From a bacterium (GTDB taxonomy: Bacteria > Bdellovibrionota_C > UBA2361 > CALJRW01), in contig JANNBC010000024.1 in NCBI GenBank assembly GCA_031385045.1, forward strand, positions 64,001 to 128,000: a stretch of 64,000 nt of DNA, in the 5' to 3' direction. The notes under the pieces were generated by a model. It had not been told where the DNA came from. It saw only the letters and a list, made by a program, of their open reading frames with translations, and searched no databases. Positions 1-64,000 of the stretch are shown in pieces. How positions within the stretch are numbered: the stretch's first letter is position 1; each line of letters begins with the position of its first letter. The position numbers and the translations under genes were made by a program.

Positions 1-56
1 ATAAAAATGAAGATAACAGTAATAAATTTGGCTAACCAAAGAAGATAGGATTTCAT
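1..56 (-). CDS. 5' end of a gene running off the left edge (MKSYLLWLAKFITVILIF..., hydrophobic N-terminus)
   Basis: ATG at 56-54 just downstream of the hemJ stop; frame open to the window edge. Confidence 0.45.
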   Translation of the reverse strand, partial: MKSYLLWLAKFITVIFIF

Positions 57-62
57 ATTTGT

Positions 63-467
63 TTACTTATTAATAACAGTTAAAAAGACAATTAAGAACA
101 TGCAAATACCAGCTATGCCATGAATAACCATCGGAAGTTTAGAATTTGCCTGGGGGCTTTTTACTACCTTGATCATTAAGATACTAGCTACAAAAAGAAT
201 AATTGCTAGGGTTAACTTTCCATGAAACCAGCCTTGGGTCATGTAATAGCCCATACCCTTACTCATTAATTGATAGGTTCCAGTAAGTACAGTTATAACT
301 AACCCCGGTAACATCCAACCAAAAACAATTTTTTTAGACCAAGCTGAGATACTCGCTAGTTGATTATTCTTTGCAGACAAAGCTATGATACGAGAAGAAA
401 TCAAGAGACTTCCTGTCCACATTATAAACCCTATAATATGAAGGGCAATCGAAATTTTTAAATCCAT
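63..467 (-). CDS. hemJ: HemJ/UPF0093 (CopD-like) membrane protein, probable protoporphyrinogen IX oxidase
   Basis: ALHII..W, four hydrophobic segments, GWFHGKLTL motif. Confidence 0.7.
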   Translation of the reverse strand: MDLKISIALHIIGFIMWTGSLLISSRIIALSAKNNQLASISAWSKKIVFGWMLPGLVITVLTGTYQLMSKGMGYYMTQGWFHGKLTLAIILFVASILMIKVVKSPQANSKLPMVIHGIAGICMFLIVFLTVINK

Positions 468-504
468 AAAGTTAATTTGCTAATAAATTTAGGCTGACAG
501 TATC

Positions 505-795
505 ATGAGAGATAAGATAATTGAAGAGTTAAAAAAAATTGAAGATCCCGATGTTTTTTTGGATATTTGGTTCTTGGGACTAATCTACGAGATTGAGTAT
601 GATGAAAAAGAACAGTCGGCTAAGATTACGATGACTTTTACTACTCCGCTTTGCCCATCGGGGCCTGATTTGGTGCAGCAAGTAAATGATCGCTTATTGG
701 ATTTAGATGGGATTTCCCAAGTGGAAGTGATTGTTACTTTTGATCCAGCTTGGCAGGCTAATGAAGAAGTTAAAGCGCTTTTGGGGTTAATTTAA
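505..795 (+). CDS. DUF59/SufT-like metal-sulfur cluster assembly factor
   Basis: DP...DI..LGLIY, MTFTTPLCP, FDPAW motifs. Confidence 0.85.
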   Translation: MRDKIIEELKKIEDPDVFLDIWFLGLIYEIEYDEKEQSAKITMTFTTPLCPSGPDLVQQVNDRLLDLDGISQVEVIVTFDPAWQANEEVKALLGLI

Positions 796-964
796 AGTCT
801 CCCTGTTTTTTATTCGCTTCGCGAATAAGTTTTTGATACTTGGGACATTGATTTCATGGGCAATCCGCTGTCGCCAGACGATATTGGGAATCTGGGAGAT
901 TTTGTGGGGCTTTGGCGTGATAAAGTCTCCCTGTTTTTTATTCGCTTCGCGAATAAGTTTTTGA
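793..964. repeat. Perfect 44-bp direct repeat (793-836, 921-964) with internal palindrome TTATTCGC-TTC-GCGAATAA; 84-bp spacer
   Basis: Both copies read taaagtctccctgttttttattcgcttcgcgaataagtttttga. Confidence 0.95.
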
Positions 965-1004
965 AGACTTTACTTTACTAATAATTAAAATCTTGGTAGT
1001 TTTC

Positions 1005-1131
1005 TGACTGTATCAAGAGGGTGTGTTTCTGCATTGCACGTCCAGCAACCTTTATAATTTAAAGGTGCTCGCAGTAAGTCCTTCGTTGCTAAAAAGTTTC
1101 GGCAATTGGAGTTAGGATATTGATACGGTCA
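1005..1131 (+). promoter_or_regulatory. SAM-I-family riboswitch aptamer (variant)
   Basis: P1 tgactgtatca/tgatacggtca; conserved ATCAAGAG, CCAGCAACC and AAGGTGCT blocks; ctgc/gcag pseudoknot; upstream of a MetX-like gene. Confidence 0.8.
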
Positions 1132-1254
1132 TCACGACAAAAATTAGGATCAAGCTCACACTTCTCCTAAATAATTCGTATACCGGAAAACAATATATTA
1201 CTCATTAAAGTAAGGCTTTAAAGCTTGATACAGGTATTTTGTTTTTATACTTGT

Positions 1255-2508
1255 ATGTCTGCCTCATCTGCCGCACCTAAGCTATTTGAACCAATAACGC
1301 CGAGAGCAACTTCTGGGATTGGGCTTGCTGTTTTTAATCCAAAAGATTCACTTCTTACCTCTGGACGCGAGCAATCGTTTGTTGACGATCAGCTAGTTTT
1401 AAGATGTGGTGAGACTGTAGCAGCAGAGCTTAGTTATCGACTTTTTCATAATAACCAAGGCAATCCTTGGGAAAAGCCAATTGTCATTGTGCACAAAGCT
1501 TTGACTGGAAGTACTAATGCCTTTACTGAGGGATCTGCTTCGCAAGGGGATGGCTGGGGTAATTTCATGAAAGATTTACCTAAATTTAATTTAGATAAAT
1601 ATACAATTTTAGTTGTTGAACCTCTGGGTGGTAATTCTCAAGGATTAAGTCCTCAACACAATTGTTCTGGGCGTGATTTTTTCATGAATCATGGAGAGAT
1701 TGCCCTTTCTAGTTATGACACAGTTACGCTTTTAACTAAATTGCTTAAGACGGAAGGTGTTGATGAGGTTGATAATATTACCTGTTTTTCAATGGGTGGT
1801 ATCACATTGCCAGCTTGGCTCACACAGACTGAAATTAAAATCAGAGAAATTCATAATCATTTTACAAATTACCAGATCAATGATGTTACCAGAGAGTATT
1901 GGCAGATCCAATTAGATCTTTTGGCTCGGCCTGGAGTAACTCCTGATTTTACTCAAATTGCTTCAGGCTTAGAGAAAAATCTGGATGTGGATTGTACTTG
2001 TATTGAGAATAGTACTTTTAATGCCTGTATCTATTATCTTAAAGGTAAGATTGAACAATTAGAAAAGGTACATCAGACTGAGGATTATGACGATTATTTG
2101 AATGAAGCATTAAAAGTTGTCCGTGCCGTTTCCTTTCTTAGATTTCAGACCCCTGAAAACTATGATGTTCGAACGATGGGTAGTTCTATAGATTTTTTAA
2201 TGAATCAAGCCGAAGCTTTTCCTGCTCGGATGGATCCTTACAGTTATGTTTCTTTACTAAAGCAAATGTTAGATAACTCATTTCCTTCTCCTGAGGAACT
2301 TAAGCTAGCTAAAGATCCAGATACAAAAATTACTTACATCTTACCAGAATATGAAATGATCTTTCCAGATCCCTACGCCTGTCCAGAGACCAAGTTGGCC
2401 GATAAGCTTCATGTAATTCTTCGAAGTCAGACTGAGGATTGGGGGCATGACTTTTTCTTATCAGACTTATATTCTCAGGTTTTTCGTGCTATGACTGGGT
2501 CTAGGTAA
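1255..2508 (+). CDS. Divergent homoserine O-acyltransferase (MetX)-like alpha/beta hydrolase
   Basis: HKALTG (cf. HALTG), GDGW, FSMGG nucleophile elbow, WGHDFFL (cf. GHDAFL); ATG 1255 preferred over TTG 1225. Confidence 0.65.
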   Translation: MSASSAAPKLFEPITPRATSGIGLAVFNPKDSLLTSGREQSFVDDQLVLRCGETVAAELSYRLFHNNQGNPWEKPIVIVHKALTGSTNAFTEGSASQGDGWGNFMKDLPKFNLDKYTILVVEPLGGNSQGLSPQHNCSGRDFFMNHGEIALSSYDTVTLLTKLLKTEGVDEVDNITCFSMGGITLPAWLTQTEIKIREIHNHFTNYQINDVTREYWQIQLDLLARPGVTPDFTQIASGLEKNLDVDCTCIENSTFNACIYYLKGKIEQLEKVHQTEDYDDYLNEALKVVRAVSFLRFQTPENYDVRTMGSSIDFLMNQAEAFPARMDPYSYVSLLKQMLDNSFPSPEELKLAKDPDTKITYILPEYEMIFPDPYACPETKLADKLHVILRSQTEDWGHDFFLSDLYSQVFRAMTGSR

Positions 2509-2567
2509 TATTCGATCTGTTACTTTTGTGATCTTTCATGAATCGAGTTATGCTATTATAATCATCG

Positions 2568-2757
2568 CTTTTCATTTTTGATAAAAAATGAAAAGAAAGG
2601 TGAGCGAGCAAAAACCTGTCAAAGACAGGTTTTGCCGTAGAAAACAACACCAAACCCTATGCAAATCAGCGGTGAGTATTGGTTTTGTCTTCTACGGTGT
2701 AACTTGGCTAACGCCAAGATTGCGTTTGCCCTCCGCAAATTTCATCTGCGGAGGGTT
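2568..2757. other. Cluster of five adjacent hairpins (structured RNA or MITE/REP-like element); the last is terminator-like
   Basis: Stems at 2568-2595, 2611-2633, 2634-2698, 2703-2718 and 2729-2755. Confidence 0.7.
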
Positions 2758-2818
2758 TAAATAGCCAAAATAATCCATCCGCTAGTCTATGTACTTAACT
2801 ATTTATAAATAATCACAA

Positions 2819-3472
2819 TTGGATACCTCCCTAACTTTTTTAGCAATTCTGGAAAAAGCTTTAATTTTTATTCCGCCACTTTTAGTTGCTATGGTGCTTC
2901 ATGAAATAGCCCACGCCTATGTTGCTTATCGCCTGGGAGATCCTACAGCTAAAAACTTAAATCGGCTTAATCTTAATCCGCTAGTTCACATTGATCCAAT
3001 TTGGACTGTTTTGGTTCCGGGATTATTAATTTTTAGTGGTTCACCAATTGTTTTTGGATCCGCTAAGCCGGTACCAGTTGATCCAAGATATTTTAAAGAT
3101 CCGCGAAGAGGAATGATGTGGGTTGCTATTGCAGGACCAATAATTAATTTTATAATTGCTGGAATATCCTTTATCCTTTTTAAACTATTAATAATTTTTG
3201 TTTCACAAGAATTCTATTTTGCAGAATTGTTTTATTCCTGGTTAGCATACAGTGTCCTAATGAACTTAGTACTTGGACTATTTAATTTATTACCAATTCC
3301 ACCGTTAGATGGGGGCAGGATTATGGTGGGGATTTTACCACTGAAATTAGCGATTAAATATTCTCGAATTGAGCGATTTGGATTTATAATTGTTATCGCC
3401 ATGATTTATTTCAAGGTACCTCAGCTTTACTTAGCTCCAATACTTGATTGGGTACTCGGGCAATTGCATTGA
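2819..3472 (+). CDS. Site-2 protease (peptidase M50) family
   Basis: HEIAH, GDPTAK, AGP, NLLPIPPLDGG. Confidence 0.92.
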   Translation: MDTSLTFLAILEKALIFIPPLLVAMVLHEIAHAYVAYRLGDPTAKNLNRLNLNPLVHIDPIWTVLVPGLLIFSGSPIVFGSAKPVPVDPRYFKDPRRGMMWVAIAGPIINFIIAGISFILFKLLIIFVSQEFYFAELFYSWLAYSVLMNLVLGLFNLLPIPPLDGGRIMVGILPLKLAIKYSRIERFGFIIVIAMIYFKVPQLYLAPILDWVLGQLH

Positions 3473-3572
3473 AATCGCTTAAATTCGAATATTTTTTAGC
3501 ATATCCCGTCTGATTATTAGTGTTTTTAAGTAAAACTAATGTTTTTACAGCTTGTCACCGATAGTTTTAATA

Positions 3573-4001
3573 ATGAAGAGATTGTCTAAGCTTTCAGACA
3601 TATTGCAGATTCTGTTTATCGGGTTATTATTACTTACTGCCACAGTTAATTGTTGTCCAAATGAGCACTCACAAGCAGCCAAACAGGCTTCTGGGGAACA
3701 TGATTGTTGTAGAAAAGATAATTCTAAAAATAAAAAACATTCAGACCATCAAAACTGCATAGACTGTCAGCATGGAATTAAAATTGTTGAGTCAGGAAAG
3801 TTAGATTTAGCAAAATTAATCCTCAGTCAAACTAATGTGTCTAACTTTTTATTAGTTAGCTCTGATCTTAATGCCGTAAATTATCATTTCCAGACAGAGC
3901 GTCGGTCTGATAATTTCTCCAATGCTCCCAATCCTCTTTTTGCATCTAAGCTAATTAGCCCACTTGCCCTATCACCAAACGCACCGCCACTCCAAGCTTA
4001 A
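3573..4001 (+). CDS. Secreted Cys/His-rich small protein ending in NAPP (DUF2946-like candidate leader peptide)
   Basis: Hydrophobic N-terminus, CC..H, HDCC, CIDC, C-terminal SPNAPPLQA; ATG 3573 in frame with the track ORF at 3552. Confidence 0.55.
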   Translation: MKRLSKLSDILQILFIGLLLLTATVNCCPNEHSQAAKQASGEHDCCRKDNSKNKKHSDHQNCIDCQHGIKIVESGKLDLAKLILSQTNVSNFLLVSSDLNAVNYHFQTERRSDNFSNAPNPLFASKLISPLALSPNAPPLQA

Positions 4002-4087
4002 TTTTTTGCACCGTCTCTTAGACTACATAAAATTTTGTAATTGTTCAGGCAATTGCTAATCAGAATAATTACTTTCAGTGAATAACG

Positions 4088-4717
4088 ATGAAGTGGCTTT
4101 GTATATTTCTATCAATCATAGTTTTCTTTAATAGCTCTTGGGCACATCCTGTAAGTTACAAGGATGCTTATGGAATTATGCCTACGATTATGGCCAATCG
4201 TCAGGAATTAGAACTAAATTATTCCTTTAGTAATAATCAGGCTTTTGGAGTTTCGGCAATCAAGATTGAAGGAAAAGATTCGGAGTATCAATTTCTTATC
4301 CCCCGATATAATCAGCGAATTTTCAGACGCAATCAATTAGATTCACAGCTTAATTTATATCTGACTGCTGGGCTGGGAGTAGTGGATGAAAATGATTCTA
4401 GCAATCCCGCCTTGCTCACTGGACTACAATTTGATTATGAAACCCGCCGAATTTACACCTTATTTTTAACGGAACATTTAGAAAATAATGGAGGCAGAGA
4501 TTTTTGGAGCTCGCGTTATCGTCTTGGAGTCGCGCCATATTTAGCTGACTTTGAAGGTTTGCATACTTGGTTAATTGCGCAAGCTGATTATAACCCAGCA
4601 ACTATGAATGGCGTGATGTTTTCACCCGTAGTTAGATTTTTTTATAAAAATTATTTGCTGGAAGTAGGTAGTAGTTTAAATGGTCAATTATTTATGGCGG
4701 GAATTTTTCATTTTTAA
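4088..4717 (+). CDS. Exported, probable outer-membrane beta-strand protein of a metal module
   Basis: Signal peptide with AH|P-type cleavage region, amphipathic strands, C-terminal Phe. Confidence 0.55.
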   Translation: MKWLCIFLSIIVFFNSSWAHPVSYKDAYGIMPTIMANRQELELNYSFSNNQAFGVSAIKIEGKDSEYQFLIPRYNQRIFRRNQLDSQLNLYLTAGLGVVDENDSSNPALLTGLQFDYETRRIYTLFLTEHLENNGGRDFWSSRYRLGVAPYLADFEGLHTWLIAQADYNPATMNGVMFSPVVRFFYKNYLLEVGSSLNGQLFMAGIFHF

Positions 4718-4730
4718 TCTGGAGAAATAT

Positions 4731-5024
4731 ATGAAGACTTTATTAATAATCTTAATCCTTATTATGCCTCAGGTACTAATTGCCGAAGAAATTAAGGTAA
4801 CTGTAAGTGGAATGGTTTGTTCTTTCTGTGCCCAAGGTATCAAAAAGAACTTAATGAAAGTGCCAGGAGTTAAAGAGGTTATTCCAAACTTAGCAGATAA
4901 GACAGTCTTAATTTATACAGATGAAGCTGTAACAGTTACAGATCCTCAAATTGCTACTGTAATTAATGATGCTGGCTATGGTATTTTAGAAACATCAAGG
5001 AGTTCTAATGAAAAAGTTAATTAA
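4731..5024 (+). CDS. Periplasmic heavy-metal-associated (HMA, MerP/CopZ-like) protein
   Basis: Signal peptide, GMVCSFC, DAGY; GGAG RBS before ATG 4731. Confidence 0.85.
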   Translation: MKTLLIILILIMPQVLIAEEIKVTVSGMVCSFCAQGIKKNLMKVPGVKEVIPNLADKTVLIYTDEAVTVTDPQIATVINDAGYGILETSRSSNEKVN

Positions 5025-5370
5025 TTTTCTAACCCTCTTCGGATCGTTGGGTACTTTAATTTGCTGTGCACTACCCGCACTCTTAGTGAGTTTAGGGTTG
5101 GGAGCAACTGTAGTTTCAGCAACGAGTAACTTTCCACAGTTAATTTGGATTTCTGAAAATAAACTTTTAGTATTTATTTTTGCTGGAGTAATGTTGGCAC
5201 TTGCAACATTTGGGTATTATTCAGGACAAAAAATGAGTTGTCCAATTGATGCTGACTTGGCAGAGGCTTGTCGCTCAAGTAAATCTTTTTCCAAATATAT
5301 CTTAATACTATCGGCAATTTTGTACTTAATTGGATTTAGCTTTGCGTTTATTTTGCCATACTTTTTCTGA
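5008..5370 (+). CDS. MerT/MerC-like heavy-metal transporter
   Basis: CCALP in TM1, cytoplasmic CP...C pair, three TM segments. Confidence 0.75.
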   Translation: MKKLINFLTLFGSLGTLICCALPALLVSLGLGATVVSATSNFPQLIWISENKLLVFIFAGVMLALATFGYYSGQKMSCPIDADLAEACRSSKSFSKYILILSAILYLIGFSFAFILPYFF

Positions 5371-5519
5371 AGTTTGTAATACTAAACTCTTATTTTAAGT
5401 AGAAAGGAAGTCTAAATTATGTATCAACTTTAGGATGTCCCTGTAAATCTTCTCAAAACAGACAATTTTTGTGGCAGATTGAATCAACTTATTGATTTTT
5501 AAGTAAAAATTGCTAAACT

Positions 5520-7214
5520 GTGGGGATGTCTAAAATCTCTGGGTCACACGCCCTTATTAAATCGTTATTAGCGGAAAATGTTAAAACAATTTTTGGCTAT
5601 CCTGGTGGTGCGATCATGCCAATTTATGATGCCCTGTATGATTATCAAGATCAGATTAGACATATCTTAGTTCGTCATGAACAAGGTGCGGCGCACGCCG
5701 CTGAAGGATTTGCGCGAATTACTGGAACACCGGGTGTTTGCTTTGCAACCTCTGGTCCAGGAGCCACTAACTTAGTAACGGGAATTGCTGATGCCATGAT
5801 GGACTCCGTTCCAATAGTTTGTATTACTGGACAAGTTGCTAGTAGTGCCTTAGGCACTGATGCTTTTCAGGAAACGGATGTTATCGGCATTACTATTCCA
5901 ATTACTAAATGGAATTATCAAGTTAGTCGGGCTGCTGAAATTCCTGATATTATTGCCAAAGCTTTTTATATTGCTGGCACGGGACGACCAGGGCCTGTGT
6001 TAATCGATATTACGAAGGACGCTCAATTTGAAATGATTGAAAACTTTTCCTATAAAAAAATGGAAAAGCATCCTACTTATTTTTTGCCACCAAGTCCGAC
6101 GCCAGAGAAATTATCTGCGGCTGTTGATTTGATTAATCGGGCTGAGCGCCCTTTAATTTTAGCTGGGCATGGAATATTGATTTCTAAAGCAGAGAAAGCC
6201 TTAGTTGAATTTGCCGAGAAGTCGGGCATTCCAGTTGCTTGTACATTACATGGCCTATCTTCCTTTCCAACAGGTCATGCCAATTATGTTGGCATGTTAG
6301 GAATGCATGGAAACTATGGACCAAATTATTTATGCAATGAAGCCGATGTCGTAATTGCTGTAGGGATGCGTTTTGATGACCGAGTTACTGGTAAGGTAGA
6401 TTCTTATTTGCCTAATTCTAAGATTATCCACATTGAAATTGATATTGCTGAGATTGATAAGGTTAAAAAGGCCGAAGTAGCAATTTGCGCGGATGCTAAA
6501 GAAGTCTTGGTCGCTTTGAATAGTTTAATCCAAAAGAAATCTTATCCGATCTGGATGGAAAAATTTAAAGCCTGTTATCAAGAAGAGTATCAAGTAGTGA
6601 TTGGAGAGGCCATCAATTATAATGGTTCAAAGCCAAGGATGATCCAAACAATCCACATGCTATCGGAGAAAACTGAAGGTAAGGCAGTGATTGTTGGCGA
6701 TGTCGGTCAGCATCAAATGATGGCGGCCAGATATTATCAATATCAATTACCTGATAGTTGGATTACCTCTGGCGGATTGGGAACAATGGGCTTTGCTTTG
6801 CCTGCAGCGATGGGTGCAAAGGTTGCTACCGATCGGGAAGTAATTGCAATTATTGGAGATGGTTGTTTTCAAATGACGATTCAAGAGTTAGCTACTCTGG
6901 TGCAAGATAATATTGCAGTCAAAGTTATTGTCCTTAATAACAATTTCCTTGGAATGGTTCGTCAGTGGCAAGAATTGTTCTTTGAAAAAAGATATTCTTT
7001 TGTGGAATTAAAAAATCCAGATTTTGTAATGGTGGCGCAAGGAATGGGTGTTACTGCGAGTCGTGTAACAGATAGTTCAGAATTATCAGCTGCAATTGAT
7101 GTTATGCTAGCGCATCAGGGGCCATACGTTCTAGAAGTTAAGGTTGAACGGGAAGATAATGTTTTTCCAATGGTACCAGCAGGACAAGGTGTTCGTGATA
7201 TCCGTTTAAAATAA
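5520..7214 (+). CDS. ilvB: Acetolactate synthase large subunit
   Basis: FGYPGGAI, RHEQGA, SGGLGTMG, GDG..NN TPP motif. Confidence 0.96.
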   Translation: MGMSKISGSHALIKSLLAENVKTIFGYPGGAIMPIYDALYDYQDQIRHILVRHEQGAAHAAEGFARITGTPGVCFATSGPGATNLVTGIADAMMDSVPIVCITGQVASSALGTDAFQETDVIGITIPITKWNYQVSRAAEIPDIIAKAFYIAGTGRPGPVLIDITKDAQFEMIENFSYKKMEKHPTYFLPPSPTPEKLSAAVDLINRAERPLILAGHGILISKAEKALVEFAEKSGIPVACTLHGLSSFPTGHANYVGMLGMHGNYGPNYLCNEADVVIAVGMRFDDRVTGKVDSYLPNSKIIHIEIDIAEIDKVKKAEVAICADAKEVLVALNSLIQKKSYPIWMEKFKACYQEEYQVVIGEAINYNGSKPRMIQTIHMLSEKTEGKAVIVGDVGQHQMMAARYYQYQLPDSWITSGGLGTMGFALPAAMGAKVATDREVIAIIGDGCFQMTIQELATLVQDNIAVKVIVLNNNFLGMVRQWQELFFEKRYSFVELKNPDFVMVAQGMGVTASRVTDSSELSAAIDVMLAHQGPYVLEVKVEREDNVFPMVPAGQGVRDIRLK

Positions 7215-7224
7215 GGTTTACGTT

Positions 7225-7743
7225 ATGATGGAAAATACTCAAGATCGTTTATTTACTATTTCTGCTTACACAGAAAATAGTCCTGGGATTCTACAAAGGA
7301 TTGCCACCTCTTTTACTAAACGAAAGATTAATATTGAGACTTTGACCGTTTCAGAAACTTCGCAATCGGGATTATCTTTGTTTACAATCACAGCCTATAT
7401 CGATCCAAAAATTGTTCCAACGATCGTTAAGCAAATTGAACGAATTATTGAAGTGCGCAAAGCCTTTGCTTGCGATGATGATAACTTAATTTTTGTTGAG
7501 GTTGCTTTAATTCGAGTAACTAGAAAGTCTGCGGAGGATTTAGCTAAAGTAGAAGTAATAGCAAAGGCTCATGATGCCCAAGTTGTTTATAGTGATGAAG
7601 AGACAATTGTTGTTGAGACTTACGGTAAAGAGGCAGATACAAAAGCAATTTATAAAGAACTTCAGCAATTTGAAGTATTACAATTCGTACGCAGTGGTCG
7701 TATCGCCCTCCGTAAAAAATATCAAAGTATTTATACCAATTAA
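7225..7743 (+). CDS. ilvN: Acetolactate synthase small (regulatory) subunit
   Basis: [20 protein letters not shown] domain, VRSG; follows ilvB. Confidence 0.92.
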
Positions 7744-7796
7744 AAATCTTTCTTCGATTAGCAAATTTCAATCGATCCAATTTTAAAATTATTATT

Positions 7797-9473
7797 ATGA
7801 AATTAAATAAATATTCTTCTCGTTTAACAGCCGTCAAATCACAAGGTGCTTCCCAAGCAATGCTGTTGGGCACTGGTTTATCATTAACAGATTTAGAGAA
7901 AGCTCAAGTTGGCATTGCCTCTGTTTGGTATGAAGGGAATACTTGTAATATGCACCTGAATGATCTTGCGATAGAAGTTAAAAAAGGAGTTGTGGAGGCT
8001 GACTTAGTTGGCATGCGTTTTAACACGATTGGTGTAAGCGATGGAATTTCTATGGGTACAGATGGGATGAGTTTTTCCTTGCAATCAAGAGATTTAATTG
8101 CCGATTCGATTGAAACAGTAATGTCAGCTCAGTGGTATGATGGACTGATTACTATACCTGGCTGCGATAAAAATATGCCGGGATGTTTAATGGCCATGGC
8201 TCGTTTAGATCGACCATCGATTATGGTTTACGGTGGAACAATTAAAGCTGGTTGTACTGCTAAACACGAAAAGCTAGATGTAGTTTCAGCCTTTCAAAGT
8301 TACGGAGAATTGCTTGCTGGAAAAATTGATGAGCAAGAGCGCAATGATATTCTTAGATCTTCTTGCCCTGGTGCTGGAGCTTGTGGTGGAATGTATACGG
8401 CCAATACCATGTCGAGCGCGATCGAAGCTTTAGGAATGAGCTTGCCATATAGCTCAAGTACTCCAGCAGCAACTGAGCAAAAAATACAAGAATGTATTAC
8501 CGCTGGAAAACAAATTCGTAAATTATTAGAATTAGATCTTAAACCATCCCAGATTATGACTCGCCAAGCGTTTGAAAATGCGATGGTGGTAATTATGGCA
8601 ACTGGTGGTTCTACCAATGCTGTCTTACATCTTGTTGCTATGGCCAAGGCGATTGGTGTTAATTTAACGATTGATGATTTTCAAAAAGTTAGTGATCGTG
8701 TTCCATTTATAGCTGACTTAAAGCCAAGTGGTAAATATGTAATGGAAGATTTACATGCTGTTGGTGGAATTCCTGCAGTAATGAAGCTGTTATTAGAAGC
8801 AGGTTTGATTGATGGTAGTTGCTTAACTGTTACTGGGAAAACAATTGCTGAGAATTTAGCAGAATTACCAGGATTAACGCCTGGGCAAAAAATAATTGTA
8901 CCAATTAAAGAGCCAATTCAAGCCAAAGGTCATTTAAAAATCTTAAAAGGCAACTTGGCTCCGGAAGGTTCTGTTGCCAAAATTACAGGTAAAGAAGGAG
9001 AATATTTTCAAGGGCCTGCCAAGGTTTATTATCAAGAAGAAGCTATGCTTAAAGCTTTAGAAGATAAGAAAATTCAGAAAGGGGATGTAATTGTAATTCG
9101 TTATGAAGGTCCTAAGGGAGGGCCAGGTATGCCTGAAATGCTTACTCCGACATCAGCGGTGATGGGTGCCGGTCTGGGAAATGATGTTGCTCTAATTACT
9201 GATGGTAGATTCTCTGGTGGTTCGCACGGCTTTATTATTGGACATGTCTGTCCTGAAGCGCAAGAAGGTGGACCAATTGCACTAGTTGAAGAAGGTGATT
9301 TAATTACAATCGATGCTAGAAATTTAACAATCTCTGTTGATTTATCAGATGATGAATTAGTTAAGCGACGTGCCAAGTGGGTGATGCCCCCATATCTTGC
9401 GACGAAAGGAACACTTTATAAGTATATTAAGACTGTTAAGTCAGCTAGCGAAGGTTGTGTAACTGATCAGTAA
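7797..9473 (+). CDS. ilvD: Dihydroxy-acid dehydratase
   Basis: [31 protein letters not shown]. Confidence 0.97.
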
Positions 9474-9526
9474 GGTTTGTTAATTGTGTCGTCTAAAGAA
9501 ATTGTAAATTTAATTTTATAATTTTC

Positions 9527-10075
9527 ATGAAATTGTTTTTGATCTCAAGTTTAGTACTAGCTATTTTTTGTTCTGATATTTATGCGGAAACTAATTTGTA
9601 CAGTTTTTCAGCCAATCTAGTAAATGGTCAAAAGATTCAACTGGCTGATTATCAAGGTAAGGTTGTGCTCCTTGCTAACACAGCATCTAATTGTGGATTC
9701 ACACCACAGTACGAAGGATTACAAGAAATTTATCAAAAATATCAGGATCAAGGGTTAGTTGTCTTAGCATTTCCTAGTAATGATTTTGGTGGACAAGAGC
9801 CTGGTACGAATGAAGAAATTGGATTATTTTGTCAGAAGACTTATGACGTAACTTTTCCTGTGTTTGAAAAAACTGTTGTAAAAGGCGATCTTAAATCGCC
9901 ACTTTTTAAATTTCTAACTGAAGATTCTGGGGAAGATTTAAGCGGTAATATAAAATGGAATTTCGAAAAATTTCTGATTAATAAAGATGGTAAGTTAGTG
10001 GATCGCTTCGGATCATTTACAAAGCCAACTAGTGAAAGTATTACCAGTCAGATAGAGAAGTTACTCAAGGAATAA
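9527..10075 (+). CDS. Glutathione peroxidase family protein with signal peptide
   Basis: NTASNCGFT, FPSNDFGGQEPG, WNFEKFL. Confidence 0.93.
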   Translation: MKLFLISSLVLAIFCSDIYAETNLYSFSANLVNGQKIQLADYQGKVVLLANTASNCGFTPQYEGLQEIYQKYQDQGLVVLAFPSNDFGGQEPGTNEEIGLFCQKTYDVTFPVFEKTVVKGDLKSPLFKFLTEDSGEDLSGNIKWNFEKFLINKDGKLVDRFGSFTKPTSESITSQIEKLLKE

Positions 10076-10078
10076 ATT

Positions 10079-11320
10079 CTAACGGCTACCAGCAATCCAG
10101 CCAGTTGTCCAAGCAGACTGAAAGTTAAATCCTCCTGTTATTCCGTCTATATCTAGAACCTCTCCGGAGAAAAAGAGACCAGGCACTATTTTGCTCTGCA
10201 TCGTTGTAAAATCAACTTCTTTTAAGGACACCCCACCACAGGTAACGAATTCATCTTTAAATTTACCTTTGCCTGCTACAGCATATGTTGCTTGGGTAAT
10301 TTCACTAGCAATTAATTGCAGTTGTTTTTTAGAAAACTCTGACCAAATTTGTTTTTCTTTAGTTTCAATTTGTAGAAGAATCTTAGCCCAATATCTTTTG
10401 GGAATATTAAGGAAGGAGTCTCCGCTTGCAATAGCTTTGGGGTGATGCTCTTTATGTAAGGTTAATAGCCCTAAGACGGACTCCCAGTTTTCTTTTGGTA
10501 AAAAATTAATTTTTAATGTTGCTATGTAGCCGCTAGCAAAAAGATCTTTTGCAGCCAATGCTGAAAGTTTAATTGTTGCTGGCCCACTAAGTCCCCAATG
10601 GGTAATTAAAACTGGACCCTGCTGTTTAAACTTATTACCATTAGGAGCAATAAGTTCTAATTGAATATCTGTAAAACTGACACCAGCTAATTCCGCTAGT
10701 CGAGAATCATTAATCTCAAAACTAAATAGTGAGGGTACTAGCGCTGTTATTGTATGTCCAAGAGATCTTGCGAGTTCTAGGCTACTCTTTGTGCCTCCTG
10801 TTGTTAGAATTACTTGATCAAAGATTGCTACTGCTGATTCTTCTTCCGCTCCATTAAAATGGAGCTGGAATTGTTGATTAGCAGCAAGTTTAATTTGGGA
10901 AACTTTCTGCTTCAGAATTACTTTAATGCCTAAATCTTTTGCTTTATTGATTAAGCAATTAGCGATAGTTGAAGATTCATTAGTAATTGGAAACATTCGC
11001 TTATCAGGTTCAGTTTTTAGTTCCACGCCATTAGATTTAAACCAAGCAATGGTGTCTAAAACTGCAAACCTAGTAAATGCTCCTCTTAATTCTTTATGAC
11101 CTCGAGGGTAATTTTTAACTAATTCGGATATTTCTGGGGTATTATTTGTTACATTACAACGTCCACCCCCAGAAATTAAAACCTTGGCCAAGAGTTTATT
11201 TGTGGCTTCATAAATGCTAACTTCAGCGTTCGAATCATGGTGAGCCGCACTGATTGCACTAAAGAATCCGGCAGCCCCACCACCGATAACCGCTATTTTT
11301 ATTTGTTTGGAAGTTGTCAT
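10079..11320 (-). CDS. HI0933/BaiN-family flavoprotein
   Basis: GGGAAG, SGGGRCNVTN, VTCGGV, GGFNFQSAW. Confidence 0.92.
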   Translation of the reverse strand: MTTSKQIKIAVIGGGAAGFFSAISAAHHDSNAEVSIYEATNKLLAKVLISGGGRCNVTNNTPEISELVKNYPRGHKELRGAFTRFAVLDTIAWFKSNGVELKTEPDKRMFPITNESSTIANCLINKAKDLGIKVILKQKVSQIKLAANQQFQLHFNGAEEESAVAIFDQVILTTGGTKSSLELARSLGHTITALVPSLFSFEINDSRLAELAGVSFTDIQLELIAPNGNKFKQQGPVLITHWGLSGPATIKLSALAAKDLFASGYIATLKINFLPKENWESVLGLLTLHKEHHPKAIASGDSFLNIPKRYWAKILLQIETKEKQIWSEFSKKQLQLIASEITQATYAVAGKGKFKDEFVTCGGVSLKEVDFTTMQSKIVPGLFFSGEVLDIDGITGGFNFQSAWTTGWIAGSR

Positions 11321-11397
11321 ATTTTGCCCCAGTCTTAGTTCTTAATTACTAAGTCAGTTAACCAATAATAGACCATCCTGTCGTTTTTTGAAATTCT

Positions 11398-13191
11398 ATG
11401 AGTACCTTAATTAGCCTTGATTCTGTTTCCCATCAAATTGGTAATAAGCAGTTATTCTCTGATTTAAAATTAGCTATTAGTGATGATTCCCGAATTGGGA
11501 TTATTGGACCAAATGGTTCTGGTAAATCAACCCTAATGAAAATTATTGCCGAAGAAATTGTTCCTGATAGTGGTCGGGTAGTTTGTGGTCGTAGTGTTCA
11601 GGTAGCATATGTACCCCAGATGGATAGCTTTAATCCAGCATTAACAGCCCAAGAAGTAATGATTAAGGAGTTAAGTAATAACTTTACTGATCTAGAAGCT
11701 AATACTCGTGCTGGTAAATTTCTTAGCAAAGTTGGTTTTGAAGACTTAACTCAGAAAGTAGGAGATTTATCAGGAGGCTGGCGTAAGCGGTTGTCATTAG
11801 CAGTTGCTTTAGCGCGTGAGCCAGAAGTTTTGCTATTAGATGAACCTACTAATCATTTAGACTTAGCCGGATTGCTGTGGTTAGAGAACCTTTTAAATAA
11901 TGCCAACTTTGCTTGGGCTTTAATTTCTCACGATCGCTATTTTCTAGAAAGAACCGTTAAAGAAGTAATCGAGGTTGCTCCTTGTTATAAAAATGGAATT
12001 ATTAAATTGGGTGGTTCATATCAAACCTTTTTAGAAAAGAGGGATGAGTTTTTAGATCAAGAAGCAAAAGGCATTGCCTCACTTGCTAATAAGGTTCGTA
12101 ATGAACAAGAGTGGGCCTCTCGAGCGCCGAAAGCTCGGGGAACTAAAGCAAATTATCGAGTGAAAGAAGCCGATCGCCTAGATTCTGAATTGCAAGAACG
12201 TCGTTCGCGAGTTACTGGCGAGGCGACAAAAGTTAGCTTCACTGCTAGTCAGCGCCAAACTAAAGAATTAGCCGAATTTATTAATGTGACTTTTGGTTTT
12301 GATAATTTACCAATTGTTACACAAGAAAATTTTATTATTAATAGTGGTGTTTGTTTGGGCGTTCTGGGAACGAATGGACAGGGGAAATCAACATTACTAA
12401 AGTTGATTGGAGGTGCGTTAGAGCCTCAGGCCGGAAAGGTTAAACGAGCTGGTCATTTAAAAGTAGTTTATTTTGATCAATTGCGTGGAGCATTAAGCTC
12501 TGCCTCAACTTTGCGTCAGGCGCTAGCAGATGGTTATGATCAAGTGGTCTATCAATCTAGATCTTTGCATATTATTAGTTGGGGTAAAAAATTTGGTTTT
12601 GATCCCGCAGATCTTGATAAGCCAATCAAAAACCTTTCAGGGGGAGAGCAGGCTAGATTATTATTATCGATCTTAGTAAGACAGGAAGCCGATTTATTAA
12701 TTTTAGATGAACCTACTAATGATTTAGATCTTCCAATGTTAGAAATGTTAGAAGGCATGCTAGTTGATTTTCCAGGAGCAGTGATTCTAGTTACACATGA
12801 TCGCTACATGTTAGAAAAGGTCTGTACGAATTTCCTTGGGTTTAATCAGGAACAGAAGTTATTAACTTATGCTTCATATGCTCAGTGGCAAGAGAGTCGA
12901 GCTAGAGTTCAACATGCTAAAGAATCAAGAGGTTCAGGGAGTATTCCATCTATCCCAGTTGCTAAGAAAATGTCCTCAGAGGAAATACGTGAATATGGAC
13001 AGATGGAGAAAAAAATTATGAAGGCTGAGCAAGAATTAGCTTTAATTGAAGATCGAGCAGTGAAGGCGGCAACAGCTAATGATCATCATTTAATGGTGCA
13101 AGTCGCTAATGAGCTCACAGTCGCTCAAGAGAAGGTTGAAGGTTTGTATCGTCGTTGGGATGAGTTAGAAAATTTAAGTGGTAAACTTTAA
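11398..13191 (+). CDS. uup: ABC-F family ATPase (Uup-like)
   Basis: Two ABC cassettes (GPNGSGKS, GTNGQGKS, LSGG, DEPTN), no TM segments, C-terminal coiled coil. Confidence 0.85.
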   Translation: MSTLISLDSVSHQIGNKQLFSDLKLAISDDSRIGIIGPNGSGKSTLMKIIAEEIVPDSGRVVCGRSVQVAYVPQMDSFNPALTAQEVMIKELSNNFTDLEANTRAGKFLSKVGFEDLTQKVGDLSGGWRKRLSLAVALAREPEVLLLDEPTNHLDLAGLLWLENLLNNANFAWALISHDRYFLERTVKEVIEVAPCYKNGIIKLGGSYQTFLEKRDEFLDQEAKGIASLANKVRNEQEWASRAPKARGTKANYRVKEADRLDSELQERRSRVTGEATKVSFTASQRQTKELAEFINVTFGFDNLPIVTQENFIINSGVCLGVLGTNGQGKSTLLKLIGGALEPQAGKVKRAGHLKVVYFDQLRGALSSASTLRQALADGYDQVVYQSRSLHIISWGKKFGFDPADLDKPIKNLSGGEQARLLLSILVRQEADLLILDEPTNDLDLPMLEMLEGMLVDFPGAVILVTHDRYMLEKVCTNFLGFNQEQKLLTYASYAQWQESRARVQHAKESRGSGSIPSIPVAKKMSSEEIREYGQMEKKIMKAEQELALIEDRAVKAATANDHHLMVQVANELTVAQEKVEGLYRRWDELENLSGKL

Positions 13192-13273
13192 CTCATTGCT
13201 TAGATAATTAACGTCTCAATTTGTAATTTTGCAAGAGCTATTCAAGATCCTCAGATTATTGTAAGATTATTGT

Positions 13274-15019
13274 ATGTTAATCGCTAGTTATCTGGCCTAT
13301 TTTATTGGCCCATTTATTTATCAAATTTGCGTTCGTTTTAAACAAGGCCTCCCTTTTCTAGAGGGATTCCTACTCGTTGCGATTACGGGACTAAGCTCCT
13401 CGCATTTAATGCATTTTATTGGTGAGCATAATATTTTTTTAATTGTTGGTTTACTAGCAATTGGCCTTTATCTGCCCAATATCTTTGAAGGGATTTTTTC
13501 TAAAGCAAAAACAGATATACATAGTTTCGTAAATTTAATTGTCGTTATTGCTTTTCTATTACATGTATTCTTGGAAGCTTCTGTTTTAAGCCAAGATCAA
13601 GATAATCATTTTAATGCTTTGCATTCTGGGATTTTGATTCATCGTGTAACCGATGGCATGCTCATTTGGTGGTTACTTCGCCCTAAATACGGAGATAAGG
13701 TTGCTGGTGTAGGAATTGTCTTACTCTTGATTGCTAATTTACTGGGCTTTTTTCTAGCTGATAGTTTTAATCTTGGTTCTAACGTCTGGCATTATTTAGA
13801 AATATTCATGGCCGGGATGTTGCTACATGTTTTATTTTTTAGCTTTCATTTAGATCCGATAGCCCACCAACACAAAAAAAGTTGTTGCACAAAAGAACAC
13901 CATCATCATGCTAAACCAAAGAAAAATCGTGTTCGTGGCTATGGTAATATCTTTGGCGTTATTTTTCTTGGCTTATTTCTCTATTTTTCTAGTCATAGTC
14001 ACCTGCATGATACCAATAACCAACAAATCTTTTTTAGAAATTTAATTGACCTCTTTTATCTAAGCTCGCCAGCCTTACTAATCGCCTTTATCCTCTCTGG
14101 TATTATTCAAGTTTTTATTACACTTAAGACCTTAGCTTGGTTTAATCGTGGCAATAAGTATCTACAGGCATTTAAAGGGATGCTTCTTGGACTTCCGCTT
14201 CCAATTTGTAGCTGTGGTATTTTACCATTTTATCAAACTTTAACTAAAAAAGGCTTAGCGCCAGCAGCAGGACTAGCATTTTTGATAGCGACACCAGAGT
14301 TAGGCTTAGATGCATTATTAATCTCCTTGCCACTCTTGGGCCTTGATTTAACAATCACTAGATTAATTGCGGCAATCTTTCTCTCTCTAGGTATATCTTT
14401 AATTCTAAGTCGATTTTTAAAGACAAATACTAGCCCTTTGAATGTCGATGAATTAGAGCAAGAGTTAAATGTCCCTAAACTGCAACAGGTCTGGCATTAT
14501 TCTACCAAGAAAATAGTCGATGATATTGCACCACTAGTAATGTTAGGAATTGCAGTAGCTGCTTTATTTCAATTAGTTTTAGATCAGCATAATTTAGCTG
14601 ACTATCAGGGATGGGATATTTTGTTAGCCTCCTTAGTCGGAGTCTTTCTCTATGTATGTGCTAGTGGTGCAACTCCTGTAGTTGCGATTTTTTTAGCTGG
14701 TGGGGTATCTCCGGGGGCAGCAATTAGTTTTTTAATGACTGGACCAGCTACAAATATTAGTACCTTTGCCATGCTTTCAAAATTGCACGGTAAAAAGTTT
14801 TCTGTAGCTTTTGCCATAGTTGCTATCTTGCTAGCAATAACTGCTGGATTTGTTACGAATCTTGTTTTTGAAACTGGTGGATTCTCACTGCCTAAAAGTA
14901 TTAACCATCATCATTCTCACTATGCCTGGTGGGAACATACTGCTGTAGTCCTAGTGGCGATATTATTTACTTTGTCTTTTCTTAGACGTTTAGGTGTTTT
15001 AAAAGCAAGTAAAGTTTAA
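13274..15019 (+). CDS. Metal permease: His-rich multi-TM N-terminal domain fused to a DUF318 (ArsP/SO_0444-like) permease
   Basis: PLPICSCG, ATPELG, YVCASGATP, GPATN; His-rich linkers. Confidence 0.75.
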   Translation: MLIASYLAYFIGPFIYQICVRFKQGLPFLEGFLLVAITGLSSSHLMHFIGEHNIFLIVGLLAIGLYLPNIFEGIFSKAKTDIHSFVNLIVVIAFLLHVFLEASVLSQDQDNHFNALHSGILIHRVTDGMLIWWLLRPKYGDKVAGVGIVLLLIANLLGFFLADSFNLGSNVWHYLEIFMAGMLLHVLFFSFHLDPIAHQHKKSCCTKEHHHHAKPKKNRVRGYGNIFGVIFLGLFLYFSSHSHLHDTNNQQIFFRNLIDLFYLSSPALLIAFILSGIIQVFITLKTLAWFNRGNKYLQAFKGMLLGLPLPICSCGILPFYQTLTKKGLAPAAGLAFLIATPELGLDALLISLPLLGLDLTITRLIAAIFLSLGISLILSRFLKTNTSPLNVDELEQELNVPKLQQVWHYSTKKIVDDIAPLVMLGIAVAALFQLVLDQHNLADYQGWDILLASLVGVFLYVCASGATPVVAIFLAGGVSPGAAISFLMTGPATNISTFAMLSKLHGKKFSVAFAIVAILLAITAGFVTNLVFETGGFSLPKSINHHHSHYAWWEHTAVVLVAILFTLSFLRRLGVLKASKV

Positions 15020-15099
15020 TCTGTGTTATTGCTAGTAACCAACTTGCTAAGCAAGTTGATTAGTAATTGAAATATTGTCTATTTATTAGAAGTTAATTC

Positions 15100-18000
15100 T
15101 TATTGAAATAATTGATCTAGATCATCTTTCGTTAAGTTTAGATTACTCAAGCCATTATCATTAATTAATGAATCAATAATGTCTGACTTCTTAGATTTCA
15201 GATTCATAATTTTTTGTTCAATCGAATCTTCTGTTACTAAACGATAAACGTTTACTGGTTTTACCTGGCCAATACGGTGAGCTCGGTCAATCGCTTGGTT
15301 CTCAACTGCCGGGTTCCACCATGGATCGTAAATAATTACTGTATCCGCACCAGTTAAGTTTAGTCCAGTTCCCCCAGCTTTTAAGCTAATTAAGAATAGC
15401 TTAATACGCTCATCGGCATTGAAACTATCAACCAAGTCTTGGCGGTTTTTAGTACTACCATCAAGATATAGATAGTTAATTTTCTCTGTTTCCATCCAAC
15501 GTTTAATAATTGCCAGCATTTCTCGGAACTGGCTAAAGAGTAGAATCTTACGTCCAGCGGCAAGTGATTCTAGAACTAGATCTTTTAATAATTCAAATTT
15601 TCCAGAATCAAAATCAGGAAGATCTTTTAGTCCTTCAATCGAATTTGGGTGGTTACAAACTTGGCGTAATCGCAGCAGGGCGGCCAAAATTGAGATGCTA
15701 GCTCCGCGAACACCTTTAGCTTCTACCGCATCCATAATTTGTGGACGAACTTCAGCTAGTATTTGCCCATACAGAGCTTTTTGAGAGTCAGTCATCGCTA
15801 CATGCATTTCTGATTCTGTTTTAGGAGGCAATTGCTTCTCTACTTCAGATTTCAGGCGACGTAATAAGAAAGGCTTAGTCTTGTTTTTTAAGAAACGAGT
15901 AGATTCAATTCCGTTAATATTCTCTAGGATAGGTTTCTCAATTTGATTTTTAAAGAATTCTAGTGACCCCAAATAACCCGGCATTAAGAAATCAAAAATT
16001 GACCAAAGTTCTAATGGTCTGTTCTCTGTTGGAGTACCACTTAGTGCTAAGCGAGACTCCGATTTTAATGCTTTGGCAGCTTTGCAAGTTGCTGTCAGCG
16101 GATTCTTAATATTCTGAGCTTCATCCAAAATTATATATAAGAAAGAATGTTTTTCTAGCTCGGAGCGATCAATTCGAAGCAGAGCATAGGAGGTAATAAT
16201 AATATCGTAGTCTGGAATGTTAGCGAAATCTTTTTTGCGATTAGCGCCTTGTAGGACTAAAGTCTTTAAATTTGGTGTAAAGCGCATTGCTTCGTAAAGC
16301 CAGTTAGTTGTTACTGAGGTTGGTGCAATTACTAAAACTGGTTTATTCACTGCTTTTGCTTTGGCCTTGGCAATTTTTAAGGACTGAACAAGTGCTAGAG
16401 TTTGAACAGTTTTTCCAAGTCCCATCTCATCAGCTAAAATTCCATTAAAACCATATTCATGTAGGAAGTTAAGCCAAGACAGCCCTTCTTTTTGGTATTT
16501 TCTTAATTGTCCTTTGAAAATTGCTGGTGGATTAATTGATTTAATATTTTCAAAGTTAGCTAATTTTTGACCAAGTTCAATTAATGATTTCTCTGCTTTG
16601 ATTTTTACATTAGCACTTTCACCGCTTTGTAGGGTGATTGCTTGAGCAACAGAAATTTTAGTTTCAATTTTACTGGAGTGTTTGTAGTTTGCGGAAACAA
16701 ATCCCAAGGTAGTTTTTAAGCGTTTAAGTCCGCCACCAGGAATTTCTGCCCAAGCACCATTATCTAATTGGATCCAACGATCGAAGCCTTTATTAGTGCT
16801 TTGGAAAATTTTAGTTAGGGGAACAGTTGCCGAGTTCTGACTTAGAGTAATATTACATTCAAACCAATCAATGGAACCTTTCTGTTCTTGTTCTCCAGAC
16901 TTCTTAATGTCCATATTAAGTGTTAACTTGGAGAAGCGAATACTGTCCTTGATGTCTTGTAATCCTTCAACGCCCCAGCTATTAATCTCTTCGGGAACTT
17001 CTTTATAAAGTAGATCTAAAGCGTAGTCACCGCCGATGTTATAATAATCAAGACCTTCTTGAGGTTCAAAACCTAATTGGCAGATTTTTTCACTGCACTC
17101 TTCCTCAAATGCTCTGTCTGGAATGTAGACTACTTTTTTATTTTGAGGTGATGGAGGATATTCAAAATTTAGATAAGCTCTTAGATTAATTTGATCTAGG
17201 TTTACGCCACGATCAAATATTTCGGAGTTAGCCGCTTCAACTTGCAGGCGAATAGTTGGGCGCTTAATTTCAGCTTTAGGTTGTTTCGCAGGATTGACAA
17301 CCTTTAATAGATTCTTAGGGATTAAGTCTTTCTCTAAGAGTTCTAAAATTGCACCAGCTTGCTGATAGCTGAAACTAATTTTATTACTAAACGGATAAAG
17401 TTTAATTAATTCATTAGCCGAAGGGGATAGCTTAAAAACTTGATCGTTAACTAAGGTCCAGAAATCTTCAGTACCAACAATTTCAGTTTCTTTTAGTAGG
17501 TGAGTCCCATCAGGCATAACCCAAAGTGCTTGCAGTTCTACAGTTGATTCTTGCCAAGTAATTTGAACTAGTAAGTCAAGTAAGTCATGATTAAAAGTAA
17601 CTTTTTGATCTGTCTCGGTGAGAGTGATCTGGGGATATTCTTCCAGTAAACCTAAAATTATTTTGATCTGATGACTAGCATTGAGATACCAGATTCCATC
17701 CAGATCATCCCATTCACAATGGTCTTCAATCAGCTGCAAAAGAACTTGATCTAACTGACGACTAGAAAGATTTTCATCGGAATTTAATTCGCTCGGGGTA
17801 ATTAATAATTGATCAAAATATAATTTAATTCCTAAGCTTTGATTAGAAGTGCTTAAAGTTACTTTTACTTCTGGATAGATTTCTTTAGAAATACAATGAT
17901 ACCCCAGGTGCCGCGCCGTCTCCAAAGATTTAACGATTTCTTCTGGGCTAGCATTAATTTTAAAAACATCGGTTTGTGAAGCTTCCTTGGAATTTCCAGA

Positions 18001-18315
18001 ATTGGAATAAATATTTTGTTGAAAACAATGAAAAGTTAAAGCTACTAAATGTGAACACCACTGATCTGCTAAATCTTCTTCTGAGCAACAAGTACATTTT
18101 GGATTAATAAATTGATCACTCTTAATCTCAACGCTAGTAAAGAAAGTTTCCTCGTCCTCGATGACTTGACCAGAGATTAAATTACCAACGGCCTGACATT
18201 CGCTAACTTGACCAAAGGCGGCATACTCAAATCCACGATCAACAACAGAATATGGGGCAAAAGGTTTGAGGGAAGAACGTAACTCAGATTCAGAAGTGGC
18301 ACTAGCTAAGGACAT
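15100..18315 (-). CDS. SNF2-family helicase with N-terminal SWIM zinc finger
   Basis: CTC..CSH, LADEMGLGKT, DEAQ, SGTPTEN, QAIDRAHRIGQ. Confidence 0.93.
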   Translation of the reverse strand: MSLASATSESELRSSLKPFAPYSVVDRGFEYAAFGQVSECQAVGNLISGQVIEDEETFFTSVEIKSDQFINPKCTCCSEEDLADQWCSHLVALTFHCFQQNIYSNSGNSKEASQTDVFKINASPEEIVKSLETARHLGYHCISKEIYPEVKVTLSTSNQSLGIKLYFDQLLITPSELNSDENLSSRQLDQVLLQLIEDHCEWDDLDGIWYLNASHQIKIILGLLEEYPQITLTETDQKVTFNHDLLDLLVQITWQESTVELQALWVMPDGTHLLKETEIVGTEDFWTLVNDQVFKLSPSANELIKLYPFSNKISFSYQQAGAILELLEKDLIPKNLLKVVNPAKQPKAEIKRPTIRLQVEAANSEIFDRGVNLDQINLRAYLNFEYPPSPQNKKVVYIPDRAFEEECSEKICQLGFEPQEGLDYYNIGGDYALDLLYKEVPEEINSWGVEGLQDIKDSIRFSKLTLNMDIKKSGEQEQKGSIDWFECNITLSQNSATVPLTKIFQSTNKGFDRWIQLDNGAWAEIPGGGLKRLKTTLGFVSANYKHSSKIETKISVAQAITLQSGESANVKIKAEKSLIELGQKLANFENIKSINPPAIFKGQLRKYQKEGLSWLNFLHEYGFNGILADEMGLGKTVQTLALVQSLKIAKAKAKAVNKPVLVIAPTSVTTNWLYEAMRFTPNLKTLVLQGANRKKDFANIPDYDIIITSYALLRIDRSELEKHSFLYIILDEAQNIKNPLTATCKAAKALKSESRLALSGTPTENRPLELWSIFDFLMPGYLGSLEFFKNQIEKPILENINGIESTRFLKNKTKPFLLRRLKSEVEKQLPPKTESEMHVAMTDSQKALYGQILAEVRPQIMDAVEAKGVRGASISILAALLRLRQVCNHPNSIEGLKDLPDFDSGKFELLKDLVLESLAAGRKILLFSQFREMLAIIKRWMETEKINYLYLDGSTKNRQDLVDSFNADERIKLFLISLKAGGTGLNLTGADTVIIYDPWWNPAVENQAIDRAHRIGQVKPVNVYRLVTEDSIEQKIMNLKSKKSDIIDSLINDNGLSNLNLTKDDLDQLFQ

Positions 18316-18403
18316 TGATTATTATAATAATAAAGGCAGTATGTTAGGATTTTTAAACTTTGTTGTAAAGTTTTTAACAAAGATGAAATTTTACAAATTT
18401 CCA

Positions 18404-18814
18404 TCATTGTTGATAGGCTTCGATCTTCCAAGTGTAATGTTTTAATTTCGGAAGGGGACTATTAAATTTAAACCACATTGGACCTTCTTCTGGCATTAGA
18501 CTTCTAGAACCAATATGCTTTGACTTTAATAGGCGATTTTTTTGATAAAAGTTTAAACGAAGATTGTATTCTCCCTCTCCTTCCACTAAACCAGTCCAGA
18601 ATCCCCGTTTATCAGGTAATAACTGATATTTTACCTCAGAAACTTTGATTTTACTTGCTAGTATTTTTGGCTGTGGAAGCTCGGTTTTAGTGAAATTATG
18701 GTAGTAATAGGCAGTTGGGTACTTATGAATATCAGCATACGCTGAGTTAGGATCTATTTGATAAGGAGTACACCCAATAGCTAATAAGCAAATCAACAAC
18801 AATAGTCTGAACAT
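18404..18814 (-). CDS. Hypothetical lipoprotein
   Basis: Lipobox-like LAIGC after a hydrophobic leader. Confidence 0.6.
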   Translation of the reverse strand: MFRLLLLICLLAIGCTPYQIDPNSAYADIHKYPTAYYYHNFTKTELPQPKILASKIKVSEVKYQLLPDKRGFWTGLVEGEGEYNLRLNFYQKNRLLKSKHIGSRSLMPEEGPMWFKFNSPLPKLKHYTWKIEAYQQ

Positions 18815-19058
18815 TAATTAAAAATAGTGAATTTTGCGGGATTTGGCAATGAAGCAATGAGGAAGCTTTACCTGTAAAGATGTAACCTAATTTAGGATCG
18901 GTCTTGGTCTTTTTTGCACTTGGGAATTATTGGAGTATCTTAATCAACTATGCTATACAGCAGTCTTTAAATTTTCAGAACAACTTAGACAAAAAGCTAC
19001 TATTTGCGCTAGCCTTCTAGCGACTTAGGATTCGCTTAGTGTAACGAAGTCACGAATC

Positions 19059-20003
19059 ATGAAATTAATCCTAGGTACCAGAGGTAGTGCGCTAGCACTA
19101 AAACAAACTGAACAAGTGATCAAGTTACTGAAAGAAGTTGATCCCACGCTTGAAACTACAATTAAAATCATTAAAACACTGGGTGATTCAAAACAAGGGA
19201 CTGCTGAAGCTGCTATTAGTGATAAACAGGACTGGATTCAAGGTTTAGATACGGCCTTAGTCAGTGGTGAGATTGATCTAGCAGTTCATTCGGCAAAGGA
19301 TGTGCCCGTAGAGATTCATCCTGCAAGTCAGATCTTTCCTTTAGGAGTTAGAGAAAATCCAGCAGATCTGTTAATTGTCAAAAACTCCCAATATAAAAAT
19401 CTAGATTCCTTGCCAAAAGGTGCCATTATTGGGACAGCAAGCTTAAGACGTCAGGCGCAGATTTTAAATTATCGATCAGATTTAAAGTTAGTTGCCCATC
19501 GCGGTAATATCAATACTCGAATTGAAACTTTTAAAGAGAGTCCAACTCTCTCGGCAATTGTTTTGGCTAATGCTGGCTTAAGTCGAATGACAATTGATAC
19601 CTCACGATTCTATAAGATTGATCCCAAGATTATGCTTCCTGCCGTTAATCAAGGCTGTGTAGTTGGGCATATCATGTTACATCGCAACGACTTACTGACT
19701 TTGATGAATAAGGTGATTGACCCAGAGGTTAGGATTGCCTTTGAAGCGGAGCGGCAATGTATTAATTTATTAGATGCCAATTGCCATTCGGCTGTCGGTG
19801 TTTTTGCTAAGGTCATCGGGCAAGAGCTAGAGCTGACCTGCCGAATTTTAATGCCTGATGGCAGTGAAAAGATTGAGGCCTCGGTAGTAGGGAGTATTAA
19901 TAATCATTTGCAGATGAGCGAGGAGATCGCCGAGGAACTAGTTTTAAAAGGAGCCAGTCGGATTATTGCTGAAAGTAATAAATTAAGAGCGGGATGGAAT
20001 TAA
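19059..20003 (+). CDS. hemC: Hydroxymethylbilane synthase
   Basis: GTRGSALA, DLAVHSAKDVP, GTASLRR, RGNINTR, cofactor Cys in ANCHS. Confidence 0.93.
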   Translation: MKLILGTRGSALALKQTEQVIKLLKEVDPTLETTIKIIKTLGDSKQGTAEAAISDKQDWIQGLDTALVSGEIDLAVHSAKDVPVEIHPASQIFPLGVRENPADLLIVKNSQYKNLDSLPKGAIIGTASLRRQAQILNYRSDLKLVAHRGNINTRIETFKESPTLSAIVLANAGLSRMTIDTSRFYKIDPKIMLPAVNQGCVVGHIMLHRNDLLTLMNKVIDPEVRIAFEAERQCINLLDANCHSAVGVFAKVIGQELELTCRILMPDGSEKIEASVVGSINNHLQMSEEIAEELVLKGASRIIAESNKLRAGWN

Positions 20004-20031
20004 TAAGTACTGGACTCGGTTCTAGTTAGAT

Positions 20032-20060
20032 AAAAAAAGGGAGCATTGAGCTCCCTTTTT
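20032..20060. terminator. Bidirectional intrinsic terminator between hemC and the convergent gene
   Basis: aaaaaaagggagc-attga-gctcccttttt. Confidence 0.9.
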
Positions 20061-20079
20061 CGTTTGCATTACATTCGTC

Positions 20080-21915
20080 TTATTTAACTACTTTTAATCC
20101 ACAAGACTCCTCAAGTGAAGCAATGCTTTCCGCTGAGAAGCGAGTTAATCCATAAGTATTAACATGTTGGTTAACAAATGTTGTTGCTGAATTGTAAGTT
20201 GGATTAATACCTTGGTTGCTAGTGCCATCTAGGTAAGTATGCAATACAATTCTTTTTGCTTTTCTTATAGCGACTGCAGTACTCAATCCATTTTTGATAT
20301 ACAGCCGAGTTAAGGCTTTTTCTAACTTAGCTGCGCGACTAAGACCAATATTCTTTAGGTTATTGATCGCAGTATTAAATGTATCCAAGTCTGAACCCAA
20401 GGAAGAGATTTGTAGGTCTCCAGCACATGAGTCAATATTGTTACATTCAAACAAGTAGACGCCATTTCCAACAATTGCGTTGTATGACTGCCAGCCCACA
20501 ACGTTTTCTTGGTTTGGATCAAAATCATCAACTTTAGCTTTACCACCTAGTTTTAAGCGAACATTTTTGATTCGGATCTCTAACTGACTAGCCAGTAAAT
20601 TAAGTTGAGCCATGTCTTGGTCAGCTTGAGTAATTACTTGTAAATCAGCTTGCTTACATTCTGGGACAATTGGTTTAACGGTAACTTTAACCCCAGTACA
20701 TTCTGTGTATAAGTTTTTTAAACCGTAATCTACCAAGAAGTTAGCACCAATTGTATAGTCTCCAACTTGTTCTGCAGTTGGAGTCCATTCGATATTAATA
20801 GTTGCTTTACCATTAGCTCCTTCCTCTGCGAAGATTACTTCTTCACCAGCAGGAACATTTGGTTTAGCACCAGTTGGTAATCCTGTGTAGCTAACTATTA
20901 CTGGAGATTTATCAGTATCAAAATAATCTTTATTGATTACATCGAAAGTAAGAGTAGTTGGTTTGCCAACTTCTACAGGATTCGCTGTAACATTAGACGC
21001 ACCACACATAACTTTTGATTTTGTTTCTAGTTCTGGATGAGTACAAGTTGAGCAATCCGTTTTAGCAGTTAATAAGCTGTTCAGGAAATTGTTATAGTAA
21101 GTTGGAACGGCATTTGCAGCAGCCCAAAACCAAACACCTACGCGCTCACCAAATTTAATACCTTTATAAGTATATGATTTGTTTTGTAGTAGGAGTTCAT
21201 CAACTTGATGTGAGTTAATGCCAGAAACATCTAGTTCTAAGTTAATTATCTTAGAAGTTGCAGTAGTATCAATTGAGAATTTTACAGCACCAGGAGTTGC
21301 TACTGAGCTAAAAATCGTCTCTCTATAAGGTGGAGCATACTTAGCGTAAAAACTTTGGGCTAAGCTAGCTTTATTGCGATAAGGCCCAGTGCCATCACCA
21401 AATGGGATGCTATCGTCATAGCCATTATGAGTAATGTTTTGTGATTGATGAGTTTCACCGTTATTGCAATAAAGGTTTAAGTGACCATTAAAGGCGAATA
21501 CGTTAACTTTTGGATTAGCTTCGTCTGTAAAATCAACATAGAGGTGACCAACACTGCCTTCGCAGTTTTTACGACTAACATCTAAAGCTCCATCAGTTAA
21601 TACTAAATGAAAGAAGTTAGCAGTTTTAGCAGTAGTTGTATCAATCTCAGCTTCAACAATTAGTTTTTCGGCAACTTCGTCATAGTTAAGATTTAAGTAT
21701 TTTACTTTGATTAAATTATTACGGTCTTCAATATCTTTCTGAAGAATAGCGTTAGTCTGAGCACAGCCTACTCCTTCACAAATCACGTTCTCACAATACT
21801 TCAAATCATTGAAGTCTGGGATATGTAGGTTATACTCTTCGGCGCTAAGGCAACTAAGGCTAACAAAAGTTGTGACTAAAAGTGCTACTAGGTGTTTCAT
21901 ATTTCCTCGGTACAA
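20080..21915 (-). CDS. Secreted Cys-rich protein with Ig/PKD-like central domain (paralog A)
   Basis: Signal peptide; WTPTAEQVGDY motif; collinear similarity to 22218-23957. Confidence 0.7.
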   Translation of the reverse strand: MYRGNMKHLVALLVTTFVSLSCLSAEEYNLHIPDFNDLKYCENVICEGVGCAQTNAILQKDIEDRNNLIKVKYLNLNYDEVAEKLIVEAEIDTTTAKTANFFHLVLTDGALDVSRKNCEGSVGHLYVDFTDEANPKVNVFAFNGHLNLYCNNGETHQSQNITHNGYDDSIPFGDGTGPYRNKASLAQSFYAKYAPPYRETIFSSVATPGAVKFSIDTTATSKIINLELDVSGINSHQVDELLLQNKSYTYKGIKFGERVGVWFWAAANAVPTYYNNFLNSLLTAKTDCSTCTHPELETKSKVMCGASNVTANPVEVGKPTTLTFDVINKDYFDTDKSPVIVSYTGLPTGAKPNVPAGEEVIFAEEGANGKATINIEWTPTAEQVGDYTIGANFLVDYGLKNLYTECTGVKVTVKPIVPECKQADLQVITQADQDMAQLNLLASQLEIRIKNVRLKLGGKAKVDDFDPNQENVVGWQSYNAIVGNGVYLFECNNIDSCAGDLQISSLGSDLDTFNTAINNLKNIGLSRAAKLEKALTRLYIKNGLSTAVAIRKAKRIVLHTYLDGTSNQGINPTYNSATTFVNQHVNTYGLTRFSAESIASLEESCGLKVVK

Positions 21916-22217
21916 ATAAGCAAACTGAAAAAATATTAAGAAAATAAATTTTAGGTTTGCCAGCGACTTAAGTTTTAGATAGTTCTAAATTTAAGTGGCG
22001 ATAAACAAAAATTACATAGTGAGAAAAATATTTTTTTGTATTCACTATGCACTCGTTACTCAACTACTAATCAGCCAAGCTTTGATTCCTGCTTCCATGA
22101 AAAAACAGTATCGTCATTTGTTATGGCGGATTAAGTGGAGTTGTTGCATTAAAGATATGCTTTTTTGGATTTTACTCAAGGAAATCAGTGATTTTTTTTA
22201 AAAAACTTTAAAAGTCT

Positions 22218-23957
22218 TTATTCACAGATAAAATGTAGGACATACTTATTTGCTAATAATTGACTGACCCCATCATAGGCATTAAAGCTTAAATCAGCCG
22301 CTTTTTTCTGATAATTGTTAAATTTTTTGTTAATTATGGCTAATTTTGCAGGCGTAAGGGTTCCGTTAGCACGACCAATAAGGATTTGGTTACGACGTAT
22401 TCTATTAATTAATTTAAGGCCAATATTATCAATAAAGTTACAATCAGAGATTTTTTGACCATCACAGTATGTCATTTTAATATTTTCCCCGGCTTCATGT
22501 AGTTGGTTATAGGTATCTATTTGTTGGCAGGCGCTATAACCTGAGCTACAAGTAATAAATGGATTAGGCAGACTATTTATTTGATTTTGAACAACCTGAC
22601 TATAATTATTAATTTTTGTGCTGAAGTCTTGGCGTTTTTTCTGTCTCGCCGTAGTTAGGTAACTTTGATTATAGCTATTTTTAGCAAGTAAAAATGACTT
22701 TAAGCTACTAATATTGGTTTTAATTTGATTTAAGATACCAGTAATGTCATTGCTTTGACATATTGGAGCACTAGATAATACTTCAAAATTCAAGGTGCAA
22801 TCTGTAACTTCTGTGGAGCTACCATTTTGACCATAAATTTGTTGAAAGCGGACTGGGATAGAATAGCTTCCAACGTCTGCTTCGGTGGGAGTCCAGTTTA
22901 ATGTCACTGACTGATTTTCACCTGTTGGAATAATACCATCATTAATAATTGGATTGTTATTAGGTTTGCTTACAAACTGCATGCTCGGCTTTAAGCTACT
23001 TAAGAACTGTACACGATGTTGATCGTTTGTATCGTCATCTGAAAAATGAACACTTGCTTCTACGGATTCTCCTACGCCGATTTGACTGGCTATTCCAGTT
23101 ACCCCAGTACAAGTTGGGCTAGTATTTGGAACTCGTCTCTCGGCCCGACAAAGGCTACAGCTAGATAGGCTAAAAGCTGAAATCAAATTGTCAGTTCCAT
23201 AAGTAGAATTACTGATTACAGAAGGTACAAAATCTAACGTTAGCCATTTTTCTACACTGACTTCTCTTCCAAAATCAAAGATTCGTGTTAATTTATTATA
23301 GTTTAAACAGCCTCTTGATGATGTTTTACAAGAGACCGCCATTTCTTGTTGATACTCAGGCGTATTATTTGGAATAAAGGCTTGAATTTGCGTGGTATCA
23401 AGAATAATCGTGAATTTTCTTTTTGTAACTCCAGATAGGGTGCTATCACTCATCTCGGCAAAGGAAACCCAGTCTGGATTTGTGTTGGAAGTGCTGCTAA
23501 GTAATATTGGCTCAGTTTTATTTAGTCCAATTCCTGGATCCGTCTGCCAGCTACCTGGTGAGTTATTGCAGCTAGACTCGGGCTGAGCTTCACGATTATA
23601 AATATAAGCGGTAATTGTTGGAGCAATACCACTCTTGAGGTTTGTTCCATCCACATAAAAATATGCTAGCTTATAATTATTCGTAATTAGATCACTTTCA
23701 GAGTTAAGCCCAAACTGAAATCCATTAGCCAAGCTTGTGCCACCTTGATCAGTAAATTCAACTTCAACGTTTAGTAGTTTAGTTATTGTATCGTACTTAA
23801 ACTCAGCAAAATTTGTTTTTACATTGAACTGGTTATATTTAGAAGTATTACAAGCAGTGAAATTAGGATCAATATAAAAGCCTAGCTCTTCTGCCTGAGC
23901 AAAGGTGGCAAATAGCATTAAGGTTGTTAAAAAAAGTTTCCTACTTAGAGTCTTCAT
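22218..23957 (-). CDS. Secreted Cys-rich protein with Ig/PKD-like central domain (paralog B)
   Basis: Signal peptide AQA|EE; WTPTEADVGSY motif; basic helical C-terminus. Confidence 0.7.
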   Translation of the reverse strand: MKTLSRKLFLTTLMLFATFAQAEELGFYIDPNFTACNTSKYNQFNVKTNFAEFKYDTITKLLNVEVEFTDQGGTSLANGFQFGLNSESDLITNNYKLAYFYVDGTNLKSGIAPTITAYIYNREAQPESSCNNSPGSWQTDPGIGLNKTEPILLSSTSNTNPDWVSFAEMSDSTLSGVTKRKFTIILDTTQIQAFIPNNTPEYQQEMAVSCKTSSRGCLNYNKLTRIFDFGREVSVEKWLTLDFVPSVISNSTYGTDNLISAFSLSSCSLCRAERRVPNTSPTCTGVTGIASQIGVGESVEASVHFSDDDTNDQHRVQFLSSLKPSMQFVSKPNNNPIINDGIIPTGENQSVTLNWTPTEADVGSYSIPVRFQQIYGQNGSSTEVTDCTLNFEVLSSAPICQSNDITGILNQIKTNISSLKSFLLAKNSYNQSYLTTARQKKRQDFSTKINNYSQVVQNQINSLPNPFITCSSGYSACQQIDTYNQLHEAGENIKMTYCDGQKISDCNFIDNIGLKLINRIRRNQILIGRANGTLTPAKLAIINKKFNNYQKKAADLSFNAYDGVSQLLANKYVLHFICE

Positions 23958-24124
23958 AGCGATAAAGGCTTATCCATTATAGCAACAGTTATGATTCAGA
24001 TTTGTTACCTGCAACACTGTCGGCATAAAATCTTATTTAGAAAAGTTTTAATTTGAACTTTTATTAGTCCTTAAAACAGTATAAGTAGCTGATTTTGAAA
24101 GGGTTCTAGTCTAGCTACGAATCT

Positions 24125-25123
24125 TTAGATTGTAGCACTTACTAGGTCTAACTCAAGCTCGGCTGTTAATTGGTTTAAAATGGCATAGGCTTGGTCTAAA
24201 TCAATTGTTTCCATTAATTTGGCTCGCACCTCGCTAGCAAGTGGAAAGCCGGCAATGTAGATTTTGTAGAATTTTTTCATGACCGTATATCTGGTCTTAT
24301 TTCCCCATCGTGCTCCGTGAAGATTCATATGTTGTAGCAGGAGTTGAATCTTCTCGATCGCTGATAATTGTGACATGCTTGTGATGCCATGATCGTTAAA
24401 AATAAATAGATTTTGGAAGATGCCTCTGCCGATCATTAGTCCATTAACTTTGGATTCATGATAGCGACGATGTAAATCTTCTTGATTAAAGATGTCACCA
24501 TTACCAATAATTAAAGTTTTCTTTTGCATCTGATTTCTTAACTGCACAACTTTAGCAATTTCATCCCAATTTGCTGGGTATTTTGATTGGTGCTTAGCAA
24601 CCCGACCATGGATTGTAAGTACTGGTAAATCTAGATCTAGTAGAAATCCTGCCCACTCTTCAGTTCTTAAATCTCGATAGCCAAGTCTGGTCTTAACACT
24701 GACTGGTAGATGCTTGGCGCCTTCTCTCGCGGCTAAAATCAATTCTTTGGCTAAAGTTGGATTTTCAATTAGCCCAGAGCAACAGCCTTTAGCGGCAATT
24801 TTAGCAACAGGACAGCCCATGTTAATATCAATGCCATCAAATCCGCGCTCCCGCATCTCGGTGCAGGCTTTTAAGTAGTTTTCGGGCTTATTGCCCCAGA
24901 TTTGGGAAACTAAAGGAAGTTCTAGAGGTGTGTATTCTAATCTTTCAATGACTCTTTCTCGACCAAGAGAGAGGAGGCCATCAGTGGATGTAAATTCTGT
25001 AAAAAAGACATCAGGACGACCACAGCTTGCGACTACTCGACGAAAGACAGTATCGGTTACATCTTCCATTGGAGCTAGAACTTTAATTGGTTGAGGTAAT
25101 TTATGCCAAAAAGAGTCCCACAT
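24125..25123 (-). CDS. dus: tRNA-dihydrouridine synthase
   Basis: LAPMEDVTD, DINMGCP, VSVKTRLG, HGR, GNGDI, MIGRG. Confidence 0.93.
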   Translation of the reverse strand: MWDSFWHKLPQPIKVLAPMEDVTDTVFRRVVASCGRPDVFFTEFTSTDGLLSLGRERVIERLEYTPLELPLVSQIWGNKPENYLKACTEMRERGFDGIDINMGCPVAKIAAKGCCSGLIENPTLAKELILAAREGAKHLPVSVKTRLGYRDLRTEEWAGFLLDLDLPVLTIHGRVAKHQSKYPANWDEIAKVVQLRNQMQKKTLIIGNGDIFNQEDLHRRYHESKVNGLMIGRGIFQNLFIFNDHGITSMSQLSAIEKIQLLLQHMNLHGARWGNKTRYTVMKKFYKIYIAGFPLASEVRAKLMETIDLDQAYAILNQLTAELELDLVSATI

Positions 25124-25262
25124 TTAGTTAAGATTTAGTTTTTAAAATTGATAATATTCAGTTAAAATGATTTTAATTGCGTAAGAATGAAAATAACCTC
25201 TTTTATAAAAGATTTTTATTATTTAGTCTAAAGTATCTTGGATTATTTTACGATATTTTATC

Positions 25263-25640
25263 ATGAAGACAAAAAAAGCATTTACATTGATTGAGTTGTT
25301 GGTAACGATTGCTATTGTAGGAATTATGTCAGCTATTGCTATGGCCGCTTTTGGACAATATCGTGCCCGAGGTAATGATGCTAATGCCAACCAAGATTTA
25401 AGGAGTGCTGCTACTGCTCAAGAAGCCCAGTATGTTGATACTGCCAATTATATTGCCTGTACGGATCGTGATGACTGCATTACGAAGCTAATCGGTGTAA
25501 AAAACTTCAACGAAAAAACAATTATTAGTATGACTGCTGATGCTGGAAACTCCTTTGAAGGCACCTCCTCCTCAACTTTTGGTAGTGGGCGAAGTTTTCA
25601 TTGGAATAATACTTCTGGTCTTGATATTATTGACCCTTAG
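25263..25640 (+). CDS. Type IV pilin-like protein
   Basis: KKA|FTLIELLVTIAIVGI prepilin motif. Confidence 0.88.
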   Translation: MKTKKAFTLIELLVTIAIVGIMSAIAMAAFGQYRARGNDANANQDLRSAATAQEAQYVDTANYIACTDRDDCITKLIGVKNFNEKTIISMTADAGNSFEGTSSSTFGSGRSFHWNNTSGLDIIDP

Positions 25641-25664
25641 GATCAAATTGTTAAAAATCTACTC

Positions 25665-25921
25665 CTAATCAACTGCTTTAGTTTGGCCAAAGTTATAATC
25701 TGTCTGTAGACGCCAAATATTGTCATCTTGCTCGTATTTACTTAACAAACCTAAATTTAAAAGTCAGACATCGCTATTCCCAGTCGTCTTATTGTAGCCA
25801 AAGTTAAATTTACTTTTCCAATGACCCTGATCTAATTCCACTGCCTGATAGGTCGGTGTATCATCGGCTAGTAAAAGCCAGGAGTGATTAGTAAAGCAGC
25901 AAGAAATAAATTTTTGATCAT
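25665..25921 (-). pseudogene. DUF481/YdiY-like outer-membrane protein remnant
   Basis: Signal peptide MIKNLFLAALLI, frameshift, then WKSKFNFGYNKTTGNSDV*LLNLG..Y....WR...DYNFG; truncated. Confidence 0.6.
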
Positions 25922-25963
25922 TGGTCTATTTTAAAAAACAATTAGGTAATTTAATATTAAAAG

Positions 25964-27343
25964 ATGTCTACTTTTAGCAAGTCATTATTTATCTTCCGAC
26001 GCGATTTAAGACTTGATGATAACAGTGCTTTAAATCTAGCTTTACAGTATTCTAAAGAAGTCTACCCAGTATTTTTTTTGGACCCTCGGCAGTTATCCAA
26101 TAATGAGTATTATTCAGCTAATGCTGCGCAGTTTATGCGAAATAGTCTTTTGGAATTAGCAAAAGAGTTGGAGGTTAATGGCGGTAAGTTAAATGTTTTT
26201 CAGGGGAAAGTTGAAGAGCACTTGAAGTTAATCCAGCAGGAGCAGAAAATTGAAGCTGTTTTCTTTAATTATGATTACACACCATTTAGCAAGCACAGAG
26301 ATCTTGCGCTAAAAAATATTTGTGAAGAATTACAAATCAAATTTTTCCCTGCCCATGATCTAATGTTAAATGAGCCCGGAAAAGTTTTAAAGGATAATGG
26401 AGAGCCGTATAGTGTTTACACTTATTATCGTAAAAAAGCTGAACAATTACCTGTAAAGCGGCCAGCAACATTATTTGCTAAGAATTTTTCTAATACGTTT
26501 TTAACTGGCGCTAATTTAGATTTACTGGATAAGTTATTGCCAAATGACAACAGTAATCTTATCGCAAATGGCGGCAGAGTTGAGGGAGTTCAGATCTTAT
26601 CAGACTTGCCAAGCCATGAGGCCTATCAACAGGAGCGGGATTTTCCTGCCATCCATTCTTCTACAAAATTATCAGCACATTTAAAGTTTGGGACAGTCTC
26701 CGTGCGTGAAGTATATCGTCGTTTAGTAGCAATCCATCCACAACATTTATTGATCACTCAACTTAATTGGCGTGATTTCTTTACCCAGATTTCCTTTTTC
26801 TATCCAGAAGTTTATGGTAATGCTTTTCAGAAAAAATTCCGACAGGTGGACTGGAGTTATTCCAAAGAAAATTTTGCACGTTGGTGTGATGGTAATACAG
26901 GATTTCCAATTGTTGATGCGGGAATGCGGGAATTAAATAAAACTGGATACATGCATAATCGTGTTCGAATGATCGTCGCATCTTTTTTGACCAAAAATTT
27001 ACAGATTGATTGGCGTTGGGGGGAAAAGTATTTTGCGACTAAGTTAACGGATTATGATCCCGCATTAAATAATGGAAATTGGCAGTGGGCAGCATCTACA
27101 GGTTGTGATGCCCAGCCCTATTTTCGGATTTTTAATGCCTGGACTCAACAGACAAGATTTGATTTGCAAGCTGAATATATCAAGAAATGGGTTCCTGAAT
27201 TAGCACCTCTTGCTCCTAAGCAAATTCATCAGGAAGCTTTTATGGAGACACAAATTTTAGCAAAATACCCTAGGCCAATTGTTAATCATTCCGAAACGCG
27301 CGAGTTAGCATTAGCTATGTTTAAAAAAGCTGCAATTAGCTAA
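25964..27343 (+). CDS. phrB: Deoxyribodipyrimidine photolyase (class I CPD type)
   Basis: FRRDLRLDDN, LSAHLKFG, GYMHNRVRM, NNGNWQWAAS. Confidence 0.93.
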   Translation: MSTFSKSLFIFRRDLRLDDNSALNLALQYSKEVYPVFFLDPRQLSNNEYYSANAAQFMRNSLLELAKELEVNGGKLNVFQGKVEEHLKLIQQEQKIEAVFFNYDYTPFSKHRDLALKNICEELQIKFFPAHDLMLNEPGKVLKDNGEPYSVYTYYRKKAEQLPVKRPATLFAKNFSNTFLTGANLDLLDKLLPNDNSNLIANGGRVEGVQILSDLPSHEAYQQERDFPAIHSSTKLSAHLKFGTVSVREVYRRLVAIHPQHLLITQLNWRDFFTQISFFYPEVYGNAFQKKFRQVDWSYSKENFARWCDGNTGFPIVDAGMRELNKTGYMHNRVRMIVASFLTKNLQIDWRWGEKYFATKLTDYDPALNNGNWQWAASTGCDAQPYFRIFNAWTQQTRFDLQAEYIKKWVPELAPLAPKQIHQEAFMETQILAKYPRPIVNHSETRELALAMFKKAAIS

Positions 27344-27929
27344 TACAGCATTTGTGGTTACTGTAAAGTTATTAAGAAAATGTTTTCGATTTATTGTAAA
27401 TATTATTTTTCTACTAGGCTAATTTTGATTTAAAAAGTGTTTCTCTAATACTTGGTAATTAATCTAATTTGATAGGATAATAAGCTATTCAAACAGATAT
27501 AAAGTTTTGTTTGAATATTTGCATTGTAGGCAGGAAACAGAGTAATTATTATCTGTTAAAAGCATTAATCCCGAGTTTTATTGTCTGCCGAAAAGCTATT
27601 TTGTATTGCTGAAATTAAGATTGCTTGGAAGGAGACAGTTCCCGTCGATCAGTTGTTGCTGGAATTTTTAGGACGTTAGTAATTTTCTGGTATCGTTGAC
27701 TTGGAAAGATCAAAAAATATTTTAGAAATTGACCTTGATATTGCTCTGTAAATATAATTGTCATCTTCTAGACGTTTTTTTAAACCTGAGTAGATTAGAT
27801 TGTTCAGGTTTAGCTTTTCTCTTCGTCCCTAAATAATGTTTGATGTTCAATAATTAATCGCGAGTCTTTCATAAGACTCATCATCGCTAAATAAAATATT
27901 TTAGCTTAATTAAATTTTAATTTTTCGAT

Positions 27930-29066
27930 TTGAAATTGAAAGTGCCGTTCTTAAAAACAAAATATAAAATTCTCTTCATAACCCTAGCAATTATTTTTGT
28001 ACTTGGTGGGATTAAGTTTTTTCAGATTTATTCATTAATTCAAGCGAGTAAAGGAAGAGGGGCTCCACCTGCTGCTGTTAATACTTTTCTTGTTAAAGCA
28101 GAAAATTGGCCGGTAACATTTCAGGGAGTGGGATCTTTAAGAGCCGTCCAAGGTTCGATTCTGCGAACTCAGGACAGTGGTCGAGTGGCCGCGGTTAATT
28201 TTCAATCTGGCCAAGTTGTCGAGCAAGGACAAGTTTTGGTTGAGCTAGATAGCGAAGTTGAAAAAGCACAGCTCCAAGCAGCGCAAGCTAAATATAAGTT
28301 ATCGGAGTTAACTTCCAAAAGACAAAAAGAACTTCGGGCACAAAATGCTAACTCCCAAGCAGATTTAGATATCGCTGATGCTGATTTGTCATTAGCTCGA
28401 GCAGAGATTGCCCGGCTAGAGGCAGTAATCCAAAGACGACAAATTGTGGCTCCATTTGCCGGTACAGCTGGAGTACGCAAGTTAAATGTTGGAGAATTTG
28501 TAACATCAGGAACAGAAGTAGTTGATGTTAACTCTTCTGATAAGTTCTTACTGGACTTCTATTTGCCTCAAAAAAGTATTGGTGAATATAAAGTTGGAGA
28601 TATTGTGGAAGTTACGCTTCGCAATATTCCCGAGCAGATGTTTGTTGGCAATTTAACAAGCATTAACTCCCAGATCGATCCAGTAAATAGAAACATCTTA
28701 ATGCAGGCGACAGTTAGTAATATTAACGATCAACTAAGACCTGGGATGTTTGTTGATCTAAATTTAATCAAATCAGTTCCGCAAGAAGCACTGTTAATTC
28801 CAGTTACAAGCATTCATTATGCCCCTTATGGCAACACTGTTTACACAATCAATAAAACTACACCAGAGCCACCATTTGAAATTGAAGCTCATGCAGTGAC
28901 TTTAGGTCGTAAACGTGGAGACTTTGTTGAAGTACTTACTGGTCTTAAGTTGGCTCAGGAAATTATTGCCTCAGGAACGTTCAAATTATTTCCAGGTGTA
29001 AAAGTTTTTATCAATAACGATCTGCAACCAACTCTTTCTGAAAAACCACAAGTTGAAAATAACTAA
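27930..29066 (+). CDS. RND efflux periplasmic adaptor (membrane fusion protein)
   Basis: N-terminal TM, lipoyl halves, APFAG, LRPGMF. Confidence 0.93.
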   Translation: MKLKVPFLKTKYKILFITLAIIFVLGGIKFFQIYSLIQASKGRGAPPAAVNTFLVKAENWPVTFQGVGSLRAVQGSILRTQDSGRVAAVNFQSGQVVEQGQVLVELDSEVEKAQLQAAQAKYKLSELTSKRQKELRAQNANSQADLDIADADLSLARAEIARLEAVIQRRQIVAPFAGTAGVRKLNVGEFVTSGTEVVDVNSSDKFLLDFYLPQKSIGEYKVGDIVEVTLRNIPEQMFVGNLTSINSQIDPVNRNILMQATVSNINDQLRPGMFVDLNLIKSVPQEALLIPVTSIHYAPYGNTVYTINKTTPEPPFEIEAHAVTLGRKRGDFVEVLTGLKLAQEIIASGTFKLFPGVKVFINNDLQPTLSEKPQVENN

Positions 29067-29068
29067 AA

Positions 29069-32000
29069 ATGAAAATTAGCGATATCTTTATTCGAAGACC
29101 GGTTCTAGCCATTTGTATCAATCTAATGATTGTTGTTGCTGGCTATCAAGCGGTTCACAATCTTAAAACCCGGCAATATCCCCGCAGCGATTTAGCTGTT
29201 GTTACTGTTACCACTGCATATATTGGTGCAGATGCTGAGTTAGTTAGGGGTTTTATTACTACTCCTCTAGAGAAGGCAATTGCCAGTGCCGATGGGATTG
29301 ACTACTTAAAGTCATCTAGTGCCCAAGGTGTAAGTACAATCAGTGCACATCTAATACTCAATTATAATGTTAATGATGCCTTAACTCAGATCCAATCAAA
29401 GGTGAATCAGGTCCGAAATGATTTACCTACTGAAGCTGAAGTGCCGGAGATTAAGGTAGAGACTACAGACAATCGTTTTGCTTCCATGTATCTGAGTTTT
29501 GCTTCTGATGAATTAAAATCTAATCAAATTACAGATTATTTACTACGCGTGGTTCAACCAAAACTATCTTCGATTGCCGGGGTTCAAAAAGCAGATATTT
29601 TGGGAGCGAGAACATTTGCCGTTAGGATTTGGCTTCAGCCAGAACAGATGGCAGCTTTAAACGTTTCCCCTAGTGATGTGCAGAAAGCATTATTAGCGAA
29701 CAATTATTTAGCGGCTCTGGGCCAGACTAAGGGCTCCTTGGTCACTGTTAATCTTAACGCCAATTCAGATCTCAAAAGTATTGATGAATTTAAAAGATTA
29801 GTTATCAAAAACGATCAAAATGCGGTGGTTCGCCTAGATGATATTTCTGATGTGGAAATGGGCGCTGAAAATTATAACGAAGATGTTCGCTTCGGAGGTA
29901 AGACAGCAACTTTCATGGGTATATGGGTATTACCAACAGCAAACTCGTTGGAAGTTATTAGCCAAGTCCGCAAAGCTTTTCCTGAAATTCAGGGAACACT
30001 ACCAGCATCACTGAAATTAAGTGTGCCTTACGACGCTACGGAATATATTGAGAACTCGATTAATGATGTTGTTAAAACCCTAGCGGAAACAATTCTGATT
30101 GTAATTTTTGTGATCTTTCTATTTATCGGCTCTTTTCGAGCAGTCTTAGTACCTGTAATTGCTATTCCGCTCTCACTGCTTGGGGCAATTGTTATAATGT
30201 ATATCTTAGGATTTACGATCAATCTACTGACGCTTTTAGCGATCGTGTTAGCTGTTGGACTTGTGGTGGATGATGCCATTGTGATGTTGGAGAATGTTGA
30301 GCGACACGTACAGGAAGGCAAGAAACCCTATGATGCGGCGATTATTGCGGCGAGGGAGTTAATTGCTCCGATTATTGCTATGACAATAACTCTGGCTGCC
30401 GTTTATGCTCCGATTGGTATCCAAGGTGGATTAACTGGGACTCTTTTTCGAGAGTTTGCATTTACGTTAGCAGGTGCAGTATTGGTCTCTGGGTTTGTAG
30501 CGATTACATTATCCCCAATGATGTCATCACGATTAGTAACGGCCGATCATCAGCCCAATAAATTTCAAGTGAGAGTTAATGATATCTTTGAGCGAGTTAA
30601 AAATGCTTATCTACGCTTATTAGATGGTTTATTTAAGATTCAAGGAGTTGTAATTGGAACTGCAATATTGATTATGTTTTGTATGGTTCCGCTTTACATG
30701 TTCTCTAGTAAAGAACTAGCTCCGCGTGAGGATCAAGGGATTGTCTTTGGGATTGTACAAGCAGATCCCAATGCTTCCTTAGATCAAACTTCTTTTTACA
30801 CCTCGCGGATTGCCAAAGAGTATGCTGAAACGCCAGAAGCTAAAACTTCTTTTCAATTAACTGGAGCAAATTTTGGTTTTTCTGGAATGGTTTTAAAGCC
30901 TTGGTCAGAACGGACTAGAACTCCCCAACAAATTGTGCCAGAAATCTCAGCGAAAGTTGGAATGTATCCAGCGATTCGAGCGATTATGACAACTCCACCA
31001 CCACTGCCAGGTGGTAGTGATTTTCCAGTTGAATTTGTAATTTCTTCTACCGATACTCCTGAAAAGCTTTATGATTATGGAGTACAATTAGTTCAAGCGG
31101 CTTTTGCCAGTGGGCACTTTATGTTTGCTGATACTGATTTAAAGTTTGATTTGCCAGAGGCTAGAATTAATCTAGATCGAGATCAGATTTCAACTATGGG
31201 TCTAACTCTGCAGTCTGTTACCCAAGAACTGGGATTACTAACAGGGGGTAATTATCTAAATCGTTTTAACTTAGAAGGTCGAAGTTATAAGGTGATTCCT
31301 CAACTCGAACGTCAAGCGCGTTTAAATCCAGAGCAACTAAATTCTGTATATATTACTGGCCCTAATAAAAAGTTGATATCACTTTCAACGATTGCCACTA
31401 TTGAGGATCGAGTTCAAGCGAGGGAACTAAAAAAATTCCAACAGTTAAATTCCGTGACCATCCAAGGTGCTAATCATCCTGGTGCAACTTTGGATCAAGC
31501 CTTAAGCGCGATTGAGGCTAAGGCTAAGGAGATTTTGCCAAGTAATTATCAAGTTGATTACATGGGAGAATCTCGTCAGTTAAGAAGTGAAGGAAATACT
31601 TTTCTAACGACAATGATTTTTTCAATTATTTTCATTTATTTAGTTTTAGCTGCTCAATTTGAAAGTTTTCGTGATCCATTTATTATTTTGTTAGGTTCAG
31701 TGCCATTAGCAATTGCAGGCTCATTAGTTTTTTCCTTCTTAGGTTTTACCTCCATTAATATTTATTCTCAGGTAGGTTTGGTAACACTTGTTGGTCTGGT
31801 TTCCAAGAATGGAATTCTGATTGTAGAGTTTGCAAATACATTAAGAGAAAAGGGCTTAGATAAAATTACTGCTGTTCGGCAAGCTGTAGAAACTCGTTTT
31901 CGTCCAATTATGATGACTTCAATAGCAACTGTGGTTGGTCATACTCCATTAATCTTTGCAACCGGTGCTGGCGCAGGTTCGCGAAATAGCATTGGAATTA

Positions 32001-32110
32001 TGCTAGTTAGTGGGATGATTATCGGAACTTTTTTTACTTTATTTGTAGTGCCAATTATTTATCTGAAACTTACTGGCCAACGTCATCAGGAGATTGAGAG
32101 TGATTTGTAA
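29069..32110 (+). CDS. RND efflux permease (AcrB/MexW-like)
   Basis: FIRRPVLA, GLVVDDAIV, KNGILIVEFAN, RFRPIMMT. Confidence 0.96.
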   Translation: MKISDIFIRRPVLAICINLMIVVAGYQAVHNLKTRQYPRSDLAVVTVTTAYIGADAELVRGFITTPLEKAIASADGIDYLKSSSAQGVSTISAHLILNYNVNDALTQIQSKVNQVRNDLPTEAEVPEIKVETTDNRFASMYLSFASDELKSNQITDYLLRVVQPKLSSIAGVQKADILGARTFAVRIWLQPEQMAALNVSPSDVQKALLANNYLAALGQTKGSLVTVNLNANSDLKSIDEFKRLVIKNDQNAVVRLDDISDVEMGAENYNEDVRFGGKTATFMGIWVLPTANSLEVISQVRKAFPEIQGTLPASLKLSVPYDATEYIENSINDVVKTLAETILIVIFVIFLFIGSFRAVLVPVIAIPLSLLGAIVIMYILGFTINLLTLLAIVLAVGLVVDDAIVMLENVERHVQEGKKPYDAAIIAARELIAPIIAMTITLAAVYAPIGIQGGLTGTLFREFAFTLAGAVLVSGFVAITLSPMMSSRLVTADHQPNKFQVRVNDIFERVKNAYLRLLDGLFKIQGVVIGTAILIMFCMVPLYMFSSKELAPREDQGIVFGIVQADPNASLDQTSFYTSRIAKEYAETPEAKTSFQLTGANFGFSGMVLKPWSERTRTPQQIVPEISAKVGMYPAIRAIMTTPPPLPGGSDFPVEFVISSTDTPEKLYDYGVQLVQAAFASGHFMFADTDLKFDLPEARINLDRDQISTMGLTLQSVTQELGLLTGGNYLNRFNLEGRSYKVIPQLERQARLNPEQLNSVYITGPNKKLISLSTIATIEDRVQARELKKFQQLNSVTIQGANHPGATLDQALSAIEAKAKEILPSNYQVDYMGESRQLRSEGNTFLTTMIFSIIFIYLVLAAQFESFRDPFIILLGSVPLAIAGSLVFSFLGFTSINIYSQVGLVTLVGLVSKNGILIVEFANTLREKGLDKITAVRQAVETRFRPIMMTSIATVVGHTPLIFATGAGAGSRNSIGIMLVSGMIIGTFFTLFVVPIIYLKLTGQRHQEIESDL

Positions 32111-33530
32111 TTTCAACGTAATAAAAAAAATTCTAGCAGCCTTATTGCTAATAGCTTTTAGTGCCTGTGCTGTTGGTCCCAATTACCATCGTCCAGAATC
32201 AAAAATTCCTAAGCAGATTAAGTCTCCTAAAATTGCTAATATTAGTGATCAGAAGCTGAACATTCGTTGGTGGGAGTCATTTCAAGATCCGATCTTAAAT
32301 CAACTGGTCTTAAAAGGAGTTGCTGCCAATAAGTCTGTTAAGCAGGCGCTTTCTAGAGTTAATCAGTCAAGGGCTTTAGCTAGAGTAGCATTTGCTGAAT
32401 TGCTTCCTGGTTTTCAGTTTAATAGTAGTTATGAAGAGCGACAAATCTCAGGAGTTCAGTTTGGAGGCAAGGCGAATAAATATGATCTTTATCGCTCTAG
32501 TCTTGATGCCGCATGGGAGATCGATATTTTTGGCCGACTGCGACGTAATTTAGAGGCTAGTAATGCCGATTATGAAGCAAAGGTAGCTGGCTTAGATGAT
32601 TCGATTCAGATTTTACTTAGTGAATTGGCAAATAATTATTTTCAGTTACGTTCAGCGCAACAACAGCTAGCTATCGCAAAAAATAATCTCAAGTTGCAAC
32701 AAGAAACTGTGCGCATTGTTGAGGCAAAGTTAAAGGCTGGTTCTATTGGGGAGTTAGATTTAGCCCGCGCCAATTCGCAACTTGCACAGACTAGCTCAAC
32801 AGTTGCCCCTTTAAAAGCAATGGTGAAGAGTTATATATACCGAATCTCTGTTCTCTGCAGTAAGAGTCCAACAAGATTTACTAAATTATTAAGAAAGGTT
32901 GATGCTGTACCAGTTTATCAAGGTTCAGTACAAATTGGCCAGGTGGAAGATATTCTTCAGAGACGACCAGATATTCGTTCGGCAGAAAGAATGTTAGCTG
33001 AGTATAATGCTATTATCGGAGTAGAGACTGGGCAGCTTTTTCCAAAAATAAAACTCACCGGTTTTTTTGGTTATGAAAATACCAAAGGGCACGGATTATT
33101 CAATTCTAATCGTGAGGTCTATGGCTATGGACCAACAATTACTTGGTCACCATTTGATTTAGGTACAATTAGATCTAAGATAAAATCTGCCGATGCTCGA
33201 GCCGAGGAAGCATTATATTTTTATGAAGAGACAGTATTAAAAGCCTTGGAAGATTTAAAAAACTCTTTTAACAATTATCAAGCTCAGTCTGCCCGGACCT
33301 ATTATCTACAAACTGCCTTTGATTCTTCCAAAAGAGCCTATCAGTTAGCCCAAGCTCAATATCAAGTTGGGTCAATTGATTTGCTCTCTGTTCTTGATGC
33401 CCAAACTCAAATGTTAAGTACTGAGAATGAACTAGCTGTGAATCAGCAGAGCCAAGCAACTGCAATTGTAAATATTTACAAAGCACTTGGTGGTGGCTGG
33501 GAAGCATGGGAGATGGTCGAAAAAAAATAA
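32094..33530 (+). CDS. Outer-membrane efflux lipoprotein (OprM/NodT family)
   Basis: SAC-AVGP lipobox, WEIDIFG, RRPDIR, YKALGGGW. Confidence 0.94.
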   Translation: MRVICNFNVIKKILAALLLIAFSACAVGPNYHRPESKIPKQIKSPKIANISDQKLNIRWWESFQDPILNQLVLKGVAANKSVKQALSRVNQSRALARVAFAELLPGFQFNSSYEERQISGVQFGGKANKYDLYRSSLDAAWEIDIFGRLRRNLEASNADYEAKVAGLDDSIQILLSELANNYFQLRSAQQQLAIAKNNLKLQQETVRIVEAKLKAGSIGELDLARANSQLAQTSSTVAPLKAMVKSYIYRISVLCSKSPTRFTKLLRKVDAVPVYQGSVQIGQVEDILQRRPDIRSAERMLAEYNAIIGVETGQLFPKIKLTGFFGYENTKGHGLFNSNREVYGYGPTITWSPFDLGTIRSKIKSADARAEEALYFYEETVLKALEDLKNSFNNYQAQSARTYYLQTAFDSSKRAYQLAQAQYQVGSIDLLSVLDAQTQMLSTENELAVNQQSQATAIVNIYKALGGGWEAWEMVEKK

Positions 33531-33569
33531 GCTAGAAATTGGACTATTCTTGGGCTAAGTTATCTAGCC

Positions 33570-34637
33570 ATGAATAGATTTTCTTGCTTAGCCTCTTTTT
33601 TCTTGTTTCAAATAATAAATCCTTTTTTATTATCTGCGGAATGTCGATTTGGTTTGCTTGTGCCAATCACTGGTGAGTATGCTAGCGGTGGGGAAGAGTG
33701 CATAGCTGGATATAATGTTGCAAAGTCCAGGAACGATCCTAAAAAATTACCTATTAAATTTATTCTTGAAGATTCTAAAGCACAAGCAAAAGAGTCTGTG
33801 ACGCTGTTTAAGAAATTAGTTGAGATTGATCAAGTTCATGCCGTGGAATTAATGCGCTCGCCAGTAGGCATGGCAGTTAACCCACTTTCTAAAAGTCTAA
33901 AGATTCCCGTTATCGGTGCTGTTGGTCATCCTGGTTTTGTTGTGGGAAATCCTTTTGCCTATCAGTTTTGGCCTTCAACTTTTGATGAATCAAAGGCACT
34001 CGCAAAACAAATTATTAGTGATGATGTGAAATCAATTTATTCTTTAACTACAGAAGATGATTGGTTATTAGCTTTTCAGGACGACTTAGTTAAAAATTAC
34101 CAAGGCTTAGGCGGAAAGATTATTGCTAGTCAAAACATCGAACCAACGTTTAATGATTTTCGAAGTCTAATTTTAAAGATCAAACAATCAAAAGCTAATG
34201 CCGTCTTTATGGGCCTTGCTCCAAATCAATTAGCAATTTTTATCAAACAATTTCGTGAAGCTGGGATGAAGCAGACTTTGTATTCAACATTTAATGTTAA
34301 ATATGAAGATGTTGTAAAGGCGCTTACCAAGGAATTGCTAAATAATATTACCTTCGTAGAGGTTGACTCCTTAAAGCCAAAATTTATGGAACAGTATAAG
34401 ATTTTCTCAAAAGATCGCATACCATCTGCTGCCAGTTATAGTTGTTATTTAACCACCGAAGCCCTTTATCAAGCATGCGAACAATCCATTAATCAAAAAG
34501 AGGATTTGCTTAATGTTTTATCAAAGATGACTGCCGTAGATACTTTGGATCAAGTTATTGAGGTCAAAGATCGTCGAGCTAAGTTTGATATTTTGACTAA
34601 GAAATTTGTCGATGGGGATGTTGAGGTGGTGGAATAA
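33570..34637 (+). CDS. Periplasmic ligand-binding protein (LivJ/branched-chain amino acid type)
   Basis: GLLVPITGEYASGG, EDSK, DFRSLILKIK; no adjacent permease. Confidence 0.8.
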   Translation: MNRFSCLASFFLFQIINPFLLSAECRFGLLVPITGEYASGGEECIAGYNVAKSRNDPKKLPIKFILEDSKAQAKESVTLFKKLVEIDQVHAVELMRSPVGMAVNPLSKSLKIPVIGAVGHPGFVVGNPFAYQFWPSTFDESKALAKQIISDDVKSIYSLTTEDDWLLAFQDDLVKNYQGLGGKIIASQNIEPTFNDFRSLILKIKQSKANAVFMGLAPNQLAIFIKQFREAGMKQTLYSTFNVKYEDVVKALTKELLNNITFVEVDSLKPKFMEQYKIFSKDRIPSAASYSCYLTTEALYQACEQSINQKEDLLNVLSKMTAVDTLDQVIEVKDRRAKFDILTKKFVDGDVEVVE

Positions 34638-34765
34638 GATGGCGAGGACTATAATTCCACTCTTAATGAGAACTTTTTCTTTTAAATTAAGTTCATTAAC
34701 CAGTTTTTTTCAATATATTTTATAAGTTATGACATTTGAAAAATAGATTTATTAGGCACAAGTGG

Positions 34766-35374
34766 TCAATGACAGTTGGAACCGCCAACTCCATAAATAG
34801 AATCGTACAGCAGACTCTTGCCATCAAAGAAAATATTTGGTCTATATGTTGGCCGACTGGTAAAATTTTCAACGTTTTGGTAAATGGCAAAATTAGCTGA
34901 GCCAGCTCTAGTTTTACATGTAAATGCGTAATATGTTCTCCAGAGATGCACGATAGAACCAAAATCAGCACGCCAATGGCTCATTGAGAATTGAATATTA
35001 CCACTCTTTGTTAGATGGGAAAGTAATTCGGGGCCAATGTTAATATCGAGATTAAAGGTATTTACAAAATCAACTTCCTTAGAGTTGATAGAGCTACCAA
35101 CGCCGTAGAATGATGATTTTATAGGCCCCCCCTCTGGAACAGCACTCAAGGCGGCTTCTAATTCCATATAGGTTGCTTCGGAAGCAGTTGCTAAATCTTT
35201 CATCGCCAAAGTTAATTCAGTTTGGTAAGCCTTATCTTTGTATTCTGTAAAGATTGTTAAAGAGATACTAGACAATATTCCAGCAATGACGATACTAATT
35301 ATTAGTTCAATAAGAGTGAAAGCATGTTCTTTGAATAGTCTTAAATTATTATATTTTTTATTAAGAAACTTCAT
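34766..35374 (-). CDS. Prepilin-type N-terminal methylation domain protein
   Basis: HA|FTLIELIISIVIAGIL. Confidence 0.8.
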   Translation of the reverse strand: MKFLNKKYNNLRLFKEHAFTLIELIISIVIAGILSSISLTIFTEYKDKAYQTELTLAMKDLATASEATYMELEAALSAVPEGGPIKSSFYGVGSSINSKEVDFVNTFNLDINIGPELLSHLTKSGNIQFSMSHWRADFGSIVHLWRTYYAFTCKTRAGSANFAIYQNVENFTSRPTYRPNIFFDGKSLLYDSIYGVGGSNCH

Positions 35375-35534
35375 ATAATTTAAGACCTGTTAAACCCCAA
35401 CTCACAGGATATCTTTAAATAATACCTGATATTTTTTGATTTTGATAGCCTAAATTTTATTTACTTAACCGTAAAACACTTCTTCTATTCCCAAAACTTA
35501 AACTCTAGATATAACTCTCCAGTTATGCGTAAAT

Positions 35535-35815
35535 ATTAATTGGAGGAGCAAAGATATTCCTAGCCTTTAGCAAGTTAAAACAGATTGCTTTTAGCACTTC
35601 CTGAGCTTGAGCGCTCTGTTTAGAAAAATACCTAGTCTGGTGAAAATTAAATTTTCGCTTCTTGCTTTCAAAGTATTGCTCCACAATAAATCGTTTAGTT
35701 GAGATGATGAGGATATTCTATTTTTTATGGATTTTTAAATTAGCTTATATTTGTATTTGGGTTATAAGCTATTTGGTCTCCGGCTATTGGTTTTTGTTTC
35801 AGGAAAGCGAGGAAA
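35535..35815 (-). mobile_element. IS5-family transposase C-terminal remnant
   Basis: Minus-strand translation ISTKRFIVEQYFESKKRKFNFHQTRYF...AQ..LKAICFNLLKA; upstream part broken by stops. Confidence 0.7.
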
Positions 35816-35827
35816 TTAATCTTCATT

Positions 35828-36514
35828 TTATTTTGCTATCCAATTAATTGGTATATATCGGTCTTCTTTCCAGGCTAGGACCAATAATGGACTTACATCA
35901 CTTTCGAGTGGTGTAGCTTTGTTGTTAGTAAGTAAAATAACTGGAGCCTCTCCAACTCCGGCTTTGGTAATTAATGGTAATTTTTTATGATCTGGAATTA
36001 GTAATAAGGGAGAAGCAAATATTGCTGCAAATCCGATCGCTAAGAATAGACATCCACCTCCATCTCCTCTTGCTGCTTTGCCACTTTTCACAGCCAAAGT
36101 AATTAATCCTATCCCAGCTAATAATGTAATACACCCAGTTGTCATTGCAACTTGATTTTGCAAGTAAACAAGCTCTATTGTTGAGATTCGCTCTAAGGCT
36201 AAGTTTTTTTCAATCACTACAGGATATCCATTCCAGTCACCTAGTGTTGCCTCGGGTGATAACTTGCTTTTTAAGATTTTCAGCTCTTGTTCAGTAGGCC
36301 TTTTTAAGTGCTTACTAGAACGACCACCAGAGCGTCCTCCTTTCGCTTCCTCAGAGTTTAATGCCATATTGGAAGCATTTATTTGCCCAGCGCCAATTCC
36401 TGCCCCAGCGCCACTGGAGTATGACGCAGCAGAAGTTCTATCAGAACAGAATGATGCTGCAGCAAGACCAGTCATTAGAAGGTTTTTTAATGTGTTTGGG
36501 TGGATATGATTCAT
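35828..36514 (-). CDS. Hypothetical membrane protein with Gly/Ser-rich N-terminus and two TM segments
   Basis: 228-aa ORF; no family recognised. Confidence 0.55.
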   Translation of the reverse strand: MNHIHPNTLKNLLMTGLAAASFCSDRTSAASYSSGAGAGIGAGQINASNMALNSEEAKGGRSGGRSSKHLKRPTEQELKILKSKLSPEATLGDWNGYPVVIEKNLALERISTIELVYLQNQVAMTTGCITLLAGIGLITLAVKSGKAARGDGGGCLFLAIGFAAIFASPLLLIPDHKKLPLITKAGVGEAPVILLTNNKATPLESDVSPLLVLAWKEDRYIPINWIAK

Positions 36515-37586
36515 CGAATATTCTTAAAACTCAAATATTTTCTAAGTTATGGACTATCTTAGAACTTTGTTACATGAGTTTTATGTTTTGTTAAGTATCT
36601 GAACTCTTTAATTATTAATGAAACAAAAAGAAATAATCAGATAAGACTTAAGCAATAGCGAACGCTCGTTTAATTTGTTCATCAACTAGTATATCTAGAT
36701 TTGAAAACTTTTTAGCAGTTGAGCATTACTAAGGCGACTAATAATAAATCAGCATTTATATTGAATGATTATTTATGGCTATCTGTTACTAAGCATCGTA
36801 AGTATTATTAGTGATTAGGCGATTTATTACTCCTTTAATTAGCTGATTTTTCTTATGATTGGCGCTTTTATGATTATAAAATAAGTTACTTCTATATTCA
36901 TTCAATTATAACTTTTTTATAATACAATAATCTAAAAAGAAACTACATTTTAAATTCGATATTAATAATCCAAATTTTTTGATAGCTGATTATAAGTATG
37001 AGTATCCATACTGGCAAAAAGTTGTCAGCAGAGTACGGCGCTTCTTTCGGATAGAATGGAAAAAAATCTCATATTTAAAATTACCATTGTTGTGCTGGAG
37101 ATGGTAATAAATCTGGAGACTTACTAGTATTTAGAAGATCTTCTTAAAAATTAATACTATTTAGTAGCCAGTCAAAAAACCTATTTTATTCATAATCTAG
37201 CGGATAGAGAAAAGGTCTTACAAAAAAATTTTCTCAGAAAAGAAATAATTCCGCAGTTGCTAGTCTTCGATGTATTATTCATTTTTGGAAGTTTAAAGCC
37301 GTGGAATGCTAAGTTTAGGACACGTTGGATTAATGATTTATATTTGAGAAATTTTTCTAAAGCCGAGAAAGGCTCGTTACTAAACTTTAAAATGATTTTA
37401 TTGATTTTAAATTAGCAGTAACAACTTTTAACTATATTGAGATAATTGCAAAAAAATATTTGCCGATATCAACTTTACCAAAGTTAATGCTAGAGAATCT
37501 TATTAGCTATAAAAACTTGATCCTTTAGCAGCTTGCTTTTTTGCAATATCTTGCATCAGTTACTTTATTGTGATGTACTTTTCTAA

Positions 37587-39356
37587 ATGGTCAATTCCTT
37601 AAAACTTATAGCTATATTTTTAACGTCTATTTTCAGAGACTTCCCCAAGGTTTTTATTTCTGCAATTGCATTATCAGTCATGGTCAGTATATCGGAAGGC
37701 TGTGGATTGCTACTTATTATCCCAATACTTACTAATAGTGGTTTGGAAATTGATCTTGCCCAACCTTCCCAAAATATGCCTTTACTACTGAATTTCTTTC
37801 ACCCTGCTGGATTTTCTTTGGGACTTGCAGGAGCTCTACTTGTTTTTCTAGGGATAGTGATTCTGAACGAATATTTGAGAGTTTGTCATGTAAGAACAAC
37901 AGGACAACTGTCTAAATTTTATGGTGATAACCAACGCAAAAGACTCTTTGAAGTATCAATTAATACTCGCTGGGATTTCTATCGTACTTTAAATCAGGAA
38001 ACTTTGCAGCGTTTGATAACGAGAGGAGTCACAGATCTTGAGCGGGCATTATCACTTTCACTTGAGGTGATCAGAGATTTAATTATTGTCAGTGTCTACA
38101 CCTTGGTCTCTGGCCTGATATCCTGGCAGCTGACAGCATATGTTTGTGTGATTTCTGTGATAATTTTGATTATTCTTAAATCTTTGTTGGGTATTACTTG
38201 GCGTCAGGGTCTAAGTGCCCATGAGAAGCTACAAAAGCTTTCAGAACTGATGCAAAACTACCTAGGAGGAGTTAGGTATATTAGAGCATCAACGCATAAA
38301 AAGTTAATTGTTAACCATTTTGTACAGGCTGTACAAAAGGAGAGTTCCGCCAGACTTAGGTATACTATTTCTGTTGCTAATTCCTATCATCTCTTTCAAG
38401 TTGGAGCTGCTGTAATTTTCTGTTTTATTCTCTTCTTCATAATTGATTTTAAGAAGCTAGGAAGTGCTGATCTTATTTTTTTTATAATCATTTTTAGTCG
38501 AGTAGCCACCAGACTTTCATACGCAATTAATAAATGTTTTAGCTGTGTGAGTCTCTTGCCTGTAGCGCAGGAAATTAAATTACTTATTGATAATGCCGAG
38601 CTTAATAAGTTTTATGACTATAAAACTACACGCCCAATTGAGCTAAAGCATCAAATTGAATTTAGAAATGTATCTTTCCAATATCCAGGACAACTTTGTA
38701 GTAGTCTGCTTAAGGATATATCATTGCAAATCGAGGTTGGAAAGCTAACGGCAATTATTGGCTCTTCTGGGTCAGGGAAGACAACCCTGCTGGAAATACT
38801 TGCAGGTCATATTCAGCCTTTAAAGGGAGAAATTCTTATTGATCAAATAGCACTTAATCAGTCTCAGATTCTTGAGTGGCAGAAGTTGATTAGTTATGTT
38901 GATCATGAGCCATTTATATTTGAAGATACAGTACGTAATAACCTTTGCATGGCAGATAGTGATTGTTCCGACAGTGAGCTCTGGCAGGCGCTTGATATGC
39001 TCGAGGCCTCAGGTTTCGTTCGTAGCTTACCGTTGGGTTTAGAGACCAAATTAGGAGGTCAACTTAAGCTTTCCAAGGGTGAATCTCAGCGTCTATCGAT
39101 TGCACGGGCCCTTCTACAAAATACTCGCGTTTTGCTACTAGATGAATCAACTAGTGCACTTGATCTAAGGACAGAGGAGATTGTCCTAAAACGAATTCAT
39201 GAATTGAAGAAAGATATGGCAATCATCCTTGTAAGTCACAGGCCAGGGGTAATATTAGAAGCAGATGTAACTTACATGCTACGGTCGGGCAGGCTACGGT
39301 CGGTCAGTGTTTCATCTATCATGGATCTACAGGATTTAATCAGGGAAGAAGATTAA
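37587..39356 (+). CDS. ABC transporter, fused permease/ATPase (glycan-locus exporter type)
   Basis: N-terminal TMD, GSSGSGKT, degenerate signature LSKGE, LLLDE. Confidence 0.88.
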   Translation: MVNSLKLIAIFLTSIFRDFPKVFISAIALSVMVSISEGCGLLLIIPILTNSGLEIDLAQPSQNMPLLLNFFHPAGFSLGLAGALLVFLGIVILNEYLRVCHVRTTGQLSKFYGDNQRKRLFEVSINTRWDFYRTLNQETLQRLITRGVTDLERALSLSLEVIRDLIIVSVYTLVSGLISWQLTAYVCVISVIILIILKSLLGITWRQGLSAHEKLQKLSELMQNYLGGVRYIRASTHKKLIVNHFVQAVQKESSARLRYTISVANSYHLFQVGAAVIFCFILFFIIDFKKLGSADLIFFIIIFSRVATRLSYAINKCFSCVSLLPVAQEIKLLIDNAELNKFYDYKTTRPIELKHQIEFRNVSFQYPGQLCSSLLKDISLQIEVGKLTAIIGSSGSGKTTLLEILAGHIQPLKGEILIDQIALNQSQILEWQKLISYVDHEPFIFEDTVRNNLCMADSDCSDSELWQALDMLEASGFVRSLPLGLETKLGGQLKLSKGESQRLSIARALLQNTRVLLLDESTSALDLRTEEIVLKRIHELKKDMAIILVSHRPGVILEADVTYMLRSGRLRSVSVSSIMDLQDLIREED

Positions 39357-39364
39357 CTTAATTG

Positions 39365-40525
39365 CTAATTAAGAAGTCCTAATAATTTTTTATGTTGGAT
39401 ACTACTACAGAAATTTTTTTCGATCGTTTTTCTGGCATTCTCTTGTAGGGCGATTCTTTCTTCTGCAGTCATCGATAAAAAAACTTCAATTTTTTCTAAA
39501 ATAGCTTGGCTGCTTTTTTCTTTAGTAAGTAAGTCACTCACTTTATCGTTAACTAACTCCGGAATACCAGAATGAAAGGTTGTAATTACAGGGACTCCAC
39601 AAGCCATCGCTTCCATCAGAGATACCGGGATTCCTTCCATGTCTCCATTTGCAGCTGTTAGACTAGGAAACAACATGAGATCTGCTCGCAAAAGATATTT
39701 GTGGATTAGCTCTTGCTCCTCCGCTCCGATCAAATTTATGAATTTTTAAGCATTTAAATCTTTGATAAGGCTTGCAAGGGAGTCGTGTAGGCCTCCTGCC
39801 CCTATGATCATGTATTCAACATCCACTTTCTGAGACAGATCTGCTACTGCTTTAATGGCATAGGATAATCCTTTTTTTTCAGTAAGACGAGCAACGGAAA
39901 TAATCAGAAGTGGACTACTAAGATTAGTTTTGGGTTGATATTGATAATAGTTTGTATTCACTCCCAGATGCTGTGTAATTGCAGATTGTTCGGCACAACC
40001 AAGTGTTAGCAATTTCCTTCGCCAGAAGTCACTAATTGGCAAAATTATTTCAGTTCTCTTAAATAATTCTCGATACGCAGACTGATAAAGATTCAAAATT
40101 AGATATCTACTCAAGTCGTAACCATGAAAAAATGTAGCTATTTTACTAGAGAGTAGACCCATATCTCTTAATCGCAAGGCGAGAACGCCTTGTTGTCCAA
40201 AGTGGGCAATAATATAATCAAAATCAGTTATGTCGTTAAGCTTTCTTTCCACCGCAAAGCATTTACAAAATAAGAGCTTTTGTAAGGAAGTAAGTTTTTT
40301 AAAAGCAGATAGATGTCTTAAATTACGTATAAAAAAATTATTAGATGAGGAAAGATAGATTACCTTTTGAACCGGTAAATCTTCAGTCAGCTTAAGATTA
40401 TCAGAGATTGGATAGCAAGCAATAATCCAGACTTCCGCTCCAGAATTTAAAAAATCCTTAATCTGATTAAGTACAAAAGTTTCCGTCAGTTGCGGAAAGC
40501 ACTTTAAGATAAAAGCTATTTTCAT
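39365..40525 (-). pseudogene. GT4 glycosyltransferase (WcaL-like) split by an in-frame TAA at 39746-39748
   Basis: FPQLTETFV, HGYD, RLTEKKG...DLNA*KFINLIGA...GDMEGIPVSLMEAMA; both ORFs share one frame. Confidence 0.85.
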
Positions 40526-40556
40526 GATTCAAATTAACTTTTTAAATAACCTAGCT

Positions 40557-41655
40557 TTAAATTTTTAGTACGGAATCATATTGATCGATGAAAGTTAGAA
40601 GATCGAATCTTTTTACTACCCACTCCCTGTTTTCTTTTCTTAGCCTATTTTTTTCCTGTTCATTTTGATTTATCAAAGATAAGCAGGCCTCAGTGATTAA
40701 TTGCGGGTCATTATTTTGTAACAGCTTACGGTGTTTCCTAATATTATCTTTGAATCACCAATATCGCTAGACACACAGGTTACTCCGCAGGACATAGCTT
40801 CAACTAAACAACAACTTTGTGCTTCTTTAAAAAAGGAAGGAAGGACTAAGATATCAAGAATGCTATATATAGAGGGCATCTCACTGCGCTGACCAAGCAA
40901 GATACTATGCTAAAGAATTTCATGTTTGCGCAATTTTTTAATTAGTTTCCTATTCTGTGAATCCATCCTAGATCCACAGAAAACAAATTTTACATTTGGT
41001 AATTCTTTGAAAATTTCTGGCATGGTTTCAATGAATATGTTTACACCCTTTTCTATGCAATATCGGTAAATCAGACCAATCACAGCAGTAGAATCGGGGA
41101 CACCAAGCAACTTTCTTGTTTCATAACTTTGAGAATTAGGATGAAATCTGTTGGAGTCCAGACCATTTGCAATATATATAAATTTTTTATGATCATAGCC
41201 CAACTTTTTATATTGATCGCAAGTTGCTTGAGAGACACAGATTATTGAATCGGGTAAATAATAAGAAATTTTTCTAGTCAGTTTTACAAGCAAACTGACC
41301 AATTTTTGATTACCAGGTCCTGAATCATGAATGCCCCAAATGATCGGAGCAGTGAGGAATAAACGAGAGAATTTTGAAATGAATGCTGCGGCGTGTCCCC
41401 ATGTTTTTATCACTAAATTATCTGAGAGTGATAGCTTTCTAAGCTTTTTAAATAGATAAAATAATTTGTAGAATCTAAAAGACAGCAATGTATAGGTTTC
41501 TAAATCTTGTGTAAGATCTGACTGGTAGCGAGTGGGTAAAATTGATAGGACAATATGTTGATTTATTTTACTGTTGTTCACAAAAGCTCAAAGACCGAAG
41601 CGATACCGTCCTTGCAGCTACTACCCTTAATAATATGTAAACAATGTTTAGTCAC
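40557..41655 (-). pseudogene. GT4 glycosyltransferase with frameshift (~41581), in-frame TAG (40910-40912) and frameshift (~40729)
   Basis: Pieces MTKHCLHIIKG / NG.D..RF / HEIL*HSILLGQRSEM / EAMSCG..SSDIGD / NDPQ...RF...Y reconstruct one GT-B protein. Confidence 0.85.
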
Positions 41656-41861
41656 GCAAATGGATAATACAAGAATGAGATTGATATGCCAACTAGTCAC
41701 AAGTTTCTCATTAGATTTTTAATTTCGCTATATCTTATCAATAAATCTAAATTAATCTTATATTTAAAAATACTGTGACTGGCTACTAAATGTCTCCTGA
41801 GCTAATATCTAGATTGGAATATAGAAATATTTCTTATTTCGCCTAAGGAGCAAAAAAGTCA

Positions 41862-42797
41862 ATGAGAATAAAGCTAGCACTAGTTTCTGAAACAAGTGAG
41901 CAGTATCTAAATCAAGTAAAACTTTGCTTGTATAGTTTAAGAAAGAATGGTGGATCTTTAAGTCAGGTACTGGTTACTCTTATTACAAATAGCAATTCAC
42001 TTTGCAGAAGACAGAAGGCAATATTTACTAAACATTTTTCACCAATAGAGTTTAAAACTGCTCCTAGGCTTGGTGCTATATTACATACATCTAAATTAAA
42101 TATTTTTTATTCAGTAGATCCATCAAGCTATGATATTTTGATTTACTTGGATTGTGATACGGTTATTAGAAAGCCACTTGATCATATTGTGGATCCAATC
42201 ATTAACGGAGAAGCTGAGTTTCTCTGCCGACGTGGCGGTAAGTCCGATAGAGATAGATTTGTTGACTTTGATGCGCTTGTAAAAAATATCTGTGGACCAA
42301 AGTCTAAGCAAAAGATTTCCTTTGAAGAAAAACAAGAGTGGCCAATGTTTAATACAGGAGTTTTTGTAGCAACATCTAAAGCAGTTCGCCAGATCAGGGG
42401 AGATTCGGTTGAATTTACATATGCGCTTTATGATCAGTGGTTGAGACGGGACGCTTTTGAAGGTTTGCCTGGTATAAAATATCTTTTTCACTTTGGATTA
42501 CTCCCTAGTCGAAAAGAGGTTTTACAAAATTGGCCAATTGAACAGGGAGCTATTGCTCTTGCCTGTATTAAGGCAGGTCTGCCGATAGCATATCTTGATG
42601 AAGTATATAACTCCTGGGGAAATATTGATTTTCGAATTTTACATTGTTTTAAATCTGCTTATAAATTTGATCGAGCTAAAATGTATAGTAAAGAAGCAGA
42701 GAAATGGATTACAAAATATTCCAACAGCAAGCTAGCAGGGAAAATATTTCTTTCAGATATTGTACCTGAGCTAAGAGAATTACTTGAGAAGCAATAG
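41862..42797 (+). CDS. GT-A fold glycosyltransferase (GT8-like)
   Basis: YLDCD (DxD), FNTGVF, EQ, YN, ILH motifs. Confidence 0.7.
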   Translation: MRIKLALVSETSEQYLNQVKLCLYSLRKNGGSLSQVLVTLITNSNSLCRRQKAIFTKHFSPIEFKTAPRLGAILHTSKLNIFYSVDPSSYDILIYLDCDTVIRKPLDHIVDPIINGEAEFLCRRGGKSDRDRFVDFDALVKNICGPKSKQKISFEEKQEWPMFNTGVFVATSKAVRQIRGDSVEFTYALYDQWLRRDAFEGLPGIKYLFHFGLLPSRKEVLQNWPIEQGAIALACIKAGLPIAYLDEVYNSWGNIDFRILHCFKSAYKFDRAKMYSKEAEKWITKYSNSKLAGKIFLSDIVPELRELLEKQ

Positions 42798-42883
42798 TAA
42801 GACCTTATTTCCGTCTTTTCCAAATCTACGGTGGATAAAAATTGTGAAAATTATGGAATGAGATTGATTAGATTTTGGAGAGT

Positions 42884-42957
42884 CCGTCGTCGCCCTTTGG
42901 GCTATGACGCGACATTTTCTTAGTGTTTTTTCGCTGCGCGAAATCTATTGAAGAAAA
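42884..42957. repeat. REP-like palindromic elements immediately 3' of tRNA-Ile
   Basis: gtcgtcgccctttgggctatgac; cattttctt..tttcgc-tgc-gcgaaa..aagaaaatg. Confidence 0.55.
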
Positions 42958-43034
<77 letters not shown>

Positions 43035-43109
43035 AAAATAAAGTTATTAAGTTTAGTTATAAAATAATACTTATAACTAGTTCAAAATCACTTTGATTTC
43101 AGAGGTCGT

Positions 43110-43138
43110 AAGATAGTAATTTAGTTAATTAATGTCAA
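43110..43138 (-). promoter_or_regulatory. Sigma-70-type promoter for tRNA-Ile
   Basis: TTGACA-N17-TATCTT on the minus strand. Confidence 0.65.
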
Positions 43139-43160
43139 GTTTCACTGCCACTTCGATAAA

Positions 43161-45842
43161 TTAATTTACTATTATGTTGGCAAGCTTGACTGTCCCATCT
43201 TTAGGATTTTTAACTAAGATAAAGCGGTCTGCTAGGCTTACTGGGTGCAGGCTATCTTTTAGATTTTCCACAATCATTTGCTTTAGAAGCTCGTCATCAA
43301 TCTTTACATCAACCTCAATATTAGCTCTTTTTTTACCATTAACCTGAATCACAATATTAATTTTCTCTTGTTGCAGTAGTTGAGGATCAAAGCTTGGCCA
43401 TTTTGCTGTAACAATTGAATCTTTATTCCCTAGTAAGCACCATAGCTCTTCTGCTAAATGAGGAGCGTAAGGGGACAGTAAGATGGCAAATTCACCGGCA
43501 GATTTCTTAGAGAATTTTAAATTTGAAGTATTATTAAGAAATTCCATCATACTAGAAACTGGAGTATTAAATCTTAAATTTTCTAAATCAAGTGTAATTT
43601 TTTGAATTAAACCAGCTATTGATTTTTTAACTTGTAAATCTTCTTCTGCAGGTGGCACAAATTCTCCACGATTTGCTATGAAACTATAGGCCTTTTTTAA
43701 GAAGCGATTTACACCTGTAATTGCTTGTGAGTCCCAGGACTTTTGAGCTTCAAGGGGAGCCATAAACATTAAGAAGGTTCTTAGTGTATCTGCTCCGTAC
43801 TCATTAATAATCTCATCGGGAGTAACAACATTCCTTAAGGATTTAGACATTTTTGCCGTGATCCTTTCTACTTTTTCACCAGTAGAGATTTGAATAAATT
43901 CCCCAGAATCCGTTGTCTTTACTTCGTCAATTGCCACTAGAGCACCGCGCGAGTCCTTATAAGCAAAACTAGTTAGCATCCCTTGATTAAATAATCTTTG
44001 AAATGGTTCATTTGTTGTTACAAATCCTAAGTCAAAGAGAATTTTATGCCAGAAGCGGGCATACAGTAGGTGTAATACAGCATGTTCTGCACCTCCCACA
44101 TACAAGTCGACATTCATCCAGCTTTGCTCAAGATCTTTAGCCCAAGGTAAAGAACTATTTTTTGGATCGATAAAACGGAGGTAATACCAACAGGAGCCAG
44201 CCCACTGCGGCATAGTATTTGTTTCGCGACGGCCTTTCATGCCCGTCTTGGGACATATGACTTCTAGCCAATTTTCCGCTTTTGACAGAGGAGATTCTCC
44301 ATCAGCAGATGGTTTATAATCAGCAACTTCGGGAAGAACTAATGGTAGCTCCTGATCGCTTAAACCAGTAATAGTTCCATTCTCCCAGTGGATTATTGGA
44401 ATCGGCTCTCCCCAGTATCTTTGCCGTGAGAAAAGCCAATCACGTAATCGATAGTTAACAACTTGTCTTCCTTTTTGCTGAGTTTCTAACCATGTACAAA
44501 TCGTAGCTTTGGCGATTTCATTGGATTTATTACTTAATTCAAGTTCTTCAAATATTGGATCCTTGATTGCAATCATTTGACCTGGCTCAGTCCAGCAAAG
44601 ATTTTTAGCTAGGACCTGCTGTGCTTGTTCAGAATTTGCTGGGATAATTACAGGAATAATTTCCACAGCAAATTTTTTAGCAAATTCAAAATCGCGCTCA
44701 TCATGTGCTGGAACTCCCATCACCGCTCCAGTGCCATAATTCATTAAAACATAATCACCGATATAAAGTGGCACGGCTTGCTGATTAATTGGATTGATTA
44801 AGTGTGTCCCAGTGAAAACACCTGTTTTTTCACGATTTTCAATAGTTCTTGCTAGATCACTTAATTTACTTGCTTGCTGGCAGTATTCATTGACTGCCAA
44901 GGATTGCTCTTTAGTAGTTAATTCTGAAACAAGTGGATGTTCTGGAGAGATTACAAAAAATGTAACTCCAAAAAGTGTATCTGGTCTTGTCGTAAAAGCA
45001 GTTAGAATTAAATCTTGATCTTTAACTTGAAAATCAATCTCCGCACCATAGCGACGGCCAATCCAATTTCTTTGCTGATCTTTAATACTTTCTGGCCAAT
45101 TGATTTCTACTAAATCATTAATTAATCTTTCCGAGTATTTTGTAATTCTTAGTAGCCATTGACGCATTGGTTTTCGAATCACATCAAAACTACCTACTTC
45201 AGATTTACCATCAATTACTTCTTCATTAGAGAGGACCGTTCCAAGATCTGGACACCAATTAACCATGGCATAATCCATGTATGCTAATCTTTTACTATCA
45301 AGATATTTGGCAATTGCTAATTCTCCTGCTTGCGAAATATCAGCTGGAATTGGTAATTCAGAGATAGGCCTAGCTTTTTGAATTTCTTCATCAAACCAAG
45401 AATTATATATTTTTAGGAAAATCCATTGAGTCCATTGATAATATTCTGGATCGCAGGTGGCAATTTCTCTTTCCCAATCATATGAGAAGCCTAATCTTTT
45501 TAGCTGTTTTTTAAAAACTTCACAGTTTTGTTTAGTAAATTCTGCGGGATGATTTCCTGTTCGGATGGCATGTTGCTCGGCTGGTAAGCCAAAGGCATCA
45601 AAGCCCATTGGATGAAGTACGCTAAAGCCTTGTAAGCGCTTAAAGCGGGAATAGATATCTGTTCCAGTGTATCCTAATGGGTGTCCCATATGTAAACCAC
45701 TACCACTTGGATAAGGGAACATATCGAGCACGTAGGCTTTATTTTTACCAGCATTTTCCACTGGTACTTTGTATGGTTGAGATTCTTCCCAGCGGGACTG
45801 CCATTTTTCTTCTATTTCTTGGAAATTATATTCTTTTTGCAT
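43161..45842 (-). CDS. leuS: Leucine--tRNA ligase
   Basis: MFPYPSG, HMGH, TTRPDT editing domain, KMSKS. Confidence 0.97.
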   Translation of the reverse strand: MQKEYNFQEIEEKWQSRWEESQPYKVPVENAGKNKAYVLDMFPYPSGSGLHMGHPLGYTGTDIYSRFKRLQGFSVLHPMGFDAFGLPAEQHAIRTGNHPAEFTKQNCEVFKKQLKRLGFSYDWEREIATCDPEYYQWTQWIFLKIYNSWFDEEIQKARPISELPIPADISQAGELAIAKYLDSKRLAYMDYAMVNWCPDLGTVLSNEEVIDGKSEVGSFDVIRKPMRQWLLRITKYSERLINDLVEINWPESIKDQQRNWIGRRYGAEIDFQVKDQDLILTAFTTRPDTLFGVTFFVISPEHPLVSELTTKEQSLAVNEYCQQASKLSDLARTIENREKTGVFTGTHLINPINQQAVPLYIGDYVLMNYGTGAVMGVPAHDERDFEFAKKFAVEIIPVIIPANSEQAQQVLAKNLCWTEPGQMIAIKDPIFEELELSNKSNEIAKATICTWLETQQKGRQVVNYRLRDWLFSRQRYWGEPIPIIHWENGTITGLSDQELPLVLPEVADYKPSADGESPLSKAENWLEVICPKTGMKGRRETNTMPQWAGSCWYYLRFIDPKNSSLPWAKDLEQSWMNVDLYVGGAEHAVLHLLYARFWHKILFDLGFVTTNEPFQRLFNQGMLTSFAYKDSRGALVAIDEVKTTDSGEFIQISTGEKVERITAKMSKSLRNVVTPDEIINEYGADTLRTFLMFMAPLEAQKSWDSQAITGVNRFLKKAYSFIANRGEFVPPAEEDLQVKKSIAGLIQKITLDLENLRFNTPVSSMMEFLNNTSNLKFSKKSAGEFAILLSPYAPHLAEELWCLLGNKDSIVTAKWPSFDPQLLQQEKINIVIQVNGKKRANIEVDVKIDDELLKQMIVENLKDSLHPVSLADRFILVKNPKDGTVKLANIIVN

Positions 45843-45994
45843 GATTAATCTGTATTTTTGATGATCTTCGAATGTCTAGTAATAGCAAAAATTTAATTAC
45901 TTTGCATCACTTGATAAAAGCTGAGAATTAAGTTAAAAATGCGTGGCTGAAATTAGGAACTTCTAAAGGAGGGATGAATTTTCTGCGAAATATT

Positions 45995-46029
45995 GGGGCA
46001 ATAGTTCAGCGGTTAGAACGCTCGCCTGT
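45995..46029 (+). pseudogene. tRNA-Asp 5' half (35 nt), ending inside the anticodon
   Basis: Identical to 46120-46154, then diverges into a hairpin. Confidence 0.9.
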
Positions 46030-46119
46030 TTGAGTAAGGCCTTACTAAAGTAAGTCTTACTCGGGAAAGTCGAGCATTTTGGCAAATGAATTACAACTTC
46101 ATAAAATATACTTAAACTT

Positions 46120-46195
46120 GGGGCAATAGTTCAGCGGTTAGAACGCTCGCCTGTCACGCGAGAGGTCGCGGGTTCGAATCCCGTTTGCCCCGCCA
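46120..46195 (+). tRNA. tRNA-Asp(GTC), CCA encoded
   Basis: GGGGCAATAGTTCAGCGGTTAGAACGCTCGCCT-GTC-ACGCGAGAGGTCGCGGGTTCGAATCCCGTTTGCCCCGCCA. Confidence 0.96.
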
Positions 46196-46219
46196 ATTTA
46201 TTTGGCATAATGCTAGGTA

Positions 46220-46333
46220 GGGATTCGAACCCTGCCCCAGTCTATCAGCCGAAGCTTTAGCGAAGGTGGATAGGGAAGAAACTGCGAATCCTAAATTTGC
46301 GAAGCAAATTTAACTCGTTTGCCCCGCCAATTT
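46220..46333. repeat. tRNA-Asp-derived repeat: inverted T-arm copy, REP-like hairpins and a direct copy of the 3' end
   Basis: gggattcgaaccc (46220-46232); cgaatcc-[taaatttgcgaagcaaattta]-act-cgtttgccccgccaattt (46285-46333). Confidence 0.85.
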
Positions 46334-46449
46334 TGTAATAGGGTAGGTCAGAAGCTGACATTATCAAACAAATTTGGCAGATAGATTTAGGTAAATTTTC
46401 GTTTTTCTATATCTCTTGATATAGTATATAAAAAATTGTCGAACTTATT

Positions 46450-46481
46450 TTCTCAAATAATTTATTGAAATTATTTGAGAA
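46450..46481. repeat. Perfect 14-bp inverted repeat upstream of tRNA-Ala
   Basis: ttctcaaataattt-attg-aaattatttgagaa. Confidence 0.85.
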
Positions 46482-46496
46482 GAGAAGTGGACTTGT

Positions 46497-46569
46497 GGGC
46501 CCATAGCTCAGCTGGGAGAGCGCCTGCCTTGCACGCAGGAGGTCATCAGTTCGATCCTGATTGGGTCCA
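46497..46569 (+). tRNA. tRNA-Ala(TGC), CCA not encoded
   Basis: GGGCCCATAGCTCAG...CCT-TGC-ACG...GTTCGATCC..TGGGTCCA; G3:U70 identity pair. Confidence 0.95.
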
Positions 46570-46626
46570 CTCTCTTTTTTTCTTTGCTAAATCCTTTTCT
46601 GAACTTTTCCCCACAGTTATAGCTAT

Positions 46627-47994
46627 TTGAACTCTTTAGTTTATTTCCCGCAGTTATTAAATCAGTGTGAGCGATTAATAAGTAATCCTAATGTTACATT
46701 TTTAGCTAGTGCTTTAGGTGCTACTTCTAAATTACATCTTGTTGGTGGTGCTATTAGAAATCTCGCTTTAGATCTTCCCACACGAGACTTAGATTTTGCA
46801 ACAATCCTTACGCCTCAAGAAGTTTTTAAAGCATGTCAGAAAGCTAAGATTTCTGTTTATTCTACTGGCTTAGCGCATGGCACAGTGACTGCTAATATTG
46901 GCGGAGAAAACTATGAAATCACAACATTCCGTCAGCCTGGTAATCGCGAATCGGAAATTTTTTCAAAAGAAATTGCGATTGACTTAGCAGGGCGTGATTT
47001 TACTTTAAACGCCGTAGCTTACGATCTTGCTAATAAGCAAATCATTGATCCTTTTGAAGGATTAAAAGATTTAGCTAATAAGATGCTTAAAGCAGTGACA
47101 GATCCTAAGATTCGTTTTGCTGAAGATCCACTGCGTGTTCTGCGAATGATTCGAATTGCTGCGGAAGTGGAAGTAGATATTGATCCGGAAACTTTTAATG
47201 TTGCCAAAAATTACTTATTAGAGCTGCGCAGAGTTAGCCCGGAGCGGATTCGTGTTGAGTTAGAGAAAATCTTGCTAACAAACCGCACCAGAATTGCTTT
47301 TAACCAGATGTTAGAGTTAGGAGTTCTGGCTGAGATTCTTCCTGAAATGTTACCTGCTGTTGGTTTTGAGCAGAATGATTTTCATCATGAAGATGTTTAT
47401 AATCATCTGCTAAGTGTTGTTGAACAGTCAGCACCTGAATTAAAAGTTCGCTTGGCTGCTTTATTCCATGACTTTGGTAAGCCTCATACACTTACGATTG
47501 GCGAAGACGGTAGGAGACATTTTTTTAATCATGAAAAAATTAGTACAGAGCTTTGTATCAAGATCATGGAGCGACTAAGATTTTCCAAGAATATGGTTAG
47601 ATCTGTCAGTCGAATTGTAGCTTTTCATATGAGACCTTTAAGCTGTGGGGCTGCTGGTGCTCGGCGCTTAATCCGAGATCTAGAAGATGATTTTGAAGAT
47701 TGGTTTAAACATAAGCAAGCAGATTATTCTGCTAAATTTGATATTGAAGAGTTTCAAGATGGGCAAAAGAAATTTCTAGAAATAATTGAGGTTGAAAAAC
47801 AACGACAAGCTTCCCCAGTCTATGGTAATCTGGCAATCAATGGAGATGATCTAATTAGCCTCGGAGTTTTACCTGGTAAAGAAATTGGTCGCATCCTTTC
47901 GATTATAAAAGAGGAGTTAATGGATAATCCTGATTTGAATCAAAGAGATATTTTATTAAATAAAGCTAAAGAGCTGATTTCCAGTAATCAATGA
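46627..47994 (+). CDS. cca: Class II tRNA nucleotidyltransferase (CCA/CC-adding) with HD domain
   Basis: VGGAIR, DLD, RDFTLNA, EDPLRVLR, HDFGK. Confidence 0.88.
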   Translation: MNSLVYFPQLLNQCERLISNPNVTFLASALGATSKLHLVGGAIRNLALDLPTRDLDFATILTPQEVFKACQKAKISVYSTGLAHGTVTANIGGENYEITTFRQPGNRESEIFSKEIAIDLAGRDFTLNAVAYDLANKQIIDPFEGLKDLANKMLKAVTDPKIRFAEDPLRVLRMIRIAAEVEVDIDPETFNVAKNYLLELRRVSPERIRVELEKILLTNRTRIAFNQMLELGVLAEILPEMLPAVGFEQNDFHHEDVYNHLLSVVEQSAPELKVRLAALFHDFGKPHTLTIGEDGRRHFFNHEKISTELCIKIMERLRFSKNMVRSVSRIVAFHMRPLSCGAAGARRLIRDLEDDFEDWFKHKQADYSAKFDIEEFQDGQKKFLEIIEVEKQRQASPVYGNLAINGDDLISLGVLPGKEIGRILSIIKEELMDNPDLNQRDILLNKAKELISSNQ

Positions 47995-48398
47995 AACAGA
48001 CTATTTATTGCCTTCTCTTATCCTGCGTTATTTTAGCCTTATATCCTTTCCATGCTGATTTAATTTGGGTGCCAGCTAGAAATTTTGAAACTAGTTTTCA
48101 GGAACTAGCTAATAAAAAGCTAGCCCCCAAGTTTAGACTTCAATTTGATTTAGGTGATTTTGCCGTAAATGATATTGACTCTGCTAAAATTAATAACCCC
48201 TTAAGGATTTTAGAATTACTTCGAGAATCAGGGGTATTTCAGAGAAAGTCGTCTGTTAAAAATCCCTACTTTAAGGTGAAACTAGCACTTAATCAGCAAG
48301 ATTTTACTTCGGAGCTAACTTACAATCAGTTTCAAGCTAATATGCCCGCTCAATTGGCTGTAAATTTATTAGTTACTCAGGGTCTCTTGATTCCTTAG
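47991..48398 (+). CDS. Hypothetical exported protein
   Basis: Signal-peptide-like start; ATGA overlap with cca. Confidence 0.6.
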   Translation: MKQTIYCLLLSCVILALYPFHADLIWVPARNFETSFQELANKKLAPKFRLQFDLGDFAVNDIDSAKINNPLRILELLRESGVFQRKSSVKNPYFKVKLALNQQDFTSELTYNQFQANMPAQLAVNLLVTQGLLIP

Positions 48399-48467
48399 AC
48401 TGGCTAACTTATTAAAAAGTTATCTCCTCATTGTGAGGAAGGCATTTGCCAGCTAGTCTAATCCATT

Positions 48468-49097
48468 ATGAATACAAAAATTAATCTACTCTTATTATTA
48501 GTTTTATTAGTGATTGCACCTTTTACTTCTATTAATGCAGAAGAGACGGAACAGCCAAACCCTGAGGGAGAAAAGCCAGCCTTTGCAACTTTCGCAGGAG
48601 GTTGCTTTTGGTGTTTGCAGTCTACATTTAATGTGACTCCAGGAGTTATTCAAACGGTAGTTGGATATTCTGGTGGTGATGAAAAAAATCCTACATATAA
48701 GCAAGTTTCATATGGTCAAACAGCACACCGCGAAAGTATCCAAGTAAAATATTTTCCTAGTAAAGTAAGTTATCACCAGTTACTACACAACTTTTTTTTA
48801 GAGCATGATCCTTATGACGGAGGCGGTCAATTTTGTGATCGTGGAGATCATTACCGTCCGGCTGCTTTTTATCATAATCCAGAACAGCAAAAAGAAATTA
48901 TGGAATATATCGCTAAGTTAGAAAATAGTGACAAAGTTAAAACTCAAGTTCTAGCATACAAAAGTTTTTATCCAGCAGAAGAATATCATCAGGATTTTTA
49001 TAAGAAAAACCCGGAACATTATTCTAGATATCGTGAGGGTTGTGGACGCGATCAAAGACTACAAGAGATTTGGAAGGACAAAGCAAAGTCACACTAA
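48468..49097 (+). CDS. msrA: Peptide-methionine (S)-S-oxide reductase, exported
   Basis: GGCFWC, GYSGG, AEEYHQ. Confidence 0.94.
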   Translation: MNTKINLLLLLVLLVIAPFTSINAEETEQPNPEGEKPAFATFAGGCFWCLQSTFNVTPGVIQTVVGYSGGDEKNPTYKQVSYGQTAHRESIQVKYFPSKVSYHQLLHNFFLEHDPYDGGGQFCDRGDHYRPAAFYHNPEQQKEIMEYIAKLENSDKVKTQVLAYKSFYPAEEYHQDFYKKNPEHYSRYREGCGRDQRLQEIWKDKAKSH

Positions 49098-49131
49098 GAT
49101 TTTCCTAAATTAGCTAAGAATCTTTTACATG

Positions 49132-50139
49132 TTAAATCTTTTTAATTTTTTCGATTATTCTTAATTGCTCAATAATTTCTGCCGGTTTGATATAACTGTC
49201 GGCTTCTCCTTTAATCGCTAAAGCTAAATTATTAAAAAGTTCCATCCAGTTTCCAGTTTCAGATGTGACTTGGCTAACTGACTCAAAACCATTTAATTTG
49301 CTTCTTATTACTCCCCGAAACTCTTCTGACTCTTTTCCGAACTGAGGGTTTTTTGGCCAGATTCCTAATTTTAACTGGTCCTCCTGAGGATCAATTCCAT
49401 ATTTAATGAATGATCCATTTGTACCTTGTATTTTGTAACGCGGTCCTAGTTCTTTGGCCATTAGACTAGATTTTAAAGTAACTTTTAAATTGGAATAATC
49501 TAATTGCAAGTTAAAAGCATCATCTATGATGGAGTTTGCTCGCTCAGTAAAGACATTTCCACTATAATTTAACGGAATACCAAATAGGCAAATTACTTGA
49601 TCAATTAAGTGTGCACCTAAGTCATAGAGTATCCCACTTCCAGGGCTGGCTTCTTCTTTCCACTGCTTGGGATTTAGAGCTGGTTTAAAACGTTCGTAAC
49701 TCGCTTCAAAGGAAAGTATCTCACCTAAGATTTTTGATTGTAGAATTTTACAAATTGTTAGAAAGTCACTATCGAAGCGGCGATTTTGAAAAGTATAAAG
49801 TATTTTTCCATTGGCCTTAGAAAGTGCAAGTAGCTCTTCGGCCTCAGTCACTGTCGTGGTCATTGGTTTTTCAATCAGTACATGCTTCCTGGACAGCAAG
49901 GCTTTCTTAGCATACTGATAGTGTGTTGCATTTGGTGAGCAGATAGAGATTAGATCAATTCTTGGATCGTTTAATAAATTATCGATACTCTCAAGCTTAG
50001 CAACATTTGGAAAAAGCTCATTGGATATTTCTTGACTGGTGATAATTGCCTTTAAATTAAAAGCATTGTGCACCATAAAAAAGGGAGCTTGTAGGTAGCG
50101 GCCAGAAAGTCCAAAGCCTACTAGGCCAACATTAATCAT
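49132..50139 (-). CDS. Gfo/Idh/MocA oxidoreductase (YdgJ/IolW-like)
   Basis: GFGLSG, EKP, QNRRFDSDF, DLGAHLID. Confidence 0.92.
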   Translation of the reverse strand: MINVGLVGFGLSGRYLQAPFFMVHNAFNLKAIITSQEISNELFPNVAKLESIDNLLNDPRIDLISICSPNATHYQYAKKALLSRKHVLIEKPMTTTVTEAEELLALSKANGKILYTFQNRRFDSDFLTICKILQSKILGEILSFEASYERFKPALNPKQWKEEASPGSGILYDLGAHLIDQVICLFGIPLNYSGNVFTERANSIIDDAFNLQLDYSNLKVTLKSSLMAKELGPRYKIQGTNGSFIKYGIDPQEDQLKLGIWPKNPQFGKESEEFRGVIRSKLNGFESVSQVTSETGNWMELFNNLALAIKGEADSYIKPAEIIEQLRIIEKIKKI

Positions 50140-51025
50140 TTTTTAAAGCTGCAATTCTCTCAGCTAAAGCTGGATGTGTTGAAAAGAAACTAATAAATTT
50201 ACTTTTATTGGAATTATCTGAGATTTGTAGGCTTGCGATTGCTTCAGTTCTTTTATCTGGAATAATCTGTCCTTTAATTTTTTGTAGTGCTTCAAGAGCC
50301 GCAATCATTTTATCTTTACCGACAAGGTGGCCGCTTCCACTATCCGCTCGAAATTCCCGTTTTCGTGAAAACCAAGCGACAACAGTTGATCCCAAAATTC
50401 CAAATAAAATTTGAAGTACAATGACACTGATAAAATGCACAATTCCTTTTAAGTCATCTTTAACAGCTTGGGATACGCCGTAGGCAATAATTCTGGAAAG
50501 AAACATAACAAAAGCGTTAATCACACCTTGAATCAGAGTCATTGTCACCATGTCACCATTTTTGATGTGCGAGATTTCATGAGCCATAACACCTTCAATT
50601 TCATTTTTACTCATGAAGCTTAGTAGGCCAGTTGAGACAGCAACTAATGATTTTGATTTAGATGGCCCAGTGGCAAAGGCATTAACATCGGCACTAGGGA
50701 AAATACCCACTTCGGGCATCGCAGGTAATTTTGCTTGACGGGCAATGTTGTGAATCATATCAACTAACCATTGATACTCTTGGGCATTTCGAGGATCCAA
50801 GACTTGAACCCCCATCATTTTTTTTGCCATCCAACGACTTAATGCCAAGGAGATAAAAGATCCCACCATACCCCAGACTAAGCAAAGAATAATTAGGGAG
50901 CGATAATCAATTCCTTTCGCTGTTAAGTATCCTGAAACACCAAATAGGTTCATTACAATTGTTACAACTGTAAGAACTAGAATGTTAGTTAAAATAAAAA
51001 GACCAATTCTTTTAAACATTTTCAA
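50132..51025 (-). CDS. htpX: Zinc metalloprotease HtpX
   Basis: NAFATG, HEISH, GDMVTMTL, SRKREFRAD, STHP. Confidence 0.95.
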   Translation of the reverse strand: MKMFKRIGLFILTNILVLTVVTIVMNLFGVSGYLTAKGIDYRSLIILCLVWGMVGSFISLALSRWMAKKMMGVQVLDPRNAQEYQWLVDMIHNIARQAKLPAMPEVGIFPSADVNAFATGPSKSKSLVAVSTGLLSFMSKNEIEGVMAHEISHIKNGDMVTMTLIQGVINAFVMFLSRIIAYGVSQAVKDDLKGIVHFISVIVLQILFGILGSTVVAWFSRKREFRADSGSGHLVGKDKMIAALEALQKIKGQIIPDKRTEAIASLQISDNSNKSKFISFFSTHPALAERIAALKND

Positions 51026-51143
51026 TTATCTTAGGTAAAATTTATCTTTAATAGGGAGCCTCTCAGCTGTGGTTCTGAATAACATTATATTAATTACTCA
51101 TATTAAGAGTTTCAAGGGGAAAGGACAATGTTACTCTCTAGCA

Positions 51144-52136
51144 TTAAGATTTTTTAGTTTTTTTCACTTTATTTTCTAGAGCCTGAGCAATTTCTAGTTC
51201 GGATCGCTCTGTGTATCTCATCGTTATTTTAACATCTCCATGGCCTAGTGCTTGAGAAACAAGACGAATATCTTTGGAGCTATCTAGTAATTCCATCGCA
51301 AAAGTATGTCGAAGTAGGTGTGGGTGCAGAGAGATTTCTGAACTAAATTCATTAATTGCTCGCCAGAGAGTTTTTGATCCCATTAAAAAACTTTGCGGAT
51401 CAAGTAAATCTACTTTGTATGTACTAATGAATAGCGGGAGTTTTTGATCGATTTGATTAGGGAGTTTTTTGAAGTATTTTCCTAATTCTTGATGACGACG
51501 ATTTAAATAGGGAATTAGGATTTCTTGGATCTTAGAGTTTAAATAAACATTCCGATAACGCTTCCCTTTAGTCCGAACATTTTTAATCCAAGAAACATCG
51601 TCATCAATTTGAGACATTCGAAGCAGTCGAACCTCATCAGCCCTTAGACCAGTTTCAAGTAAAAAGCATAAGATTATTTGATTCCGATAGCGAATGAAGG
51701 AGTTCTTATGATTGATTCGACTGAGTGCCTTTTCAAAAATATTTCCAAGCTCCTCTGTTGAAAGTGACTTGGGTGTAGGAGTTTGAACTTTTGGAGTTTT
51801 TAGTTCTTTAGTGGGATTTTTAAAGTTGGGTAGTTGATCCGCTAGGGTTCTCCCACAGTGTTTTAGGGTTGCCAAGCGACGAGAGACGGTTGCTGGACTT
51901 TCCACTAACAAACATTCTTCGGCAAATTGTAGGCTGCTTGAGTGATCCCAGTCAGCCAGCTTTAATTTATCAGACTTGGAGTAACCTTTAATATTTGTTA
52001 GAAATGCGATAAACTTTTTTAAATCTAAGCGTTTAGCTTTAGCAGTGTGGGAAGAGCCTGAGGCATAGTAATTTAGATAATAATCAATTACGTTTTTTAG
52101 GGAATTCTGATTTATTTCTGTTAAGTTAAGCGACAT
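51144..52136 (-). CDS. Tyrosine recombinase (XerC/D-like)
   Basis: TGLRADE, TKG, HPHLLRH, LGH, Y catalytic residues; SPATVSRRLA. Confidence 0.9.
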   Translation of the reverse strand: MSLNLTEINQNSLKNVIDYYLNYYASGSSHTAKAKRLDLKKFIAFLTNIKGYSKSDKLKLADWDHSSSLQFAEECLLVESPATVSRRLATLKHCGRTLADQLPNFKNPTKELKTPKVQTPTPKSLSTEELGNIFEKALSRINHKNSFIRYRNQIILCFLLETGLRADEVRLLRMSQIDDDVSWIKNVRTKGKRYRNVYLNSKIQEILIPYLNRRHQELGKYFKKLPNQIDQKLPLFISTYKVDLLDPQSFLMGSKTLWRAINEFSSEISLHPHLLRHTFAMELLDSSKDIRLVSQALGHGDVKITMRYTERSELEIAQALENKVKKTKKS

Positions 52137-52156
52137 ACATTATAATTATAAGTCCG

Positions 52157-52969
52157 ATGAGCTTTACACAAAAGTCCCTTTTAATCTGTCCACCTGATCA
52201 TTTTGATGTGATTTATGAAATCAACGCCTGGATGAATGTTGAGCAGAAGCCTAATCACTCCATAGCTCGAGAGCAATGGCACCAATATGAAAATATTTTA
52301 GCGATGCTTGATTTTGATTTATATTACCTAGAGCCACAACTAGGTGTGCCAGATTTAGTATTTACAGCTAATCATGGCTTAGTTCGTGGGAATAAAGTTG
52401 TTTTAGCCAAGATGAAACATCAAGAAAGGCAACTAGAGGAGCCTTATTATAGCAAATGGTTCCAAGATGCTGGATTAGAAATTTATACCCCCCAGAAAGG
52501 ATTTTACGAAGGAGAAGGAGATTCCTTTATTATTGGTGATACACTGTATTATGGACATGGATTTAGAAGTGAGACTCCCGTTGCTGAGGAAATTAAAGAT
52601 TTCCTAGGCCTTTCCAAAATTATTTATGTCAAATTAACTGATCCGTATTTTTATCATTTCGATACTTGCTTTACTCCCTTAGGGAAAGATTTGGTGATGC
52701 TCTATGAGGGGGCAATCGCTAGTGAAAGCCTAGCTGCAATTAAGCAGGAAATGGAAGTGATTAGTGTGTCTAAGGAAGAAGCCCATCGCTTCTGTTGTAA
52801 TGCGGTTGTTTCTGGAAAAGATATTGTGATGCCAGAAGGTTGTTTTCAGGTTTATTTAGAGTTAGCTAATAGGGGTTATAGTCCATACCAAGTTCAATTA
52901 AACCAGTATTTAAAAGCTGGAGGAGCAGCAAAGTGTCTTTGTTTAAAGCTTTACAATGATTTAAGTTAA
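52157..52969 (+). CDS. Amidinotransferase/dimethylarginine dimethylaminohydrolase family
   Basis: PDLVFTAN, EGEGD, YHFDT, GGAAKC. Confidence 0.9.
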   Translation: MSFTQKSLLICPPDHFDVIYEINAWMNVEQKPNHSIAREQWHQYENILAMLDFDLYYLEPQLGVPDLVFTANHGLVRGNKVVLAKMKHQERQLEEPYYSKWFQDAGLEIYTPQKGFYEGEGDSFIIGDTLYYGHGFRSETPVAEEIKDFLGLSKIIYVKLTDPYFYHFDTCFTPLGKDLVMLYEGAIASESLAAIKQEMEVISVSKEEAHRFCCNAVVSGKDIVMPEGCFQVYLELANRGYSPYQVQLNQYLKAGGAAKCLCLKLYNDLS

Positions 52970-53209
52970 ATTTTTTATCGATTAAGCAATTTAAGTTTTA
53001 TTGTAAAAAATTGTTTAAGTGAATGACTTAAATGATCAAATTTAATTTGTTGATTCTTGCTTAAGTCAAAATTATTTGAAGTTACTTGTGTACATTAAAA
53101 CCGATTAACCTTCTCTTAACTGCTTGAAAAAAAGCCTCGTCTTTCTAAGTTTCTTAGAGCTTTTGTATATAATTCCTGCGGGGCTCAAGGCTTCCAATGT
53201 AAATTATAT

Positions 53210-53602
53210 TTATGTAAGATTAGAACTTTCAATTATTGCTAAGACATCAGCTGTTTCAATGATCCTTAAACGATCGTCCCAAGGAACTTTAATGCCAATT
53301 GCTTTTTCAATTAAAACAAGAGCATCTTGTGGGATTCCACTAATGTTTGTTGGTTCCTCATCATCTTCTTCATTCGCCATAGCAACGGCAACTACTTGAG
53401 CAATCACTGACTCGGACAAATTTTCTTTGGCATTATCAGGGATATATAATCCACCGCGAGATTTATCTTGATGATCTAGAATTTTAACTAAAACTCTCAT
53501 TCCCAGAGGGTTGATGCTATGGACTGTTTTTGCATCAATTACGAAAGAGGCATTGTCATTTATGGAGTTATTCATTTCTTCGTTTTTTTTGTTTTGATTC
53601 AT
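53210..53602 (-). CDS. GroES-like co-chaperonin, orphan
   Basis: PLGMRVLVK, SRGGLYIPDNAKE, VVAV, DVLAII. Confidence 0.8.
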   Translation of the reverse strand: MNQNKKNEEMNNSINDNASFVIDAKTVHSINPLGMRVLVKILDHQDKSRGGLYIPDNAKENLSESVIAQVVAVAMANEEDDEEPTNISGIPQDALVLIEKAIGIKVPWDDRLRIIETADVLAIIESSNLT

Positions 53603-53642
53603 TGGTTAATGTATCTAACAGTATAGTAAATAATTAGACTAC

Positions 53643-54398
53643 TCAATTATGACGAGCATAGCGACTAGAATTGACGTAAAAATCTTTTAAACTTAGGGCA
53701 AAGGCCCTTTGAAAGGCTTCGGGTTCCTTAGATTTCAGTAGTTTTAGATAAATTCGTAACCTTCCTGTATTGGTAACTTTTAGTAAATAGGCAAACATCA
53801 GCTTGGATTGTTTATAGGCAATGATTGCCCGGTCTTTAGAAAGTAAGCTAAAGCTATTTTCTAGTTCGCTAATTTTTAGTTCTGGGACTCGCTGTACCAG
53901 TCTTTGGTCTCTAGATTTTTCTGCTTCAGAGTAATGTCCTTCCATGAATTGGGCGAGCCCTTCATCAAACCAAACTGGTGTTTTGCCGGAGGCTAGACAA
54001 TCAAGATAGGCATGAGTTAGTTCGTGTTTTAATGTTCTAGAAATTTGATTTGGTGAATTAGTAATGGAGTAGTTTAGGAAAATACTTTCTTTGGCATAAA
54101 ATCCATTGGGTTTTAGGTTAGAATTTAAAATAGAATTAAATTGCTGATTAGAGACTAGAAATAAACGGGGACCTGGGCAGGTAGGTAATGGAAAAATTTG
54201 TAGTAATTCTTGATTCGCCTCATTCCAAGAGCGCTTAATTCTACCTAAGTGTGGATCCCAGATTTGATCTTCAACTTGATAGTTAAGTACCCAAGGTTTT
54301 TTAGGTAGAAGATTATTACTTGCTGAGCATCCAGTTAGTAAACAGACGATACTAACTAGAACTATTAGATAATAATTGTAAGTCCGATTTTTATCCAA
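53643..54398 (-). CDS. Peptidase MA-like zinc metallopeptidase lipoprotein
   Basis: LTGC lipobox, HELTH, PVWFDEGLA. Confidence 0.8.
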   Translation of the reverse strand: MDKNRTYNYYLIVLVSIVCLLTGCSASNNLLPKKPWVLNYQVEDQIWDPHLGRIKRSWNEANQELLQIFPLPTCPGPRLFLVSNQQFNSILNSNLKPNGFYAKESIFLNYSITNSPNQISRTLKHELTHAYLDCLASGKTPVWFDEGLAQFMEGHYSEAEKSRDQRLVQRVPELKISELENSFSLLSKDRAIIAYKQSKLMFAYLLKVTNTGRLRIYLKLLKSKEPEAFQRAFALSLKDFYVNSSRYARHN

Positions 54399-55365
54399 GA
54401 ATTTGTTTAATTTCTTTTAAGCACATTTCTACATTAGGTCGAATATAATTCTCTAATACTTTGGAATATGGCATTGGTACGTCCATTGTAGAGACAAGTC
54501 CAACTGGAGCATCTAACTGATCAAAGATCTCTCTTTGGATCATGTGTGAAAGATATGCTCCATAACTAGCAGTTTCAAATTGATCTTGAATAATAATACA
54601 GCGGTGAGTTTTAGAAACCGATTTTAAGACTGCTTCCTTATCTAATGGTCGAAGAGTTCGAAGATCTAGGACCTCAGCATTAATACCCTGTTCTGCAAGT
54701 TTCTCAGCAACTTCCAAAGTAATAAATACTGAGCGCGACCAAGAGATTAGGGTTACATCAGTTCCTTCTCTTTTAATGTCAGCTTTGCCAATTGGAATTA
54801 TATATTCTTCTTCTGGGACATTACCTCGAAGTCCATAAGTTAGTTCTGCTTCTAAGAAAATAACTGGATCATTATTGCGGATAGCGCTTTTTAGAAGACC
54901 TTTAGTATCATAAGGCGTGGAAGGTGCAATTACTACTAAGCCTGGAGTATTAGCATAAATTCCTTCTAGGTAATTTACGTGTTGGGCACCAAGTTGAAAG
55001 GCGCCACCATTTGCTCCGCGAAAAACCATAGGGCAAGTTAACTGTCCGGCAGACATTAGGTGCGCTTTGGCAGCACTGTTGATAATTTGATCAATTGCTA
55101 CAAGTGAGAAGTTAAACGTCATAAACTCGACAATTGGCCTTAGACCACAAAGAGCAGCGCCAACTCCAATTCCTGAGAATCCTGTTTCAGCAATTGGAGC
55201 ATCGATTACTCTTTTAGCACCGAATTCTTCTAACATTCCCTTGGAGCATTTATAAGCACCATTGTAGGCACCAACTTCTTCACCAACTAAAAAGACATTT
55301 GGATCATGACGCATTTCTTCACTCATTGCTTCACGGATTGCATCTCTCATCATAATTTCACGCAT
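54391..55365 (-). CDS. pdhB: Pyruvate dehydrogenase E1 beta subunit
   Basis: GEEVG.YNGAYK, PIAE, EFMTFNF, DLRTLRPLD. Confidence 0.94.
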   Translation of the reverse strand: MREIMMRDAIREAMSEEMRHDPNVFLVGEEVGAYNGAYKCSKGMLEEFGAKRVIDAPIAETGFSGIGVGAALCGLRPIVEFMTFNFSLVAIDQIINSAAKAHLMSAGQLTCPMVFRGANGGAFQLGAQHVNYLEGIYANTPGLVVIAPSTPYDTKGLLKSAIRNNDPVIFLEAELTYGLRGNVPEEEYIIPIGKADIKREGTDVTLISWSRSVFITLEVAEKLAEQGINAEVLDLRTLRPLDKEAVLKSVSKTHRCIIIQDQFETASYGAYLSHMIQREIFDQLDAPVGLVSTMDVPMPYSKVLENYIRPNVEMCLKEIKQILG

Positions 55366-55392
55366 TGGGGGAACTCCTAAGTAAATGATGTA

Positions 55393-56352
55393 TTATTGTT
55401 TTAGATCAAAGTAAGTATATTTGGCGGCATCAGCAGTGTCCGGAAATGGAGAGCTTTCAGCAAACTCCAAGCCTTCAGCAATTTCTGCTTCAATTTGTTT
55501 AATAACTCTTTCTCTGGTTTCTGAAAGTCCAAGCTCATTTAGCTTGTCCGCCAAAACTAAAATTGGATCACGACTTCTCCACGCCTCAATATCATCTTTA
55601 GTGCGATAATTGCCTGGGTCGGCCATGGAGTGTCCACGGTAGCGATAAGTTTTTGCTTCAATTAGCGTTGGTTGATTTTGTTCACGAGCTCGTTTAGCTG
55701 CCTTGTGAACAGCAGCTCGAACGGCAAAGATGTCGTGTCCATCAACAGATTCTCGGGCCATTGGGTAGCCTAAAGCACGAATCGAAAGATCTTCACTTGT
55801 TGCAGTTTTCTCTAATGGAGTGCCCATTGCAAAGTGATTATTCTCAATAATAAAAATCGCAGGTAATTCCCAAAGAGCAGCTAGGGCTAATCCTTCATGA
55901 AAAGCACCAATATTAATTGAGCCATCACCAAGAAAACTTAGGCTGATATTTTTATTCCCTTTATACTTATTTGCAAAAGCCATACCAGCCGCCATTGGGA
56001 TTTGTCCACCAATAATTGCCCAGCCACCATAAAAAGCATGTTCAACATCAAAAAAGTGCATCGAGCCACCACGTCCTTTGGAACATCCCGTAACTTTACC
56101 AAGTAACTCGGAGAAACCAGCTTTGACGGAACCGCCACGAGCTAAATAGTGTCCATGGCAACGATAGGAAGTTAAAATTTGATCCTGTGGATCAAGAACG
56201 GATAATGCTCCAACAGCAACTGCTTCTTGTCCAATATAAAGGTGTAGAAATCCACCGATCTTTCTTTCGGTATAGAGACGCGCAGCTTCTTCTTCAAATC
56301 TTCTGATTCGTAACATGTTTGTGTAGAGCTGGGTAATTAAGTCTTGATCCAT
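55393..56352 (-). CDS. pdhA: Pyruvate dehydrogenase E1 alpha subunit
   Basis: GFLHLYIGQEA, GRGGSMH, GDG, YRYRGHSMADP. Confidence 0.95.
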   Translation of the reverse strand: MDQDLITQLYTNMLRIRRFEEEAARLYTERKIGGFLHLYIGQEAVAVGALSVLDPQDQILTSYRCHGHYLARGGSVKAGFSELLGKVTGCSKGRGGSMHFFDVEHAFYGGWAIIGGQIPMAAGMAFANKYKGNKNISLSFLGDGSINIGAFHEGLALAALWELPAIFIIENNHFAMGTPLEKTATSEDLSIRALGYPMARESVDGHDIFAVRAAVHKAAKRAREQNQPTLIEAKTYRYRGHSMADPGNYRTKDDIEAWRSRDPILVLADKLNELGLSETRERVIKQIEAEIAEGLEFAESSPFPDTADAAKYTYFDLKQ

Positions 56353-56702
56353 AATAATTTACTTGATGCTTAAACAATTCAAATACCGAAGGCAGAAGTT
56401 AGCAAAATTCATTATTAGTGGCAATTAGCTTGTCGAATGAGTTAATCAAACAAAAAGTATAAAACTAACAATCTCTTACAAAACTTGGGGAGGCACCTGT
56501 GGCGTTTTTTGGACTTGAGATACTAAGCGCCTTTGAATTTTCGGTAATTTCGATTTTGCTAGTTATAATAGTCGATAATTATCATGATTATTGATTAATT
56601 ATTTGGATAAATCTTTTTATTAAGGGGGCAAACTTTTTGTTGAAAACTATTTTAATATGCTGATATGATGACATAAATTACCCATCTTTAAAGAATTCAA
56701 TT

Positions 56703-57272
56703 GTGAATAGTTTTGACCTCTACTTTACAAGTAGTCCAGATCTGCAACTAGTCAAGACGTGCTTTTATTTTAATTTCAATGCTCCAATCATCACTGTTCG
56801 TGGCAAGAATTTTACACATTCTGGACAGTCAGGCAGTTTTCTTTGGTCAAGTGGTGTAAAGTCTTTAGCTTATTTCTTGATTCAGTCAGTTTGCTTATCC
56901 CAGATGGGTTCAAAGAATGTTTTTATTTTATCTGGTGCTAAAAAAAGTTTAGCTCATAGTTTATCTCTAACTATAATAAAGGAGCCTAATTGGTTGGCAG
57001 AGATGTTTGGGGTTGATGTTCAAGGCAATACTCGTGCCAGAAAACTGCTACAAATCAGAAATCAATATTATAATCTGGGAAACTTAGTTGAAATAAGTCT
57101 AAATACACAATTTTTAGCATTAACAGAGATTAATTTTTATTTAAATGATCAAAAACAAACTAGTATTAAAAGTTTGATCCAATTACGTGAGTCCTTAGAC
57201 ATTGCCTTACAGGATAGTAAACGACAGAATGAACAGGCACAGGTCACTCAGCTAGGCTTTGATTTTCTTTAG
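56703..57272 (+). CDS. Hypothetical protein
   Basis: 189-aa ORF with GTG start; no family recognised. Confidence 0.55.
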   Translation: MNSFDLYFTSSPDLQLVKTCFYFNFNAPIITVRGKNFTHSGQSGSFLWSSGVKSLAYFLIQSVCLSQMGSKNVFILSGAKKSLAHSLSLTIIKEPNWLAEMFGVDVQGNTRARKLLQIRNQYYNLGNLVEISLNTQFLALTEINFYLNDQKQTSIKSLIQLRESLDIALQDSKRQNEQAQVTQLGFDFL

Positions 57273-57349
57273 AAAAACTCTTCTTTCTTCAAGTCATTGA
57301 TAAAAGTTTCAAATGCTAATGGCGAAATTATTGGAATTGATTTAAGGTT

Positions 57350-57417
57350 TATAGTTATGACAAAAAGTATTTTCCGAGTATTTAAAAGTCAGTTTTGTGT
57401 TTTTTGTCATAACTATA
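57350..57417. repeat. Perfect 17-bp inverted repeat with 34-bp spacer
   Basis: tatagttatgacaaaaa (57350-57366) / tttttgtcataactata (57401-57417). Confidence 0.9.
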
Positions 57418-57486
57418 TGATTTTATTATCCCTCTGGAGATAGTAAGCCCTGTTGGCGTTTAAAGATTTTATTTTAAACTACGTAA

Positions 57487-58245
57487 ATGTTTAAGAAATT
57501 GTTAGTAATATTAGCTCTGGTACTTGGAATTAGCACTTGGGTGCAGGCCGAAGATATTTATGATCCTTGGGAGAAAACTAACCGAACTGTTTTTAATATT
57601 AATGATAAGTTAGATGTTCATCTTCTAGAACCTGTTGCTAGCACTTATGGTAAGATAACTCCCTCTCGTCTTCAGAAAGGGGTTACAAGTTTTTTTGAAA
57701 ACCTTCGATATCCAAGATATCTAGTTAGTGACTTGCTCCAATTAAAATTTGGGCAAGTTCTTACTCATACTGGACGATTTTTAATTAACTCCACAATTGG
57801 ATTGGCAGGAACGATTGATGTTGCTGAAGATTGGGGACTTCCTGAACATTACGAAGATTTTGCAACGGCATTAGCTTACTACGAAGTCCCTGCTGGGCCG
57901 TACATGGTGATCCCTTTTGTTGGTCCAAGCAATGTACGTGATTTTACTGGTAGTATAGTTGACCGACTGTTAAACCCAATTTATTGGCTTGGCCAGTTTG
58001 ACGAAATTGATAGCACCGATGCACTTCGAATTTCAATTGGCACAACTATCTTGGAAGTAATTGACATGCGTTATAATTTAACTGAGGCAATCAATGGCGC
58101 GAAAGAGAGCTCCTTGGATTACTACTCCTTCATGCAGTCTTCTTATTATCAGTACCGAGAAGGATTGGTATATGATGGGGAGAAGCCAAGGACTGGTGCT
58201 GAAAGTGAGAATTGGGATGATGAGCCAGACTGGGACAATCAATAG
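57487..58245 (+). CDS. mlaA: MlaA/VacJ family protein
   Basis: DPWEKTNR, RFLINSTIGLAG..D, EDF, GPY..IPFVGPSNVRD. Confidence 0.9.
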   Translation: MFKKLLVILALVLGISTWVQAEDIYDPWEKTNRTVFNINDKLDVHLLEPVASTYGKITPSRLQKGVTSFFENLRYPRYLVSDLLQLKFGQVLTHTGRFLINSTIGLAGTIDVAEDWGLPEHYEDFATALAYYEVPAGPYMVIPFVGPSNVRDFTGSIVDRLLNPIYWLGQFDEIDSTDALRISIGTTILEVIDMRYNLTEAINGAKESSLDYYSFMQSSYYQYREGLVYDGEKPRTGAESENWDDEPDWDNQ

Positions 58246-58262
58246 TTAATTGAATAGTCAAA

Positions 58263-58853
58263 ATGAATATACATATGATTAAAAATGCTAAGCCTTTATT
58301 GATGGGTGCTCTTGAGCAGAGCGTTACTGTTAAAAAAGAATTAACAGTGGATTTGAATTTTCAAAACTCTTTTCAATTAGCCGCGGAATTACTACTGGCA
58401 ACTCGGATTGCTGGTGGCACAATTTATATCTGTGGAAATGGGGGCTCAGCTTGTGATGCTATGCATTTCAATGAAGAATTGGTTGCTCGCTATGCTAAAG
58501 AGCGTAAGGGGATTAAGTCCCAGCATTTCATGGATATGTCGACAATTACATGCTGGGGAAACGATTATAGCTTTGAAACAATTTTTAGCCGTCAGGTGGA
58601 AACATTTTGTACAAATCAAGATGTTTTAGTTGTTATTAGTACTTCGGGTAATTCTAAGAATATCTTAGCAGCACTTAAGGCTGCTAAAGAGAAGAAAGTG
58701 CCTACGATTCTTTTAACTGGTAAAGATGGCGGGATAGCAAAAACTGTTGCCGATATTTCTTTAATCGTTCCATGTGAAAGGACAGATCGGATTCAAGAGG
58801 TGCATATTTTAGCGATTCATGCTTTTTGTGAATTTTTAGAGCAAGATATGTAG
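58263..58853 (+). CDS. gmhA: D-sedoheptulose-7-phosphate isomerase
   Basis: CGNGGSA.DA.H, NDY, STSGNS, RIQEVH. Confidence 0.92.
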   Translation: MNIHMIKNAKPLLMGALEQSVTVKKELTVDLNFQNSFQLAAELLLATRIAGGTIYICGNGGSACDAMHFNEELVARYAKERKGIKSQHFMDMSTITCWGNDYSFETIFSRQVETFCTNQDVLVVISTSGNSKNILAALKAAKEKKVPTILLTGKDGGIAKTVADISLIVPCERTDRIQEVHILAIHAFCEFLEQDM

Positions 58854-58880
58854 CTGTGATGCTTGATTAACAGTAAAAGA

Positions 58881-59243
58881 TTATTCTGGTAGATTGCTAT
58901 ACTTTGATTTGTTATTGAAACTTTTTTCAACTGGATATTTTAGCTTATTTTTCTTCATCTTGTCTTTAAAAGCCTGAGCTAAATCAATATTTAAATCTTT
59001 AGAAATAATTAAGAGCCAATAGAAAATATCTGCTAGTTCATCAGCTACAGATGTTTGATCTTTCTCAACTTCTTCTAAGAACTCTTCGGAAGTCTTCCAC
59101 TGAATAAGTTCAAGTAGCTCTGCTGATTCCAAATTAAGAGAAATTAACATATCTTTAAGATTGTGAAACTGTTTCCAGTTTCTAGCAGTACGAAACTCTT
59201 CAATCTCTTTGATGAAATCAGCCAGTTGATTATTTTTGTCCAT
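58881..59243 (-). CDS. MazG-like nucleotide pyrophosphohydrolase
   Basis: RNWKQFH, E.AELLE..QW, ELADI, KYP; ATG 59243 preferred. Confidence 0.88.
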   Translation of the reverse strand: MDKNNQLADFIKEIEEFRTARNWKQFHNLKDMLISLNLESAELLELIQWKTSEEFLEEVEKDQTSVADELADIFYWLLIISKDLNIDLAQAFKDKMKKNKLKYPVEKSFNNKSKYSNLPE

Positions 59244-59880
59244 ATTTTTGCTTAATAATCCTAAGCAATTCTTTCGCACTTAGGCAGTTTTCTAATTCCT
59301 TACTAAGAATAGTTAAATCAGCCAAGTTTTGGTAGAGCATTTCGCGTTCTTCAATTAATATTCGAAGCTGGTTTTCAATTTCGGTAGGCTGTGGTGAGCT
59401 TAGTTCTTTTGGAAAGCGATTGTTCCAAAGAATTGGCCGAGGTTCAGTTGAGTAACTTCTAATGATCTTTTCCTGCTGTTCAGATGTTAGCTTTAGATAA
59501 ATTACTAGAAAGTTATCCTTAACTAACTTAAGTGTTTCAGGGGAGCAGTAAATTAAGCTCCCAGTCGAATCTAAGATTGTTGGTTGAGGATCCATTCTGC
59601 CACTTAGTTCGAACATGTATTCGTTTTCTAAATCACGGTAGATTTTTTCTCTTTGCTGGAAGCCGTCCTGCCAAGGGAATCCAAGCCAGGTACCTAAGGA
59701 AGAAATAATTTCATCCGCAGAGCCTATTTTGTGTAGTATATGTTCACAGATTCTTTGGTCGCAGGATACAAGTTGATAGCCTTCTAGCTCAAATTTTTGA
59801 GCCCAGTAGGATTTTCCAACCCCCGACATACCAATTAAACATAGTTTACTAAAGTTTTCAGTTTTTCTGTCGATAAACAT
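59230..59880 (-). CDS. Shikimate kinase-like P-loop kinase
   Basis: IGMSGVGKS, DSTGS, RP, R..LY..LAD. Confidence 0.7.
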   Translation of the reverse strand: MFIDRKTENFSKLCLIGMSGVGKSYWAQKFELEGYQLVSCDQRICEHILHKIGSADEIISSLGTWLGFPWQDGFQQREKIYRDLENEYMFELSGRMDPQPTILDSTGSLIYCSPETLKLVKDNFLVIYLKLTSEQQEKIIRSYSTEPRPILWNNRFPKELSSPQPTEIENQLRILIEEREMLYQNLADLTILSKELENCLSAKELLRIIKQKYGQK

Positions 59881-59963
59881 TATAGAAATAAAGTTACAAA
59901 AAATTTGTTGCTAAACTCAAGTCCTGATGGATATTCCTGTAGGGTGTTGAGCGCAAGTTTACA

Positions 59964-60107
59964 GCGGATGGTTAATGGTTTTCCATTTACCTTTTCTATC
60001 TTAGCCGGGAGGCATTGAATAAAAGACAATGTCTCTCGTCAGCCTAGAAGATGGAAAACTTTGCTAGTAAACCAAGCAGGTTTTATGTTCAAGAAACCGT
60101 TATTCGC
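59964..60107 (+). ncRNA. Candidate rod-shaped structured RNA with central bubble (6S-like shape)
   Basis: Nested stems gcgga..taatggttt/aaaccgttattcgc, ttttctatctt/aagatggaaaa, gggaggcattg/caatgtctctc; G-U pairs favour the + strand. Confidence 0.45.
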
Positions 60108-60197
60108 GATTAGTGTACATGTTTGTTGTACATTATTGTACGATATGACAAATTTTGTACTATTTAGCTTACCCCTGTGTTTCACTAAATCCTATTA

Positions 60198-60210
60198 AAT
60201 CAACATCTTA
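60198..60210 (+). promoter_or_regulatory. IHF binding site
   Basis: AATCAACATCTTA is an exact match to WATCAANNNNTTR. Confidence 0.65.
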
Positions 60211-60236
60211 GCAATACAAGACGAGTCCCTACAGTT

Positions 60237-60252
60237 TGGCATAATCCTTGCA
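60237..60252 (+). promoter_or_regulatory. Sigma-54 (-24/-12) promoter of fliA
   Basis: TGGCATAATCCTTGCA, GG-N10-GC spacing, ~50 bp before the ATG. Confidence 0.8.
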
Positions 60253-60303
60253 CTAATAAAAGTATAATTCGCATTATGGTTTTAGGTTTTAAAGGGTTTT
60301 GTC

Positions 60304-61062
60304 ATGTCAGCATTAACGCAGTTTAAAGTTGAAGATTATTTAAGTTTTAGTCCGCTAGAACAAGAAGAAATCATCAAGTCTTATATTCCATTAGTAAAGC
60401 GCGTAGTTCATCGCTTAGCTGGAAGATTACCAAAAGATGTCGATTTAAAAGAAATGCTCAATTCAGGTCTGATTGGCTTGGTTGATGCTTTAGAGAAATT
60501 TGATTCTGCCAAGGAAACAAGTTTTGCAACTTATGCTCAGTTTCGTATCCGTGGAGCAATATTAGATAGTTTTAGATCTCAAGATTGGATGCCTCGTTCT
60601 ATCAGGGCTAGAGCTAATCAGATTGAGAAAGCTTATAAATTAGTAGAACAGAAATTAGGTCGCGCTGCTAGTGACAAGGAAGTTGCTGGGGAATTAGGTC
60701 TTAACTTAGAAGATTTTAGAACGCAATTAGGTCAAGTAAGTAATGCAGTAATGTATAGTTTTGAAGAGATTGGCTTTGGTCATGGGGATGATCGGTTTCA
60801 ATCAGAATATTCATCTAAAATCAATCAAGATCCAGCGGATCGAATGATTTCAAAACAAAGAGTTGAGTTATTAGCGAGAGCATTGGAGCGATTAACGTAT
60901 AAAGAAAGATTAGTTGTTACCTTACATTTTTATGAAGAGTTAAGTTTAAAAGAAATCGGAGATATCTTAGAACTTACCGAGTCTCGTATTTCTCAAATTC
61001 GAACTAGAGCGTTAATCCGTTTAAAGAACTGCTTACATACAGTTGTTCGCGGGGAAGCCTAG
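60304..61062 (+). CDS. fliA: FliA/WhiG (sigma-28) family sigma factor
   Basis: YIPLVKRV, GLIGLVDA, FATYAQFRIRGAILD..R..DW.PRS, LTESRISQ. Confidence 0.92.
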   Translation: MSALTQFKVEDYLSFSPLEQEEIIKSYIPLVKRVVHRLAGRLPKDVDLKEMLNSGLIGLVDALEKFDSAKETSFATYAQFRIRGAILDSFRSQDWMPRSIRARANQIEKAYKLVEQKLGRAASDKEVAGELGLNLEDFRTQLGQVSNAVMYSFEEIGFGHGDDRFQSEYSSKINQDPADRMISKQRVELLARALERLTYKERLVVTLHFYEELSLKEIGDILELTESRISQIRTRALIRLKNCLHTVVRGEA

Positions 61063-61118
61063 TACAGATAATTCCTACGCAACTTTAAAAAGTAGCAATC
61101 TTATGCCAAGATTGGCCA

Positions 61119-61808
61119 ATGTTAAATCGTTGGCTAATCTTGATTTTTTGTTTTTTTGCAACTTCAGTCACTGTTAGTGCCGAGACATCATCTCAGACAT
61201 GGGCAGCTATGAGTGTTGACTTACCAATCATCCAAGACTCTAGTCAGTATCGTTTGTATTTAGAGGGGCAACCTCGTTACAATTTCTCTGAACATCGAAT
61301 TGAGAAAGTTTATTTAAATTCTGCTTTGGGATATCGCCTTAGTCCTCAACTTACACTTTGGGTTGGGTATCTTTGGGCTACAACTGGCTACCGTTTGGCT
61401 GATGGAGATCGATTAGTAGAGACTAGGTTTTGGCAACAAATTAATTATAGTCAAAAATATCATGATTTAACAATCGCACATCGTTTGCGACTTGAGGAGC
61501 GAGACGTTGAAGACGATCCTCATTCTGCAGAGCGATTAAGGTATCAATTGCGGGCTAGTCATCCACTCTTTGACTATCAAAATAAGGTAATTGGCATTAC
61601 TTGTTTTGATGAAGTGGCTTATAATCTTCCGACTAGTTCTGCTCAAACTCAGTCCGGGTGGTATCGTAATCGAGCTTTTTTAGGACCTTATTTAACTTAT
61701 CAAAAACTTCGTTGGGAGCTTGGCTATTTAAATGAAAGAATTCAGATTGACGATAAATGGAATCGGAATAATCATATACTACTAACTAGCTTAAGTTTTG
61801 TTTATTAA
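61119..61808 (+). CDS. DUF2490-like outer-membrane beta-barrel protein
   Basis: Signal peptide, ETRFWQQ, HRLRLEER, RLRYQLR, DEV, NRAFLG. Confidence 0.8.
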   Translation: MLNRWLILIFCFFATSVTVSAETSSQTWAAMSVDLPIIQDSSQYRLYLEGQPRYNFSEHRIEKVYLNSALGYRLSPQLTLWVGYLWATTGYRLADGDRLVETRFWQQINYSQKYHDLTIAHRLRLEERDVEDDPHSAERLRYQLRASHPLFDYQNKVIGITCFDEVAYNLPTSSAQTQSGWYRNRAFLGPYLTYQKLRWELGYLNERIQIDDKWNRNNHILLTSLSFVY

Positions 61809-61814
61809 GTCAAT

Positions 61815-62882
61815 ATGTCAGATTTCCAAAAAATCCTCCAAGCTTTTAATCATCCTTTCCCCATGAATACCAATGTGCGAGCTATTAAGATTGGTATTAT
61901 TAATGATACTTTTATTGTAAGTGAGCCTTCACAGAAGTTTATTCTCCAAAAAATCAATCACCATGTTTTTCTAAATATTCCCGAATTAATGTCGAATATT
62001 CGGCTAGTTTTAGATCATCTACAAAGATTCCTAGTACCGACAGATCAAGATCGTTACCCATCATTAATTGCTACAAAAAATGGTGAAGATTTTTTTCTTG
62101 ATCAAGATGAGAATTATTGGAGATTGATGACTTTAGTTGAGGAGACTAGTAGCAGTTATATCTGCGAGTCATTAAGTGATGCCGAAGAAGCGGCTAGATC
62201 TTTAGCTCGTTTTCAAAAATACCTAGCACCACTAAAGCAAAGCGATTTTTTTATTACGATTGAAAATTTTCATGATATTAAATCGCGCTTAGTAACATTT
62301 AAGCAGGCAGTTGAGACGGATGCTTATGGCTTACTTCAGAAAATAAAGAAGGATGTGGATTATTTGTTAGGACTTGAGCCTTGGATTAATAATATTGTGG
62401 AGATCTTGGAGCAGACGCCAGATCGTATTGTTCATAATGATTTGAAGTTTAATAATATTCTTTTTAATGATCGGCGGCAGGCAGTTTGCTTAGTTGATTA
62501 TGATACGATGATGCCAGGGAAAATTGCCTATGACTTTGGCGAATTAGCTAGAACAGTAGCCTGTAATTTAGTTGAGGACGATCCCCACTACTTAGATGTT
62601 GCTGTACGTAAAGAATATTTTGTAAGCTTATTTAAAGCATATCATCAACAGACAAAAGAGCTACTTGAGCCGAATGAGGTTCAGTCAATTGCCTATGCTC
62701 CTAGTTATATGACTTTAATTTTAGCAATTCGATTTTTGGCAGATTACTTAAACGGTAGTCAGTATTTTAAAGTTGACTATGCCGAGCATAATCGTGATCG
62801 GGGGCTTAATCAGTTGTATCTTTTCAAACAATTTCATGCGCTGGAGTCGGAGTTTCTAAGAGAGATTATTAATAATAAATAA
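61815..62882 (+). CDS. Aminoglycoside phosphotransferase-family kinase (N-acetylhexosamine kinase-like)
   Basis: GIINDT, LQKIN, HNDLKFNN, DYDT, RFLADYL.G..YF. Confidence 0.82.
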   Translation: MSDFQKILQAFNHPFPMNTNVRAIKIGIINDTFIVSEPSQKFILQKINHHVFLNIPELMSNIRLVLDHLQRFLVPTDQDRYPSLIATKNGEDFFLDQDENYWRLMTLVEETSSSYICESLSDAEEAARSLARFQKYLAPLKQSDFFITIENFHDIKSRLVTFKQAVETDAYGLLQKIKKDVDYLLGLEPWINNIVEILEQTPDRIVHNDLKFNNILFNDRRQAVCLVDYDTMMPGKIAYDFGELARTVACNLVEDDPHYLDVAVRKEYFVSLFKAYHQQTKELLEPNEVQSIAYAPSYMTLILAIRFLADYLNGSQYFKVDYAEHNRDRGLNQLYLFKQFHALESEFLREIINNK

Positions 62883-62883
62883 T

Positions 62884-64000
62884 TTATTTATCATGATGAC
62901 TGAAGATATATGTGACGCAGTAGTCTTCTTGGTGCCCAATACGCTCTACTTGCAGTCCTGTAATTGGCGCTAAATCTGCACCTGAACCCCAAAGGATTAT
63001 TTTACCACCAGGTGCTAAGTAATTAGCTAAACATTTTAAATCTTGGTGAAATTTTAATGATTCTCTAGAGTTGTCGTGTAGATCCGTAAGTGTTTTTGCA
63101 GGACTACCTTTCGGATTTAAAAATGGACTATTAATAGTTATCAAATCAAATTTCCAATTAGATCTTTGCATTTTCTCTAGGGCTGTTTGAGGATTATCCG
63201 CCTGACAAAGTTGGGCATTTGCTTGGTGTACTTGATTTAAGAGAAAATCTGCTCCCGCGACTGCTATCGGATTGATATCATAGGCACAGATACTAGTATT
63301 TGTTCCAGATTGTTTGGCTATATTATTAATTATAGTTGGAATAATCCCAGAGCCAGTTGCAATATCAAGTACTTTGAGATCCGCAGAGCACAGGCAGAGT
63401 TCTTTGGTAGTTTGAATAATAATATTATAAAATTTTTGGTCAAATCCTAACTGTGGAGTATATACAGTTGGTGGGTAGGGAGTTAATAAATTAGAACTAC
63501 TGCTTAGTATAAATGATGGTTTTTGAAAAAGCTTAGGACTATTGATTGTTCCATAGGGAATGTTAATTTCTTGAAAAGTTTCTCCCAGTGTATCGATGAA
63601 GCAAACTGTACAAGATTTGTTTGCTAAACGAATATTTGATAATTCATACCCATTAATTAATTGGACTAGTGCTGGTGATTGCGGATTCTTGATATAATTT
63701 GAGATATATTCAGTCAGTAGTTTATCTCTAGTTTCTAATCGCTCAGTCCAAAGTTGCGATTGTATACTTAAGGGCAAATCTGAATTAAATCTAAATGCAT
63801 CAACTGGCAAACTTTGAATTGATAAATCCCACATTGGAAAGGCAGTTATTTTTTCACGTTGAAATAGTGGTAAATTGACCGGAAGAATTGCAATTGGAAT
63901 ATTGAATTGGTCAATTAGCAAATCGAGTTGGCGATCTTTTAAGTCATGAGTTAGAAGGTGAGCACTAGGATCAGTAGATAATTTGTAAGGGAAAAATTTA
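62884..64000 (-). CDS. Class I SAM-dependent methyltransferase domain protein, 5'-partial
   Basis: LDIATGSG, DINP, FDLITINSPF; frame stays open from 63921 to the window edge. Confidence 0.7.
   Translation of the reverse strand, partial: KFFPYKLSTDPSAHLLTHDLKDRQLDLLIDQFNIPIAILPVNLPLFQREKITAFPMWDLSIQSLPVDAFRFNSDLPLSIQSQLWTERLETRDKLLTEYISNYIKNPQSPALVQLINGYELSNIRLANKSCTVCFIDTLGETFQEINIPYGTINSPKLFQKPSFILSSSSNLLTPYPPTVYTPQLGFDQKFYNIIIQTTKELCLCSADLKVLDIATGSGIIPTIINNIAKQSGTNTSICAYDINPIAVAGADFLLNQVHQANAQLCQADNPQTALEKMQRSNWKFDLITINSPFLNPKGSPAKTLTDLHDNSRESLKFHQDLKCLANYLAPGGKIILWGSGADLAPITGLQVERIGHQEDYCVTYIFSHHDK

Follow-up and report, generated by a model that had tools for sequence, protein, structure and literature searches.

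The three families of the SAM riboswitch clan share one common pocket and differ by the peripheral modules that brace it. The window analyzed here, a stretch of 64,000 nucleotides of bacterial DNA, contains a MetX-like gene with a 250-nt leader, the first part of which (1005..1131; all features of the window discussed below are on its forward strand) had been taken in a preliminary description for a variant SAM-I-type riboswitch. We asked which of the known architectures this RNA has and how it could control the gene. Sequence comparison and folding models together put a little past even the reading that we favor, namely a SAM-I/IV-type riboswitch with a likely additional pseudoknot, PK-1, predicted to repress translation of the metX-like gene in a SAM-dependent manner. 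Contigs from a second study (two runs) have identical letters over 900-1400, with no variants, so the locus is not an assembly artefact.

The gene begins with an AUG codon at 1255 and encodes a highly divergent protein of 417 amino acids (1255..2508). As had been proposed, this protein is MetX-like: MetX models match it at E 5e-10, with scores of 38.8 and 37.4 bits versus NCBIfam cut-offs of 331 and 500 bits, and Pfam gave no match. Ser179 and His398 are invariant in all four aligned proteins, and the window protein and its orthologue in the same genus have Glu where two relatives have Asp; we take these to be the motif positions of the Ser-Asp-His triad of MetX homoserine O-acyltransferases. 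Searching solved structures with the protein gave nothing significant, the best match (E 0.15) being a homoserine O-acetyltransferase, and a word-index search returned two proteins in all. The protein is the sole MetX-family match in its own genome (95% complete), where MetA had no match, and a role in methionine synthesis is likely. One relative (27% identity) forms part of a fusion with a PLP sulfur enzyme, and its gene follows a canonical SAM-I riboswitch that scores 84 bits. Locus L005 has a canonical SAM-I riboswitch at 1041-1173 and, at 1333-3864, a MetX-like domain fused to a PLP enzyme best matched by a BesB-like model. The window RNA likewise lies 5' of a gene of the sulfur/methionine type, the location expected for members of SAM clan CL00012, with a MetX-like match that is far below the cut-off.

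The region 1000-1135 folds into a four-way junction of -42.6 kcal/mol (z -3.9), and none of 200 shuffled sequences folded as well. P1, J1/2, P2, P3, P4 and the CTGC and GCAG blocks are all where the preliminary description had placed them. The 5' strand of P1 has a conserved core at 1009..1014 and faces a 3' core at 1122..1127; it leads into J1/2 (AAGA, 1015..1018), and the core block AUCAAGAG occupies 1012-1019. P2 (1019..1043) consists of eight contiguous pairs (1019-1026:1036-1043) and a 9-nt loop, with no internal loop; it is as short and as free of a kink-turn as had been reported. P3 (1044..1069) contains the internal loop of the SAM pocket, with A1047 and A1048 opposite U1066, and ends in a loop, L3, of 5-6 nt (1055-1060). 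Then come J3/4, which is 8 nt long (1070..1077), and P4 of 41 nt (1078..1118, -7.4 kcal/mol). These assignments were made by alignment to the SAM-I/IV model, by folding and by comparison with a related genome, G001. According to our own mapping, for which SAM-I numbering and sequence were taken from published sources, the pocket bases U7, G11, A45, U57, G58 and U88 are all present, as U1013, G1017, A1047, U1066, G1067 and U1124. By its sequence the RNA is a SAM-clan riboswitch core, and it very probably binds SAM.

Standard models score this RNA as poorly as had been anticipated. The best Rfam match was to SAM-I/IV (RF01725) over 1005-1154, with 34.1 bits (E 0.0017, full model) against a gathering threshold of 41.1 bits, in an alignment that treats about 50 nt as an insertion. 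The SAM-I model (RF00162) gave 13.8 bits versus a cut-off of 44.4 and the SAM-IV model (RF00634) no match, so that the comparison with the three Rfam models, which had been suggested as a check of novelty, produced no high-scoring ordinary match. When the whole genome was scanned with the SAM-I/IV model, this locus was not among the matches, and the copy in G001 (35.1 bits) is also below 41.1. What is unusual is not what had been thought so. The kink-free P2 and the extended P4 had been offered as new, and we discarded both as signs of novelty: in the accessible parts of two papers (PMC2864571; PMC6890682), SAM-I/IV is already defined by its P4 and by a P2 that has no internal loop, and in the 2010 alignment (PMC2864571), read by eye, the P4 arms can be about 40 nt long. 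The element also does not end at 1131: a candidate P5 of the SAM-I/IV type and a CAA tail, both overlooked in the preliminary description, run to about 1146-1154, and conserved putative switch elements to 1257.

Comparison with G001, the only further genome of the genus, delimits the element. The downstream protein matched in 4 of 61 genomes searched, its own included, and in G001 the RNA precedes the orthologue (58% protein identity). The two genomes are identical at 113/121 positions of the aptamer, 79/80 of 1008-1087, 57/59 of 1128-1186 and 30/34 of 1224-1257; elsewhere, identity is 45/68 upstream, 18/37 in 1187-1223, a region in which G001 has a 40-nt insertion, and 21/33 at the start of the coding region. 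A U.G pair of P2 is U-A in G001, the pair G1088-C1103 of P4 is A-U (one double change), and the strands of PK-1 are invariant. P1 extends by complementarity to 1005-1016/1120-1131 in the window, reaching 1008 and 1015 in both genomes and 1005 only here. The arms of the 11-bp P1 described earlier are thus present, but its three outer pairs are all broken in G001, where eight pairs are kept; we rejected the 11-bp helix as a conserved feature and regard P1 as conserved over 6-8 bp.

The truly unusual part is the candidate pseudoknot between the P2 loop and J3/4. Its 5' strand, CUGC (1029-1032), starts 10 nt past the first G of P2 and faces GCAG (1071-1074), which is followed by UAA; the strands seen earlier are present, and they would form four Watson-Crick pairs with an A.C mismatch. 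The covariation check suggested with the preliminary description gave a divided answer, as PK-1 is invariant in the window-type copies (n=2) and compensatory changes occur only in another group of RNAs, which we call the Planctomycetota-type subgroup. A pattern scan over 16 of 64 parts of a genome collection yielded at least 120 loci, among them many long-P2 RNAs from Planctomycetota in which a strand of the P2 loop is complementary to the five bases past P3 at offset 10. The offset, counted in nucleotides past the first G of P2 and matching that of the window, was picked on this first set. A second draw, from 401 Planctomycetota genomes with J3/4 unconstrained, gave 18 matches, of which one repeated locus L036 and 15 passed the filter. 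Nine of the 10 long-linker RNAs of this held-out draw pair at 5/5 positions at offset 10, with G.U counted; of these nine, five have nearly the same sequence and two depend mostly on G.U. When all loci were pooled, after same-locus repeats, L020/L159 and L143 had been left out, 164 matches resulted; 39 were removed because of a weak P2, a missing P1 strand or duplication, which left 125 distinct riboswitch-like records. From these, 33 RNAs were sorted into the subgroup by an 8-nt linker between P3 and P4, blind to the pseudoknot. Members in the alignment (A2) include L028, L032, L034, L036, L048, L049, L066, L071, L073, L074 and L077, as well as L098, L111, L132, L163-L165 and L170-L175.

At least 4 of 5 positions pair at offset 10 in 22/33 subgroup RNAs, compared with 1, 1, 1, 3 and 3 at control offsets 7, 8, 9, 12 and 13 and 12 at offset 11. 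RNAs of the other linker class pair at offset 10 in 7/91 cases; this count includes the RNAs of the window and of G001, which the parser had assigned to that class and which were otherwise treated separately. Within the 33-row alignment, from which the window RNA was excluded, 84% of the cells are paired, versus 21-65% in slid controls, and three of the five PK-1 pairs show changes in both strands (G-C/A-U, C-G/U-A and U-A/C-G). For five covariation measures the observed value was reached by 0, 188, 1, 400 and 4 of 500 shuffles, the second and fourth measures thus not exceeding the shuffles; the 33 RNAs are closely related, with a tree too weakly resolved for counting independent changes, and such kinship can inflate these measures. 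Allowing offset 10 or 11, 30 of 42 Planctomycetota records pair at four or more positions (22 of them at 5/5) and 12 fail, and 15 of 80 records from elsewhere pair at four or more, 3 of them at 5/5. Several of the Planctomycetota RNAs that pass rely largely on G.U pairs, and L061 and L107 show one-sided change. These two loci, together with L030, L072 and L103, are relatives of the subgroup that have kept the J3/4 strand and lost the complementary loop; they are possible intermediates of PK-1 loss.

The subgroup differs from ordinary members of the family in a second respect. A signal for PK-2, the pairing of L3 with the tail, is present in ordinary members (4.40 versus a null of 3.03, reached in 0/1000 trials; 81 parsed) and absent from the subgroup (3.00 versus 2.87, 201/1000; 30 parsed), which does have P5 and CAA. 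None of the 33 RNAs reaches the Rfam cut-off, and 15 of the 20 loci in one scored set had clan matches of 28-40 bits. Cys/Met PLP enzymes are encoded downstream in all five cases tested. A subgroup that falls below the Rfam cut-offs, with a PK-1 suggested by its alignment and no PK-2 signal, is the best-supported new result of this work and merits a family model of its own.

The window RNA shares with this subgroup the 8-nt linker, a 3-nt J4/1 and offset 10, and the pairing letters differ. Among ordinary members, 0/89 reach four of five Watson-Crick pairs at either of the offsets 10 and 11; 2.8% of random 5-mers match as well as the PK-1 strands of the window, a chance of about 3% over the two offsets. 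The likeness is geometric: a model of the subgroup missed the window RNA with default filters and gave it 20.1 bits with filters off, and the same model scored ordinary SAM-I/IV members at 33-43 bits. A bulged base in P2 of the subgroup RNAs has no counterpart in the window, which aligns there with a gap; as a result, the registers counted from the top of the P2 stem differ by 1-2 nt. Because the window RNA is not close to the subgroup in sequence, we call its PK-1 likely only. The pseudoknot probably forms, by analogy with the geometry of the subgroup, and the resemblance is possibly one of convergence. We do not class the RNA as a plain member of SAM-I/IV because of its sub-threshold score and this probable PK-1.

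The main alternative would be a SAM-I/IV riboswitch of the ordinary kind, rich in AU and with a P4 of unusual length, in which the match of P2 loop and J3/4 is due to chance and the 50-nt insertion lowers the score. The unkinked P2, P4, P5 and CAA all fit that family, and a model built from the window RNA and run on 100 loci gave its best scores to three ordinary members (L065, L054 and L115) and found none of the subgroup; L115 shares the letters of L3 and tail and passes the Rfam cut-off. The match has a chance of about 3%, and the preliminary description had gone looking for it. An ordinary member would, on the other hand, mostly have a linker of 1-3 nt rather than 8 nt, the length of the subgroup, whose covariation lies at this offset too, and no ordinary member has the four Watson-Crick pairs. 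We consider this explanation unlikely, though it is the strongest of the competitors. The segment from P3 to P1 is 52 nt long in the window and is exceeded in 1 of 121 others, probably a mis-parse.

The region 3' of the aptamer offers candidates for the remaining modules. P5 and the CAA tail (1128..1146) fit the SAM-I/IV model in sequence; the helix has 3 bp, -1.8 kcal/mol and a predicted probability of 0.001 or less. The conservation of this stretch is equally accounted for by pairing of 1126-1137 with a conserved block at 1176..1185 (10 possible pairs), which in the predicted SAM-free state would take up P5 and the 3' end of P1. Within the tail, 1141-1146 is complementary to L3 (1055-1060), a possible PK-2 of six A-U pairs expected by chance at 3-4%. 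Its tail index is 2, versus 6-8 in 45 of 57 ordinary members, and it competes with a hairpin (1144-1149:1165-1170; 1144..1170) that is kept in G001.

Searches for further RNAs of the window type were negative within their scope. None was found in 91 genomes of the order, and the pattern occurred in two of 124 genomes of the phylum, the window genome and G001. The window model added nothing in these 124 genomes apart from one match (E 0.047) that lacks the core, and the subgroup model found no window-type RNA in the phylum; it gave four matches in three other genomes, and those inspected lack the 8-nt linker. Plasmids contained none, and viral contigs had ordinary SAM riboswitches (1/9 and 1/91 loci) and no window-type RNA. 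Of 14 loci from a metagenome scan, 13 were examined and none is of the window type; L144 (925-1015) and L151 (1481-1571) are SAM-I/IV RNAs above the cut-off with an 8-nt linker and three pairs at the PK-1 offset, possibly a third lineage, and the remaining loci are ordinary or show chance pairing. A weak SAM-clan-like RNA with a long P2 (L180:1501-1615, genome G075) scored 25.5 bits with model R1, and two SAM-I/IV riboswitches (L019 and L022) point outward near the ends of one 2.5-kb contig (G082:C41).

How could the aptamer control the gene? As stated in the preliminary description, no intrinsic terminator lies between the two; two lie upstream of the aptamer. The expression platform had been called unclear, a judgment that overlooked a start-codon hairpin and an anti-P1 helix that excludes it. 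The segment 1224..1233 is a perfect 10-nt complement of 1008-1017 and retains 9 pairs in G001, across the 40-nt insertion; from genome counts, a perfect 10-mer is expected 0.0002 times per 250 nt. The segment 1228-1237 pairs with 1247-1256 (1228..1256, -9.2 kcal/mol) and so covers the A and U of the AUG; G001 has 10 pairs here, with a double change from G.U to U.G and a change from U-A to U.G. Both helices use the 1224-1233 region and are mutually exclusive. A TTG at 1225 is in frame in both genomes, but we did not favor it as a start: of the four changes that separate the genomes between TTG and ATG, three change the encoded residue, and those in the stem preserve its pairing; the purine-rich word that precedes it is also missing in G001. 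SAM, bound between P1 and P3 as in other members of the clan, would stabilize P1; 1228-1237 would then be available for the hairpin with 1247-1256, and the AUG would be hidden (OFF). When SAM is absent, two other helices, 1008-1017:1224-1233 and 1126-1137:1176-1185, would form and leave the start region open (ON). PK-1 would brace the four-way junction, replacing the P5/PK-2 module or acting alongside it. In equilibrium nearest-neighbor estimates that leave out pseudoknots, ligand and ribosome, the ten positions to the U of the AUG are unpaired with a probability of 0.00-0.09 when P1 is forced and 0.40-1.00 when anti-P1 is forced.

The genome provides a setting for such control. A Shine-Dalgarno-like word precedes 114 of 1030 long open reading frames, and upstream regions are AU-rich with an enrichment of A at -11; hiding of the start region would be a fitting form of control where Shine-Dalgarno sites are rare. 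The objection to a start-codon switch is that folding favors the OFF state in this genome even without SAM. In the same kind of estimate, an RNA with its 5' end at 998 has a P1 probability of 0.999, 7 kcal/mol over the anti-P1 state, and an AUG hairpin of 1.00; with the 5' end at 1008, P1 falls to 0.01 and the hairpin to 0.84. The extension of P1, found only in this genome, is worth about 6 kcal/mol. For G001 the estimates are balanced (P1 0.05, anti-P1 0.53, hairpin 0.50); a balance is seen only there or when the transcript begins at 1008. Weighing these models, we think that the start-codon switch probably operates.

The boundaries of the transcript bear on these estimates. No sigma-70 consensus promoter occurs in 760-1400; a TTGAAG and TAAAAT pair, 19 nt apart, is conserved. 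A terminator-like hairpin at 937..957, which from its sequence would set the leader apart from the upstream gene, is the second copy (first copy, 809-829) of an exact 44-nt direct repeat with 128-nt spacing and a terminator-like palindrome (window 793-964; own contig C39, about 11240-11420). A diverged copy of this REP-like unit, likewise repeated, is found on another contig. The repeat is missing at the corresponding place in G001, where a 124-codon open reading frame (L004:617-991, minus strand) lies between a SUF-type gene and the riboswitch.

If the aptamer is real and control lies elsewhere, P5/PK-2 or the conserved blocks of 1144-1185 could affect RNA decay or, through pausing or a Rho-dependent stop, transcription; the AUG hairpin would then be a fixed brake. 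The near-identity of 1128-1186 in G001, the high probability of the AUG hairpin without SAM in this genome and the length of the leader would all be accommodated, but not the anti-P1 10-mer, which overlaps the 5' arm of the hairpin exactly and is conserved amid diverged surroundings, and there is no intrinsic terminator; we regard this as improbable. Slightly less probable still is a decaying switch, locked OFF by the three added outer pairs of P1, with a gene that is free of SAM control or does not encode a homoserine acyltransferase: the P1 extension private to this genome, the Glu in place of Asp and a protein far below the family cut-offs are in its favor, but the pocket bases are intact, the RNA shows higher identity than the beginning of the coding region (113/121 versus 21/33) and the gene is the sole MetX match of the genome.

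To our knowledge, PK-1 has been known only together with a bent P2. If a straight-P2 group with PK-1 and without a PK-2 signal is real, the peripheral modules of the clan would be swappable, and such RNAs would give constructs with which the effect of each module on affinity and switching can be tested. The subgroup would also add riboswitches that annotation has overlooked, and the window RNA would be a compact test of start-codon hiding in a bacterium with mostly non-Shine-Dalgarno starts; the ligand and the switch logic are ordinary. The most far-reaching reading is a fourth SAM-clan architecture missed by Rfam, with P4, PK-1, a straight P2 and P5, in which PK-1 replaces PK-2 in Planctomycetota and the window RNA, having P4, PK-1, P5 and PK-2, links SAM-I, SAM-IV and SAM-I/IV and adds a start-codon switch independent of any Shine-Dalgarno site. 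This is a speculative reading, and we would bet against it.

Overall, the window RNA can be compared with four groups. Like SAM-I, it has the AUC/GAU of P1, the AAGAG joint, the GCAACC/GGUGC of P3 and a four-way junction with P4 and a likely pseudoknot between P2 loop and J3/4; unlike SAM-I, it lacks the kink-turn and the A-rich spacer ahead of the pseudoknot strand, its P2 is about 4 nt shorter, it has a P5/CAA-like tail and it scores 13.8 bits. With SAM-IV, which the accessible part of PMC6890682 describes as lacking P4 and having PK-1, PK-2, P5 and a 4-nt turn that splits P2, it shares a candidate P5 and the position of the 3' strand of its likely PK-1 directly after P3; in P2 and P4 it is the opposite, and the model does not match. 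From the subgroup, which it resembles in its 8-nt J3/4, 3-nt J4/1, P2 of 25-29 nt, offset 10 and candidate P5 with CAA, it is set apart by low sequence similarity and by the GC-rich sequence, bulged P2, long P3 extension, short P4 and missing PK-2 signal of those RNAs. SAM-I/IV, of which a structure exists (4L81, as cited in the accessible part of PMC5393176), is described in the available text of PMC6890682 as lacking PK-1. The structure lines of the 2010 alignment mark one pseudoknot, from L3 to the tail, and one row of the 8-nt-linker subgroup sits there unremarked (PMC2864571, as far as accessible); titles and abstract openings of open-licence papers and preprints contained no description of SAM-I/IV with PK-1. 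Compared with ordinary members, the window RNA has an 8-nt J3/4 rather than mostly 1-3 nt, a likely PK-1, a candidate P5 of only 3 bp, a doubtful PK-2 and a score of 34.1 against 41.1 bits. It agrees with them in the pocket blocks, the unsplit P2, P4 between P3 and P1, and a GAU-x-x-G followed by a P5-like sequence and CAA, and the label of a SAM-I/IV variant with PK-1 fits it better than that of a SAM-I variant.
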